Made by a program: the position numbers and the translations under genes
Notes under the pieces: model-generated
Databases searched by the model: none
Told to the model about the DNA's origin: nothing
Seen by the model: only the letters and a program-made list of their open reading frames with translations
Assembly: GCF_000026545.1 (NCBI RefSeq)
Contig: NC_011601.1
Length of the DNA stretch: 64,000 nucleotides
Origin: Escherichia coli O127:H6 str. E2348/69
GTDB taxonomy: Bacteria > Pseudomonadota > Gammaproteobacteria > Enterobacterales > Enterobacteriaceae
Reading direction: 5' to 3' (one strand)
Shown: positions 1 through 64,000 of the stretch, piece after piece
Position numbering within the stretch: the first letter of the stretch is position 1
Layout of the letters: each line of letters opens with the position of its first letter

Positions 1-24547: not shown

Positions 24548-25750
24548 ATGGCAATTAAATTAGAAATTAAAAATCTTTATAAAATATTTGGTGAGCATCC
24601 ACAGCGAGCTTTCAAATATATCGAACAAGGACTTTCAAAAGAACAAATTCTGGAAAAAACTGGGCTATCGCTTGGCGTAAAAGACGCCAGTCTGGCCATT
24701 GAAGAAGGCGAGATATTTGTCATCATGGGATTATCCGGTTCGGGTAAATCCACAATGGTACGCCTTCTCAATCGCCTGATTGAACCCACCCGCGGGCAAG
24801 TGCTGATTGATGGTGTGGATATTGCCAAAATATCCGACGCCGAACTCCGTGAGGTGCGCAGAAAAAAGATTGCGATGGTCTTCCAGTCCTTTGCCTTAAT
24901 GCCGCATATGACCGTGCTGGACAATACTGCGTTCGGTATGGAACTGGCCGGAATTAATGCCGAAGAACGCCGGGAAAAAGCCCTTGATGCACTGCGTCAG
25001 GTCGGGCTGGAAAATTATGCCCACAGCTACCCGGATGAACTCTCTGGCGGGATGCGTCAACGTGTGGGATTAGCCCGCGCGTTAGCGATTAATCCGGATA
25101 TATTATTAATGGACGAAGCCTTCTCGGCACTCGATCCATTAATTCGCACCGAGATGCAGGATGAGCTGGTAAAATTACAGGCGAAACATCAGCGCACCAT
25201 TGTCTTTATTTCCCACGATCTCGATGAAGCTATGCGTATTGGCGACCGAATTGCCATTATGCAAAATGGTGAAGTGGTGCAGGTTGGTACACCGGATGAA
25301 ATTCTTAATAATCCGGCGAATGATTATGTTCGTACCTTCTTCCGTGGCGTCGATATTAGCCAGGTGTTCAGTGCGAAAGATATTGCCCGTCGTACACCGA
25401 ACGGCTTAATTCGTAAAACCCCCGGCTTCGGCCCGCGTTCGGCACTGAAATTATTGCAGGATGAAGATCGTGAATATGGCTACGTCATCGAACGCGGTAA
25501 TAAGTATGTCGGCGCTGTGTCTATCGATTCGCTTAAAGCCGCATTAACGCAGCAGCAAGGTCTTGATGCGGCGCTGATTGATGCGCCGTTAGCGGTCGAT
25601 GCACAAACGCCTCTTAGCGAGTTGCTCTCTCATGTCGGACAGGCACCCTGTGCGGTGCCCGTGGTCGACGAGGACCAACAGTATGTCGGCATCATTTCGA
25701 AAGGAATGCTGCTGCGCGCTTTAGATCGTGAGGGGGTAAATAATGGCTGA
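24548..25750 (+). CDS. proV: Glycine betaine/proline ABC transporter ATPase (with CBS domains)
   Basis: Walker [13 protein letters not shown] signature LSGGMRQR; 400 aa. Confidence 0.96.
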
Positions 25751-26807
25751 TCAAAATAATCCGTGGGATACCACGCCAGCGGCGGACAGTGCTGCACAAT
25801 CCGCAGACGCCTGGGGTACACCGGCTGCTGCACCGACTGACGGCGGTGGTGCTGACTGGCTGACCAGTACGCCTGCGCCAAACGTCGAGCATTTTAATAT
25901 TCTCGATCCGTTCCATAAAACACTGATCCCGCTCGACAGTTGGGTCACTGAAGGGATCGACTGGGTCGTTACCCATTTCCGTCCCGTCTTCCAGGGCGTG
26001 CGCGTTCCGGTTGATTATATCCTCAACGGTTTCCAGCAATTGCTGCTGGGTATGCCCGCGCCAGTGGCGATTATCGTTTTCGCTCTCATCGCCTGGCAGA
26101 TTTCCGGGGTCGGAATGGGCGTGGCGACGCTGGTTTCGCTGATTGCCATCGGCGCAATCGGTGCCTGGTCACAGGCAATGGTTACCCTGGCGCTGGTGTT
26201 AACAGCCCTGCTGTTCTGTATCGTCATAGGTTTGCCGTTGGGGATCTGGCTGGCGAGAAGTCCGCGAGCGGCGAAAATTATTCGTCCACTGCTTGATGCC
26301 ATGCAGACCACGCCCGCGTTTGTTTATCTGGTGCCAATCGTCATGCTGTTTGGTATCGGCAACGTGCCGGGCGTGGTGGTGACGATCATCTTTGCGCTGC
26401 CGCCGATTATCCGTCTGACGATTCTGGGAATTAACCAGGTTCCGGCGGATCTGATTGAAGCCTCGCGCTCATTCGGTGCCAGCCCGCGCCAGATGCTGTT
26501 CAAAGTTCAGTTACCGCTGGCGATGCCAACCATTATGGCGGGCGTTAACCAGACTCTGATGCTGGCCCTTTCTATGGTGGTCATCGCCTCGATGATTGCC
26601 GTCGGCGGGCTGGGGCAGATGGTACTTCGCGGTATCGGTCGTCTGGATATGGGGCTTGCCACCGTTGGCGGCGTCGGGATTGTGATCCTCGCCATTATCC
26701 TCGACCGCCTGACGCAGGCCGTTGGGCGCGACTCACGCAGTCGTGGCAACCGTCGCTGGTACACCACTGGCCCTGTCGGTCTGCTGACCCGCCCATTCAT
26801 TAAGTAA
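25743..26807 (+). CDS. proW: Glycine betaine/proline ABC transporter permease
   Basis: 354-aa polytopic permease overlapping proV stop. Confidence 0.95.
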
Positions 26808-26864
26808 CTCTGCACTTGCCCGGTGACGCCGGGCATTATCACCCTGCCAAAGAAAGGAATAACA

Positions 26865-27857
26865 ATGCGACATAGCGTACTTTTTGCGACAGCGTTTGCC
26901 ACGCTTATCTCTACACAAACTTTTGCTGCCGACCTGCCGGGCAAAGGCATTACTGTTAATCCGGTTCAGAGCACCATCACCGAAGAAACTTTCCAGACAC
27001 TGCTGGTCAGCCGCGCGCTGGAGAAATTAGGTTATACCGTCAATAAACCCAGCGAAGTGGATTACAACGTTGGCTACACCTCACTTGCTTCCGGCGATGC
27101 AACCTTCACCGCAGTGAACTGGACGCCACTGCATGACAACATGTACGAAGCTGCCGGTGGCGATAAGAAATTTTATCGTGAAGGAGTATTTGTTAACGGC
27201 GCGGCACAGGGTTACCTGATCGATAAGAAAACTGCCGACCAGTATAAAATTACCAACATCGCGCAACTTAAAGATCCGAAGATCGCCAAACTGTTCGATA
27301 CCAACGGCGACGGTAAAGCGGATTTAACCGGCTGTAACCCAGGCTGGGGCTGCGAAGGTGCGATCAACCACCAGCTTGCCGCGTATGGACTGACCAATAC
27401 CGTGACGCATAATCAGGGGAACTACGCAGCGATGATGGCTGACACCATCAGTCGTTACAAAGAGGGTAAGCCGGTGTTTTACTACACCTGGACGCCGTAC
27501 TGGGTGAGTAACGAACTGAAACCGGGGAAAGATGTGGTCTGGTTGCAGGTGCCGTTCTCCGCACTGCCGGGCGATAAAAATGCCGATACCAAACTGCCGA
27601 ATGGCGCGAATTACGGCTTCCCGGTCAGTACCATGCATATCGTTGCCAACAAAGCCTGGGCCGAGAAAAACCCGGCAGCAGCGAAACTGTTTGCCATTAT
27701 GCAGTTACCAGTGGCAGATATTAACGCCCAGAACGCCATTATGCATGACGGCAAAGCCTCAGAAGGCGATATTCAGAGCCACGTTGATGGCTGGATCAAA
27801 GCCCACCAGCAGCAGTTCGATGGCTGGGTGAATGAGGCGCTGGCAGCGCAGAAGTAA
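26865..27857 (+). CDS. proX: Glycine betaine/proline periplasmic binding protein
   Basis: Start [21 protein letters not shown] (signal peptide); the ORF-track start at 26823 is an upstream extension. Confidence 0.94.
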
Positions 27858-28305
27858 ATATTGATAACCGCGCAGATAATGCTCATGTGAGTAAAACAAT
27901 TGCAGCGATGGTTTTAATCCGGCTGAAAATCGATGAGACGTTTTCTGAAGGCCGGGGCGACGCGCAGGGATGCGCGGCGAGGGCGCGTCTTACAGGGATG
28001 TTACCTCGCGCCCGTACCCGATAGCCGTAAGAAATAAGTCGAATGTACCGCGTAGCGGCGATTTTGTGCCAAAAGCCTGGGTCGCCAGGGTGGTGGCGAC
28101 TGAGCCACCCTGGCACGTTCACCAGCAAAATAGTGACAAGCTATAGTCTGGAAGTGAACGTAACATTTGCCTTAGTGGCATATTTCACCTTCAAATACCC
28201 TCTCCCCATTACCCGCACATTTCAACAATCTATCTTTCATCCCATATTCATCAACATCCGCTATTATTGATTTCCAGCTTAATCATCACCTGATGAACAA
28301 AAATA

Positions 28306-29490
28306 ATGACTAAACCTAATCATGAGATTAGCCCGGCGCTGATCGTGCTGATGTCTATCGCCACCGGTCTGGCGGTAGCCAGTAACTATTACGCCCAGCC
28401 ATTGCTCGACACCATCGCGCGTAACTTTTCCCTTTCCGCCAGTTCGGCAGGCTTTATTGTTACCGCCGCGCAGTTGGGCTATGCCGCAGGTCTGCTGTTT
28501 CTTGTTCCCCTCGGTGATATGTTTGAACGCCGCCGCCTGATTGTCTCGATGACCTTACTGGCAGCAGGCGGCATGTTAATCACTGCCAGCAGTCAGTCGC
28601 TGGCGATGATGCTCCTCGGTACGGCATTAACCGGTTTATTCTCAGTCGTGGCACAAATTCTGGTTCCGCTGGCAGTGACGCTGGCTTCACCGGACAAACG
28701 CGGCAAAGTGGTCGGCACCATTATGAGCGGGCTGCTGTTGGGGATCTTGCTGGCACGGACCGTTGCCGGATTGCTGGCGAGTCTCGGTGGCTGGCGAACT
28801 GTCTTTTGGGTCGCTTCGGTATTAATGGCACTGATGGCGCTGGCGTTATGGCGTGGTCTGCCACAAATGAAATCAGAAACCCACCTCAACTACCCACAGT
28901 TGCTAGGTTCTGTTTTCAGCATGTTTATCAGCGATAAAATCCTGCGCACCCGCGCGTTGCTGGGCTGCCTGACCTTTGCCAACTTCAGCATTCTCTGGAC
29001 CTCAATGGCCTTTTTGCTTGCCGCTCCACCTTTTAACTACAGCGATGGTGTAATTGGTCTGTTTGGGCTTGCGGGAGCTGCCGGAGCGTTGGGCGCTCGT
29101 CCGGCGGGCGGTTTTGCCGATAAGGGCAAATCGCACCACACCACAACTTTCGGTCTGCTGCTGCTGTTACTTTCATGGCTGGCAATCTGGTTTGGTCACA
29201 CTTCCGTACTGGCGCTGATTATCGGCATCCTGGTGCTGGACCTCACCGTGCAGGGCGTGCATATCACTAACCAGACGGTAATTTATCGAATACACCCTGA
29301 TGCGCGTAATCGCCTGACCGCAGGTTACATGACCAGCTACTTTATTGGCGGTGCCGCTGGTTCGCTAATTTCAGCCTCAGCCTGGCAACATGGCAGTTGG
29401 GCTGGCGTGTGTCTGGCTGGCGCGACGATTGCCCTGGTTAACTTACTGGTCTGGTGGCGAGGTTTTCATCGTCAGGAAGCCGCAAATTAA
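28306..29490 (+). CDS. ygaY: MFS transporter (YgaY), intact 394-aa ORF
   Basis: Uninterrupted 12-TM-like MFS protein at the position where, as I recall, K-12 carries a disrupted ygaY. Confidence 0.8.
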   Translation: MTKPNHEISPALIVLMSIATGLAVASNYYAQPLLDTIARNFSLSASSAGFIVTAAQLGYAAGLLFLVPLGDMFERRRLIVSMTLLAAGGMLITASSQSLAMMLLGTALTGLFSVVAQILVPLAVTLASPDKRGKVVGTIMSGLLLGILLARTVAGLLASLGGWRTVFWVASVLMALMALALWRGLPQMKSETHLNYPQLLGSVFSMFISDKILRTRALLGCLTFANFSILWTSMAFLLAAPPFNYSDGVIGLFGLAGAAGALGARPAGGFADKGKSHHTTTFGLLLLLLSWLAIWFGHTSVLALIIGILVLDLTVQGVHITNQTVIYRIHPDARNRLTAGYMTSYFIGGAAGSLISASAWQHGSWAGVCLAGATIALVNLLVWWRGFHRQEAAN

Positions 29491-29613
29491 GCAATCAGCA
29501 ACCGTTTTCGTGGCTTTACACTTATAAGGGTGTTAAGAAGCCCATCAGTCTGATAAGGTTAAGATATTCATTCAGTCTATTTATAATATTAACAATCGTT
29601 AAGCGTACACTCT

Positions 29614-30351
29614 ATGGAAAGCCCTACTCCACAGCCTGCTCCTGGTTCGGCGACCTTCATGGAAGGATGCAAAGACAGTTTACCGATTGTTATTAGTTAT
29701 ATTCCGGTGGCCTTTGCGTTCGGTCTGAATGCGACCCGTCTGGGATTCTCTCCTCTCGAAAGCGTTTTTTTCTCCTGCATCATTTATGCAGGCGCGAGCC
29801 AGTTCGTCATTACCGCGATGCTGGCAGCCGGGAGTAGTTTGTGGGTTGCTGCACTGACCGTCATGGCAATGGATGTTCGCCATGTTTTGTATGGCCCGTC
29901 ACTGCGTAGCCGTATTATTCAGCGTCTGCAAAAATCGAAAACCGCCCTGTGGGCGTTTGGCCTGACGGATGAGGTTTTTGCCGCCGCAACCGCAAAACTG
30001 GTACGCAATAATCGCCGCTGGAGCGAAAACTGGATGATCGGCATTGCCTTCAGTTCATGGTCATCGTGGGTATTTGGTACGGTAATAGGGGCATTCTCCG
30101 GCAGCGGCTTGCTGCAAGGTTATCCCGCCGTTGAAGCAGCATTAGGTTTTATGCTTCCGGCACTCTTTATGAGTTTCCTGCTCGCCTCTTTCCAGCGCAA
30201 ACAATCTCTTTGCGTTACCGCAGCGTTAGTTGGTGCCCTTGCAGGCGTAACGCTATTTTCTATTCCCGTCGCCATTCTGGCAGGCATTGTCTGTGGCTGC
30301 CTCACTGCGTTAATCCAGGCATTCTGGCAAGGAGCGCCCGATGAGCTATGA
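29614..30351 (+). CDS. ygaZ: AzlC-family branched-chain amino acid (L-valine) exporter subunit
   Basis: 245-aa membrane protein, conserved ygaZ-ygaH pair. Confidence 0.9.
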
Positions 30352-30676
30352 GGTTCTGCTGCTTGGGTTACTGGTTGGCGCGGCGAATTATTGCTTCCGC
30401 TATCTGCCGCTGCGCCTGCGTGTGGGTAATGCCCGCCCAACCAAACGTGGCGCGGTAGGTATTTTGCTCGACACCATTGGCATCGCCTCGATATGCGCTC
30501 TGCTGGTTGTCTCTACCGCACCAGAAGTGATGCACGATACACGCCGTTTCGTGCCCACACTGGTCGGCTTCGCGGTACTGGGTGCCAGTTTCTATAAAAC
30601 ACGCAGCATTATCATCCCAACACTGCTTAGTGCGCTGGCCTATGGGCTCGCCTGGAAAGTGATGGCGATTATATAA
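30341..30676 (+). CDS. ygaH: AzlD-family exporter subunit
   Basis: 111-aa membrane protein overlapping the ygaZ stop. Confidence 0.9.
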
Positions 30677-30766
30677 CCCACAAGAATCATTTTTCTAAAA
30701 CAATACATTTACTTTATTTGTCACTGTCGTTACTATATCGACTGAAATTAATGAGGTCATACCCAA

Positions 30767-31297
30767 ATGGATAGTTCGTTTACGCCCATTGAACAAATGC
30801 TAAAATTTCGCGCCAGCCGCCACGAAGATTTTCCTTATCAGGAGATCCTTCTGACCCGTCTTTGCATGCATATGCAAAGCAAGCTGCTGGAAAACCGCAA
30901 TAAAATGCTGAAGGCTCAGGGGATTAACGAGACGTTGTTTATGGCGTTGATTACGCTGGAGTCTCAGGAAAACCACAGTATTCAGCCTTCTGAATTGAGT
31001 TGTGCTCTTGGATCATCCCGTACCAACGCGACGCGTATTGCCGATGAACTGGAAAAACGCGGTTGGATCGAACGTCGTGAAAGCGATAACGATCGCCGCT
31101 GCCTGCATCTGCAATTAACGGAAAAAGGTCACGAGTTTTTGCGCGAGGTTTTACCGCCGCAGCATAACTGCCTGCATCAACTCTGGTCCGCGCTCAGCAC
31201 AACAGAAAAAGACCAGCTCGAGCAAATCACCCGCAAATTGCTCTCCCGTCTCGACCAGATGGAACAGGACGGTGTGGTTCTCGAAGCGATGAGCTAA
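30767..31297 (+). CDS. mprA: MarR-family repressor MprA (EmrR)
   Basis: 176-aa translation matches recalled MprA. Confidence 0.95.
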
Positions 31298-31423
31298 CGC
31301 GTCATCTCGCTCAAAAATCCAGATTTATAAAAGAAAAAATAACCGGCCAGCATCGTAACATGCTGGCCTTTTTGGCAAGCAGGTCGGCTCAGCCGATGAG
31401 TTAAGAAGATCGTGGAGAACAAT

Positions 31424-32596
31424 ATGAGCGCAAATGCGGAGACTCAAACCCCGCAGCAACCGGTAAAGAAGAGCGGCAAACGTAAGCGTCTGCTCCTCCT
31501 TCTCACCTTGCTCTTTATAATTATTGCCGTAGCGATAGGGATTTATTGGTTTTTGGTACTGCGTCATTTCGAAGAAACCGATGACGCATACGTGGCAGGG
31601 AATCAGATTCAAATTATGTCTCAGGTGTCTGGCAGCGTGACGAAAGTCTGGGCCGATAACACCGATTTTGTAAAAGAAGGCGACGTGCTGGTCACTCTCG
31701 ACCCGACAGATGCTCGCCAGGCATTTGAAAAAGCCAAAACTGCACTGGCTTCCAGCGTTCGCCAAACCCACCAGCTGATGATTAACAGCAAACAGTTGCA
31801 GGCGAATATTGAGGTGCAAAAAATCGCCCTCGCGAAAGCACAAAGCGACTACAACCGCCGTGTGCCGCTGGGCAATGCCAACCTGATTGGTCGCGAAGAG
31901 CTGCAACACGCCCGCGACGCCGTCACCAGTGCCCAGGCGCAACTGGACGTCGCTATTCAACAATACAATGCCAATCAGGCGATGATTCTGGGGACGAAAC
32001 TGGAAGATCAGCCTGCCGTGCAACAGGCTGCCACCGAAGTACGTAACGCCTGGCTGGCGCTGGAGCGTACCCGTATTGTCAGTCCGATGACCGGTTATGT
32101 CTCCCGCCGCGCGGTACAGCCTGGGGCGCAAATTAGCCCAACGACGCCGCTGATGGCGGTCGTTCCAGCCACCAATATGTGGGTGGATGCCAACTTTAAA
32201 GAGACGCAGATTGCCAATATGCGTATCGGTCAGCCGGTCACCATCACCACCGATATTTACGGCGATGATGTGAAATACACCGGTAAAGTGGTTGGTCTGG
32301 ATATGGGCACAGGTAGCGCGTTCTCACTGCTTCCGGCGCAAAACGCCACCGGTAACTGGATCAAAGTCGTTCAGCGTCTGCCTGTGCGTATTGAACTGGA
32401 CCAGAAACAGCTGGAGCAATACCCGCTGCGTATCGGTTTATCCACGCTGGTGAGTGTCAATACCACTAACCGTGACGGTCAGGTACTGGCAAATAAAGTA
32501 CGTTCCACACCGGTCGCGGTAAGCACCGCGCGTGAAATCAGCCTGGCACCTGTCAATAAACTGATCGACGATATCGTAAAAGCTAACGCTGGCTAA
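31424..32596 (+). CDS. emrA: Multidrug efflux membrane fusion protein EmrA
   Basis: Start MSANAETQTPQQPVKKSGKRKR...; HlyD-family. Confidence 0.95.
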   Translation: MSANAETQTPQQPVKKSGKRKRLLLLLTLLFIIIAVAIGIYWFLVLRHFEETDDAYVAGNQIQIMSQVSGSVTKVWADNTDFVKEGDVLVTLDPTDARQAFEKAKTALASSVRQTHQLMINSKQLQANIEVQKIALAKAQSDYNRRVPLGNANLIGREELQHARDAVTSAQAQLDVAIQQYNANQAMILGTKLEDQPAVQQAATEVRNAWLALERTRIVSPMTGYVSRRAVQPGAQISPTTPLMAVVPATNMWVDANFKETQIANMRIGQPVTITTDIYGDDVKYTGKVVGLDMGTGSAFSLLPAQNATGNWIKVVQRLPVRIELDQKQLEQYPLRIGLSTLVSVNTTNRDGQVLANKVRSTPVAVSTAREISLAPVNKLIDDIVKANAG

Positions 32597-32612
32597 TCCA
32601 GAGGTGCGTGTG

Positions 32613-34151
32613 ATGCAACAGCAAAAACCGCTGGAAGGCGCACAACTGGTCATTATGACGATTGCGCTGTCACTGGCGACATTCATGCAGGTGCTGGACT
32701 CCACCATTGCTAACGTGGCGATCCCCACTATCGCCGGGAATCTGGGCTCATCACTCAGTCAGGGAACGTGGGTGATCACTTCTTTCGGGGTGGCGAATGC
32801 CATCTCGATCCCGCTTACCGGCTGGCTGGCAAAGCGCGTCGGGGAAGTGAAATTGTTCCTCTGGTCAACCATCGCCTTTGCTATTGCGTCGTGGGCGTGT
32901 GGTGTCTCCAGCAGCCTGAATATGCTGATCTTCTTCCGCGTGATTCAGGGGATTGTCGCCGGGCCGCTGATCCCGCTTTCGCAAAGTCTATTGCTGAATA
33001 ACTACCCGCCAGCCAAACGCTCGATCGCGCTGGCGTTGTGGTCGATGACGGTGATTGTTGCGCCAATTTGCGGCCCGATCCTCGGCGGTTATATCAGTGA
33101 TAATTACCACTGGGGCTGGATATTCTTCATCAACGTGCCGATTGGCGTGGCGGTGGTGTTGATGACACTGCAAACTCTGCGCGGACGTGAAACCCGCACC
33201 GAACGGCGGCGGATTGATGCCGTGGGGCTGGCACTGCTGGTTATTGGTATCGGCAGCCTGCAGATTATGCTCGACCGCGGTAAAGAGCTGGACTGGTTCT
33301 CATCACAGGAAATTATCATCCTCACCGTGGTGGCGGTGGTGGCTATCTGCTTCCTGATTGTCTGGGAGCTGACCGACGATAACCCGATAGTCGATCTGTC
33401 GTTGTTTAAGTCGCGCAACTTCACCATCGGCTGCTTGTGTATCAGCCTCGCGTATATGCTCTACTTCGGCGCGATTGTTCTGCTGCCGCAGTTGTTGCAG
33501 GAGGTCTACGGTTACACGGCGACGTGGGCAGGGCTGGCCTCTGCGCCGGTAGGGATTATTCCGGTGATCCTGTCGCCGATTATCGGCCGCTTTGCGCATA
33601 AACTGGATATGCGCCGACTGGTAACCTTCAGCTTTATTATGTATGCCGTCTGCTTCTACTGGCGTGCCTATACCTTTGAACCGGGTATGGATTTTGGCGC
33701 GTCGGCCTGGCCACAGTTTATCCAGGGTTTTGCGGTGGCCTGCTTCTTTATGCCGCTGACCACCATTACGCTGTCCGGTTTGCCACCGGAACGACTGGCG
33801 GCGGCATCAAGCCTCTCCAACTTTACGCGAACGCTGGCGGGGTCTATCGGCACGTCGATAACCACGACCATGTGGACCAACCGCGAGTCACTGCACCATG
33901 CACAGTTGACTGAGTCGGTAAACCCGTTCAACCCGAATGCTCAGGCGATGTACAGTCAACTGGAAGGGCTTGGTATGACGCAACAGCAGGCATCAGGCTG
34001 GATTGCCCAGCAGATAACCAATCAGGGGCTGATTATTTCCGCCAATGAGATCTTCTGGATGTCAGCCGGGATATTCCTCGTCCTGCTGGGGCTGGTGTGG
34101 TTTGCTAAACCGCCATTTGGCGCAGGTGGCGGCGGGGGTGGTGCGCACTAA
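32613..34151 (+). CDS. emrB: Multidrug efflux MFS transporter EmrB
   Basis: Start MQQQKPLEGAQLVIMTIALSLATFMQVLD; 14-TM MFS. Confidence 0.95.
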   Translation: MQQQKPLEGAQLVIMTIALSLATFMQVLDSTIANVAIPTIAGNLGSSLSQGTWVITSFGVANAISIPLTGWLAKRVGEVKLFLWSTIAFAIASWACGVSSSLNMLIFFRVIQGIVAGPLIPLSQSLLLNNYPPAKRSIALALWSMTVIVAPICGPILGGYISDNYHWGWIFFINVPIGVAVVLMTLQTLRGRETRTERRRIDAVGLALLVIGIGSLQIMLDRGKELDWFSSQEIIILTVVAVVAICFLIVWELTDDNPIVDLSLFKSRNFTIGCLCISLAYMLYFGAIVLLPQLLQEVYGYTATWAGLASAPVGIIPVILSPIIGRFAHKLDMRRLVTFSFIMYAVCFYWRAYTFEPGMDFGASAWPQFIQGFAVACFFMPLTTITLSGLPPERLAAASSLSNFTRTLAGSIGTSITTTMWTNRESLHHAQLTESVNPFNPNAQAMYSQLEGLGMTQQQASGWIAQQITNQGLIISANEIFWMSAGIFLVLLGLVWFAKPPFGAGGGGGGAH

Positions 34152-34159
34152 GGTTGCCA

Positions 34160-34186
34160 AAGGGAGCTGCGGCTCCCTTTTTATTT
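34160..34186 (+). terminator. Intrinsic terminator of emrAB
   Basis: gggagctgcggctccc hairpin followed by tttttattt. Confidence 0.65.
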
Positions 34187-34408
34187 GCTCATTCTGCAAA
34201 CGGTTGTTTTATACACTCATTCGGTGTATCTTTTCGCCGCCCCAAACTCTTCCATTCACCATTAGCCGGTTCTGAGCATTCGCTCAGGTTGTTAATTCTC
34301 TTTTTCCTTCGCCCTTGCTTTCGCGGGTGATACTCACATTTTTATTTTAACCCCATAACTCGCACCCTCGCGGGCGTACATTTATTACACACAAAATAAT
34401 GGATTATT

Positions 34409-35116
34409 ATGAATACCCAACGAAAATACGGGAGAACCTGGCATTACCCCTTCTCTCCAGGCACCACCAGCGATGACCGCATTAACACCGATTACTGGCA
34501 GGATTTAAAGGCCATCACGCAATTGGTGCACACAGAAAAACTCGATGGCGAAAATAACTGCCTTAACCGCTACGGCGTGTTTGCCCGCTCCCATGCCACG
34601 CCTACGCAGTCGGCATGGACCTATAAAATTCGCCAACGCTGGCAACTGCTGAAAAACGATCTCGGCGACCTGGAGTTGTTTGGTGAAAATCTCTACGCCG
34701 TTCATTCCATTGAATACCGCGCGCTGGAACAGGACTTTTACCTGTTTGCCGTTCGCTGCCAGGATATGTGGCTGAGCTGGGAAGAGGTGCAGTTTTACGC
34801 CGCTCTGTTTGATTTCCCCTGCGTTCCCGAAATCTCCGGCCCGCAGCCGGGGAATGATGAAAAAAGCTGGCAACGTGATTTTCTGGCGCTGGCCAATGCG
34901 CGCGGCACATTCGATCCCTGGGATACGCAAACCTGGCAACCCTGTACGCTGGAAGGCATTGTCAGCCGAAATCATGATGCGTTTTCTGTCGCTGACTTTT
35001 CGCATAACGTCTTCAAGTATGTGCGCAAAAATCATGTCAAAACCACTGTGCACTGGAAACGCCACTGGCAACGGGCGCGGATGGCCCATGAGTTCGTTTA
35101 TGGAGAACAGTCATGA
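34409..35116 (+). CDS. RNA-ligase-like nucleotidyltransferase (Rnl2/DraRnl-like), 235 aa
   Basis: Covalent nucleotidyltransferase motif I KxDG(x)N ([10 protein letters not shown]), candidate motif III (LELFGENLY), motif IV (LEGIVSR) and motif V lysines (FKYVRKNH) in the canonical order; 4-bp ATGA overlap with the next gene. Confidence 0.6.
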
Positions 35117-36225
35117 TTTGGCAACTTACCGACGATAAACGCTGGTCGGCGCTACGTCAGCGTTTTAGCTGGGTTGAGGAGATGCATCACACGCCACAAG
35201 ACCCTGAGCATCATGGTGAAGGCGACGTCGGCGTACATACCGAAATGGTGCTTAACGCCCTCATTACTCTGCCAGAATTCCAGCAACTCCCCGCTCAACA
35301 GCAGGAAGTTTTATGGGCGGCGGTGTTATTGCATGATGTTGAAAAGCGCAGCACTACCGTGCAGGAAAACGGACGTATTCAGTCTCCTGGTCATGCTCGT
35401 CGGGGCGAACTGACGGCCCGACAAATTTTATGGCGCGATATCCCAACGCCGTTCGTGCTGCGCGAGCAAATTGTTGCACTGGTGCGTCTGCATGGGTTAC
35501 CGCTATGGTTACTGGAACGCCCGGAACCGGAGCGTTTGTTGCTCACGGCTGCAATGCGCATCGACACGCGTCTGCTCGCTTTGCTTGCTCGTGCCGATCT
35601 GCTTGGTCGCCAAAGCCCGGATCAGCAATCAATGCTGGAACGCATCGATCTGTTCGAGCTGTTTTGCCATGAGCAACAATGCTGGGGAAAAATGCGCCCG
35701 TTCGTTTCTGATTCCGCACGCTGGCATTACCTGACCCATGAGCAAAGTTCTCCTGATTTTGTTCCCTGGGGGGCTGAACCTTTTGAGGTTATTTTGCTGT
35801 GTGGCTTACCGGGTATGGGCAAAGATCGCTATATCAGTGAACAGTGCCAGGGAATTGACGTTATCAGCCTTGATGATATGCGGCGGCGAATCAATGCCAG
35901 CCCGGATGACAAAACCGCTACCGGGCGTATTGTGCAACAGGCAAAAGAAGAGGCGCGCGTTTTTTTACGCCAGAAAAAGCCGTTCATCTGGAATGCAACG
36001 AACATTACCCGCCAGCTGCGTAGCCAGCTCATCAGTCTGTTTACGGCTTACGGCGCACGAGTAAAAATCGTTTATCTGGAAGTGCCATGGGCGCAATGGA
36101 AGCAGCAAAATGCCAGACGCGAGTATGCAGTTCCTGAAGCGGTCGTGATGCGGATGGCCTCAAGGCTGGAAGTTCCTCAACCTGATGAAGCACATAGCGT
36201 GGAGTATCGGGTGATTGAAAGGTAA
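35113..36225 (+). CDS. HD-domain phosphohydrolase fused to a P-loop (polynucleotide-kinase-like) domain, 370 aa
   Basis: N-terminal HD motifs ([14 protein letters not shown] ... AVLLHDVEK) resembling the HD domain of CCA-adding enzymes; C-terminal Walker A-like GLPGMGKD and Walker B-like VISLDD. Confidence 0.6.
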
Positions 36226-36247
36226 ATAAATATCCTCCGGCATAGCC

Positions 36248-37797
36248 CTGTCTCTTATACACAAATCCCCACCCGGGGATTTGTGATGTCTGTCAGTCTG
36301 CTTTAGGGGGACTCTTTCCATCCGGTAGTTTCCTTCCTCCCCGGCAGCGATTTTTTGAACTTTTTCCTCACCTGTTGATCTTCTCTTATATTTCATTTTC
36401 TTCGGGTCTGTTATGGTACTTTCTGATTGTTATTCATGGGCTAACGAGCAGTTTGGACATGCCCGTCTCGGTGATCCGCGTCGTACACGACGCCTTGTGT
36501 CACTGGCCTCTTCTCTCGCTCAGCATGCAGGTCTTTCTATTGTGAAATCATCCCAGTCCACTGCTCAGGTTGAAGGTGCGTACCGCCTGATACGTAACCC
36601 GTCTGTGTCCCCGCAAGCCATTGCCGAAGCCGGATTTACCGCCACTGTAAGGGCATGTGAGGCTCATCCGCTGCTCCTCGCGCTGGAAGACACCACCACC
36701 ATTAACTTCAGTCACAGTACGGCATCTGATGACCTGGGGAATACCACCACTAACCCGAAGACGCGCGGGCTGCTGGCTCACTCTGTCCTGATGTACGCCC
36801 CCGACAGCGCCCTGCCAGTCGGTCTTATCGAACAGCAGCGCTGGAGTCGTGCCACGGACACCTACGGTGTTAAGCACCAGCGAAAAGAACGTCCCTATGA
36901 AGAAAAAGAAAGTTACCGCTGGCAGCAGGCTTCGGAGCGCATGGCCGAACGGCTGGGGGAGATACAGAAACGGGTAATCACTGTCTGTGACCGGGAAGCG
37001 GATATCTGGCATTACCTGCATTATAAAGTCAGCCACGGGCAGCGCTTCGTGGTGCGTGCAGCACAGAATCGCCGGCTGGAAGAAGCACCCGGCAAGCTCT
37101 TCGAACTGCCGGAAGTCCTGGCAACCGCGGGAAGCCACACGCTGAATGTGATGCAAAAAGGCGGGCGGGCAGCCCGCCAGGCCCGGATGTTCATCAGTTA
37201 CAGCGAAGTCAGCATAAAAAATCCCGACAACAGCGGCCAGGCGCTCCCGCTCACGTATGTCTGTTGCCGGGAGCAGGCAGAGGACGGCGCCTGCTGGCAT
37301 CTGCTGACGTCAGAAAAAGTGGCGAGTGCCGCCGATGCGCGACGTATCGTCAGCCATTACGAGCGACGCTGGCTGATAGAGGAATACCACAAGGCGTGGA
37401 AAAGTGGTGGTACATGTGTGGAATCGCTGCGAATGCAGACCCGGGATAACCTCGAGCGCATGGTGGTTATCAAGGCGTTTATCGCGGTGCGGGTGCTGGG
37501 CCTGCGGCAGGGCGGTATCAGTGAAGAAACACAAAATGACAGCTGTGAGAAAATACTGACGCCGACAGAGTGGAAACTGCTGTGGGTTAAGCTGGAAGGA
37601 AAACCGCTTCCGTCACAGATGCCGACACTGAAATGGGCCTGTCTGAAACTGGCGAAACTGGGGCGATGGCATGACAGCAAACGCACCGGTCGCCCCGGTT
37701 GGGTAGTCATGTGGGATGGCTGGTTCAGACTTCAGGATATGGTTGAGGGTTACCTGGTGATGAAGTCTCTTGATCAGGAGATCTGATCAAGAGACAG
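36248..37797 (+). mobile_element. IS4-family, IS50(Tn5)-like insertion sequence, copy 1 (1550 bp)
   Basis: Termini CTGTCTCTTATACACAAATCC and, on the other end, CTGTCTCTTGATCAGATCT (IS50 outside/inside-end-like); flanked by the 10-bp direct repeat CGGCATAGCC; internal 457-aa transposase. Confidence 0.85.
36413..37786 (+). CDS. IS50-like DDE transposase (457 aa)
   Basis: Clear homology to Tn5 Tnp (..GDPRRT.RLV....EGAYRFIRNP.., ..YERRWLIEEYHKAWKSG.., ..RLGGFxDSKRTG-like C-terminus) but not identical to Tn5. Confidence 0.85.
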   Translation: MVLSDCYSWANEQFGHARLGDPRRTRRLVSLASSLAQHAGLSIVKSSQSTAQVEGAYRLIRNPSVSPQAIAEAGFTATVRACEAHPLLLALEDTTTINFSHSTASDDLGNTTTNPKTRGLLAHSVLMYAPDSALPVGLIEQQRWSRATDTYGVKHQRKERPYEEKESYRWQQASERMAERLGEIQKRVITVCDREADIWHYLHYKVSHGQRFVVRAAQNRRLEEAPGKLFELPEVLATAGSHTLNVMQKGGRAARQARMFISYSEVSIKNPDNSGQALPLTYVCCREQAEDGACWHLLTSEKVASAADARRIVSHYERRWLIEEYHKAWKSGGTCVESLRMQTRDNLERMVVIKAFIAVRVLGLRQGGISEETQNDSCEKILTPTEWKLLWVKLEGKPLPSQMPTLKWACLKLAKLGRWHDSKRTGRPGWVVMWDGWFRLQDMVEGYLVMKSLDQEI

Positions 37798-37815
37798 CGG
37801 CATAGCCGGAGGTTT

Positions 37816-38496
37816 TTCAAATGCGCCTATAAGGCTCTCTTACCAGCCGCGCCCTAACAGGCGCACACGATCTGACATTTGCATCCAACTTCGTTACTTA
37901 CGGCCCGTAAACGGGCTGCCCGGATAGGGAATCGATAACTGCTCTCCCATTTTATCCTCTTCAAGCTGGTGCTTTATGTAATCCTGTATCTTCGCCGTGT
38001 TCTTACCCACCGTATCGACGTAATACCCTCTGCACCAGAACTCCCTGTTCCTGTACTTGAATTTCAAATCACCAAACTGCTCGTAAAGCATCAGACTGCT
38101 TTTCCCTTTCAGATATCCCATAAAGCCGGATACGCTCATTTTGGGCGGGATCTCCACAAGCATATGGATATGATCTGCACAGCATTCAGCTTCCAGAATC
38201 CGTACACTTTTCCACTCACACAGCTTTCTCAAAATACAGCCTATTGCTCTACGCTTCTCTCTGTAGAACACCTGTCTTCGGTATTTTGGCGCAAATACTA
38301 TGTGATATTTACAGTTCCATCGGGTGTGCGCTAAGCTCTTTTCGTTCCCCATTGGGACCCCCTTTTGATTTCTTGTTTGACACTTGCAGTTGCCAGACCG
38401 CAAGGTGTTTTAACAAATCAAAAGGGGTTTTAATAACTGGCTCAAAGCTGAAAGCTTTCCGGAACCCCCAGCCTAGCTGGGGGTTTTCTGTGCACA
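37816..38496 (-). mobile_element. IS200-like element (IS200/IS605 family); boundaries approximate
   Basis: Contains the IS200-type tnpA gene plus a terminal hairpin cccccagcctagctggggg (38466..38484); about 680 bp. Confidence 0.6.
37894..38403 (-). CDS. tnpA: IS200-family HUH (Y1) transposase TnpA
   Basis: 169-aa protein with the HuH motif (ADHIHMLVEIPPKMSVS) and the catalytic Tyr region (RGYYVDTVGKN) typical of IS200 TnpA. Confidence 0.85.
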   Translation of the reverse strand: MRSGNCKCQTRNQKGVPMGNEKSLAHTRWNCKYHIVFAPKYRRQVFYREKRRAIGCILRKLCEWKSVRILEAECCADHIHMLVEIPPKMSVSGFMGYLKGKSSLMLYEQFGDLKFKYRNREFWCRGYYVDTVGKNTAKIQDYIKHQLEEDKMGEQLSIPYPGSPFTGRK

Positions 38497-38532
38497 AAAA
38501 ACCGGGCGGTGGTGTCACCTGCCCGGCTTCTT
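38497..38532 (-). terminator. luxS intrinsic terminator
   Basis: Minus-strand hairpin gccgggcaggtgacaccaccgcccgg followed by ttttttg immediately 3' of the luxS stop. Confidence 0.65.
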
Positions 38533-38544
38533 TTGTTCCACTGA

Positions 38545-39060
38545 CTAAATGTGCAGTTCCTGCAACTTCTCTTTCGGCAGCGCCAGTTCTTCGTTGCTGT
38601 TGATGCGCACGTCACGTTCCAGAATGCTACGCGCAATATCCTGCGCTTCCTGCAACGAGTGCATCTGGTAAGTGCCACACTGGTAGACGTTCAGTTCCGG
38701 GATCTGATTCTGATCCTGCACTTTCAGCACGTCTTCCATTGCCGCTTTCCAGGCATCAGCGACACGCTGCTCATCTGGCGTACCAATCAGACTCATATAA
38801 AAACCGGTGCGGCAGCCCATTGGCGAGATATCGATAATCTCTACGCCATTACCGTTAAGATGGTTACGCATAAAACCAGCAAACAGGTGCTCCAGGGTAT
38901 GGATCCCTCTTTCTGGCATCACTTCTTTGTTCGGCACGCAGAAGCGCAGATCGAACACGGTGATTGCGTCGCCATGCGGGGTGTTCATTGTTTTCGCCAC
39001 CCGAACTGCAGGCGCTTCCATCCGGGTATGATCGACTGTGAAGCTATCTAACAACGGCAT
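38545..39060 (-). CDS. luxS: S-ribosylhomocysteine lyase (AI-2 synthase)
   Basis: 171-aa translation matches recalled LuxS (HTLEHLFAG metal site). Confidence 0.97.
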
Positions 39061-39128
39061 TTAGCCACCTCCGGTAATTTTTTTAAAAATTTTCTGAACT
39101 CTTTCTTCCCAGGCGAGTCTGAGTATAT

Positions 39129-39201
39129 GAAAGACGCGCATTTGTTATCATCATCCCTGAATTCAGAGATGAAATTTTGGCCACTCACGAGTGGCCTTTT
39201 T
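39129..39201 (+). ncRNA. micA: MicA (SraD) small RNA
   Basis: gaaagacgcgcatttgttatcatcatccctgaattcagagatgaaattttggccactcacgagtggccttttt matches my recollection of the MicA sequence, including the terminator hairpin; sits in the luxS-gshA intergenic region. Confidence 0.85.
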
Positions 39202-39209
39202 CTTTTCTG

Positions 39210-40793
<1,584 letters not shown>

Positions 40794-40838
40794 TTAATTA
40801 GCATAACTGTAATGGTGACCATATGTGCAGGCCTACAA

Positions 40839-41267
40839 TTAGTGCCACCACATCATGCCCTGAACGGTAGCTGCTGCAACTGCAACATAGCGTAACGCTT
40901 TACCAAGGCACAAAAAAAAGATTACCGGTCCCCACGAGATGCGCATCCATCCCGCTAACAGACACAGTAAATCGCCAACCACGGGCATCCAGCTTAATAA
41001 TAGCGTGACTGCACCATAGCGTTTCAGCCAGCCGGTAGCTTTCTCTTGCCAGCGCGATGTTTTACGCAATGGAAAGAAACGCCCAAGGATAACGTTAGTT
41101 AACCCTCCAAGGCTATTACCCATTGTTGCTGTTAAAACTAAAACCCAGGGATGACTCACTCCGGAAAGCAACATTGCCACCAGCACGACTTCGGAGTTGC
41201 CGGGTAATAGTGTAGCGCTGAGAAAACTACTGGCAAACAACGAGAAAAGCGATAACGCTTCACTCAC
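40839..41267 (-). CDS. yqaA: DedA/SNARE-associated family inner membrane protein YqaA
   Basis: 142-aa membrane protein at the conserved position. Confidence 0.9.
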   Translation of the reverse strand: MSEALSLFSLFASSFLSATLLPGNSEVVLVAMLLSGVSHPWVLVLTATMGNSLGGLTNVILGRFFPLRKTSRWQEKATGWLKRYGAVTLLLSWMPVVGDLLCLLAGWMRISWGPVIFFLCLGKALRYVAVAAATVQGMMWWH

Positions 41268-41830
41268 AGCAAGCGAACATCCACGGCGTCCATGCCTGCT
41301 GCACGGGCCGCCTGAATACCGAAATCGGCATCTTCAAAGACCACACACTGCGTCGGTTGCACGCCCATACGCTGCGCGCACAACAAAAATGTGTCTGGCG
41401 CGGGTTTATGGTGTTTGACGTGATCGGCAGCGACGACGGCGTCAAAATAACGGCGTAATCCCAGGTGTGCCAGCAATGCCTCAGCGATGGCGCTTTCACT
41501 CCCCGTTCCTACAGCCATTGGGCGACGACCATGCCAGCTTTTCACCACTTCAACAAGAGGAAGCGGCTCGACACTATCCAGCAGCATACTTCTTACTGCT
41601 TCTGTTTTTTCACGCGCTAACGCATGCGGGTCGAGATCGGCCTGATTCAGCTCAATAATCGCCTGAGCAATACGCCAGGTGGGCGAGCCATTAAGCGCAA
41701 TCATCGCCTGAACATCGTACTGAAGACCGTAGTGCCCTAATACTTCGCGCCACGCTTTACGGTGCGTAGGCTCGGTATCCAGGATGGTGCCATCCATATC
41801 AAAAATTAAACCTGCATAACGCTCGTACAT
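41264..41830 (-). CDS. yqaB: HAD-superfamily sugar phosphatase YqaB
   Basis: 188-aa protein with N-terminal DxDGT motif (LIFDMDGTILDT). Confidence 0.9.
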   Translation of the reverse strand: MYERYAGLIFDMDGTILDTEPTHRKAWREVLGHYGLQYDVQAMIALNGSPTWRIAQAIIELNQADLDPHALAREKTEAVRSMLLDSVEPLPLVEVVKSWHGRRPMAVGTGSESAIAEALLAHLGLRRYFDAVVAADHVKHHKPAPDTFLLCAQRMGVQPTQCVVFEDADFGIQAARAAGMDAVDVRLL

Positions 41831-41977
41831 GGTCTTCTCGCAAGTCGAAAAATATGACGCTACTTTAGCGTAATTGCTTGATTTTGTCGCTGATGGCGAA
41901 GGAGAAGAAAATTCAGGAAATGGATAAAGTAGTTATTTAGAAATGAGATATTTTTGAAGGAAATTTTTTGGAGAATA

Positions 41978-42054
41978 TGGTGCATCCGGGAGGATTCGAA
42001 CCTCCGACCGCTCGGTTCGTAGCCGAGTACTCTATCCAGCTGAGCTACGGATGC
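41978..42054 (-). tRNA. tRNA-Arg (anticodon ACG), copy 1
   Basis: Reverse complement gives GCATCCGTAGCTCAGCTGGATAGAGTACTCGGCTACGAACCGAGCGGTCGGAGGTTCGAATCCTCCCGGATGCACCA with encoded CCA. Confidence 0.95.
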
Positions 42055-42117
42055 ATCGGGAAAATTTATTTTACTACTGATATTGATATCGCTACTAAAG
42101 CCATATCAAGTAAGAGA

Positions 42118-42194
42118 TGGTGCATCCGGGAGGATTCGAACCTCCGACCGCTCGGTTCGTAGCCGAGTACTCTATCCAGCTGAGCTACGGATGC
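42118..42194 (-). tRNA. tRNA-Arg (anticodon ACG), copy 2
   Basis: Identical to copy 1; 140-bp repeat unit. Confidence 0.95.
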
Positions 42195-42257
42195 ATCGGG
42201 AAAATTTATTTTACTACTGATATTGATATCGCTACTAAAGCCATATCAAGTAAGAGA

Positions 42258-42334
42258 TGGTGCATCCGGGAGGATTCGAACCTCCGACCGCTCGGTTCGT
42301 AGCCGAGTACTCTATCCAGCTGAGCTACGGATGC
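42258..42334 (-). tRNA. tRNA-Arg (anticodon ACG), copy 3
   Basis: Identical to copy 1. Confidence 0.95.
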
Positions 42335-42397
42335 ATCGGGAAAATTTATTTTACTACTGATATTGATATCGCTACTAAAGCCATATCAAGTAAGAGA

Positions 42398-42474
42398 TGG
42401 TGCATCCGGGAGGATTCGAACCTCCGACCGCTCGGTTCGTAGCCGAGTACTCTATCCAGCTGAGCTACGGATGC
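42398..42474 (-). tRNA. tRNA-Arg (anticodon ACG), copy 4
   Basis: Identical to copy 1. Confidence 0.95.
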
Positions 42475-42477
42475 AAA

Positions 42478-42570
42478 TGGCGGTGAGGCGGGGATTCGAA
42501 CCCCGGATGCAGCTTTTGACCGCATACTCCCTTAGCAGGGGAGCGCCTTCAGCCTCTCGGCCACCTCACC
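42478..42570 (-). tRNA. serV: tRNA-Ser (anticodon GCU)
   Basis: Reverse complement gives GGTGAGGTGGCCGAGAGGCTGAAGGCGCTCCCCTGCTAAGGGAGTATGCGGTCAAAAGCTGCATCCGGGGTTCGAATCCCCGCCTCACCGCCA (long variable arm). Confidence 0.93.
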
Positions 42571-42885
42571 ACACGCCTCTTACGAGTGCTTCGAAGAACT
42601 TGTTTATCGCTCATCGTCGCTGCGTGGCGCACATATTACTTTCTGAGACTTATAAGTCAAACAATTTTTCCCACACTTTTATCGTTTGCACACTTCACGC
42701 TCAATTAGTCTGTAAAAACGTCAAAAAGAGTGTTTTATCAACAGAAAAACGGAGGTCTGACAGATAGCAGTAATGCAAAAAAATGGAGACTTAAGTTGAA
42801 TGAACGGGAGTAAAGCGAAAAGACAATGGAGTGAAAGAGAAATTTTGAGGGTGCGTCTCACCGATAAAGATGAGACGCGGAAAGA

Positions 42886-43071
42886 TTAGTAACTGGACTG
42901 CTGGGATTTTTCAGCCTGGATACGCTGGTAGATCTCTTCACGGTGAACAGAAACTTCCTTCGGGGCATTTACGCCAATACGTACCTGGTTGCCCTTTACC
43001 CCTAAAACTGTCACGGTGACCTCATCCCCAATCATGAGGGTCTCACCAACTCGACGAGTCAGAATCAGCAT
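42886..43071 (-). CDS. csrA: Carbon storage regulator CsrA
   Basis: 61-aa translation matches recalled CsrA ([48 protein letters not shown]...). Confidence 0.98.
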
Positions 43072-43305
43072 TCTTTGCTCCTTGAAAGATTAAAAGAGTC
43101 GGGTCTCTCTGTATCCCGGCATTATCCATCATATAACGCCAAAAAGTAAGCAATGACAAACACATTACATCTAAGCAGTCATGGCATTACATTCTGTTAA
43201 ACCTAAGTTTAGCCGATATACACAACTTCAACCTGACTTTATCGTTGTCGATAGCGTTAATGCGAATGCCGTGAAGCGAGTCCACGGCATTGCCTGACGC
43301 TTATA

Positions 43306-45936
43306 TTATTGCAATTTCGCGCTGACCCAGCCTTTCACACTGGCTAACGCTGCAGGTAAGGCCGCAGCATCCGTACCACCGGCTTGCGCCATGTCAGGAC
43401 GTCCACCACCCTTGCCGCCCACCTGCTGAGCGACCATACCAATCAGTTCCCCTGCTTTCACACGATCTGTGACGTCCTTAGATACGCCTGCAATCAGAGA
43501 AACCTTACCTTCGGCTACCGTTGCCAGCACGATAATTGTCGACCCCAGCTGATTTTTTAAATCGTCAACCATGGTACGCAACATTTTCGGCTCAACACCG
43601 CTAAGCTCGCTAACCAACAGCTTAACACCATTAACATCAATTGCCTTACTGGAAAGATTTGCGCTCTCCTGTGCGGCAGCTTGTTCTTTAAGCTGTTGTA
43701 ACTCTTTTTCCAGCTGACGCGTACGTTCCAGTACTGAGCGCACTTTATCAGCCAGATTATTGCTATCGCCTTTCAGCAGATGCGCGACTTCGTTTAAGCG
43801 ATCGCTATCTGCATGAACGGTGGCGATAGCGCCTTCTCCGGTTACCGCTTCGATACGACGAACGCCTGCAGCAGTACCCGATTCAGAGATGATGCGGAAC
43901 AGACCAATATCACCGGTGCGGCTGGCGTGAGTACCGCCACACAGCTCGGTGGAGAAATCGCCCATGCTCAGCACGCGTACGCGCTCATCATACTTCTCGC
44001 CGAACAGCGCCATCGCACCTTTCGCTTTCGCCGCTTCGAGATCCATGATGTTGGTTTCGATCGGCAAGTTACGGCGAATCTGTGCGTTCACCAGGTCTTC
44101 GACCGCACGAATCTCTTCTGGTTTCATCGCTTCGTTGTGTGAGAAGTCGAAGCGCAGCACTTTGTCGTTAACCAGTGAACCTTTCTGCGATACATGAGTA
44201 CCCAGAACCTGGCGCAGCGCAGCGTGCATCAGGTGCGTTGCGGAGTGATTCAGACGAATACGGGCGCGACGAGCCTCATCAACATCAGCCTGCACAGCGT
44301 CGCCCACTTTCAGAGAACCCGCAGCAAGTTTACCGATGTGACCAATCGCCTGGCCGTATTTCTGCGTATCTTCCACCGCAAAGGAGAAGTTAGCGCCTTT
44401 CAGTTCGCCTTTATCACCAACCTGACCGCCGGATTCCGCATAGAATGGCGTTTGATCCAGCACGACCACAGCTTCCTGGCCTGCATTGATGGCATCAACC
44501 GCTTTACCATCAACAAACAGCGCGGTCACTTTGCCGTTCAGTTCCAGATGGTCATAGCCTTTAAATTCAGATGCACTGTCAACACGGATCATTGCGTTGT
44601 AATCTGCACCAAAGCCGCTGGCTTCGCGCGCACGACGACGCTGCTCTTCCATTGCTGCTTCAAATCCAGCTTCGTCAACTTTGATGTTGCGCTCACGACA
44701 AACATCAGCCGTCAGGTCAACCGGGAAGCCATAGGTGTCGTACAGACGGAAAGCCGTTTCACCATCCAGCGTATCACCAGAAAGTTTTGCCAGCTCTTCA
44801 TCCAGCAACGCCAGACCGCGCTCCAGAGTACGGGCAAACTGCTCTTCTTCAGTCTTCAGCACCTGCTCAACCTGCGCCTGCTGGCGTTTCAGGTCTTCAC
44901 CCGCAGAGCCCATAACGTCGATCAGCGGACCAACCAGTTTGTAGAAGAAGGTTTCTTTCGCGCCGAGCATATTACCGTGACGCACTGCGCGACGAATGAT
45001 ACGACGCAGTACATAACCACGGTTTTCGTTGGACGGCATTACGCCATCCGCGATCAGGAACGCACAAGAACGAATGTGGTCAGCGATTACGCGCAGCGAT
45101 TTGTTGCTCAAATCGGTCGCGCCAGTGACTTTCGCTACCGCCTGGATCAGCGTACGGAACAGGTCGATGTCATAGTTAGAGTTAACGTGTTGCAGCACCG
45201 CAGCAATACGCTCCAGACCCATACCGGTATCTACAGACGGCTTCGGCAGCGGTTCCATCGTGCCATCGGCCTGGCGGTTGAACTGCATGAAGACGATGTT
45301 CCAGATCTCAATGTAGCGATCGCCGTCTTCTTCCGGACTTCCCGGAGGGCCACCCCAAATGTGGTCGCCGTGATCGTAGAAGATTTCGGTGCACGGGCCG
45401 CACGGACCAGTGTCACCCATCTGCCAGAAGTTGTCAGATGCGTATGGCGCACCTTTGTTATCGCCGATGCGAATAATACGTTCGCGCGGGATCCCTACTT
45501 CTTTTTCCCAGATTTCGTAGGCTTCGTCGTCGCTTTCATAGACGGTAACCCACAGACGCTCTTTCGGCAGGGCAAACCATTTTTCACTGGTCAGCAGTTC
45601 CCATGCAAACTGAATGGCATCGTGTTTGAAATAGTCGCCGAAGCTGAAGTTGCCCAGCATTTCGAAGAAGGTATGGTGACGCGCGGTGTAACCGACGTTT
45701 TCCAGGTCGTTGTGTTTACCACCCGCACGCACGCAGCGTTGGGAAGTGGTAGCGCGGGAATAATTACGCTTGTCGAGCCCAAGGAACACATCCTTGAACT
45801 GGTTCATCCCGGCGTTGGTAAACAACAAAGTTGGGTCGTTATGGGGTACCAGGGAGCTGCTGGCAACTACCTGATGTCCCTTACTATGGAAAAAGTCGAG
45901 AAACGCCTGACGGATCTCAGCGGTGCTCTTGCTCAT
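43306..45936 (-). CDS. alaS: Alanine--tRNA ligase
   Basis: 876-aa translation matches recalled AlaRS. Confidence 0.98.
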
Positions 45937-46064
45937 AATTATCCTGAAATCAAGCTAACGAAATATCGCTACCAGCCGTTGCGTGTCGTTAACCGCCCGG
46001 CTGGTAACTGAAAAGTGGGAATAAGATAAGTTTTCTTGACTGGGAAGTAAAATCCCGTATGCGT

Positions 46065-46565
46065 TCAGTCGGCAAAATTTCGCCAAATATCCTGGATATC
46101 TTCCATCAGATAGCCACGATAGAGCAGAAAACGCTGGATCTTAACTTTTTCTGAAAAGACAGTTGGCAAAGGTTCGCCATATTTTCGCGTCGCCTGATCG
46201 CGCGCCAGTGCGCACCAGTCGATGTCACATTCACGCATCGCTTTTTCTGTCGCTTCGCGGGAAATACCTTTCTGATTCAGTTCCTGACGAATACGCGCAG
46301 GTCCATAACCTTTGCGGCTACGGCTGGCGATAAAGCGCGCAACAAATCGGCTGTCATCAAGATAGCCATGTTCATGGCACCAGGCAATAACGCGCTCGTA
46401 ATCTTCTGCCGTGGCATCAATCTCTTCCGGGCCATTTTTGCCCATAATCGGTGCCGCGAGTTTACGTCGCAGTTCTTGCTCACTGTGATCGCGCACCGCC
46501 AGAATGCGTACCGCACGATCCAACAGGCGAGCATATGCCGGGCGACGGGATGTTGATTCTGTCAT
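46065..46565 (-). CDS. recX: RecA regulator RecX
   Basis: 166-aa ORF immediately downstream of recA. Confidence 0.93.
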
Positions 46566-46574
46566 GGCATATCC

Positions 46575-46612
46575 TTACAACTTAAAAAAGCAAAAGGGCC
46601 GCAGATGCGACC
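46575..46612 (-). terminator. recA-recX intergenic hairpin (partial terminator)
   Basis: Imperfect GC hairpin followed by ttttgctttttt on the minus strand. Confidence 0.45.
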
Positions 46613-46633
46613 CTTGTGTATCAAACAAGACGA

Positions 46634-47774
<1,141 letters not shown>

Positions 47775-48272
47775 TCAAGTGTTTTGTAGAAATTGTTGCC
47801 ACAAGGTCTGCAATGCATACGCAGTAGCCTGACGACGCACCGCATCACGGTCACCGCTGAAGCATTCCCGGCGGGTAATACCTTCGCCGCGGGCGGTGGC
47901 AAAAGCAAACCAGACGGTGCCGACAGGCTTCTCTTCACTGCCGCCATCCGGCCCGGCGATACCACTAATAGACACGGCATAATCAGCACGAGCCGCTTTC
48001 AGTGCGCCTATCGCCATTTCCACCACGACAGGCTCGCTCACCGCGCCATGCTGCGCCAGCGTCTCTTCGCGTACACCGATCATTTGCGCTTTCGCTTCGT
48101 TACTGTAGGTGACAAATCCGCGTTCAAACCAGGCGGAGCTACCGGCAATATCGGTAATCACTTTCGCTACCCAACCGCCGGTACAAGACTCAGCAGTTGT
48201 TACGGTTGCGCCACGGACTTTCAGCGCCTGCCCAACCTGTTCGCTTAACTGCATCAGTTCACTGTCAGTCAT
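47775..48272 (-). CDS. pncC: NMN amidohydrolase PncC (CinA-like; YgaD)
   Basis: Start MTDSELMQLSEQVGQALK..; matches recalled PncC. Confidence 0.92.
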   Translation of the reverse strand: MTDSELMQLSEQVGQALKVRGATVTTAESCTGGWVAKVITDIAGSSAWFERGFVTYSNEAKAQMIGVREETLAQHGAVSEPVVVEMAIGALKAARADYAVSISGIAGPDGGSEEKPVGTVWFAFATARGEGITRRECFSGDRDAVRRQATAYALQTLWQQFLQNT

Positions 48273-48416
48273 CACAACCTCTGTCAGTCATAAATTTATG
48301 CCGGACAAGATAGCACTTTCGTCAGGAAGATGGTGTTGGCGTTGCAATTTTACGAGGAGGATTCAGAAAAAAGCTGATTAGCCAGAGGGAAGCTCACGCC
48401 CCCCTCTGGCAAATAG

Positions 48417-49502
48417 TTACTGCACGCGCGCCAGCGCCACGGCTTGTCCTAACTGCCAGACCGCCATTGCGTAATGGGTGCTGTGGTTATAACGGGTAAT
48501 GGTGTAGAAGTTCGGCAGACCGTACCAGTACTGGTAACCGGTACCGACATCCAGACGCAGCAGGCTGGCTTGTTGATGGTTGCCCAGCGGCTGCTGTGGC
48601 GTTAAACCTGCCGCGGCAAGCTGCGAAATGCTGTACCTGGTTTTGAAGCCATTTGGCAAGCCTGGCGCCTGACCGTTTGCCATTACCGCGACCTGATCGC
48701 CTTTCACCCAGCCGTGCGCTTTGAAATAATTCGCCACGCTACCGATCGCATCAACCGGATCCCACAGGTTGATATGCCCGTCGCCGCTGAAATCTACCGC
48801 ATATTGTTTGTAAGACGACGGCATAAACTGTCCGTAGCCCATCGCCCCGGCAAAGGAACCTTTCAGATTGAGCGGATCGTCCTGCTCGTCGCGCGCCATC
48901 AGCAGGAAGGTTTCCAGCTCGCCAGAAAAATACTCCGCGCGGCGTGGGTAGTTAAATGACAGCGTTGCCAGCGCATCGAGGATGCGAGTTTTCCCCATCA
49001 CGCGCCCCCAGCGGGTTTCAACGCCGATAATCCCGACGATAATTTCCGGCGGTACACCATACACCTGCCACGCGCGATTCAACGCATCTTCATACTGATT
49101 CCAGAAAACCACACCGTTCTGCACGTTGTCCGGCGTAATAAATTTTTTGCGATAACGCAGCCATGCGCCGTTCGGACCTGATGGCGGTTTCACCGATGTG
49201 GTTGGTGCCTGGTTATCCATCAGCCGCAGTACCGAATCCAGACGTTTCGCCTGGGAGAGAATTTCCTGCAACTGCTGACGATCGAAACCGTGTTTGTTCA
49301 CCATTTTGTCGATGAACTGCTGGGCATTCGGGTTATTGGCGAAGTCACCGCCCATCTGCATCACATTGTGCTGCGGCTCAAGCAGGAAGCCGCCAGACGG
49401 CGTTCCGGTGGTCGTTTCAGTCTCAGTAGGTTTTGGCTTGCTGCTACAGGCGGCAAGCAACACAAAAAGGGGAAGCAATGTTACATAACGACGCTTGAAC
49501 AT
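48417..49502 (-). CDS. mltB: Membrane-bound lytic murein transglycosylase B
   Basis: Start MFKRRYVTLLPLFVLLAACSS (lipoprotein signal); the ORF-track start at 49562 is an upstream extension. Confidence 0.95.
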   Translation of the reverse strand: MFKRRYVTLLPLFVLLAACSSKPKPTETETTTGTPSGGFLLEPQHNVMQMGGDFANNPNAQQFIDKMVNKHGFDRQQLQEILSQAKRLDSVLRLMDNQAPTTSVKPPSGPNGAWLRYRKKFITPDNVQNGVVFWNQYEDALNRAWQVYGVPPEIIVGIIGVETRWGRVMGKTRILDALATLSFNYPRRAEYFSGELETFLLMARDEQDDPLNLKGSFAGAMGYGQFMPSSYKQYAVDFSGDGHINLWDPVDAIGSVANYFKAHGWVKGDQVAVMANGQAPGLPNGFKTRYSISQLAAAGLTPQQPLGNHQQASLLRLDVGTGYQYWYGLPNFYTITRYNHSTHYAMAVWQLGQAVALARVQ

Positions 49503-49755
49503 GAGGGGTCCATTTAACAGATTCAACCAGGGGCAAGTATGGTAAAGCATCCCCTGCCGCACAAGGAAGCGGTTGTCTGTTTTCAGTGCTCTGTTTCTCT
49601 CTAGTATCTTCTTTCAGTTCATATTTTTTCTTAAAGAATGTTGTAACTAAATTTACATCAGTTGTTTCACCAGCCATGGCATTGGATAATGAGCGTTCAA
49701 TCTGGCTACCAATCCCTGGCTGGAATAAATAAATGGACCTTAACCGGAGAGAGCA

Positions 49756-50721
49756 ATGAGTGAAGCACTACTGAACGCGGGACGTCAGACGTTAATGCTG
49801 GAGTTGCAGGAAGCAAGCCATTTACCGGAACGTCTGGGCGATGATTTCGTTCGCGCCGCCAATATCATCCTGCACTGCGAAGGCAAAGTGGTGGTTTCGG
49901 GAATTGGCAAATCGGGCCACATTGGTAAGAAAATCGCCGCAACGCTTGCCAGCACCGGCACACCGGCTTTTTTTGTCCATCCGGCAGAAGCACTGCACGG
50001 CGATCTGGGGATGATTGAAAGCCGCGATGTGATGCTGTTTATCTCTTATTCCGGTGGCGCGAAGGAACTGGATCTCATTATTCCGCGTCTGGAAGACAAA
50101 TCTATCGCTCTGCTGGCAATGACCGGAAAACCGACGTCACCGCTGGGCCTGGCGGCGAAAGCGGTGCTGGATATCTCCGTAGAACGCGAAGCCTGCCCGA
50201 TGCACCTTGCGCCGACCTCCAGCACCGTGAATACCCTGATGATGGGCGACGCGTTGGCGATGGCAGTCATGCAGGCGCGCGGATTTAACGAAGAAGATTT
50301 TGCCCGCTCCCACCCTGCTGGAGCACTGGGCGCTCGCTTGCTGAATAAAGTGCATCATCTGATGCGCCGTGATGACGCTATCCCGCAGGTAGCGTTAACC
50401 GCCAGCGTGATGGATGCGATGCTGGAACTCAGCCGCACCGGTCTGGGGCTGGTGGCGGTATGTGACGCTCAGCAACAGGTACAAGGCGTCTTTACCGACG
50501 GTGATTTACGTCGCTGGCTGGTTGGCGGCGGCGCACTCACCACGCCAGTCAATGAAGCGATGACGGTCGGCGGCACCACGTTGCAATCGCAAAGCCGTGC
50601 CATCGACGCCAAAGAAATCCTGATGAAACGCAAAATCACCGCCGCACCGGTAGTGGATGAAAACGGCAAACTCACCGGCGCAATTAACCTGCAGGATTTC
50701 TATCAGGCCGGGATTATTTAA
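49756..50721 (+). CDS. gutQ: D-arabinose 5-phosphate isomerase GutQ (SIS + CBS domains)
   Basis: 321-aa translation matches recalled GutQ. Confidence 0.93.
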
Positions 50722-52232
50722 TCCTTCAGCCCCAGACGTTTCGCCAGCCGATGCAGGTTGGCGACGTCGGTTTCCAGCATCCGCGCACAGGCGGCCCAGT
50801 TGTGATGATTTTGCGCCAGTGCCTGACGAATGGTTTCACGCTGGAACGCTTCTGTCGCTTCACGCAGGTTTTGCTTAACAACGGGCACCGCCGCCACTTC
50901 TGGCGGCGGCAACGTCACCTCAGGAAAAGCAAAATGTTGCGCCTCAAGAATCACTTCATCGCCGCTGCGGGTGGCTCTCGCCAGCACTACCGCCCGATGA
51001 ATAGCATGTTCCAGTTCACGAACGTTCCCCGGAAAATTGTAGTGTTGCAGTAAATTTCGCGCTCCGGCACTTAATACCACGCGGGAGAGCCCCAGCCGCA
51101 AACGACACTGCTCGCAGAAATACCCCGCCAACAGAATGACATCATCGCCCCGCTCACGCAGCGGCGGCACTGAAAGTGGAAACACGCTCAGGCGGTGGAA
51201 CAAGTCAGCGCGAAATCGCCCTGCCAGTACCTCTTCGCGTAAGTCACGATTAGTCGCCGCCAGCACGCGCACATCGACCCGCAAACTGCGGTCATCGCCA
51301 ACGCGTTGAATATCGCCATACTGCAACACCCTCAGCAGCTTGGCCTGCAATGCCAACGACAACTCGCCGATCTCATCGAGAAACAGCGTGCCGTTATCCG
51401 CCATTTCAAACTTCCCGCTGCGGTTACTGATAGCGCCAGTAAACGCTCCTTTCACATGCCCGAACAACTCACTTTCCGCCACACTTTCCGGCAGTGCGGC
51501 ACAGTTGAGATAGACCAGCGGATTCACCGCCCGTGGCGAGGCTTCATGAATCGCTTTCGCCACCAGCTCCTTACCGGTTCCCGTCTCACCGCTAATTAAA
51601 ACGTTGAGATCGGATGCCGCCACAATCTCAATCTCTTTTTTCAATTGCGTCATGCCAGGGGACAAACCAATCATCTGCGTCTGTTTCACCGCTTCAAACG
51701 GCGCGGCATCGCCTGGCAGCATATTCTGGCTTTCCAGTTGTTCAATCAGCAATGCATTGCTTAACGCTCCCGCCGCCAGTGCGGCAATCAGCCGTAGCTC
51801 TTCGTCGCTGAAAACATCGAACTGATCGGGCTGCATCCCGTCGAGCGTCAAGGCACCGATCAGGTTTTGCCCGGCAAACAACGGCAAACCAACGCAGGCG
51901 TGAACCTTCAGACTCTCCTGCCCTGGAATCAAACCGTCATAAGGATCGGGCAATTCGCTGTCTGCGGGAAAGCGCACCACATCACCCGCGCGGGCAATCG
52001 CTTCCAGCCGTGGATGCCCTTCCAGCGCAAAGCGCCTACCGAGTACATCCTTCGCCAGCCCGTCGATGGCAAGCGGAATAAACTGCCGCGAGTCGTAACG
52101 TAGCAACGCAGACGCATCGCACTCCAGCACCTGACGCAGCGTGGTGATCAGGCGCTGAAAACGATCCTGATGACCAATCCCACGCTGCAATTCGATGGCG
52201 ATATTCGCCAGCACATCAACGGAAAAACTCAT
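50718..52232 (-). CDS. norR: Sigma54-dependent NO-responsive activator NorR
   Basis: Start [19 protein letters not shown] + AAA+ (GETGTGKE) + HTH. Confidence 0.95.
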
Positions 52233-52244
52233 CTTTACCTCACT

Positions 52245-52300
52245 GTCAATTTGACTATAGATATTGTCATATCGACCATTTGATTGATAGTCATTTTGAC
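52245..52300. promoter_or_regulatory. Three NorR-binding sites (GT-N7-AC) in the norR-norV intergenic region
   Basis: gtcaatttgac (52245..52255), gtcatatcgac (52266..52276), gtcattttgac (52290..52300). Confidence 0.8.
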
Positions 52301-52355
52301 TACTCATTAATGAGCATAATTTTATTTATAGAGTAAAAACAATTAGATAAAAAAC

Positions 52356-52371
52356 TGGCACGCAATCTGCA
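52356..52371 (+). promoter_or_regulatory. Sigma54 (-24/-12) promoter of norVW
   Basis: TGGCACgcaatcTGCA about 50 bp upstream of the norV start. Confidence 0.8.
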
Positions 52372-52418
52372 ATCAGCAAGACATCTTTTTAGAACACGCT
52401 GAATAAATTGAGGTTGCT

Positions 52419-53858
52419 ATGTCTATTGTGGTGAAAAATAACATTCATTGGGTTGGTCAACGTGACTGGGAAGTGCGTGATTTTCACGGTACAGAATATA
52501 AAACGCTGCGCGGCAGCAGCTACAACAGCTACCTCATCCGCGAAGAAAAAAACGTGCTGATCGACACCGTCGACCATAAATTCAGCCGCGAATTTGTGCA
52601 GAACCTGCGTAATGAAATCGATCTGGCGGATATCGATTACATCATAATTAACCATGCTGAAGAGGACCACGCCGGGGCGCTGACCGAACTGATGGCACAA
52701 ATTCCCGATACGCCGATCTACTGTACTGCCAACGCTATCGACTCGATAAATGGTCATCACCATCATCCGGAGTGGAATTTTAATGTAGTGAAAACTGGCG
52801 ACACGCTGGATATCGGCAACGGCAAACAACTCATTTTTGTCGAAACGCCAATGCTGCACTGGCCGGACAGCATGATGACTTACCTGACAGGCGACGCGGT
52901 GCTGTTCAGTAACGATGCTTTCGGTCAGCACTACTGCGACGAGCATCTGTTCAACGATGAAGTGGATCAGACTGAGCTTTTCGAGCAGTGCCAGCGTTAC
53001 TACGCCAATATCCTGACGCCGTTCAGCCGCCTGGTAACGCCGAAAATTACCGAGATCCTGGGCTTTAACTTGCCAGTCGATATGATAGCGACCTCTCACG
53101 GCGTGGTATGGCGCGATAACCCGACGCAAATTGTCGAGCTGTACCTGAAATGGGCGGCGGATTATCAGGAAGACAGAATCACCATTTTCTACGACACCAT
53201 GTCGAATAACACCCGCATGATGGCTGACGCTATCGCCCAGGGGATTGCGGAAACCGACCCACGCGTGGCGGTGAAAATTTTCAACGTCGCCCGAAGCGAT
53301 AAAAACGAAATCCTGACCAATGTCTTCCGCTCAAAAGGCGTACTGGTCGGCACTTCTACGATGAATAATGTGATGATGCCGAAAATCGCCGGGCTGGTGG
53401 AGGAGATGACCGGATTACGCTTCCGTAACAAACGCGCCAGCGCTTTCGGCTCTCACGGCTGGAGCGGCGGTGCGGTGGATCGTCTTTCCACGCGCCTGCA
53501 GGATGCGGGTTTCGAAATGTCGCTTAGCCTGAAAGCCAAATGGCGACCAGACCAGGACGCTCTGGAGTTATGTCGTGAACACGGTCGCGAAATCGCCCGT
53601 CAGTGGGCGCTCGCGCCGCTGCCGCAGAGCACGGTGAATACGGTGGTTAAAGAAGAAACCTCTGCCGCCACGACGGCTGACCTCGGCCCACGGATGCAAT
53701 GCAGCGTCTGCCAGTGGATTTACGATCCGGCAAAAGGCGAGCCAATGCAGGACGTTGCGCCAGGAACGCCGTGGAGTGAAGTCCCGGATAACTTCCTGTG
53801 CCCGGAATGCTCTCTCGGCAAAGACGTCTTTGACGAACTGGCATCGGAGGCAAAATGA
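52419..53858 (+). CDS. norV: Anaerobic NO reductase flavorubredoxin
   Basis: 479 aa; metallo-beta-lactamase + flavodoxin + C-terminal rubredoxin (CSVCQW..CPEC). Confidence 0.96.
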
Positions 53859-54988
53859 GCAACGGCATTGTGATCATTGGTTCGGGCTTCGCCGCCCGCC
53901 AACTGGTGAAAAATATTCGCAAACAGGACGCCAGTATTCCATTAACTCTGATTGCCGCCGACAGCATGGATGAGTACAACAAACCTGACCTCAGCCATGT
54001 TATCAGTCAGGGGCAACGTGCCGACGACCTTACCCGCCAGACGGCAGGTGAATTTGCCGAGCAGTTTAATCTGCGCCTGTTTCCGCACACCTGGGTAACG
54101 GATATCGATGCCGAAGCCCATGTGGTGAAAAGTCAGAATAATCAGTGGCAATACGACAAGTTAGTGCTGGCAACCGGAGCCAGCGCCTTTGTCCCGCCAG
54201 TGCCTGGGCGTGAGTTAATGCTGACATTAAATAGTCAGCAAGAGTATCGCGCCTGTGAAACGCAACTGCGGGATGCCCGACGCGTGTTGATTGTTGGCGG
54301 TGGCTTGATTGGTAGCGAGCTGGCGATGGATTTTTGTCGGGCAGGCAAAATGGTTACGCTAATCGACAACGCTGCCAGTATTCTGGCGTCGTTAATGCCA
54401 CCGGAAGTAAGCAGCCGCTTACAGCATCGGTTGACGGAGATGGGCGTTCATCTGCTGTTAAAATCTCAGTTGCAGGGGCTGGAAAAAACGAATTCTGGCA
54501 TTCTGGCAACGCTGGACCGCCAGCGTAGCATCGAAGTGGATACGGTAATTGCCGCCACCGGACTGCGCCCGGAAACCGCCCTGGCACGACGCGCCGGGCT
54601 GACGATTAATCGCGGCGTTTGCGTCGATAGTTATCTGCAAACCAGTAATGCCGATATTTATGCGCTGGGCGATTGCGCGGAAATTAACGGTCAGGTATTG
54701 CCGTTCCTCCAGCCGATTCAACTTAGCGCGATGGTGCTGGCAAAAAATCTTCTCGGCAATAACACGCCGCTGAAACTCCCGGCGATGCTGGTGAAAATCA
54801 AAACGCCGGAATTACCGCTGCATCTGGCAGGCGAAACCCAGCGTCAGGATTTACGCTGGCAAATTAATACCGAACGCCAGGGAATGGTGGCGCGCGGTGT
54901 TGATGATGCCGACCAGCTTCGCGCCTTTGTGGTCAGTGAGGATCGGATGAAAGAGGCATTTGGATTGTTGAAAACGTTGTCGATGTAG
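53855..54988 (+). CDS. norW: NADH:flavorubredoxin reductase
   Basis: 377-aa FAD/NAD-binding protein overlapping the norV stop. Confidence 0.95.
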
Positions 54989-54994
54989 GCGAGC

Positions 54995-55121
<127 letters not shown>

Positions 55122-55163
55122 TGAACTGCACCCCAAATGTTGGACATAATCTGACATCTGAAG

Positions 55164-55694
55164 GTGCAGTTTATGAAACATTCATTTGAAGTAAAACTTG
55201 CCGCTGTAAATCATTACCTGGCTGGTCATGCAGGCATCATTTCTACGGCAAAACTCTTTCAACTTTCTCACACCAGCCTCTCACACTGGATTAATCTTTT
55301 TCTTCTTCACGGTCCTCGGGCACTGGATTGCAGACACAAGCGTAGCTATTCTCCTGAAGATAAACTTTGCGTGGTTCTTTATGCTCTCGGACATTCTGAG
55401 TCTCTACCCCGGGTAGCTGCCCGGTTTAACATTCCCAGCCACAACACGGTTAAAAACTGGATAAAAGGCTACCGCAAATCTGGTAATGAGGCCTTTATCA
55501 GGCGCAGGAAGGAGAAAAGCATGACCCGTTCTGATGATACCCATGAAAACGAGGCAAACATGACGCCGGAAGAGATGAAGAATGAGCTGCGTTATCTTCG
55601 CGCAGAAAATGCATATCTGAAAGCCATGCAGGAGCATCTTCTGGAAAAAAAGCGCCAGGAGCTGGAGAAAAAACGAAAGTCATCCGGAGCCTGA
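55164..55694 (+). CDS. IS3-family (IS150-like) OrfA
   Basis: 176-aa HTH/leucine-zipper protein; ends at an A_AAA_AAG slippery motif (55651..55659). Confidence 0.8.
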   Translation: MQFMKHSFEVKLAAVNHYLAGHAGIISTAKLFQLSHTSLSHWINLFLLHGPRALDCRHKRSYSPEDKLCVVLYALGHSESLPRVAARFNIPSHNTVKNWIKGYRKSGNEAFIRRRKEKSMTRSDDTHENEANMTPEEMKNELRYLRAENAYLKAMQEHLLEKKRQELEKKRKSSGA

Positions 55695-56126
55695 GGTACG
55701 GACACTGCCAGTCTGACCTGTTAAAGGCCGCAGGGCTGGCCAGAAGCACGCTGTACTACCAGCTGTCACTGCAGAAGGCTAAGGACAAGTATGCTGATGT
55801 GAAACAGCTCATAGCCTCCATCTTCCATGAACACCGGGGATGTTATGGGTACCGGCGGATCCATTGTGAGCTTCAGAAAAGAGGTCTTAAGTTCAGTGGC
55901 AAAACGGTGCGAAAACTGATGCAACAGCTCGGCCTGAAGTCTCCTGTGCGCCTGAAGAAATACCGGTCTTACCGGGGAAATATGGGACTCGCTGCAGAAA
56001 ATATCCTTCAGCGGCAGTTCAAAGCGGAAGCTCCCTGTGAGAAATGGGTGACAGATATCACCGAATTCAGGGCTGGCGGACAAAAACTGTACCTGTCCCC
56101 GATACTTGATTTGTTTAACGGGGAAA
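55650..56126 (+). pseudogene. Element A orfB, N-terminal fragment (through ..WVTDITEF..LYLSPILDLFNGE)
   Basis: IS3 DDE transposase N-terminal region truncated at the insertion of element B. Confidence 0.65.
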
Positions 56127-59096
<2,970 letters not shown>

Positions 59097-59135
59097 TACG
59101 CCGCATCCGGCAATGGTGTCCAAATGCAGCACGTT

Positions 59136-61388
59136 TTATCCGTTCTGGACTTCCCCTGCCAACCAACGCGCCGCAACAATAACCCCCTGCCCCAGAGACA
59201 ACCCGCCGTCACCCGCCGGTAAACTCTGTGGAAAGAGCAATGTGAAATCAGCGAGATAATGCGCCAGACGTGCACGCAGCAAACGGTTATGAATAACCCC
59301 GCCGCTAAATACCAGCGTAGTGATACCACGCATCGTGGCCTGCTCACGCATCAACGCAGCAAAACCCTGCGCCAGCGCATCATGAAACGCCCACGCGCGT
59401 TGATTAACCGGAGCCTGCCAGTTCAGCCACTGCTGCCAGAAAGTGGCGAGATCCAGTTGATTATCCACCAGCGGCATCGTCACCGGATGCGTCACTCCCT
59501 GGCTCGAAGCCGCCAGCGCCTCGAGAGCACAAGCCGCTTCACCTTCATAACTTAACGTGGCTGGCGCACAGCCCAGCGCCGCCGCTACGGCATCGAACAA
59601 ACGTCCACACGATGATGCCATCGGCGCGTTAATTCCACGCTCAATAGCCCGCGCCAGCACGCTCCAGTTTTGCTGTTGCACTCTTGCCGTTTCAGAGTAA
59701 TTCTGCCACTCCGGCACAAAGCGCAGGCACTGCGCCAGCAGGTTTCGCCACGGCTGCTTCGCAGCCAAATCGCCCCCCGGAAGCGCCACCGCAGGCAAGC
59801 CGCCCAGGTGCTGGCATTCACGATAGTTCACCCGCAAGCACTCGCCGCCCCACAAAGCGCCGTTCTCCCCCATACCAATACCGTCGAGCGTCAACGCAAT
59901 GACATCTCCGCCATCCAGAGGCCAGAGGTGTTCTGCCAGACACGCCGCTGCGTGGGCATGATGATGCAGTACCGTTTGCGTCGGCAGATTCATTTCGCGC
60001 GCCCACTGGCTGGAGACATAGCCCGGATGCGCGTCATGCACAACGTATTGCGGAGTGAAATCGTAGATGTTTTGCATCAGGCGTAACGCTTCGCGCCACT
60101 GCATCTGGATGCCATCGTCACTTAAATCGCCCAGATGCTGACTCAACACCGCTTGTTCGCCGCGCACCAGGCAGAAGGTATTTTTCAGATCCGCGCCGAG
60201 ACACAGCACAGGCGGAACATTTTTAAAGCCCGGAGGCAAAGCCAGCGCATCCGGCACATACCCCCGCGAACGGCGCAGCATTTCGCCGCTTTCGCGCACC
60301 ACCGAATCATCCATCCGCTGCACGATGTCGCGGTTATGTATCAAGAATCCGTCGGCAATGCCCTGCAAATCCGCCAGCGCCTGTTCGTTGCTGATAGCCG
60401 GTGGTTTACCGCTCAGGTTGCCGGAGGTCATCACCAGCGGGCATTGCAGTTCCTGTAACAGCAAATGCTGGAGCGGGTTCGCAGGCAACATTACCCCGAC
60501 TTCGTTAAGGCCAGGGGCGATATCATCACAAAGCTCAGGAACGTATTTTTTATCCACCAGCACAATCGGCGCGGCGGGCGTGGTAAGCAACTGACGGGCA
60601 GCGTCTGGTAAACCTTCTGCCGTTGGCAACATGACCGCCAGCGGTTTCGCCGGGCGATGTTTGCGCGCCCGAAGTGTCGCCACCGCGTTACTGTTACGTG
60701 CATCGCAGGCAAGATGAAATCCGCCAATCCCTTTGATGGCGACAATGTTGCCCATTTTTAACTGTGCGATAGCTGCCTGTAATGCCGCCTCTTGTTCTGC
60801 ATGTTCACCATGACTTACCCATTCAAGATGGGGGCCACACTCCGGGCAGGCCACCGGCTGGGCGTGGAAGCGACGATCGAGCGGGTCACAGTACTCTTTG
60901 TCACAAGCCGGACACAGCGGAAACGCCGCCATCACGGTAAACGGGCGGTCGTAAGGCATGGCGCGAATAATGGTGAAACGCGGGCCACAGTGGGTACAGT
61001 TGATAAACGGATAACGCCAGCGTCGTTCGCCTGGGGTATTCATTTCGGCAAGGCAAGCAGGGCAAGTCGCGGCATCGGGAACAATTTGCGTATTCATGAC
61101 GCCACCCGCGCTCTGGCGGATGGTGAACTCAGTGGGCAGTTGTGACCAGATAAACGGCTCACGCTCGACGCTATCAATACGCGCCAGTGGCGGGCAGTGC
61201 TGATGCAATTGAACAAGAAACGTTTCCGGATCTTCCAGCAGCCGGACTTCTACGCCATCGCCGTCATTACAGACATCGCCGTGAAGATTTAATTACTGTG
61301 CCAGTTGCCAGACAAACGGACGAAAACCGACGCCCTGCACTTTGCCACGAATACGCAGTTGGACACCGCAAGATGTGTTTTTTGCCAT
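59136..61388 (-). pseudogene. hypF: Carbamoyltransferase HypF with premature stop at codon 32 (CAA to TAA)
   Basis: Minus strand reads [35 protein letters not shown](61293..61295)[16 protein letters not shown].. then continues in frame as full-length HypF; the ORF-track 690-aa ORF starts at an internal Met. Confidence 0.85.
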
Positions 61389-61540
61389 TGAGTTATTCCC
61401 GCCATCATGAATTGCGTAACCCGCCCAGCCGGACACGACAGCGTCGCATCCGGCAGTCACAGGTCGGCGATACTGCCCGCTTCGTATTCTACGAATATTT
61501 CCGGGAATTCCTTTGATACCAGAACAGTTCTGTAAGATTT

Positions 61541-62068
61541 TTAGAACATCAGCGCCGTGCGGCGGCGTTTTTCTGCGCTCAGTTGTTCAAGTTTATTACG
61601 ATCGACACAAATCAGCGCATGGGTCGGGCAAGCCGCCATACACGCCGGGCCGTCTTCACGATGGTTGCACAGGTCGCATTTATTGGCTTCGGCTTTGTCA
61701 GCCCGTACATTCAGTCCTGCGCCGCTGTTGCGAATCACCGGACGCACCACCACTTCCATCGCACCATACGGGCAAGCCACAACGCAGGTTTTGCAACCAA
61801 TACAACGTTCCTGCATGACATGAACAAACCCTTTATCACGGCTGATAGCACCATTCGGGCAGACGTTAGCGCACGGTGCATCTTCACACTGACGGCAAAC
61901 TGTCGCCGTGGAAATGTTCACACCTTTAATGACATGGATACGCGGTAAAAATGTTTCCGGGGTCAGCGATGCACAGTCCTGATTTTCCTGATGAGAAACC
62001 ACGCACGCCACTTCACAGGTACGGCAACCAATACATTTACTCGCGTCAGCAATGATGAAACGGTTCAT
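61541..62068 (-). CDS. hydN: Electron-transport ferredoxin-like protein HydN (4x[4Fe-4S])
   Basis: Start [22 protein letters not shown]; multiple CxxCxxCxxxCP motifs. Confidence 0.93.
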
Positions 62069-62410
62069 CAAATTCTCCAGCAATAACAGTTAATGCGCCG
62101 ATACATTCACAAATCATGCCAGTTTTTAATTTACTGTTATTTAAGGAAATTAAATTCTGTAATGCAGGAAAAACGATGTCATCGACACTAGTGACGATGA
62201 CATGTGATGACAGTATTTATCGTTGCCAGTCCACATCTGGGTACTTTTTTCCGACAAGTCGTTCTGGTGGTATAAAAAAGTAATTGCCAGTAACGGGGAG
62301 GATTTAAGGGAAGCAACCGTGCCGGATACGGCGTGAACAATGACCACTTTGTCAGCTATCCATATGATTGTATTTTGAGGTTCATCGCAGATTAGCGATG
62401 AACCTTTATT

Positions 62411-62436
62411 GTGCACAGAAAACCCCCAGCTAGGCT
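62411..62436. mobile_element. IS200-like terminal hairpin fragment (left half), split by IS50-like copy 2; other half at 63987..64000
   Basis: gtgcacagaaaacccccagctaggct + [IS] + agctaggctggggg reconstitutes the same hairpin seen in the IS200-like element at 38466..38496 (reverse complement). Confidence 0.55.

Positions 62437-64000: not shown

Follow-up and report, generated by a model that had tools for sequence, protein, structure and literature searches.

A stretch of 64,000 nucleotides of Escherichia coli O127:H6 strain E2348/69 (contig NC_011601.1; 'the window' in what follows) carries, between proX and ygaZ, an uninterrupted gene for an MFS transporter at a locus that is a pseudogene in E. 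coli K-12. The gene (positions 28306-29490) is very probably an ordinary and functional ygaY orthologue of the YnfM family, of which the intact state is ancestral and to which the deletion found in K-12 is the exception. A preliminary description of the window had reported an intact MFS reading frame of 394 residues at exactly these coordinates, between these two neighbors, and had described ygaY as disrupted in K-12; the analysis described here bears out both statements. Its accompanying remark, that this genome retains a function that K-12 has lost, stands insofar as the E2348/69 gene is intact, but has the emphasis the wrong way round, because the outlier is K-12.

The ygaY locus and the lesion in K-12

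The listing of open reading frames for the window contains a single frame at the locus, which opens with ATG and runs uninterrupted for 394 codons. The features of the region, all on the plus strand, are as follows.

26865..27857, plus strand: proX, the upstream neighbor and last gene of proVWX (reading frame; RefSeq annotation of the identical record)
27858..28213, plus strand: 356 bp of the proX-ygaY spacer that vary between strains, standing where a REP pair (BIME) of about 99 bp is found in K-12 and Citrobacter (alignment)
27921..28127, plus strand: dispersed structured element resembling TwoAYGGAY (Rfam match, 23-nt core, consensus fold)
28214..28305, plus strand: 92 bp directly upstream of ygaY, identical between E2348/69 and K-12 and common to nearly all E. 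coli
28306..29490, plus strand: ygaY, MFS transporter gene, stop codon included (reading frame, Pfam, RefSeq CDS)
28560..28566, plus strand: heptamer GGCAGCA, missing from K-12 (pairwise alignment with NC_000913.3 b2681)
29614..30351, plus strand: ygaZ, the downstream neighbor, L-valine exporter subunit (reading frame; RefSeq)

A second E2348/69 record (NZ_CP059840.2) is 100% identical to the window over the 1601-bp region used as a megablast query (28100-29700). The 1185-bp CDS is present in that record too, under the RefSeq name 'MFS transporter' (WP_000165669.1), with proX before it and ygaZ after it, followed downstream of ygaZ by ygaH, emrR/mprA and emrAB. The 123-bp gap between ygaY and ygaZ contains a promoter-like match (29559-29587, score 10/12). 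With the same query, the ygaY locus was detected in 5,418 of 5,426 complete E. coli genomes.

The corresponding K-12 locus (b2681, formerly b2680/b2681; UniProt P76628; TCDB 2.A.1.36.3) is orthologous and has the same neighbors, proX and ygaZ; the gene order is shared by E2348/69, K-12 and Citrobacter, and identity to b2681 is high. In the MG1655 reference (NC_000913.3), ygaY is annotated as a pseudogene of 1178 bp, and on another MG1655 assembly PGAP gives it as 'MFS transporter, frameshifted', so that the gene is not intact in current K-12 annotation. The comparison with b2681 that the preliminary description had proposed as a check, carried out as a direct pairwise alignment across 1185 bp, displays 40 substitutions and one indel, a deletion of 7 bp in K-12. 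Outside the deletion, differences fall at 40 of the 1178 aligned coding positions; with the reading frame restored, these comprise 35 synonymous and 5 non-synonymous differences (the latter corresponding to 5 amino acid replacements), for a dN/dS of 0.047.

The bases absent from K-12 belong to codons 85-87, within the predicted third transmembrane segment (TM3, residues 78-94). The deleted heptamer has GGC on either side, the exact position of the deletion being ambiguous within 3 bp, and an origin by slippage or through microhomology is plausible. In the K-12 frame a stop follows after 88 codons, inside predicted TM3, while a second frame remains open for 318 further codons, which explains the old split annotation of the locus as b2680/b2681. 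K-12 ygaY thus encodes an 88-residue fragment only, whereas the E2348/69 gene is full length. On the reading favored here, the K-12 lineage alone lost 7 bp between GGC microhomologies in the TM3 coding region, a loss that shifts the frame and truncates the protein at 88 residues.

To follow the spread of this lesion, a 34-mer with the K-12 junction at its center was used, which can seed a megablast hit on the deleted allele only. The junction is present in 353 of the 5,426 complete genomes, and all 60 of the listed carriers (picked at regular intervals down the ranking of the 353) are laboratory derivatives of K-12. They include MG1655, BW25113, BW2952, C600, JM109, TG1, MC4100 and RV308, as well as J53 transconjugants, S17-1, EPI300, NEB Turbo and a mouse-gut-evolved MG1655 of serotype O16:H48. 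When a K-12 60-mer was used as the query, many genomes from outside K-12 matched at 89.6% (60/67), with identical flanks and the 7 extra bases present. An unflagged ygaY CDS of 1185 bp was found in each of five sampled lineages (O157:H7 Sakai, where the gene is named ygaY and its product 'transporter'; BL21(DE3); O111:NM; S10; and NS-NP030). Intactness across the 5,426 genomes was judged from the junction count, from coverage statistics, from the sizes of protein clusters and from this five-genome sample. Among the strains sampled, the lesion is confined to the K-12 lineage and of recent origin.

A separate event was observed in PCP06021, an E. coli from Galápagos seawater, in which a deletion has taken out ygaZ entirely, along with the greater part of ygaY and the beginning of ygaH; rare, independent losses of ygaY thus exist outside K-12.

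Orthologues of 394 residues were recovered by protein searches in E. coli and Shigella (98-99% identity, with some clusters holding thousands of sequences), in E. fergusonii and E. marmotae (96-97%), in E. albertii (94%) and in Citrobacter (92%), where the contig order (nrdF-proVWX-ygaY-ygaZH-marR(mprA)-emrAB) is that of E2348/69. The low dN/dS and this conservation of orthologues together indicate that an intact ygaY is the ancestral and nearly universal state and that purifying selection acts on the gene.

YgaY as a member of the YnfM family

The protein matches the Pfam MFS_1 profile (PF07690) at 140.3 bits and E = 9e-41, where 33.4 bits would suffice, and the match falls into two stretches that cover both halves; weaker Pfam matches are to Sugar_tr and MFS_4. 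A crude hydropathy scan returns 11 hydrophobic segments where 12 are expected, the expected TM11 (at about residues 335-355) being weakly hydrophobic.

Assignment to a more narrowly defined family proceeded from several comparisons. No NCBIfam equivalog model reaches its cut-off for YgaY. The best full-length NCBIfam alignments are to the PRK03545 sugar efflux, Cmx/CmrA, Bcr/CflA and EmrD models, all of them far below threshold (for example, 65 bits against a cut-off of 401); these models describe exporters with 12 transmembrane segments, and PRK03545, Cmx/CmrA and Bcr/CflA align over most of the length of YgaY. In a sequence search of the PDB, the nearest end-to-end match is a sugar-efflux MFS transporter (6kki, E = 7e-5; the other matches are remote as well). 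This SotB-type transporter (6kki/6kkj/6kkl) aligns weakly but colinearly, YgaY residues 12-383 corresponding to 6kki residues 41-406. Scores so far below the SotB, Bcr/CflA, Cmx/CmrA and EmrD cut-offs place YgaY outside these named families.

By comparison, a BLASTP alignment of YgaY with K-12 YnfM is colinear from end to end, with 26% identity over 409 columns (E = 1e-19). YnfM (b1596), which gives its name to TCDB family 2.A.1.36, has the same pattern of MFS_1 and Sugar_tr profile matches and is somewhat longer (417 residues, as compared with 394); it is a distant paralogue that lies at a separate locus, adjoining ynfL. In a paper that cites TCDB (PMC5417439), E. coli YgaY (P76628) is given as 2.A.1.36.3, a member of the 'acriflavin-sensitivity (YnfM)' family of unknown function. 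The full-length similarity to YnfM and the TCDB entry agree in placing YgaY in this family. An established physiological substrate exists for neither YnfM nor YgaY, and the literature searched held no experimental data on the function, substrate or phenotype of YgaY orthologues.

Two sequence motifs were looked for. The MFS motif A (consensus G-x-x-x-D-R/K-x-G-R-R/K) lies in the loop between TM2 and TM3. At the equivalent place in YgaY, between hydrophobic segments 51-67 and 78-94, residues 68-78 read PLGDMFERRRL, a divergent motif A in which the D and the RR are kept. Motif C (G-x-x-x-G-P-x-x-G-G), found in TM5, is characteristic of the DHA1 drug:H+ antiporters; it is not evident in TM5 of YgaY, where residues 142-158 (GLLLGILLARTVAGLLA) contain no G-P. 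Since motif C is not recognizable there, assignment of YgaY as an exporter is weak.

From its family, we infer that YgaY would be a secondary transporter of roughly 12 helices, with an alternating-access mechanism powered by the proton gradient. Export is thought likelier than import, given the closest relatives of the protein and the conserved placement of its gene among export genes; the conserved block that contains ygaY also includes ygaZH (a valine exporter) and mprA-emrAB (multidrug efflux).

Expression and the proX-ygaY spacer

In the K-12 literature ygaY is regarded as a cryptic pseudogene, and its locus has been used as a neutral control (Keio ΔygaY) or as an integration site. An H-NS-mediated bridge is reported to connect the K-12 ygaY locus with the downstream regulatory element of proVWX, with ygaY transcript levels in that strain low and largely independent of osmolarity; expression of the E2348/69 gene may therefore be low or conditional as well. 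Carried further, these observations would allow for a gene that is open but cryptic, whether through silencing, for instance by H-NS, or through poor translation, its intactness then having no physiological consequence. The absence of an obvious Shine-Dalgarno sequence before the ATG, in a sequence read by eye, and the weakness of the promoter-like match upstream (28118-28147, score 9/12) point in the same direction. Such a reading is nonetheless unlikely, because a dN/dS of 0.047 and 92% amino acid identity to Citrobacter over the full length speak for purifying selection, which implies that the protein is made and used under at least some conditions.

An ordinary, functional ygaY might still be regulated differently in E2348/69, and here the spacer that separates it from proX has to be considered. 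It measures 448 bp in E2348/69 and is shorter in K-12 (191 bp) and Citrobacter (190 bp), and the part shared is the last 92 bp, which presumably constitutes ygaY's own promoter and 5' UTR region. In most genomes the megablast matches start at query position 114/115 or 356/357, and the full E2348/69-type spacer is found in 543 of the 5,426 complete genomes. The K-12 spacer contains a REP pair, whereas that of E2348/69 contains a structured repeat, housed in a 356-bp segment that is unrelated to the REP pair of K-12 and Citrobacter.

The fold of this element comprises an outer stem around two C-ANGGAU-G hairpins (27958-27979 and 27981-28013), set 2 nt apart, together with a 3' hairpin (at about 28082-28115). 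Both loops read AGGGAU in the window; in other copies the second loop never departs from AGGGAU, and the first can be AUGGAU, AGGGAU or AAGGAU. Loops of this kind resemble the SELEX consensus for CsrA. The arrangement, with adjacent A-N-G-G-A-U hexaloop hairpins inside an outer stem, also resembles that of the TwoAYGGAY RNA (RF01731, clan CL00106), reported from gamma-proteobacteria and the human gut. The enterobacterial element is, however, longer, has the extra 3' hairpin, occurs as a dispersed, multi-copy repeat and, in the window, has AGGGAU rather than AYGGAY loops. The window element reaches 28.2 bits against the Rfam model, whose gathering score is 43, and related copies, at 28.6-36.9 bits, likewise stay below this threshold, although several align to the full model (positions 1-168).

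The window holds one copy of the element only. A second E. coli copy, about 83% identical, lies in the yegH-asmA spacer, and the exact 23-nt core occurs at 28 Enterobacteriaceae loci in species-representative genomes, among them five in Kluyvera cryocrescens, five in K. intermedia and four in Escherichia whittamii, with further carriers in E. albertii, Trabulsiella and Pseudocitrobacter. Copy number thus reaches 5 per Kluyvera genome and varies between E. coli strains. One of the E. whittamii copies has a 75-nt insertion that contributes a third hairpin of the C-ANGGAU-G type.

A consensus fold of 21 distinct copies contains 63 base pairs, 19 of which display compensatory double changes, and 98.3% of the alignment cells pair on the consensus structure. 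The number of double-change pairs was 9.2 ± 1.2 in shuffled controls (0 of 500 reached 19) and 3-5 in slid controls, a comparison to be read with the caveat that the structure was predicted on the very alignment being tested. G·U pairs are frequent (at one pair, 19 of the 21 sequences have UG) and favor the strand that runs from proX to ygaY (plus) as the one on which the element is read.

Two alternative accounts of the element were considered and rejected. One, that it forms the leader of a particular gene, was prompted by a consensus 'AAAAGGAG' downstream in a first alignment, yet the downstream reading frames differ from locus to locus. The other, that it is a remnant of IS621 and its bridge RNA, was suggested by the yegH-locus copy, which adjoins an IS621 transposase; this link is countered by a REP sequence that lies between IS621 and the element, by copies of the element at other places that are without IS621, and by the rest of the window, which has no similarity to the element, even near its own IS110-family element.

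The yegH-asmA spacer, which lies outside the window, is a hotspot of structural variation in E. coli. Some variants carry a relE/parE-HTH toxin-antitoxin pair that is intact; in others there is a truncated pair accompanied by the element, a copy of IS621 inserted in a REP sequence or, in the K-12 type, just the 3' half of the element. When filled and empty sites were compared, the locus proved to be a patchwork (an intact relE/higA-like pair; a truncated pair; the half-element of K-12) that allowed no target-site duplication to be defined.

With these properties in hand, a case can be made that ygaY of E2348/69 is regulated differently from its counterparts, the element acting as a 5' leader of ygaY or as a 3' UTR of proX that could bind CsrA. 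The REP pair has been replaced, the structure that replaces it is supported by covariation, its G·U pairs favor the ygaY-sense strand, its loops are like both the CsrA consensus and TwoAYGGAY, and a search for an intrinsic terminator between proX and ygaY found none. Elsewhere, however, the element stands beside unrelated genes with no common gene downstream, so that it is not a dedicated leader of ygaY; its end lies some 180 bp short of the ATG, ahead of the conserved 92-bp region; and its Rfam scores are below threshold. Altered regulation of this kind is therefore judged very unlikely, even more so than a cryptic gene.

A role for the element family in its own right is a separate matter. 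TwoAYGGAY RNAs have been proposed to be CsrA-sequestering RNAs (PMC4333381), and the elements described here could conceivably represent an enterobacterial branch of that family that binds CsrA, either as a small sponge RNA or as a portable cis-regulatory module for its neighbors (here ygaY or the 3' end of proX); this is a speculative proposal, to which we give little weight. The element is a possible CsrA-binding RNA, a lead and not a finding.

Other differences within the window and the standing of ygaY

The preliminary description had set against the retention of ygaY the loss of hypF and of the srl genes. Both losses hold for the window, but in the case of hypF a newer E2348/69 assembly is annotated with an intact gene. 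The features concerned, together with a gene pair from an insert described below, are as follows.

34409-35116: RNA-ligase-family protein (Pfam RNA_ligase), overlapping the next gene
35113-36225: AAA_33/KTI12-like kinase-type ATPase, followed by ISEc13 and IS200C
48417-49562, minus strand: mltB
49756-50721, plus strand: gutQ, the sorbitol operon being missing at about 49563-49755
59136-61388, minus strand: hypF, with an in-frame TAG at codon 32 (61293-61295) in its translation

The newer assembly (NZ_CP059840.2) has CAG at hypF codon 32 and an annotated, intact HypF of 750 residues. Between positions 27756 and 64000 the window and that record differ by one base in 36,245 bp, at position 61295 (hypF codon 32), so that the window must derive from a different E2348/69 assembly. 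The stop is real in the window, and may represent either a sequencing error or a variant of the stock. Between mltB and gutQ, K-12 has the sorbitol operon (srlAEBD-gutM-srlR); E2348/69 lacks it, mltB being directly followed by gutQ in both the strain's annotation and the reading frames of the window.

That same single base is the one point that might lend color to the idea that the ygaY difference is itself an artefact of annotation or assembly, an idea that is effectively refuted by repetition of the K-12 deletion in 353 independent assemblies, by the presence of the intact allele in thousands of genomes and by a window ygaY that equals the newer E2348/69 assembly base for base.

Several further features of the window were recorded. 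Relative to K-12, an insert of about 4 kb lies between emrB and luxS (34409-38352), and includes the overlapping RNA-ligase and AAA_33 genes. PADLOC returned no match for this pair, which could be an RNA-repair-like or an uncharacterized defense pair. Between norW and hypF (about 55170-59060) lies a patch rich in insertion sequences, in which ISEc21 of the IS110 family is intact and IS3-family/IS1397 and other transposases are present as fragments or remnants, and a further copy of ISEc13 is located near the end of the window (62602-63975).

The difference between strains at ygaY is real but ordinary, and was already known in that K-12 ygaY is a pseudogene in the reference annotation; the annotation of other E. 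coli routinely includes an intact orthologue, and the finding is in itself of very little import. Two by-products of the analysis are useful, namely the recognition that the hypF stop is an assembly- or stock-dependent single base, and the structured repeat in the spacer upstream of ygaY, which may merit a study of its own. For the biology of the species, the lesson is that K-12 cannot stand for E. coli in general at ygaY, and that the function of YgaY would be better studied in a wild-type background or with a repaired K-12 allele.

Follow-up and report, generated by a model that had tools for sequence, protein, structure and literature searches.

Insertion sequences of the ISEc13 clade insert at 5'-CCCC(Y)-N8/9-(R)GGGG-3', mostly in genuine GC-rich hairpins, and duplicate 8 or 9 bp, with 7 and 10 bp as rare exceptions, centred on the dyad, such that the duplication comprises the loop and the innermost stem base pairs. 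This pattern probably reflects a habit of ISEc13 of inserting at dyad-symmetric sequences of this form, which the transpososome would read symmetrically. The copy examined here (copy 1) is found in a 64,000-nucleotide stretch of Escherichia coli O127:H6 strain E2348/69 (contig NC_011601.1; hereafter the window). The locus consists of nested known mobile elements, ISEc13 within IS200C, downstream of a two-gene cassette, and the position of copy 1 is typical for ISEc13 rather than accidental.

An intact ISEc13 with a Tn5-type transposase

Copy 1 spans 36248..37797 on the plus strand, with its ends located by pattern search, and over its full length of 1550 bp it is identical (1550/1550 nucleotides) to the RefSeq-annotated ISEc13, including the copies in E2348/69 and its plasmid pMAR2. 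Full-length ISEc13 was recovered from 873 complete E. coli genomes, and the exact protein of copy 1 is listed in protein databases as the “transposase of ISEc13”. With near-identity across the full length, copy 1 is an isoform of ISEc13, i.e., an intact copy of this E. coli insertion sequence of the IS4 family, IS50 subgroup. The initial annotation had recognized IS50-like ends and a Tn5-like but clearly diverged transposase, both of which are borne out below; its proposal of a distinct natural IS50-group member does not survive as a claim of novelty, given the 100% identity to a catalogued element.

The left terminal repeat, CTGTCTCTTATACACAAAT (36248..36266, plus strand), is identical to the IS50 outside end at 17/19 positions, and the right terminal repeat, CTGTCTCTTGATCAGATCT when read inward (37779..37797, minus strand), to the inside end at 19/19, including the pair of GATC sites. 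The reference IS50 was read from plasmid pMAK2 (L167), where the outside end is CTGACTCTTATACACAAGT and the inside end is CTGTCTCTTGATCAGATCT. The lengths are likewise similar, at 1550 bp for ISEc13 and 1534 bp for IS50. As expected of the IS50 subgroup, the terminal inverted repeats begin with 5'-CT and resemble IS50 ends, and the target duplication approximates one helical turn (about 9 bp): it measures 10 bp at copy 1, and 28/29 other junction pairs have 8 or 9 bp. The end pattern has four matches in the 64-kb window against 0.01 expected, the other two belonging to a second ISEc13 copy. Two inverted-repeat pairs lie close to the ends of copy 1: a perfect 11-bp hairpin immediately interior to the left end (CACAAATCCCC-ACCC-GGGGATTTGTG; 36260..36285) and an internal 13-bp inverted copy of the right end (GTCTCTTGATCAG-GAGAT-CTGATCAAGAGAC; 37765..37795).

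The transposase gene (36413..37786, plus strand) was identified from its open reading frame, Pfam domains and a PDB match, and encodes a 457-aa Tn5-type DDE enzyme. Pfam searches recovered Tnp_DNA_bind (PF14706, 2.8e-19), DDE_Tnp_1 (PF01609, 4.8e-07) and Dimer_Tnp_Tn5 (PF02281, 9.7e-05), so that ISEc13 shares with Tn5 the full architecture of an N-terminal end-binding, a DDE and a C-terminal dimerisation domain. A PDB search matched it to the Tn5 transposase (E=6e-84), to which it is 39% identical on alignment; the segments EDTT, CDREADI and Y-ERRWLIEEYHKAWK align with the Tn5 D97, D188, E326 and YREK positions, which are conserved. IS4-family elements encode in a single ORF a DDE transposase with a Y-(2)-R-(3)-E-(6)-K motif (PMC2266710), as does the 457-aa ORF of ISEc13. 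Apart from the sequence divergence, ISEc13 differs from Tn5 in having no methionine at the position aligned with the start of the Tn5 inhibitor. By homology with Tn5, ISEc13 would move by Tn5-style cut-and-paste, passing through a hairpin intermediate at the transposon ends. A literature search returned no transposition assay of ISEc13, and the element is absent from the supplementary material of “IS4 family goes genomic”.

The interrupted hairpin and its owner

Copy 1 is flanked by an exact direct repeat, CGGCATAGCC, at 36238..36247 and 37798..37807. To its left lies one part of a split hairpin, consisting of the arm CCTCCGGC, the loop ATA and then GCC (36234..36247), and to its right are the remaining arm GGAGG and the T-run TTTTT (37808..37817). 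The uninterrupted structure is thus CCTCCGGC-ATA-GCCGGAGG-TTTTT, and E. coli strain 1105 carries an allele without ISEc13 (...ggtaaataaatatCCTCCGGCATAGCCGGAGGtttttcaaatg...); because this allele is uninterrupted, the duplication can be set at exactly 10 bp. The initial annotation, which had placed the insertion, with its 10-bp duplication, in the middle of a perfect GC hairpin that leads into a T-run, is hereby confirmed. It had also supposed that the reconstructed target folds, which it does, with an 8-bp stem and a 3-nt loop (-16.7 kcal/mol, z=-3.95); a simple scan scores it as terminator-like on both strands. The duplication occupies positions 5-14 of a 19-bp palindrome and is therefore centred on the loop within half a base, in agreement with the proposed loop-centred staggered cut. 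In its details copy 1 is atypical, with a 10-bp duplication, an offset of half a base and arms of CCTCC/GGAGG instead of a pure tract.

The same hairpin had been taken for the intrinsic terminator of the upstream cassette, which proved incorrect: it lies inside an IS200C element, recurs at IS200C tips in unrelated locations and is missing where IS200C is missing. This IS200C (minus strand, 36226..38495) measures ~710 bp once ISEc13 and one copy of the duplication are removed, and is delimited by other IS200C copies, an allele lacking it and the annotation. Its right tip falls at ~36226 and its left tip at ~38495, each within 1-2 nt owing to flanking A-runs; the reconstructed sequence aligns with other IS200C copies over query positions 150/151-867, the match starting exactly at AATAAATATCC. 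The assignment to IS200/IS605 follows from a tnpA gene annotated as IS200C (37894..38352, minus strand, from the RefSeq annotation of the identical E2348/69 region), from the length (about 707 bp is expected, along with a Y1 transposase gene and subterminal hairpins) and from a left-end hairpin, CCCCCAGC-CTA-GCTGGGGG, at 38465..38483, IS200 being known to have a left-end terminator at nt 12-34 (PMC4513863). The hairpin struck by copy 1 is the subterminal right-end hairpin, ~9 nt from the right tip. By analogy, this right-end hairpin would be needed for IS200C movement; ISEc13, by splitting a hairpin needed by IS200-family transposases, has probably disabled the IS200C that it struck.

In the allele without IS200C (O145:H28 RM12761, L142), the stop codon of the cassette is directly followed by a different, native terminator, AAAAAACCGGGCGG...GCCCGGCTTCTTTT, which the cassette shares with luxS. 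The window retains the corresponding terminator-like hairpin, CCGGGCGG...GCCCGG followed by CTTCTTTT, at 38502..38534, between the ATPase gene and luxS, and this is the true terminator region of the cassette. IS200C had arrived before ISEc13, separating the stop codon of the RNA-ligase/ATPase cassette from the native terminator that the cassette has in common with luxS.

The left-end hairpin is unoccupied in the IS200C hosting copy 1; the same structure has been entered by ISEc13 in another IS200C of the window. This second ISEc13 (copy 2; 62437..63986, plus strand, found by the end-pattern search) is flanked by a 9-bp duplication, AGCTAGGCT, at 62428-62436 and 63987-63995. Its target is the left-end terminator hairpin CCCCCAGC-TAG-GCTGGGGG of the second IS200C, the tnpA of which starts 126 nt downstream of copy 2, past the end of the window.

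A survey of natural insertion sites

We collected 30 junction pairs with a duplication from ISEc13 and from near relatives that have an identical right end. With the loose left-end pattern, some metagenome contigs yielded spurious ends (apparent lengths 1402-1539); these pairs were dropped and the right flanks alone kept. Transposase variants P0004, P0006 and P0007, taken as further sources of sites, were mainly on short contigs and contributed few new junctions. The duplications are 8 bp in 19 cases, 9 bp in nine, and 10 bp and 7 bp in one each. A Watson-Crick stem of 5 bp or more was scored as a palindrome if centred no more than 1 nt from the middle of the duplication. The initial annotation had made its case depend on an enrichment for palindromes at other copies, and this enrichment is strong: palindromes are present at 23/30 sites, compared with 4.8% of positions drawn at random from the window (p about 8e-25). 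All of the sites are natural surviving insertions, among which intergenic hairpins are over-represented because insertions in genes are removed by purifying selection. The dyad axis coincides exactly with the duplication centre in 17 of these 23, and the parity of the duplication matches that of the palindrome in 19 (p=0.0013).

The consensus CCCC(Y)-N8/9-(R)GGGG emerges from 77 non-redundant half-sites, in which positions 10-13, counted outward from the IS tip, are occupied by a purine in 87-99% of cases and by G in 64-83%. A strict G-tract rule holds for 64% of them compared with 1.0% of random positions (p about 3e-77). G-tract arms are also present at genic sites (L160 in ygfK, L010, L002/L003). 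The consensus is a preference and no requirement, because seven of the 30 sites lack a palindrome of at least 5 bp, e.g., those inside ygfK (L160) and prophage genes (L002, L003); some non-palindromic sites have only one good G-tract arm. Conversely, a hairpin alone is insufficient, since the hairpins used are exclusively of the C-tract-first type: the background terminator-like hairpins include 20 C-first, 11 mixed and 10 G-first examples, and no G-first or mixed hairpin was found among the insertion sites.

Each half-site carries ~5.8 bits of information, a content that predicts many more candidate sites than ISEc13 occupies. By chance alone, the simple motif CCCY-N8-10-RGGG should occur about every 5 kb (~9 per 61 kb in shuffles), and we rejected it as a sufficient rule on account of this frequency; a further contribution must exist, be it extended palindromy, DNA structure or post-insertion selection.

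Among the targets are intrinsic terminators that lie between convergent genes, the hairpins at either end of IS200, and palindromes of the boxC/REP-like kind. Several hot spots have been hit independently, often in both orientations (L007 vs L017/L126; L002 vs L021; L164 vs L165). Repeated hits are also seen at the IS200 left-end hairpin (copy 2 of the window and L161) and right-end hairpin (copy 1 and L044, L080), and an agp-yccJ hot spot shows both a 9-bp and an 8-bp duplication (L004 vs L174). In different genera, the same nucleotide position has been reused in both orientations (L044 in Citrobacter, L051 in Salmonella).

Several simpler regularities were considered and discarded. Insertion has no preferred orientation with respect to the T-run or the upstream gene, as both orientations occur, including at one site. 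A fixed distance from G-tract to cut does not hold, in that the tract begins 0-1 nt past the duplication and the rule is one of dyad centring. Specific homing to IS200 is excluded, with most sites being non-IS200 and the IS200 hairpins simply good matches to the general rule. Finally, 35-bp remnants are not simple slippage scars: that model predicts intact duplications, and 0/14 remnants show one.

How the target is chosen

We favour the view that the target preference is a property of the transposition reaction and not of post-insertion selection, on the basis of the centring, the polarity and the genic sites that carry the consensus. In the proposed mechanism, a dimeric transpososome would capture duplex target DNA symmetrically, with each protomer reading the G-tract just outside its own strand-transfer position. 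From such a symmetric reading would follow the match in parity, the use of both orientations at one site and the restriction to C-tract-first hairpins. Terminator loops and other mobile elements probably serve as low-cost “safe sites”. We know of no target-bound structure for the Tn5 family.

The main alternative is that the transposase or a host factor recognizes an extruded cruciform or single-stranded hairpin instead of duplex sequence, with the hairpin becoming available, e.g., at the replication fork or during transcription termination, and with the C/G-tract bias merely reflecting which hairpins extrude or persist best. Several observations point this way: the halves of a site co-vary past the consensus (180 complementary pairs against 136 +/- 7.6 in shuffles), palindromes are longer at strict-motif insertion sites than at motif matches in the background (Mann-Whitney p=0.004), the duplication is the dyad-centred loop plus inner stem, and the sequence motif is too common for the sparse use and frequent reuse of sites. 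However, the covariation could stem from a pool of double half-sites that is mostly real hairpins and from which genic insertions have been purged. Moreover, most of the seven sites without a hairpin of at least 5 bp still have G-tract arms, and G-first and mixed hairpins go unused despite making up about half of the background terminator-like hairpins. On account of the latter two observations, a reading of sequence fits better than a reading of shape, and we regard recognition of structure as unlikely. A more specific proposal, which we consider doubtful, is that ISEc13-clade transposases perform shape-gated target capture on extruded or easily extruded C-first GC hairpins (terminator, IS200 end or REP-like unit), setting the two strand transfers symmetrically about the loop with a stagger of 8-10 bp that adapts to the hairpin. 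If true, this would constitute a natural “terminator-homing” cut-and-paste system and offer a defined target substrate for the Tn5 family, and hairpin-embedded insertions would give rise to the 35-bp palindromic remnants as a separate kind of product.

Symmetric reading of the tracts by the transpososome also has to be weighed against the absence of any real preference, i.e., Tn5-like near-random insertion with survival only in harmless places. In its favour, every site is a natural surviving insertion, and most lie in intergenic DNA, between converging genes, or within prophages and IS elements. Yet selection cannot set the exact dyad centring, the parity match or the single polarity; it leaves unexplained the G-tract arms at genic sites and the reuse of one position in both orientations in Citrobacter and Salmonella, and random positions rarely have a centred palindrome. 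We therefore consider this very improbable. The reading of the initial annotation as a whole, an uncatalogued IS50-group element disrupting the intrinsic terminator of the upstream cassette, drew on a terminator-like hairpin and T-run 9 nt past the stop codon and on the low identity to the Tn5 transposase, and is refuted, leaving it with practically no credence, by the complete identity to ISEc13, the IS200C boundaries and the different native terminator after the stop codon in the allele without IS200C.

Significance and comparison with known systems

For annotation, the locus holds no new IS, and no cassette terminator is disrupted in it. The element is already known, and any novelty would lie in the account of its target rule: we found no paper describing it, the eight papers that name ISEc13 each doing so a single time and incidentally, and searches on the IS4 family together with terminator and palindrome targeting returned nothing specific. 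The rule is quantitative (C-tract, 8-9 bp, G-tract; dyad-centred; flexible duplication length) and concerns a close relative of Tn5. It accounts for the build-up of ISEc13 between convergent genes and inside other ISs at low host cost and for inversions and deletions seeded between ISEc13 copies; by analogy, it could also account for a repeated disabling of IS200 by ISEc13.

Tn5 is prized for its near-random insertion, with a fixed 9-bp duplication and the weak symmetric consensus A-GNTYWRANC-T, whereas ISEc13 has a duplication of variable length and a strong consensus just outside it. Combining near-identical ends with strong site choice, ISEc13 offers a natural comparison with Tn5 for the residues governing target choice.

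With palindromes at most sites, a centred axis and repeated hits in both orientations, ISEc13 joins the palindrome-seeking ISs, which are a known kind. Within the IS4 family, IS231A prefers GGG(N5)CCC inside a 10-12 bp duplication, and IS186 prefers G-tract...C-tract sites. Compared with ISEc13, the polarity of IS231A is opposite and its tracts are inside the duplication, and the two belong to different IS4-family subgroups. They are alike in family, in a symmetric GC-rich target signal, in variable duplication length and in the location of specificity in the arms; conserved target arms are described for IS231A and other IS4-family elements (PMC2266710; Hallet et al. 1994 as cited there).

Insertion into short palindromes is likewise shared with the REP-targeting ISs, namely ISRm22 (IS4), IS1397/ISKpn1 (IS3) and IS621/ISPa11/ISPpu9/10 (IS110), all or most copies of which lie in short extragenic palindromes, the transposase being thought to determine the choice (PMC1525189). 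Whereas these are each tied to one repeat family in one host, ISEc13 uses generic C/G-tract hairpins (terminators, IS200 ends, boxC-like repeats); the IS110-family members additionally employ an RNA-guided DEDD chemistry unlike that of ISEc13. In staphylococci, IS1272/TnSha1 of the IS1182 family inserts into terminator hairpins, with repeat hits at one hairpin in both orientations, and does so in the stem, with no target duplication, partial deletion of the hairpin and no primary-sequence consensus reported (PMC4923244). ISEc13 resembles it in the terminator hairpins and the repeated hits in both orientations, but duplicates the loop, retains all target bases and shows a clear tract consensus. 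Intrinsic terminators are also harmless homing sites for bacterial class C group II introns; however, these are retroelements that enter single-stranded DNA by reverse splicing, just past the stem of the terminator, a chemistry unrelated to that of ISEc13.

Identity and structure of the inserted element

The element at positions 36248-37797 (copy 1) is 1550 bp long; its left end reads CTGTCTCTTATACACAAAT and its right end, taken inward, CTGTCTCTTGATCAGATCT. Identical 10-bp direct repeats, CGGCATAGCC, adjoin it on both sides (36238-36247 and 37798-37807), and its sole ORF codes for a transposase of 457 aa (36413-37786). The initial annotation regarded it as a distinct natural member of the IS50 group. 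As a claim for an uncatalogued element this fails: copy 1 and the copies annotated as “IS4-like element ISEc13” in E2348/69 and plasmid pMAR2 are identical from end to end (100%), public databases name the exact protein “transposase of ISEc13”, and a full copy is present in 873 of 5426 complete E. coli genomes. The group assignment itself stands, in that the protein is a full-length homolog of the Tn5 transposase (E=6e-84 against PDB chains) with end-binding, DDE and Tn5-dimerization Pfam domains and aligned DDE and YREK residues, yet clearly different from it, as had been proposed, at 39% identity. The ends are indeed IS50-like: against a real IS50 read from plasmid pMAK2 (1534 bp; outside end CTGACTCTTATACACAAGT, inside end CTGTCTCTTGATCAGATCT) they match at 17/19 outside and 19/19 inside positions, and the end pattern has four matches in the window versus 0.01 expected.

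Within ISEc13 we also observed a perfect 11-bp hairpin 12 nt from the left end, CACAAATCCCC-ACCC-GGGGATTTGTG (36260-36285), and a 13-bp inverted copy of the right end just internal to that end (37765-37795); possible roles for these are a block to read-through from the split terminator or transposase regulation. The copy-1 insertion appears to be recent, since its exact junction is found at full coverage only in three E2348/69 assemblies; two further genomes show partial matches at 93% identity.

The interrupted hairpins belong to IS200C elements

Removal of copy 1 and one repeat yields AATAAATAT-CCTCCGGC-ATA-GCCGGAGG-TTTTT, a hairpin with an 8-bp stem and a 3-nt loop (-16.7 kcal/mol, z=-3.95) that is terminator-like on both strands in a simple scan. 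A natural allele in E. coli strain 1105 has the identical sequence, without interruption, at this locus, and the duplication is therefore unambiguously 10 bp; it spans positions 5-14 of a 19-bp palindrome, its center being off by half a base. Thus, every sequence detail of the hairpin-centered insertion that had been read from this site is borne out.

The owner of the hairpin is a different matter, as it had been assigned to the upstream cassette as its terminator. This cassette (34409-36225) consists of two genes with overlapping stop and start codons, and the annotated gene order is emrB, an RNA-ligase-family gene, an ATP-binding-protein gene, ISEc13, the tnpA of IS200C (an IS200/IS605-family element) on the opposite strand, and luxS. 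A search of the ISEc13-free reconstructed sequence against all complete E. coli genomes recovered 30 with IS200C at the same locus but without ISEc13. Where IS200C occurs at unrelated loci, the match begins exactly at AATAAATATCC and runs slightly beyond ...TTTTCTGTGCAC, which makes the hairpin an internal part of IS200C, some 9 nt away from the right tip. Some complete E. coli genomes have the cassette and luxS without either element, and in one of these, O145:H28 RM12761, AAAAAACCGGGCGGTGGTGTCACCTGCCCGGCTTCTTTT directly follows the stop codon. In the window, the corresponding native terminator hairpin lies at about 38502-38534, beyond IS200C (36226-38495, minus strand), which inserted at the exact boundary between the ATP-binding-protein gene's stop codon and the A-run of this luxS-shared terminator; alleles with and without IS200C occur at this locus in other E. 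coli (L141 and L142; L-numbers denote fetched genome or contig loci). With the split hairpin inside IS200C and a different native hairpin after the stop codon in RM12761, its identity as the cassette terminator is ruled out. The annotation of RM12761 lists the second cassette gene as a pseudogene carrying an internal stop.

The locus accordingly started as a cassette carrying its own native terminator; IS200C inserted directly behind the stop codon, and ISEc13 later entered the right-end hairpin of IS200C. The native terminator remains intact, now 2.3 kb downstream of the stop codon. The split subterminal hairpin is of the kind that IS200/IS605-family transposases are expected to need at their ends, and so this IS200C is probably immobilized.

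A second full copy of ISEc13 (62437-63986; copy 2) is flanked by a 9-bp duplication, AGCTAGGCT (62428-62436 and 63987-63995), and the reconstructed target reads AAAA-CCCCCAGC-TAG-GCTGGGGG; the center of the duplication coincides exactly with that of the loop. The site hit is the left-end hairpin of a different IS200C, and the tnpA of that element begins 126 nt downstream, just past the window end; the same hairpin is intact and unoccupied in the first IS200C (38465-38483). In IS200, the hairpin at the left end (nt 12-34) acts as a bidirectional terminator and protects the element from outside transcription (PMC4513863); the second IS200C is probably likewise immobilized, with its protective terminator also split. 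The IS200 left-end::ISEc13 junction is found in 254 complete genomes, in many cases on plasmids. In gut metagenomes (L080, L090, L094, L106, L115, L127), ISEc13 has the left tip of IS200 on one side and the right tip on the other, and E. coli plasmids show the same arrangement; the most likely origin of this replacement of the IS200 interior is a pair of insertions, one in each hairpin of a single IS200, after which the two ISEc13 copies recombined.

Target preference of ISEc13

As the initial annotation had suggested, we surveyed other copies of the element. We collected junctions from ten copies in one complete genome, viral contigs, one genome per species, metagenome contigs and 16 more complete E. 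coli genomes, obtaining 30 pairs with a duplication (8 bp, n=19; 9 bp, n=9; 10 and 7 bp, n=1 each). At 23 of the 30 sites, Watson-Crick pairing forms a palindrome of 5 bp or more within 1 nt of the duplication center, as against 4.8% of random window positions (p~8e-25), and one of at least 7 bp near the center at 11 of the 30, against 0.46%; the hairpin-centered targeting proposed from copy 1 thus extends to other copies. The dyad axis is the exact duplication center in 17 of the 23 palindromic sites, and the parities of duplication and palindrome agree in 19 of them (p=0.0013). Many sites are textbook terminators that closely follow a stop codon or separate convergent genes (agp/yccJ, ybaY/MGMT-family gene, satP/mog, symE, aaeR/tldD and the ibs/sib loci).

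A hairpin by itself is insufficient. In 77 non-redundant flanks, counted from the IS tip outward, purines make up 87-99% and G 64-83% at positions 10-13, with weaker signals for C/Y at positions 1-2 and R/G at 7-9, so that the target resembles 5'-CCCC(Y)-N8/9-(R)GGGG-3'. A strict G-tract rule is satisfied by 64% of half-sites versus 1.0% at random (p~3e-77), and the arms are present even at non-hairpin sites (L002, L003, L014, L082, L160, L162). Of the terminator-like hairpins found in background DNA across all fetched loci, 20 are C-first, 11 mixed and 10 G-first; none of the surveyed insertion sites is G-first. The motif alone is too frequent, with about nine matches expected per 61 kb. Site halves are complementary beyond what the consensus predicts (180 pairs versus 136 +/- 7.6) and palindromes are longer at motif-matching insertion sites than at background motif matches (p=0.004), which argues that genuine palindromes are favored; the enzyme, the structure of the DNA or counter-selection of insertions within genes could each account for this.

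Relatives sharing this right end, exactly or nearly so, are flanked by GC arms in a Vibrionaceae MAG (L054-L061), Budvicia (L035-L042), Serratia silvae (L027-L033) and Escherichia whittamii (L047-L049); in the Vibrionaceae genome all eight right-end flanks show the terminator pattern of 8-9 nt, a GC arm and a T-run. As relatives in other Gammaproteobacteria are thus also GC-arm-flanked, the site preference seems to be a property of the clade.

Hot spots, rearrangements and remnants

Identical sites are reused independently, often in both orientations. These include a prophage hairpin (L007/L012/L016 versus L017/L126), another prophage site (L002 versus L021), ibs/sib hairpins (L164 versus L165; also L024 and L048 in E. 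whittamii), agp-yccJ (L004 versus L174, with duplications of 9 and 8 bp) and the IS200 left-end hairpin (copy 2, L161, L098, L080/L112). The IS200 right-end hairpin is hit at the very same nucleotide, with the opposite IS end joined, in Citrobacter (L044), Salmonella diarizonae (L051) and gut metagenomes (L072, L080). A tRNA-Pro-adjacent hairpin likewise has an 8- or 9-bp duplication in different strains (L163, L176); such one-base differences, as also at agp-yccJ, suggest either that the hits were independent and the stagger flexible or that 1 bp changed afterward. Copies in CP148541.1 (L008, L009) and pMAR2 (L159) lack matching duplications, and their flanks pair crosswise: joining the left flank of L008 to the right flank of L009 gives CTCCCCAA, and the left flank of L009 with the right flank of L008 gives CGAACCAG. 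This demonstrates that inversion or recombination has taken place between copies of ISEc13.

A perfect palindrome of 35 bp, CTGTCTCTTGATCAG-GAGAT-CTGATCAAGAGACAG, also stands alone; it consists of the right end of ISEc13 and an inverted copy of that end in perfected form (L170-L172, in the E. coli lldD-trmL intergenic region; L028-L033, L039, L045, L051-L053, L066, L092, L129). It is matched in 1837 genomes versus 873 with the full element, being perfect in all 25 matches listed; in many E. coli genomes it lies within boxC-like or REP-like hairpins, and Serratia, Budvicia and Salmonella carry it as well. All of 14 distinct remnants lack a clean duplication, and the flanks of several are inverted copies of one another, loop included. 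These palindromes may derive from near-precise deletion followed by palindrome correction. An older ISEc13-like copy near a tRNA-Arg gene (~97% identity, frameshifted, 1539 bp, without duplication) is common to many E. coli genomes (strain 82.0312, L169; metagenome loci L067, L069, L073 and others), and in the same region a partial copy adjoins an IS200C.

Mechanism and relation to known systems

ISEc13 makes dyad-centered duplications of flexible length, with symmetric G-tract arms immediately outside them, and the surveyed insertions show no orientation bias. A dimeric Tn5-type transpososome probably captures duplex target symmetrically, with one arm read by each protomer and a stagger of 8-9 bp tolerated (7 and 10 bp at the extremes). 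For Tn5 itself, the duplication is fixed at 9 bp and the consensus is weak. Target-arm specificity and variable duplication length have known cases in the IS4 family (PMC2266710), of which ISRm22 targets REPs (PMC1525189). The literature searched yielded no paper describing the ISEc13 target rule; the element was already known, and its rule is apparently undescribed. IS1272/TnSha1, from a different family, also targets terminator hairpins, but makes no duplication and partly deletes the target (PMC4923244). ISEc13 is a member of the known behavioral class of palindrome-seeking ISs, with a rule of its own.

Follow-up and report, generated by a model that had tools for sequence, protein, structure and literature searches.

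In Escherichia coli O127:H6 strain E2348/69, the space between an RNA ligase/kinase gene pair (the cassette) and the convergent gene luxS is occupied by insertion sequences and by hairpins that resemble terminators, which raises the question of where the inserted elements begin and end and which of these hairpins belong to the host. The whole stretch of DNA that was analysed comprises 64,000 nucleotides and is referred to here as the window; its positions 37790-38560 match the chromosome of E. coli E2348/69 (EPEC O127:H6) with 100% identity. The gene order in RefSeq is emrB, RNA ligase family gene, ATP-binding protein gene, ISEc13 transposase, IS200C transposase, luxS and gshA. Both ISEc13 and IS200C at the luxS locus are present in the RefSeq annotation of E2348/69 and are hence already known. 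The arrangement very probably arose when IS200C entered the T-tract of a single terminator that luxS and the kinase gene had in common, this IS200C copy being split by ISEc13 later on. The coordinates of the features are given in Table 1.

Table 1. Features of the cassette-luxS locus and of the second insertion nest in the window.
Feature	Position	Strand	Basis
Cassette (RNA ligase/kinase gene pair)	34409..36225	+	Pfam, RefSeq
RNA ligase family gene	34409-35116	+	PF09414 E=7.6e-28
ATP-binding/kinase gene	35113-36225	+	PF13671 E=1.1e-31; stop TAA 36223-36225
Detached right-end tip of IS200C, 21 nt TAAATATCCTCCGGCATAGCC	36227..36247	-	Identical to nt 1-21 of three intact copies elsewhere
ISEc13 target-site duplication CGGCATAGCC, 10 bp	36238-36247 + 37798-37807	.	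Direct repeat, 100% identical, spacing 1560
ISEc13 (IS4 family, Tn5-like), 1550 bp	36248..37797	+	Pfam PF14706, PF01609, PF02281; RefSeq 'IS4-like element ISEc13 family transposase'
ISEc13 transposase CDS	36413-37786	+	Co-oriented with the cassette
IS200C main body, 688 nt	37808..38495	-	Alignment with intact copies
tnpA, Y1 (HUH) transposase, 152 aa	37894-38352	-	PF01797 E=1.7e-37, WP_000526113.1
Paired arms CCCCTTTTGATTTCTT / AACAAATCAAAAGGGG, 94% complementary in intact copy	38359..38427	-	Within RF01405 match
IS200C left-end hairpin AACCCCCAGC-TAG-GCTGGGGGTT	38463..38485	.	First 23 positions of RF01405 match
Predicted bidirectional intrinsic terminator shared by luxS and (ancestrally) the cassette	38496..38534	.	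Same sequence in cassette genomes without IS200C
luxS, intact	38545..39060	-	171 aa, PF02664 E=1.6e-59, WP_001130211.1
micA sRNA gene, intact	39129..39200	+	Rfam RF00078, 83.9 bits (gathering score 41)
Second IS200C::ISEc13 nest	62377..64000	+	Sequence inspection; continues past window
Second nest: hairpin plus TTTATT	62377-62410		
Second nest: IS200C left end	62411-62436		
ISEc13 copy 2, in loop of left-end hairpin, 9-bp duplication AGCTAGGCT	62437-63986		

The insertion sequence next to luxS is IS200C, a catalogued 709-bp member of the IS200 group within the IS200/IS605 family. In RefSeq, its tnpA is named 'IS200/IS605-like element IS200C family transposase'. The PF01797 match covers residues 11-129 of the 152-aa TnpA, and the catalytic residues are the HUH motif (HIH) at residues 61-63 and Y125. 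No tnpB-like ORF is found in the 709-bp element, of which tnpA is the only gene. The Rfam model RF01405, describing the IS200 left end together with the tnpA 5'UTR, matches 38362-38485 on the minus strand over its full length (model positions 1-124; 146.4 bits, gathering score 56), and the structure agrees with that in PMC4513863. The description in the earlier note of an IS200-like element between the cassette and luxS is thereby confirmed. Two other Rfam candidates, sX6 (18.8 bits, E=0.12) and sR14 (16.7 bits, E=0.57), lie far under their gathering scores and were dismissed as chance matches on hairpin sequence.

An inverted-repeat search in an intact IS200C copy revealed no pair linking the two termini. 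The element has subterminal hairpins at both ends, a trait of the IS200 group, the right one being split in the window copy. For the left-end hairpin, the folding energies are -18.7 kcal/mol (minus strand) and -20.7 kcal/mol (plus strand), and the right-end hairpin (CCTCCGGC/GCCGGAGG, loop TAT/ATA) resembles it (CCCCCAGC-TAG-GCTGGGGG). The region of the paired arms (38359-38427) also codes for the antisense RNA art200, whose function is described in PMC4513863. The Salmonella IS200 has a length of 707-710 bp (PMC4513863), and the catalogued E. coli IS200C is alike in its size of 709 bp, its single Y1 transposase (HUH, Y125), its lack of terminal inverted repeats, its left-end terminator hairpin at approximately nts 11-33 and its weaker right-end terminator hairpin. 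Nothing essential differs between the two, except that in the window copy the right-end hairpin is interrupted by ISEc13. Experiments on Salmonella IS200 have shown that its left-end hairpin (nts 12-34) acts as a strong Rho-independent terminator in both directions, with ~85% of the transcripts that reach it being stopped (PMC5435999, PMC4513863).

The boundaries of IS200C were established by aligning the window with the same locus of strain FHI_NMBU_03, which lacks ISEc13, with the OkiPb01717 copy downstream of accC and with the Ec1119 copy between hisIE and wzzB. The sequence common to the aligned copies starts at TAAATATCCTCCGGCATAGCCGGAGGTTTTTC, and all of them open with TAAATATCCTCCGGCATAGCCGGAGGTTTTTCAAATGCGCC and close with ...GGGGGTTTTCTGTGCAC. 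The same 709-bp unit, TAAAT...GTGCAC with AA on either side, is present at three independent loci. In the window, IS200C consists of two pieces, 36227-36247 and 37808-38495, together 709 bp. When ISEc13 and one copy of the direct repeat are taken out, the reconstructed element shows no differences from the OkiPb01717 accC copy, two from the Ec1119 copy and four from the FHI_NMBU_03 copy.

These boundaries differ from those proposed previously. The interval 37816-38544 was rejected as the element, as it does not equal the 709 bp of the insertion sequence, takes in the luxS terminator flank (38496-38534) and omits the other end; sequence is shared with other loci to the left past 37816 (by megablast already from 37798 onward), but not to the right past 38495. 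Inclusion of the luxS terminator in IS200C, to which megablast matches reaching query positions 730-745 might point, was discarded as well: the flanks diverge after GTGCAC(AA) and look alike only since each of them is a different terminator made of an A-run plus a hairpin. At the luxS side, the element ends at 38495 and directly adjoins the A-run 38496-38501, which on the minus strand forms the T-run of the luxS terminator, exactly as the earlier note had described this junction. At the accC and his-wzzB loci, the empty sites contain AA once and the filled sites contain AA on both sides. Three empty sites were compared for the exact ends, with AA at both sides every time, and a 2-nt ambiguity stays; these alignments are compatible with a 2-bp duplication as well as with an element of 711 bp that includes the AA and was inserted after ..TT.

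The hairpin at ~37798-37817 that had been regarded as the cassette terminator, with the element starting after its T-run, belongs together with that T-run to IS200C, because the copies at unrelated loci all carry CCTCCGGCATAGCCGGAGG-TTTTT. These copies identify it as the subterminal hairpin of the right end. Every intact IS200C copy has it; it is terminator-like on both strands and occurs in Brenneria izbisi as a compensatory variant, CCCCC/GGGGG (locus L026). In the window, its outer arm and loop are contained in the detached 21-nt tip, and the loop is the insertion point of ISEc13. The latter element has the features of the IS4 family: its DDE transposase includes a DNA-binding domain of the Tn5 type, its ends are inverted repeats (CTGTCTCTT / AAGAGACAG), and its target duplication falls within the range of 8-12 bp. 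The duplicated sequence CGGCATAGCC is present only once in intact IS200C. The right-end hairpin has been destroyed by ISEc13 in the E2348/69 lineage, and ISEc13 arrived after IS200C. The intact hairpin, which is found in other strains only, folds with -15.5 kcal/mol (z=-4.1). Of the split hairpin, neither half folds better than shuffled sequence: the outer one reaches -2.4 kcal/mol (z=+0.10) and the inner one (window 37790-37830), in which the terminator scan detected nothing, -7.9 kcal/mol (z=-0.28). With its right end broken, the IS200C copy at luxS is probably immobile, by analogy with family members whose transposases bind both subterminal hairpins and with a mini-IS200 that requires bp 566-707 as its right end (PMC4513863).

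The organization of the site before the insertions can be read from cassette genomes without IS200C, in which the stop codons of the kinase gene and luxS are 48-50 bp apart and enclose a single hairpin (GGTAAAAAAACCGGGCGGTGGTGTCACCTGCCCGGCTTCTTTTG). In the four empty-site genomes compared (Nissle, O145 RM12522-C8, 21F61 and the ST131 strain CU568-3), the kinase stop is followed by just the shared hairpin (CCGGGCGG...CCCGG), and a search of these four for a native cassette terminator found none besides this hairpin. On this comparison, the convergent kinase gene and luxS appear to share one bidirectional terminator, and a separate cassette terminator would never have existed. The shared terminator consists of the A-run 38496-38501, a hairpin at ~38502-38527 and then CTTCTTTTG, and its folding energies are -25.2 kcal/mol (z=-4.95; minus strand) and -20.8 kcal/mol (plus strand). 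K-12 is without the cassette and has a different hairpin.

IS200C was inserted into the A-run that follows the kinase stop codon and precedes the shared hairpin. This run has 7 A's in the empty site (GAAAGGTAAAAAAACCGGGCGG...) and is divided into 3+6 in the filled site, and luxS retains the hairpin and six of the seven T's on the minus strand. The cassette and the terminator are now 2.27 kb apart; between them lie the 21-bp tip of IS200C, the 1550-bp ISEc13, the second copy of the 10-bp duplication and the 688-bp main body of IS200C. The claims that the luxS ORF, its terminator and micA are intact have therefore stood up (PF02664; a fold of -25.2 kcal/mol; RF00078), and a check of the IS200 boundary for disruption of the luxS terminator found the hairpin and 6/7 T's kept. 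The statement that both native terminators are preserved is right for the luxS terminator only, as the cassette one was never native and is split by ISEc13. The additional IS200 hairpin does exist, at 38463-38485, but the host site had one terminator and not two.

The 3' end of the cassette was found in 999 of 5426 complete E. coli genomes, ten of which have IS200C at the luxS site; the intact cassette/IS200C junction without ISEc13 is present in seven genomes, and the form split by ISEc13 in three O127:H6 records. In total, IS200C occurs at roughly 11,000 places in the 5,426 E. coli genomes. The IS200C copies of E2348/69 and FHI_NMBU_03 differ at 4 of 709 positions, and their adjacent A-runs differ too (AAAAAACCGGG versus AACAAAAAATCGGG). 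On sequence, the E2348/69-type and FHI_NMBU_03-type insertions at the luxS site could be the result of one event or two.

In the proposed account, IS200C would move as single-stranded DNA ('peel and paste', the mechanism of IS608 and ISDra2) and insert directly 3' of a hairpin with its T-run, which would put tnpA behind the host terminator and behind the left-end terminator of the element itself. Read-through from luxS is thus predicted to meet two terminators ahead of tnpA. In the intact form, the right-end hairpin with its T5, located 7 nt past the kinase stop, would substitute as the cassette terminator. In E2348/69 this substitute would be lost, and cassette transcription could enter the co-oriented ISEc13, in which a terminator scan found no plus-strand terminator-like site. 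Plus-strand transcripts would then meet the IS200C left-end hairpin and next the shared terminator before reaching luxS. The left-end hairpin can plausibly block plus-strand read-through towards luxS; all such statements on termination and read-through in E2348/69 are predictions.

The position of IS200C next to a terminator is not specific to luxS. With an exact 31-mer of the left end as a probe and one genome per species, 25 loci were retrieved from 12 further Enterobacterales. The comparison covers 26 distinct sites from E. coli and the 12 other Enterobacterales; 22 of the flanks are from outside E. coli, and these are distinct as sites but not independent as element lineages, six being from Citrobacter braakii and four from Entomohabitans. 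At every informative locus, an A-run and then a GC-rich hairpin lie outside the IS200 left end, meaning that on the tnpA-sense strand a terminator hairpin with its T-run is found immediately 5' of the left end. Under strict criteria (an A-run next to a hairpin with a perfect stem), 24 of the 26 left-end flanks are positive, compared with 0.37% of 583,282 background positions, and the two flanks that fail have imperfect hairpins with a bulge or a long loop. It is always the left end, never the right, that faces the hairpin (26/26 sites). The junction is in or just past the T-run, with 5-9 A/T between the stem and the element and AA on both sides, and the empty accC and his-wzzB sites place the insertion at AA beside the hairpin. 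The second IS200C in the window (62411 onward) likewise follows a hairpin plus TTTATT. The two window copies are oppositely oriented on the chromosome, and no replication-strand bias such as IS608 and ISDra2 show is visible (n=2).

Related observations have been published. Sequences resembling terminators have been reported to reach their highest enrichment upstream of IS200/IS605 elements (bioRxiv 10.1101/2025.07.22.666184), and in Yersinia, IS1541 has been located between pheL and pheA, where the attenuator terminator lies (PMC3082878). In the literature searched, no description was found of nucleotide-level, orientation-specific homing of IS200 to terminators, nor of a target rule for ISEc13.

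From these flanks, we infer that the placement of IS200C at luxS reflects the target choice of its IS clade. The alternative that IS200C inserts nearly at random and that the copies beside terminators are harmless survivors, so that placement says nothing about mechanism, is unlikely. Many insertion sequences find a harmless place between convergent genes, and IS200 was first discovered as an insertion within hisD (PMC4513863), so other landing sites are possible; yet avoidance of harm would permit both orientations and variable distances, and the sites are regular at the nucleotide level, with the left end towards the hairpin in every one. Target choice is favoured because survivorship by itself would not yield such uniform orientation and spacing, although it could still add to the association, as harmless intergenic insertions persist. 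The terminator may serve as a target when its hairpin and T-tract are exposed as single-stranded DNA, and it may mimic the right end of the element itself, where a hairpin precedes a T-rich tail with TT as its last letters.

Retention of the luxS-site copy by co-option, with the left-end terminator, an sRNA derived from the 5' part of tnpA or art200 tuning luxS/micA or genes in trans, is less probable still. IS200 transcripts do act as regulatory RNAs in Salmonella (PMC5435999; bioRxiv 10.1101/2024.06.26.600842), and the left end and 5'UTR of IS200C are fully intact at the luxS site. Against this, the site is occupied in only those 10 of 999 cassette-bearing genomes, and its copy is identical to copies elsewhere, with nothing locus-specific. 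The neat placement is also not evidence of selection for insulation, because the flank of a terminator is the usual target of this IS clade. The model in which a ~730-bp IS200-like element lies between two surviving native terminators, with the IS hairpin as a third insulator, is highly improbable: it described the luxS-side junction correctly, the luxS terminator folds strongly and bidirectional termination is documented for the IS200 left-end hairpin, but the model's 'cassette terminator' travels with IS200C to unrelated loci, is missing from cassette genomes without IS200C (a single hairpin in 48-50 bp) and no longer folds after being split by ISEc13, and its interval matches neither IS200C nor the length of IS200C.

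With target choice by the IS200 clade as the preferred reading, the behaviour of ISEc13 adds a second aspect. The window contains a second nest, in which another ISEc13 copy has entered the loop of the left-end hairpin of another IS200C; past the window end, the E2348/69 record continues with tnpA and an intact right-end hairpin of this IS200C. Ten more ISEc13 copies with an identical transposase (GCA_045344535.1) have duplications of 8-9 bp with a C-run on one side and a G-run on the other, as exemplified by the targets CTCCCCC-GCGTGAAGC-GGGGGAG and ATCCCC-CCGCTCGG-GGGGATTTTTTT. A C-run-N8-9-G-run target is present at all 12 ISEc13 sites (these ten and the two window copies) versus 0.57% of window positions. 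In metagenome contigs, three further IS200 left-end hairpins have been hit by ISEc13. To go by these targets, ISEc13 homes to the centre of palindromes with C/G stems, and the end hairpins of IS200 are such palindromes. In the literature searched, ISEc13 is named only in lists, with nothing on its target choice.

Two layers of structure-directed homing are conceivable, with the IS200 clade directed to intrinsic terminators and ISEc13 to the dyad centre of C-run/G-run palindromes, a reading that is about evenly balanced between being right and wrong. As part of the same evenly balanced reading, ISEc13 would disable IS200 copies via their end hairpins, and recombination between insertions could replace the interior of IS200, as observed at the metagenome loci L040 and L045. 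The target of IS231A, a member of the IS4 family, is GGG(N)5CCC, which lies in the ends of Tn4430. ISEc13 and IS231A are thus alike in having a short palindromic target that lies in the terminal structure of another transposon. ISEc13 shares duplications of 8-10 bp with its IS4-family relatives, the C-run-N8-9-G-run motif being its own, and the weakly palindromic 9-bp target of Tn5 is comparable to its preference for short palindromes.

The mechanistic models of the IS200/IS605 family are IS608 from Helicobacter pylori and ISDra2 from Deinococcus radiodurans, which, like IS200C, have a Y1 transposase and subterminal hairpins at both ends. They make no classical target duplication and insert beside a short specific sequence on one strand with the left end at the target, as IS200C may do too. 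Unlike IS200C, these elements have tnpB and a defined tetra- or pentanucleotide target (TTAC and TTGAT, respectively). The short sequence at the IS200C flank is just ..TT, and the conserved feature is the hairpin plus T-run, a candidate recognition signal. Bacterial class C group II introns home just downstream of intrinsic terminator hairpins, by which gene disruption and read-through are avoided. These introns are retroelements that depend on RNA and reverse transcriptase and are unrelated in sequence to IS200C, and the analogy is one of niche only.

The hairpins of IS200 and their terminator function have already been published, and the finding itself is of little consequence. It does provide a correction, in that hairpins beside IS200-type elements should not be read as host terminators, since one of them is the element's own. 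Only the target-site regularities may merit a dedicated study: the association of the IS200 left end with T-tracts and the C-run-N8-9-G-run target of ISEc13 could aid the annotation of IS boundaries and the prediction of safe or hot insertion sites.

The left end of IS200C, the 709-bp IS200-group element beside luxS, and of elements similar to it adjoins the T-run of a hairpin resembling an intrinsic terminator, always in the same orientation. This contact is observed at 24-26 of 26 distinct sites in E. coli and 12 other Enterobacterales, compared with 0.37% of background positions (flanks from L002-L004, L012-L036 and window 38496-38534 and 62377-62410). The elements are bordered by AA at both ends. 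The second IS200C copy of the window is likewise preceded by a hairpin and TTTATT. In the IS200-like element of Brenneria izbisi (L026), the right-end hairpin is CCCCCGGC-ATA-GCCGGGGG instead of the usual CCTCCGGC-ATA-GCCGGAGG, a compensatory double change by which the stem is kept.

A match to the Rfam model RF01405 (STnc490) at window 38362-38485 lies in the sense orientation of the transposase gene tnpA and includes the left-end terminator hairpin. According to PMC4513863, the RNA STnc490/art200 is 90 nt long and runs antisense to the tnpA 5'UTR. The RF01405 model may represent a strand other than that of the actual sRNA.

The RNA ligase and kinase gene pair is an indel, carried by 999 of 5426 E. 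coli genomes, that ends on the right ~9 nt past the luxS stop codon; the "luxS terminator" of cassette-bearing strains is therefore unlike that of K-12. Nissle carries a frameshifted ligase gene, whereas in O145 RM12522-C8 it is the kinase gene that is interrupted, by an internal stop.

Window 36227-38501 was compared with L002 2990-3712 and L003 1490-2198. The window copy shows 0/709 differences from the accC-locus copy of another strain, versus four differing positions from the same-locus copy of strain FHI_NMBU_03. The adjoining A-run also differs, being AAAAAACC in the window and AACAAAAAATC in FHI_NMBU_03. From these sequences, the terminator could have been hit independently more than once, or the copies could have undergone gene conversion.

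ISEc13, a 1550-bp IS4-family element, is nested in both IS200C copies of the window. The second ISEc13 (62437-63986) splits the left-end hairpin loop of its host with a 9-bp duplication, AGCTAGGCT; thus, both window ISEc13 copies lie within IS200C end hairpins. Across the ten copies of GCA_045344535.1 (L079-L088) and the two in the window (36238-37807 and 62428-63995), the duplications are 8-10 bp, with a C-run to the left and a G-run to the right. The resulting pattern, CCCY-N8-9-RGGG, is matched by 12/12 ISEc13 sites versus 0.57% of window positions, and the target often forms the apex of a GC hairpin, such as that of a terminator. No discussion of this rule was found in the literature searched.

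Features of the window and their coordinates
Feature	Window position	Remarks
RNA ligase and kinase pair, indel between emrB and luxS	34152-38544	compared with L005-L009
Second IS200C copy with nested ISEc13	62377-64000	continues in L037 1879-2570; orientation opposite to the first copy
Perfect 11-bp hairpin of ISEc13, CACAAATCCCC-ACCC-GGGGATTTGTG	36260-36285 and 62449-62474	

In GCA_045344535.1, the ISEc13 copies L085 and L086 have the duplications CTCCCCAA and CGAACCAG, and the left flank of either matches the right flank of the other. This crosswise pairing indicates that the two copies recombined and thereby produced an inversion in that genome. Two metagenome contigs (L040 and L045) seem to have lost the IS200 interior to a replacement: the IS200 left end breaks off at the hairpin loop, a short ISEc13-like piece of 929-954 bp comes next, and the final ~22 nt of the right end complete the array. 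Such a structure would be expected if ISEc13 had inserted into each of the IS200 end hairpins and the insertions had then recombined or undergone a deletion between them. ISEc13 itself carries a hairpin that lies 12 nt in from the left end and precedes the transposase gene; this hairpin may be a barrier against read-through expression.

Follow-up and report, generated by a model that had tools for sequence, protein, structure and literature searches.

The tRNA genes at positions 41978-42570 of the 64,000-nucleotide stretch of E. coli O127:H6 strain E2348/69 that was analysed (hereafter, the window) form an array in which not only the genes but also the spacers between them are identical. How could such a uniform array arise, and is it a general property of the species or a peculiarity of one lineage? 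We compared the locus with other E. coli genomes and with loci of related species. The reading that we favour, to which we give a probability of about 0.93, is that of a known operon whose 140-bp array was homogenised by recent, lineage-specific unequal exchange, and which lost a terminal element in a separate deletion. The operon, its genes and the E2348/69 genome are already published and annotated, and no new kind of system is involved.

Identity and gene content of the locus

Exactly five tRNA genes, all on the minus strand, were found in the window with ARAGORN, which placed the anticodons at position 35 (acg four times, gct once). With the Rfam tRNA model RF00005, each of the four tRNA-Arg genes scored 67.1 bits and the tRNA-Ser gene 56.8 bits, all five of them exceeding the gathering score of 29 bits. 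As transcribed, the locus starts with serV (42478-42570), a 93-nt class II tRNA-Ser(GCU) gene that has a long variable arm and does not differ in sequence from the K-12 copy. A junction of 3 nt (42475-42477), UUU in the transcript, separates it from the first of four tRNA-Arg(ACG) genes of 77 nt. By position, these correspond to argV (42398-42474), argY (42258-42334), argZ (42118-42194) and argQ (41978-42054); all five genes are also annotated in RefSeq. The 3' CCA is encoded in the genome for tRNA-Arg as well as tRNA-Ser, the ends reading CACCA or GCCA as in E. coli tRNA genes. The original prediction, which had announced four tRNA-Arg(ACG) genes and one tRNA-Ser(GCU) gene in this interval, was right as to gene identities, anticodons and coordinates. 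Beyond the last tRNA-Arg gene lies a trailer of 147 nt of unique sequence.

Over the region, the match to E. coli O127:H6 strain E2348/69 is 100%, and in this strain the locus is flanked by csrA upstream (in the sense of transcription) and yqaB downstream. The same flanks are annotated in RefSeq for K-12 JM83, whose locus contains exact string matches to the mature tRNA-Arg and tRNA-Ser. By its position, gene order and sequence, we identify the locus as the serV-argV-argY-argZ-argQ tRNA operon of the E. coli chromosome, here in an EPEC strain. This operon is called serV-argVYZQ in the literature (PMC13170351), and argQ, argV, argY and argZ are the four tRNA-Arg2 loci (PMC3378859). A reading of the locus as an integration hotspot or mobile element was dropped, the flanks being the conserved csrA and yqaB genes and an integrase being absent.

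A perfect 140-bp repeat

Tandem Repeats Finder reported a repeat at 41977-42475 with a period of 140, 3.6 copies, 100% matches, 0% indels and a score of 998. A perfect repeat of 499 bp is far beyond chance. String comparison established that the four 77-nt genes are mutually identical, and that the three 63-nt spacers are as well. All three belong to a variant designated s1: spacer 1 (42335-42397, minus strand), in which a hairpin (42364-42388) is followed by an A/U-rich tract; spacer 2 (42195-42257, minus strand); and spacer 3 (42055-42117, minus strand), which occupies the native position of the s1 type. The predicted 140-bp periodicity is therefore exact; the spacers, announced as four identical 63-bp stretches, are indeed identical, but number three. 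Once misaligned, the array of E2348/69 offers up to 357 bp of uninterrupted homology, compared to 77 bp in K-12.

Spacer variants among E. coli strains

Spacer architecture was compared over 15 parsed E. coli loci. The short spacers of E. coli proved to be position-specific: those after copies 1, 2 and 3 are of a 64-nt, a 62-nt and a 63-nt type, respectively. Three different spacers were likewise present in all 47 of the four-copy loci of related species, and identical spacers in none of them. The s1 variant equals the position-3 spacer, s6, with one private C to T change (CAGCAG to CAGTAG). This change is present in all three spacers of E2348/69, that is, a derived substitution has become common to every spacer.

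Five B2-type strains with near-identical flanks display different stages of uniformity. N1420 carries spacers s7, s8 and s6; S88 carries s14, s1 and s1; SCU-108 and DETEC-S589 carry s1 at all three positions. In these four strains, a terminal RtT-like element (see below) is present; E2348/69 has the s1, s1, s1 arrangement and the terminal element is absent. On the basis of its spacers, we take S88 to be an intermediate toward the all-s1 array. A search for s1 in first position, which catches contracted arrays by construction, yielded arrays made of s1 only with four copies in DETEC-S589, three in GN04275 and two in HS13-1, with identical flanks and common alaS and yqaA alleles. This series may be read as contraction or as re-expansion. 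All-s1 arrays were found in about 7 of 5,426 genomes; the whole locus was matched in one piece at 100% in three of the 5,426, all of them E2348/69 or its derivatives. The alaS and yqaA alleles of E2348/69 differ from those of the DETEC-S589 group, so the all-s1 array may have one or more origins.

A perfect 140-bp period is what unequal homologous exchange between identical 77-bp tRNA genes would yield. Units would be lost and re-duplicated, or converted, until s1 fills all three positions; we infer the order and direction of these events from the arrays of the strains compared. The original prediction had proposed recent unequal crossing-over or ongoing concerted evolution. The S88 intermediate and the s1 series argue for a recent event, and this part of the proposal can be retained, but not that of a continuous homogenisation across the species. 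Units are more alike within a genome than at the same position across genomes in E2348/69, SCU-108 and DETEC-S589, but this is the case neither in E. coli generally nor in the 47 four-copy species loci. Given the position-specific spacers of E. coli and of these 47 loci, we conclude that homogenisation is rare, lineage-specific and recent.

Copy number and gene dosage

Comparing copy number among strains, as had been suggested along with the prediction, showed that about four is the norm. In 5,425 complete E. coli genomes, a single-gene query counted 21,500 copies of the 77-nt tRNA-Arg gene (mean 3.96, median 4, range 1-9). Loci were counted with a flanks-only query; BLAST coverage with repeat-containing queries miscounts copies, offset pieces being joined. 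In 60 genomes sampled at even intervals, the flanks-only query gave four copies in 58, five in one and three in one. Among the 74 species loci with enough flank, four copies were found in 47, three in 12, two in seven, one in five, and five in three, and the junction between serV and tRNA-Arg is kept across Enterobacteriaceae and Erwiniaceae. The prevalence of four copies, both in genomes and in species loci, leads us to regard this number as an old, maintained state, around which gains and losses are still occurring. The four tandem copies of tRNA-Arg2 would serve gene dosage: deletion of argY, argZ and argQ was reported to lower tRNA-Arg2 16.1-fold, and duplication of the operon to raise it 2.4-fold (PMC13170351).

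Some individual cases were recorded during these counts. XL10-Gold (NZ_CP081008.1) has the tRNA-Arg(ACG) gene at six places, one of which, a two-piece match at 4656236-4656535 of this genome (H215), is surrounded by 'hypothetical protein' annotations and lies elsewhere than at the csrA-yqaB locus. In KTa005 (L143, 3180-5066), an IS1, itself split by an IS3-family element, sits in the trailer between the last tRNA-Arg gene and yqaB; this is the one interrupted locus, and its four-copy, K-12-type array is otherwise intact. Such a simple insertion likewise speaks against reading the locus as a hotspot or mobile element. Many drafts among the species loci (L016-L135) break a few to about 100 bp from a tRNA-Arg copy. 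Contigs frequently end at the array, and copy counts from short-read drafts are therefore unreliable.

Alternative explanations

A perfect four-copy array might result from repeat collapse, expansion or consensus polishing during assembly, the more so as the repeat is hard for short-read assemblers and many drafts of related species stop inside it. However, the same 1601-bp sequence is present in three separately produced complete assemblies, those of E2348/69, its 'variety 2' and the derived EPEC1 strain, and the array with three s1 spacers recurs in the unrelated strains SCU-108 and DETEC-S589. At only some 500 bp, it is moreover within easy reach of Sanger or long reads. We hold an artefact to be extremely unlikely; the caveat of a miscalled copy number, raised with the original prediction, is largely answered by the four copies of the three assemblies. 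Another reading is that the repeated 61-aa ORFs encode a real small protein. The ORF list contains, on the plus strand, a 64-aa frame (41968-42162) and two identical 61-aa frames (42117-42302 and 42257-42442), the 64-aa frame being a TTG-extended version of the 61-aa one, and 45-aa frames are repeated in another frame. ATG starts and exact repetition are what a real small protein would be expected to have. Yet the 64-aa and 61-aa frames are antisense to the tRNA genes, and the 61-aa frames cross from one unit to the next for the sole reason that 140 is not divisible by 3, and are altered or gone in strains with other spacers; a Pfam search with the 61-aa and 45-aa frames gave no family at E <= 1, and no CDS is annotated in RefSeq at the 64-aa and 61-aa frames. 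The chance of a real protein is close to nil, and the early view that the array generates identical, spurious 61-aa ORFs was borne out.

Two further explanations accept the array as real and differ in how s1 spread. In one, non-reciprocal gene conversion between units made the spacers uniform, with copy number at four throughout and no loss or re-duplication of units. This fits a stepwise replacement, since S88 (s14, s1, s1) and SCU-108 (s1, s1, s1) are both four-copy, as well as the strong preference of the population for four copies. On the other hand, all-s1 arrays with two and three copies exist beside identical flanks, and the two-, three- and five-copy arrays found elsewhere demonstrate that copy number does change at the serV-argVYZQ locus. 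We regard this explanation as possible, if rather doubtful. The end-state sequences would fit unequal crossing-over or gene conversion, and as gene conversion and unit loss with re-duplication are not mutually exclusive, both could have operated together. In the other explanation, s1 spread by selection rather than neutral recombination, being functionally better, for example through a hairpin involved in processing. Each s1 spacer does contain a hairpin 9 nt past the CCA, with a fold of -11.6 kcal/mol (z = -2.1 compared to shuffles), and none of the 17 spacer variants has lost this hairpin (paired cells, 99.3%, compared to 24 to 66% for slid controls). One pair occurs as U-G, C-G and U-A; however, the shuffle control for covariation was not significant (176 of 500 and 112 of 500), and no pair was altered on both sides in the 17 variants. 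The hairpin is thus conserved, as a putative structured element. Furthermore, the hairpin does not include the private C to T change of s1, which falls in the A/U-rich tract, and the rarity of all-s1 arrays (about 7 of 5,426 genomes) is unlike a sweep. Selection for s1 is accordingly very unlikely, and recent unequal exchange in one lineage is the reading that we retain for the array.

RtT-like elements and the terminal deletion

In K-12, the spacers measure 198, 62 and 198 nt, and argQ is followed by 133 nt more. The additional sequence is an element of about 134 nt, which closes by repeating the final 18 nt of tRNA-Arg. The three elements of the K-12 JM83 locus (L002; 2479-2604, 2752-2879 and 3167-3277, minus strand) match the RtT model RF00391 over its full length with 31, 29.2 and 22.8 bits, all below the gathering score of 45. 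An arg-operon element and rttR of MG1655 share about 80% identity over about 120 nt (alignment score 82 to 89, compared to 28 +/- 6 for shuffles). Between 0 and 4 RtT-like elements were present per locus among the 15 E. coli loci that were parsed. A search with RF00391 of positions 41700-42800 of the window gave no match at E <= 1, and the E2348/69 locus does not belong to the RtT family.

In SCU-108, S88 and N1420, the 133-bp terminal element lies between two copies of a perfect 26-bp direct repeat, ATCCTCCCGGATGCACCATATTCTCC, in which TATTCTCC comes after 18 nt from the 3' end of the tRNA. A sole copy of this repeat remains in E2348/69 (41970-41995, minus strand). The comparison shows that E2348/69 lost its terminal RtT-like element by a precise 133-bp short-homology deletion between the 26-bp direct repeats. 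The deletion is an event separate from the homogenisation of the spacers.

Several other observations concern these elements. The RtT-like element always ends in the 3' end of its own host tRNA, Arg here and Tyr at tyrT, which suggests that the repeat propagated along with the tRNA 3' end. A 102-nt hybrid spacer follows copy 3 in O157:H7 9234 (L006) and 405 (L012); its first 40 nt or so are RtT-like and are followed by short-spacer sequence, so that it looks like the remnant of an internal deletion of an RtT-like element. The tyrT-tyrV locus is itself polymorphic: in SK1144 (L141, 1501-1703), two tRNA-Tyr genes lie 33 nt apart, with no rtT and with desaturase genes directly downstream; in MG1655 (L142, 1267-1501), rttR and tpr follow tyrV.

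At the gathering threshold, Rfam detected tRNAs only in the window and in the K-12 and R8 loci. A permissive search brought up plastid UTR families (Plastid-ycf2, 33.4 bits against 65.7, and Plastid-psbl-rps4) and HPnc0260, antisense to the tRNA genes and all far below their cut-offs, and these matches were considered as noise. Those to the plastid UTR families (41980-42474 and 42481-42535, plus strand) are exactly antisense to the tRNA genes; these families probably contain antisense tRNA sequence.

Transcription signals and processing

A consensus scan called one promoter-like site, upstream of serV, and no such site within the array; downstream, it called one terminator-like site, a weak one. 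The promoter-like site, TTGACT, 16 nt, TAATAT (42633-42660, minus strand; 9 of 12 matches), is followed by a G+C-rich discriminator, GTGCGCC, and lies some 60 nt ahead of serV. Over the 120 nt that precede serV, the eight strains compared are identical except for one SNP farther upstream. The terminator-like site is a hairpin, ACGCTAAAGTAGCGT, followed by CATATTTTTC (41857-41871, minus strand), 107 nt past the last tRNA gene and 27 nt before the start codon of yqaB. It is weak, with six pairs of which three are G-C, and it is a candidate terminator of the operon. The hairpin is intact in E2348/69 and K-12, and a G to A change breaks one of its pairs in S88, SCU-108 and N1420. The 133-bp deletion is therefore not the only difference between E2348/69 and its nearest all-s1 relatives. 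Directly past the csrA stop codon, a further 8-bp G+C-rich hairpin was observed (GCGTCTCA...TGAGACGC; 42853-42878, minus strand), which the scan left uncalled for want of a T-rich tail. This hairpin is a probable csrA terminator that would part csrA transcription from the promoter of the tRNA operon.

Judging from these consensus motifs and from what is known of K-12, a single sigma-70 promoter upstream of serV most likely drives one polycistronic precursor. The precursor would be cut by RNase E in the A/U-rich spacers, the 5' ends would be matured by RNase P, and the 3' ends trimmed to the encoded CCA by RNase T/PH; A34 of tRNA-Arg2 would then be edited to inosine by TadA. The RNase E, RNase P, RNase T/PH and TadA steps are established knowledge of tRNA maturation in E. 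coli, and once A34 is inosine, the main arginine codons CGU, CGC and CGA are read by tRNA-Arg2 alone. The output of the operon would thus be tRNA-Ser(GCU) and four doses of tRNA-Arg2.

Significance of the array

As a discovery, the array carries little weight, tandem tRNA genes being a textbook substrate for unequal recombination. It does provide a worked example of a tRNA array homogenised stepwise while copy number was held near four, in an operon whose spacer content (0 to 4 RtT-like elements) is highly polymorphic, far more variable than its tRNA count. It is also of practical concern for annotation and assembly pipelines, as the array gives spurious antisense ORFs and breaks many short-read assemblies.

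A bolder proposal, which we consider improbable, is that E2348/69, a natural 'clean' allele of serV-argVYZQ devoid of every RtT-like element, shows the effect either of losing these elements or of an array whose copy number is unusually changeable. If RtT-like elements affected precursor processing, tRNA-Arg2 output or the pool of regulatory RNA, E2348/69 would be a natural experiment on the role of RtT. If the homogenised array changed its copy number unusually often, the dose of tRNA-Arg2, and through it TadA editing, would vary within a population. In either case, the strain would lend itself, just as it is, to the study of plasticity in tRNA dosage.

Comparison with known systems

The serV-argVYZQ operon of K-12 is the closest point of comparison. 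Position, gene order, strand, mature tRNAs, the 3-nt junction between serV and argV, and the promoter-like upstream region are alike. The two differ in that E2348/69 has three identical 63-nt spacers in place of the 198, 62 and 198 nt of K-12, and none of the three RtT-like elements of the latter.

The tyrT-tyrV operon, with its 178-bp rtT repeats (rttR / RtT RNA, RF00391), is another tandem tRNA operon that has repeats in its spacers and trailer, and these repeats end in a copy of the 3' end of the host tRNA, as do the arg-operon elements of other strains. It differs from the present case in that the E2348/69 window is devoid of any rtT element, and the arg-operon copies of K-12 are sub-threshold. 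A passage of PMC7542023, citing Bosl and Kersten (1991), gives the function of RtT as unknown.

With tandem arrays that undergo unequal recombination, such as rRNA operons and tandem tRNA genes, the locus shares the gain and loss of copies among close relatives, the presence of a derived mutation in all units, and recombination between direct repeats. Duplication and deletion are listed as main routes by which bacterial tRNA gene sets change (PMC7661048). In the experimental duplications of Pseudomonas fluorescens, segments of tens to hundreds of kb were involved (PMC7661048, PMC10954465), whereas the events considered here concern units of 140 bp.

Follow-up and report, generated by a model that had tools for sequence, protein, structure and literature searches.

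The glucitol/sorbitol (srl/gut) operon of Escherichia coli is best known from K-12, where it lies between mltB and gutQ. The order in MG1655 is mltB-srlA-srlE-srlB-srlD-gutM-srlR-gutQ, as the initial annotation of the present DNA had correctly given it, and the B2 type strain ATCC 11775 has the same order. In both strains gutQ is the last operon gene. In MG1655, 4236 bp separate the starts of mltB and gutQ, not the approximately 5.7 kb that the initial annotation gave. The sorbitol defect of O157:H7 is ascribed to point or frameshift lesions and not to operon loss, and O157:H7 genomes keep the full-length srl segment at the site (100% coverage). E. fergusonii has no srl genes there; its inability to ferment sorbitol is used to select for it (PMC8826826, PMC5454151). 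E. albertii is sorbitol-variable, and a review gives its biogroup 1 as positive (PMC9145129).

The window analyzed here is a 64,000-nt stretch of DNA whose source strain is the enteropathogenic E. coli (EPEC) O127:H6 strain E2348/69; its positions 49000–50300 are 100% identical to three E2348/69 assemblies. The predicted sorbitol phenotype of E2348/69 is that of O157:H7, namely non-sorbitol-fermenting, but unlike O157:H7 it does not keep the srl segment. In its place stands a replacement allele that is old in Escherichia and that some E. coli very probably acquired from E. fergusonii through homologous recombination over a short tract.

Anatomy of the mltB–gutQ junction

The features of the junction are collected in Table 1. 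The gap between mltB and gutQ amounts to 252 nt (49504–49755) and contains no RefSeq feature. The initial annotation had stated that srlAEBD-gutM-srlR is missing, that mltB is directly beside gutQ, and that gutQ is intact. The RefSeq annotation, the ORFs, and the alignment to ATCC 11775 confirm the first two statements, and the 321-codon ORF of gutQ bears out the third. Hence, the genes that constitute a functional operon (srlA, srlE, srlB, srlD, gutM, and srlR) are not found at the mltB–gutQ site of E2348/69. The parts shared with K-12 and ATCC 11775 are mltB with 74 nt upstream of it, gutQ with its ribosome-binding site (RBS), the last 23 nt of srlR, and the matching norR-norVW region downstream. 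The parts present in K-12 and ATCC 11775 but lacking in E2348/69 are the genes for the phosphotransferase system (PTS; srlA, srlE, and srlB), the dehydrogenase (srlD), and both regulators; gutQ is consequently no longer the last gene of an operon. The srl genes have not moved elsewhere in the genome, an outcome that would have undone the initial claim of absence: the strains carrying this junction have no further srlAEBD-like DNA by blastn, and a scan of an E2348/69-type assembly with the 4148-bp srl segment returned a spurious 47-bp match and nothing more.

Table 1. Features in and around the mltB–gutQ gap of E2348/69, in window coordinates
Feature	Position	Strand	Remarks and basis
mltB (lytic murein transglycosylase B), intact	48418–49503	-	Start codon at 49503; RefSeq annotation, ORF list
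77-codon ORF, "hypothetical protein" in other annotations	49444–49677	-	ORF list
mltB upstream region, conserved, 74 nt	49504–49577		Left boundary of replacement; alignment to ATCC 11775
Four E. fergusonii-type bases beside filler	49554–49556; 49574		CTG (not GCC); T (not A)
Filler, 163 bp, 36% GC	49578–49740		Between homology breakpoints; alignment to ATCC 11775
Candidate sigma-70 promoter for gutQ, in filler	49662–49690	+	Consensus match read from sequence
Last 23 nt of srlR, overlapping gutQ RBS and start codon	49741–49763	+	Only remnant of the operon; alignment to ATCC 11775
gutQ (arabinose-5-phosphate isomerase), intact, 321 aa	49756–50721	+	ATG at 49756; RefSeq annotation, ORF list

Homology to srl-positive E. 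coli ends at 49577, which corresponds to 9578 in the ATCC 11775 locus and is located 74 nt upstream of the mltB start. It picks up again at 49741 (13727 in the ATCC 11775 locus), 15 nt before the ATG of gutQ; in the ATCC 11775 locus the end of srlR (13749) overlaps the gutQ start (13742). The mltB upstream block on the left side (GTATGGTAAAGCATCC...CACAAGGAAGCGG) is conserved across genera. Between the two breakpoints, the filler replaces 4148 bp comprising the distal srlA promoter region, srlAEBD, gutM, and all of srlR apart from its end. The initial annotation described the junction as free of any insertion sequence (IS) or scar and offered a clean deletion as one of two origins. Its first half holds, since none of the marks of an IS- or transposon-mediated deletion (an IS, terminal inverted repeats, or a target-site duplication) is found at the junction. 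The second half does not, as the junction contains 163 bp of non-homologous DNA, and an exchange of 4148 bp for an unrelated filler is not a clean deletion.

A fresh clean deletion in E2348/69 might have arisen, for example, by slippage between the RBS/ATG regions of srlA (GGAGAGAACAATGA) and gutQ (GGAGAGAGCAATGA), which are alike at 13 of 14 bases, and the junction without an IS element would agree with such an event. It would, however, have kept the E. coli srlA upstream region, and the filler lacks significant similarity to that region and, by nhmmer, to the rest of the locus. Nine further E. coli strains, a gut-metagenome contig, and E. fergusonii moreover have the identical allele. The lack of srl-locus similarity in the filler and its match to E. 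fergusonii refute a fresh, lineage-specific clean deletion, to which we assign practically no probability.

The search for related sequences covered nucleotide, protein, and RNA collections. Aligned with the E. coli srlA upstream region, the filler gave a local score of 21 versus a shuffle mean of 23. It had no match in an nhmmer search with a hidden Markov model (HMM) of 50 srl-positive loci from many genera, a model that did detect remnants at srl-less loci in other genera. In 5426 complete E. coli genomes, blastn matches to the filler occurred at the mltB–gutQ locus only, and no match was found in plasmids (blastn) or, using the minus-strand frame of the filler, in phages (tblastn). The same frame retrieved just small filler-overlapping ORFs of E. 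coli and E. fergusonii from a set of 5.8 billion proteins, and these ORFs plus the E. albertii copy from a representative set of 1.84 billion. Rfam has no family for the filler, and its RNA fold is unremarkable (z = -1.25). Two apparent resemblances were dismissed: a 24-nt A-rich similarity to the 5' part of norV, which is seen in the E. albertii version only and is marginal (5 of 500 shuffles), is ascribed to chance, and a likeness to the 3' end of gutM that was noticed by eye is unsupported by nhmmer.

The minus-strand ORF listed in Table 1 extends into the filler, and a filler-internal ORF is found on 20–22 E. fergusonii contigs per variant. Its length varies by species (77, 54, and 51 aa), and the substitutions between E. 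fergusonii and E. albertii have no codon-position bias (11/8/9, p = 0.78). The ORF is most likely spurious.

Two structural features were noted at the edges of the filler. The first is a 26-nt imperfect inverted repeat, 73% complementary, between 49507–49532 in the mltB leader and 49714–49739 at the right end of the filler. It makes the gutQ leader resemble the mltB leader and is marginal to weak, with 15 of 1000 shuffles scoring as well. The second is at 49556–49587, where the fergusonii-type bases yield a short hairpin and a T-rich run (GCCGCACAAGGAAGCGGT TGTCTGTTTT). This hairpin is terminator-like on the plus strand according to a consensus scan, and the T-run is missing from the srl-positive sequence.

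Comparison with the E. fergusonii locus

The E. fergusonii locus has the same gutQ-filler-mltB architecture without srl genes, and its alignment with the window continues collinearly across the junction. Both junctions coincide with those of E2348/69, the fillers of E. fergusonii and the E. coli carriers agree at 161 of 163 positions (98.8%), and the four junction-proximal bases are shared as well. E2348/69 thus has an mltB–gutQ replacement allele of the E. fergusonii type at both junctions and in the filler between them. The remainder of mltB, gutQ, and norR of E2348/69 is 94% identical to E. fergusonii versus 96.5–99.4% to ATCC 11775. A donor-like tract is therefore embedded in mltB and gutQ sequences that are only 94% identical to the donor species, which is the pattern of introgression. 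Farther upstream, the spacer between pncC and mltB (48276–48417) is about 320 bp longer in E. fergusonii than in E. coli, and also in E. albertii, E. whittamii, and two further Escherichia species; the extra DNA in E. fergusonii and in the contig of the E. albertii type contains a called 79-aa ORF with no Pfam match.

We then scored individual sites over the approximately 13-kb loci of five carriers, defining fergusonii-type sites as those at which four E. fergusonii loci differ from both of the two srl-positive E. coli references used. The four bases beside the filler are fergusonii-type in every E. coli carrier and occur in no srl-positive E. coli, the best srl-positive genomes reaching 99.3% identity over 49000–49577. 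In strains A25 and DCE7, 19 consecutive informative sites from 49458 to 49574 are fergusonii-type. Their segment 49435–49577 is identical to E. fergusonii at 142 of 142 positions and to ATCC 11775 at 124 of 143, while their distal mltB is 99.4% coli-type. The remaining mltB of the carriers, and gutQ from 49827 on, are coli-type as well. The same two filler differences from E. fergusonii recur in all four sampled carrier groups (five loci aligned). As these two differences and the four junction-proximal bases are common to the carriers, they argue for a single import, and the simplest reading of the local similarity is that one E. fergusonii-type tract of a few hundred bases would have entered E. 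coli. Aside from the junction, fergusonii-shared patches are present in gutQ at 50319–50376 (E2348/69 only) and in norR at 51657–51981 (382634_2f, A25, and DCE7). With coli type defined by two references, these patches may be ordinary E. coli polymorphisms.

The degree of identity bears on whether recent transfer is needed at all. The gutQ dS between E. coli and E. fergusonii is 0.17–0.20, for which neutral DNA is expected to be approximately 84% identical. An ancient polymorphism that predated the split of the two species and was sorted incompletely, without recent transfer, would be in keeping with the age of the allele, whose E. albertii copy is about 80% identical as neutral divergence predicts. 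It should, however, have left about 25 differences in the filler by the gutQ dS, against two observed in 163 positions. Nor does it account for the perfect match of A25 and DCE7 to E. fergusonii over a segment with 19 differences between the species, or for the fact that none of the carriers (12 genomes and one metagenome contig) has a filler diverged by some 15%. We regard incomplete lineage sorting as improbable.

The direction of transfer is one that we infer, and the two filler differences shared by the carriers could mark an unsampled donor. Both points leave a little room for a transfer from E. coli to E. fergusonii, or for a third Escherichia lineage as the donor to both. Against a reverse transfer, the junction-proximal bases of E. 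fergusonii are continuous with its own mltB haplotype, whereas in E. coli the fergusonii bases form an island of 4 to 19 sites within a coli-type gene, and the allele is common in E. fergusonii but rare in E. coli. Reverse or third-party transfer is accordingly given a low probability.

Import from E. fergusonii would combine these observations as follows. The 4148-bp srl segment was substituted by the AT-rich filler, giving an allele that is old in the genus. This allele is standard in E. fergusonii, and the E. albertii type strain retains a version that has diverged neutrally. An E. fergusonii-like donor probably then passed the allele to a minority of E. coli lineages by homologous recombination, one crossover falling in mltB and the other at the gutQ start. 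The imported flanks would afterwards have been trimmed nearly to the junction as the carriers recombined with E. coli DNA. E2348/69 would be among the most eroded carriers, the four fergusonii-type bases being all that is left of its imported flank.

Age and distribution of the allele

For the wider comparison, one genome per species was scanned with GutQ and the genes around the hit were mapped, yielding 80 species-representative loci. The srl operon is at the site in the E. coli representative, E. whittamii, and two further Escherichia species, in most Citrobacter and most Enterobacter, and in Salmonella, Klebsiella, Raoultella, and Kosakonia. Since the operon occupies the site across Escherichia and other genera, its presence is the ancestral condition and the filler allele a derived one. 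Of the 80 loci, about 17 have no srl genes between mltB and an intact gutQ, including those of three Citrobacter species, several Enterobacter, Leclercia, Pseudocitrobacter, and Kluyvera. The losses in other genera resemble that in Escherichia in that mltB adjoins an intact gutQ across a spacer of about 190–290 nt. Their junctions differ, however, and several of them still contain recognizable fragments from the 3' end of gutM, of srlR, or of both genes, whereas the Escherichia filler has no gutM or srlR homology by nhmmer. The losses in other genera are independent deletions. At every srl-less locus, the mltB upstream block and gutQ are spared. Leclercia adecarboxylata NCTC13032 represents an intermediate, with the gutM 3' end and a broken srlR retained.

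Within Escherichia, the E. albertii type strain NBRC 107761 is also srl-less (4387–4638 of the locus extract); both junctions are shared, and the homologous filler between them measures 162 nt. The fillers of E. albertii and E. fergusonii are about 80% identical. Such a neutral divergence is predicted by the gutQ dS of 0.255, and this agreement indicates that the filler replacement is old in the genus. Unlike the E. coli carriers, NBRC 107761 has coli-type bases at 49554–49556 and 49574. These left-flank bases, together with the diverged filler, show that the E. albertii type strain is not the donor of the E. coli allele.

The survey of E. coli comprised 5426 complete genomes. The srl segment is at least 80% present in one place in 5397 of them, and the exact junction with the filler is found in 12. 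No blastn match to srlAEBD (E ≤ 1e-15) was obtained in 15 genomes, and the 12 with the junction are assumed to be among these. Complete loss of srl in E. coli has mostly come about through the filler allele. A sensitive blastn search detected no diverged second srlAEBD copy in any of the 5426 genomes. By flank identity the carriers fall into four groups. The first consists of the three E2348/69 assemblies, the second of 382634_2f, 377323_2f, EC12, and Z1323PEC0014, the third of RM14723, 2015C-4136CT1, and Z1323HEC0355, and the fourth of A25 and DCE7. Judged from local similarity, the carrier lineages all appear to be B2-like. A metagenome scan using the most conserved 22-mer of the filler recovered one gut-metagenome contig that has the junction and is 98% identical to the window. 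The number of carriers and this contig establish that the junction is real and not an assembly artefact. The names of two carrier strains end in "_2f", hinting at stx2f. An stx2f O63:H6 strain of the STEC/EPEC type has been reported to be non-sorbitol-fermenting (PMC11597368); no connection of that strain to the filler carriers was found.

These distributions decide on the other origin offered by the initial annotation, an ancestral absence, in which the filler would be the original mltB–gutQ intergenic region and srl a gain of the other E. coli. E. fergusonii and E. albertii, two early-branching Escherichia, do have the filler with identical junctions, and the 252-nt intergenic length of E2348/69 is close to the 256 nt of the mltB–srlA spacer. 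Yet mltB-srl-gutQ is the arrangement in Citrobacter, Salmonella, Klebsiella, Enterobacter, Kosakonia, and Raoultella, in all other sampled Escherichia, and in 5397 of 5426 E. coli. The divergence of the srl proteins follows that of the flanking genes, and the identity of the E. coli filler to that of E. fergusonii is far above neutral expectation. Ancestral absence in E. coli is thus contradicted at several levels and very unlikely.

IS elements were observed at other positions of the window. The interval between norW and hypF (55174–59063) in E2348/69 contains about 3.9 kb of nested IS fragments (IS1397-like, ISEc21, and other IS3-family), while in K-12 and most B2 strains hypF directly follows norW. 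The IS1397 fragment beside norW is common to E2348/69, A25, and DCE7, and is not present in 382634_2f or RM14723. Intact copies of the IS4-like ISEc13 transposase are located at 62603–63976 and within 20000–40000, and a 20-kb query containing one ISEc13 copy has 32–36 matching places in the E2348/69 assemblies.

gutQ, sorbitol phenotype, and significance

The retained gene is a full-length orthologue of K-12 GutQ, and the E. fergusonii orthologue has Pfam matches to the SIS and CBS domains. The gutQ dN/dS ranges from 0.009 to 0.07 and is 0.055 between E. fergusonii and E. albertii, both of which are srl-less. Hence, gutQ is under strong purifying selection, srl-less species included. Separated from the operon promoter, gutQ probably depends for its transcription on one located in the filler. 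The candidate consists of TTGTTT (49662–49667), a 17-nt spacer, and GATAAT (49685–49690). It matches the consensus at 8 of 12 positions and scores below the threshold of a consensus scanner. Both hexamers and their spacing are unchanged in E. albertii, in which the filler as a whole is about 80% identical and its left part much more diverged. One may speculate, with considerable doubt, that the filler is a selectively maintained "srl-off, gutQ-on" module that provides gutQ with a promoter of its own, has been kept since the origin of the genus, and is mobile by short-tract recombination. If so, it would have spread in EPEC1 and in some lineages associated with dogs and humans for which giving up sorbitol uptake is beneficial.

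E2348/69 is predicted to be sorbitol-negative, because srlA, srlE, srlB, and srlD are absent with no copy elsewhere, which would leave the strain without the glucitol PTS and sorbitol-6-phosphate dehydrogenase. The prediction, which the initial annotation had also made, is reasonable in that E. fergusonii, a non-fermenter of sorbitol, shares the allele. In the literature searched, we found neither the sorbitol phenotype of E2348/69 nor an earlier description of the filler allele. Given that E. albertii is sorbitol-variable and its type strain srl-less, Escherichia may possess a second sorbitol route, and a strain without srl at this site may in some cases still test positive.

For practical purposes, the 163-bp filler offers a simple PCR or sequence marker for srl-less E. 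coli, strains that sorbitol-MacConkey agar might not distinguish from E. fergusonii or O157. The process is a known one, interspecies homologous recombination carrying a loss allele, and involves no new kind of element; current understanding is not overturned by it. The repeated loss of srl across Enterobacteriaceae, with gutQ always spared, bears on the role of GutQ beside KdsD. For E2348/69 itself, import from E. fergusonii would mean that the loss of a core carbohydrate pathway in a reference EPEC strain came from a ready-made loss allele of another species and not from a mutation of its own, and that a recombination tract of a few hundred bases sufficed to bring it in. The locus would then provide a clean example, amenable to dating, of one Escherichia species acquiring a gene-loss allele from another.

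Follow-up and report, generated by a model that had tools for sequence, protein, structure and literature searches.

A premature stop codon in hypF that is private to one assembly of Escherichia coli E2348/69

HypF is indispensable for synthesis of the CN ligands of the [NiFe] hydrogenases: without it no active enzyme is formed in vitro, and the HypF-less scaffold complex lacks the Fe(CN)2CO group (PMC9418501). In E. coli MC4100 delta-hypF (strain DHP-F2), hydrogenases 1, 2 and 3 are all inactive (PMC9418501). The consequence predicted for the allele described here is the same, with the difference that MC4100 delta-hypF / DHP-F2 are engineered deletions with a measured phenotype, whereas the present allele is a point nonsense mutation and a predicted null. 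Structures of the E. coli protein cover residues 1-91 (1GXT/1GXU) and residues 92-750 (3TSP, 3TSQ and related entries).

We examined hypF in a 64,000-nucleotide stretch of the chromosome of E. coli O127:H6 str. E2348/69 (NC_011601.1), referred to below as the window. As in K-12 (b2712), the gene comprises 750 codons, belongs to a hydN-hypF operon next to norW and encodes the same order of domains; the two versions differ by 82 nucleotides and 20 amino acids, the stop included. Whereas codon 32 of K-12 MG1655 hypF is CAA (Gln32), that of the window is TAA, and a full protein is impossible from the sequence as written. Translation of the minus strand shows that the frame opens with an ATG at 61388, closes with the terminal stop at 59136 and contains a single internal stop. 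The features of the locus are as follows.

59136..61388, minus strand: hypF reading frame, 750 codons plus terminal stop, with one interruption at codon 32
61293..61295, minus strand: premature ochre TAA at codon 32; CAA (Gln) in all compared sequences but one
61295: variant base, T on the coding strand and A on the plus strand; C in the intact hypF allele
61296..61388, minus strand: 31-codon N-terminal stub, holding the start of the acylphosphatase domain and the GxVQGVGFR motif with Arg23, and ending before Asn41
61206..61208, minus strand: TTG that opens a mechanical 690-amino acid open reading frame (59136..61208); Leu61 in the native frame
61095..61097, minus strand: codon 98, the first ATG in frame downstream of the stop; GGTGG lies 4 nt before it
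61541..62068, minus strand: hydN, upstream gene of the hydN-hypF operon, intact; WP_001078777.1 in three E2348/69-derived records

The change is a C-to-T transition that converts Gln32 (CAA) to an ochre codon; the base that follows is T (stop context TAAT), and the site is neither a homopolymer nor a repeat. The preliminary description had reported this in-frame TAA in an otherwise open frame, had given CAA (Gln32) as the K-12 codon and had taken the downstream sequence to encode full-length HypF. All three points hold: the stop is evident on translation, MG1655 has CAA, and no other stop interrupts the 750 codons. When Gln32 is restored, the protein scores 1051.7 bits against TIGR00143, the curated HypF model (NCBIfam equivalog; cut-off 466.1 bits), and aligns with profile positions 1-740 of 741. 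Pfam places an acylphosphatase domain at residues 10-77 (PF00708), the two zf-HYPF fingers at 108-141 and 158-190 (PF07503), a YrdC-like domain at 209-373 (PF01300) and a Kae1-like region at 390-734 (PF17788 and PF22521), so the restored protein has the complete four-part HypF architecture. The stop falls within the first of these domains. We take GxVQGVGFR to be its phosphate-binding motif, and presume that Arg23 and Asn41 have the roles that they have in acylphosphatases generally.

The longest ATG-initiated product that the window hypF can encode is residues 98-750, which include the Zn fingers and the YrdC-like and Kae1-like domains and lack the acylphosphatase domain; this fragment scores 922.3 bits against TIGR00143, over profile positions 90-740. 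ATG98 is the only plausible internal start, and gene callers begin comparable broken hypF alleles at Met98, giving 653-amino acid products (contigs L007 and L031-L034). The 690-amino acid open reading frame had been thought to start at an internal Met. Its first codon is instead the TTG at Leu61, and no Shine-Dalgarno-like sequence precedes it (upstream sequence cggaaacgtttcttgttcaaTTG).

A megablast search of 5,426 complete E. coli genomes, NC_011601 / FM180568 not among them, with the hypF region returned only three records of at least 99% identity: CP059840.2, LT827011.1 ('variety 2') and LT903847.1 (EPEC1, which was built from variety 2). All three are EPEC O127:H6 E2348/69 or a derivative, together they represent two independent resequencings, and the hypF annotation in each is that of an intact CDS (WP_001107656.1) and not of a pseudogene. 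Over the 2,365 bases of the hypF region each of these near-perfect matches has one mismatch with the window, at 61295, where they have C and the window has T. The WP_001107656.1 allele, found in the E2348/69 and EPEC1 clade, is thus the same as the window hypF at 2,252 of 2,253 bases, and its flanks are also those of the window, with ISEc13 / IS200C upstream of hydN and IS debris downstream of hypF. When the comparison is extended to all 64,000 bases, CP059840.2 has one mismatch and no gaps, and LT827011.1 one substitution and no gaps; in both cases the difference is again base 61295. The key point is not the chance occurrence of a nonsense codon; it is that this base is the sole difference in 64,000 between the window and two assemblies of the same strain.

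The quality and origin of these assemblies bear on how the difference is read. CP059840.2 (4,944,462 bp) matches in length a Unicycler hybrid assembly that is the consensus of three hybrid assemblies, each made with 100x Illumina data and Pilon polishing (PMC8495745). LT827011.1 derives from Illumina MiSeq data, at 210x for the wild type, assembled de novo and guided by NC_011601 (PMC5685641), and its record names 'Sanger Centre via Imperial College' as the source, a provenance that it shares with the 2009 reference. The authors call the wild type a 'perfect match' to NC_011601 except for four gaps (PMC5685641, S1 Text). Despite this wording, the deposited LT827011.1 still differs from the window at hypF codon 32. 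Either the phrase ignores single-base differences, or NC_011601 has C. The four gap lengths sum exactly to the 116,932-bp size difference when the reference chromosome is assigned a length of 4,965,553 bp, which we take to be correct.

Of the same 5,426 complete E. coli genomes, 5,298 gave a hit to a 61-base probe centred on the T, none of them exact and each at least one mismatch away; the 128 genomes with no hit at all are a small caveat. At least eight further related assemblies that were fetched (from DEC-collection and NCTC strains) share the ISEc13-hydN-hypF-IS-remnant context, lack the T and encode an identical, intact 750-amino acid HypF. In the index of a public assembly collection, 96 blocks contain this exact intact protein, and neither of the window's remnants, the 653-amino acid product from Met98 or the 690-amino acid product from TTG61, occurs in a collection of 15 billion proteins. 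A full-text literature search returned nothing on E2348 together with hypF, and nothing relevant, by titles and abstracts, on E2348 together with hydrogenase. Comparison with the closest relatives, proposed earlier as a check on the stop, thus gave C in three E2348/69-derived records and eight clade relatives, and the lesion is shared by none of these or of the 5,298 genomes with a hit. The hypF stop is private to one E2348/69 assembly, almost certainly the 2009 reference FM180568/NC_011601, and is not a trait of the strain or of its clade.

The one other compared sequence with the same CAA-to-TAA change at codon 32 comes from an ST73 / CFT073-like strain (Logan assembly of run ERR12735642; contig L007, 5001-7253). 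Its 3.9-kb hydN-hypF region is one base from CFT073, ATCC 25922 and relatives (B2). It therefore resembles the window both in the change itself and in standing one base from the nearest complete genomes; unlike the window, it has 36 other hypF differences and no IS elements beside hydN. This TAA is an independent, equally private event in a different B2 background.

Several further candidates for a shared lesion were rejected. The 31-residue stub does occur as an exact product, but in nine of the ten contigs shown the sequence simply runs out at hypF nt 93-95, and the true stop is present in one, the ERR12735642 contig from a different strain. The other three contigs that encode the 653-amino acid remnant of ERR12735642 have different 5' lesions and no TAA. 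A Shigella sonnei protein of 32 amino acids, named 'acylphosphatase, partial', precedes a scaffold N-gap after nt 96 and reflects an assembly break, not a shared lesion. The other contigs with a 32-amino acid product end at hypF nt 97-104, and one of these ends (L036) resembles an Illumina adapter. Altogether, dozens of contigs from unrelated samples end near hypF codon 32 (L008-L016 and L035-L040, nt 93-104), truncated products of 31 and 32 amino acids being found in 30-40 contigs each and those of 27, 30 and 34 amino acids in 2-6. The stretch hypF nt 93-104 is a spot where assemblies break, and the contigs have no stop codon in common there.

The private T has one of two origins, a very recent mutation in the subculture that was sequenced or an error of base calling or cloning. 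The choice is nearly even, and we lean slightly to a real, clone-private mutation. Our preferred reading, to which we assign a probability of about 0.5, is that a real and extremely recent mutation arose in the subculture or colony whose DNA was sequenced; the T would then have been present in the DNA itself and not merely in the base calls. C-to-T is the commonest spontaneous change. The window hypF has no other difference from the intact allele, and a gene that has acquired no further change after a nonsense mutation points to an extremely recent event. The identical change in the raw-read assembly of another strain shows that the mutation is biologically attainable.

A base-call, cloning or finishing error in the one assembly, from an organism that has CAA and makes a normal HypF, is a serious competitor, which we would place somewhat short of even odds; the preliminary description had already offered a sequencing error as its alternative. 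All other E2348/69 assemblies (CP059840.2, LT827011.1 and LT903847.1) have C, as does every related assembly that was fetched, and the stock behind LT827011.1 comes from the sequencing centre of the reference itself, with the reported match to NC_011601 in all but the four gaps (PMC5685641). One discrepancy per 64 kb is a frequency that residual error in a finished capillary assembly could account for, and such an error in a capillary assembly of 5 Mb is a commoner event than a mutation limited to a single picked colony. The intact state of hycA-I, hypA-E and fhlA also favours an error. Against it, a site that is neither homopolymer nor repeat is an atypical context for a miscall, the same mutation is found in ERR12735642, and the original record apparently contains no HypF protein, which suggests that its annotators accepted a pseudogene.

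This last point can be followed through protein accessions. Products of FM180568 appear in the index with CAS accessions, and each accession list is in alphabetical order; for EspG2 of the window, CAS10464.1 stands second. The list for intact HypF contains CAM, EFA, EFR and EHU accessions and no CAS entry. Since both remnants are missing as well, the original record would have no HypF protein at all. FM180568 thus seems to lack one, which fits a /pseudo annotation due to the stop, and we infer that the 2009 reference (FM180568/NC_011601) already records hypF as a pseudogene. This suggests that the annotators saw the stop in their data and accepted it; pseudogene calls are customarily checked against reads.

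We consider it unlikely that the streptomycin-resistant E2348/69 stock behind the world reference truly carries the T. If it did, some laboratories would unknowingly be using a hydrogenase-null EPEC prototype, and what they find with it on anaerobic metabolism, acid resistance and gut colonisation could be affected. A mutation that is real in one stock would be a further example of prototype strains drifting between laboratories. The main value of the observation is as a caution, in that a hydrogenase deficiency of E2348/69 or of its lineage could be wrongly inferred from the reference sequence when other E2348/69 assemblies encode an intact HypF. The stop is an ordinary nonsense difference of a single base, and the source record probably flags it already; it reveals no new biological feature and nothing new on HypF or hydrogenase maturation.

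If real, the stop is predicted to create a null allele. Only 31 residues would be translated, and the chain would break off within the acylphosphatase domain. A TAA followed by T is an efficient terminator, and the five tRNA genes of the window, four for Arg (ACG) and one for Ser (GCT), include no suppressor; readthrough should accordingly be negligible. A HypF initiated at Met98 would correspond essentially to the crystallised 92-750 fragment and would lack the acylphosphatase domain, the part that frees carbamate from carbamoyl phosphate; the NiFe(CN)2CO cofactor could then not receive its CN ligands. Hydrogenases 1, 2 and 3 would stay immature, with neither H2 uptake nor formate-derived gas as the expected phenotype. 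The earlier proposal of a hydrogenase-deficient strain is borne out to the extent that, on the sequence as written, HypF should be lost and with it all [NiFe] hydrogenase activity. Since hypF comes last in its operon, with norW convergent to it, a polar effect is not expected.

A real stop might nevertheless leave function intact, if initiation at Met98 or readthrough supplied enough HypF for hydrogenase maturation. The weak Shine-Dalgarno-like GGTGG 4 nt upstream of ATG98 offers some support for this, as do the retention of every domain but the acylphosphatase in the 98-750 fragment and the fact that E. coli HypF 92-750 is a stable, crystallisable protein (3TSP/3TSQ). Naturally truncated HypF proteins also exist, such as HypF1 of C. 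necator (PMC9100943). That protein, however, is apparently inactive anaerobically, when the HypF of the E. coli host takes over, and it probably needs carbamoyl adenylate (PMC9100943). The domain that would be lost from the window protein is the very one that converts carbamoyl phosphate, the stop lies 66 codons upstream of ATG98 and thus too far for coupled reinitiation, and readthrough faces the strong TAAT terminator and the lack of a suppressor among the five window tRNAs. We therefore think it very unlikely that the allele, if real, retains function, and the preferred reading remains that of a recent mutation with a predicted null effect.

The preliminary description had further attributed the stop to ongoing reductive evolution of a Shigella-like kind, citing the IS load. 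Such decay of the lineage has some apparent grounds in the window, which holds two pairs of ISEc13 and IS200C, about 4 kb of IS3-family, ISEc21 and IS1397 debris adjoining hypF, and one genuine shared pseudogene, a frameshifted pdxR. However, assemblies of the same strain and the IS-flanked relatives of its clade encode an identical, intact HypF, hypF itself carries no second lesion, the neighbouring hyc, hyp and fhlA genes are intact (hycA-I, hypA-E and fhlA are so annotated in CP059840.2), and the IS insertions near hypF are intergenic. With a T that is private, a pathway that is intact and IS elements that are shared with hypF-positive relatives, the claim is contradicted, and we find a Shigella-like decay scarcely credible as the cause of the stop. 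A mutation private to the sequenced clone remains the reading that we prefer.

The IS elements of the window merit a short description of their own. Upstream of hydN, across which the window is the same as CP059840.2 and LT827011.1, IS200C and ISEc13 lie at a distance of 337 bp and are accompanied by a 6-bp target duplication. The two ISEc13 + IS200C pairs occupy window positions 36245-38478 and 62434-64000; their ISEc13 copies are in direct orientation, are approximately 99.9% identical and bracket about 24 kb, from luxS through hydN-hypF. One of the pairs adjoins a two-gene insert, encoding an RNA ligase and an ATP-binding protein, beside emrB. Between norW and hypF, approximately 4 kb of nested IS debris (window ~55060-59095) begins 41 bp past the hypF stop and replaces about 47 bp of intergenic region found in RM14723; it consists of IS3-family fragments, an intact ISEc21 transposase and an IS1397 remnant.

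Two other loci in the window deserve mention. In CP059840.2 as in LT827011.1, the gene for the MocR-like regulator PdxR (window 18392-19725, minus strand) carries an annotated frameshift, and the window has the identical sequence at this locus. In contrast to hypF with its stop, pdxR is a true pseudogene of the strain, and it is the only non-IS pseudogene common to the window and the other E2348/69 records. Finally, gutQ lies about 250 bp from mltB (window ~48000-48560). We take the K-12 map to have the sorbitol operon srlAEBD-gutM-srlR between these two genes, and the operon appears to be absent from E2348/69.
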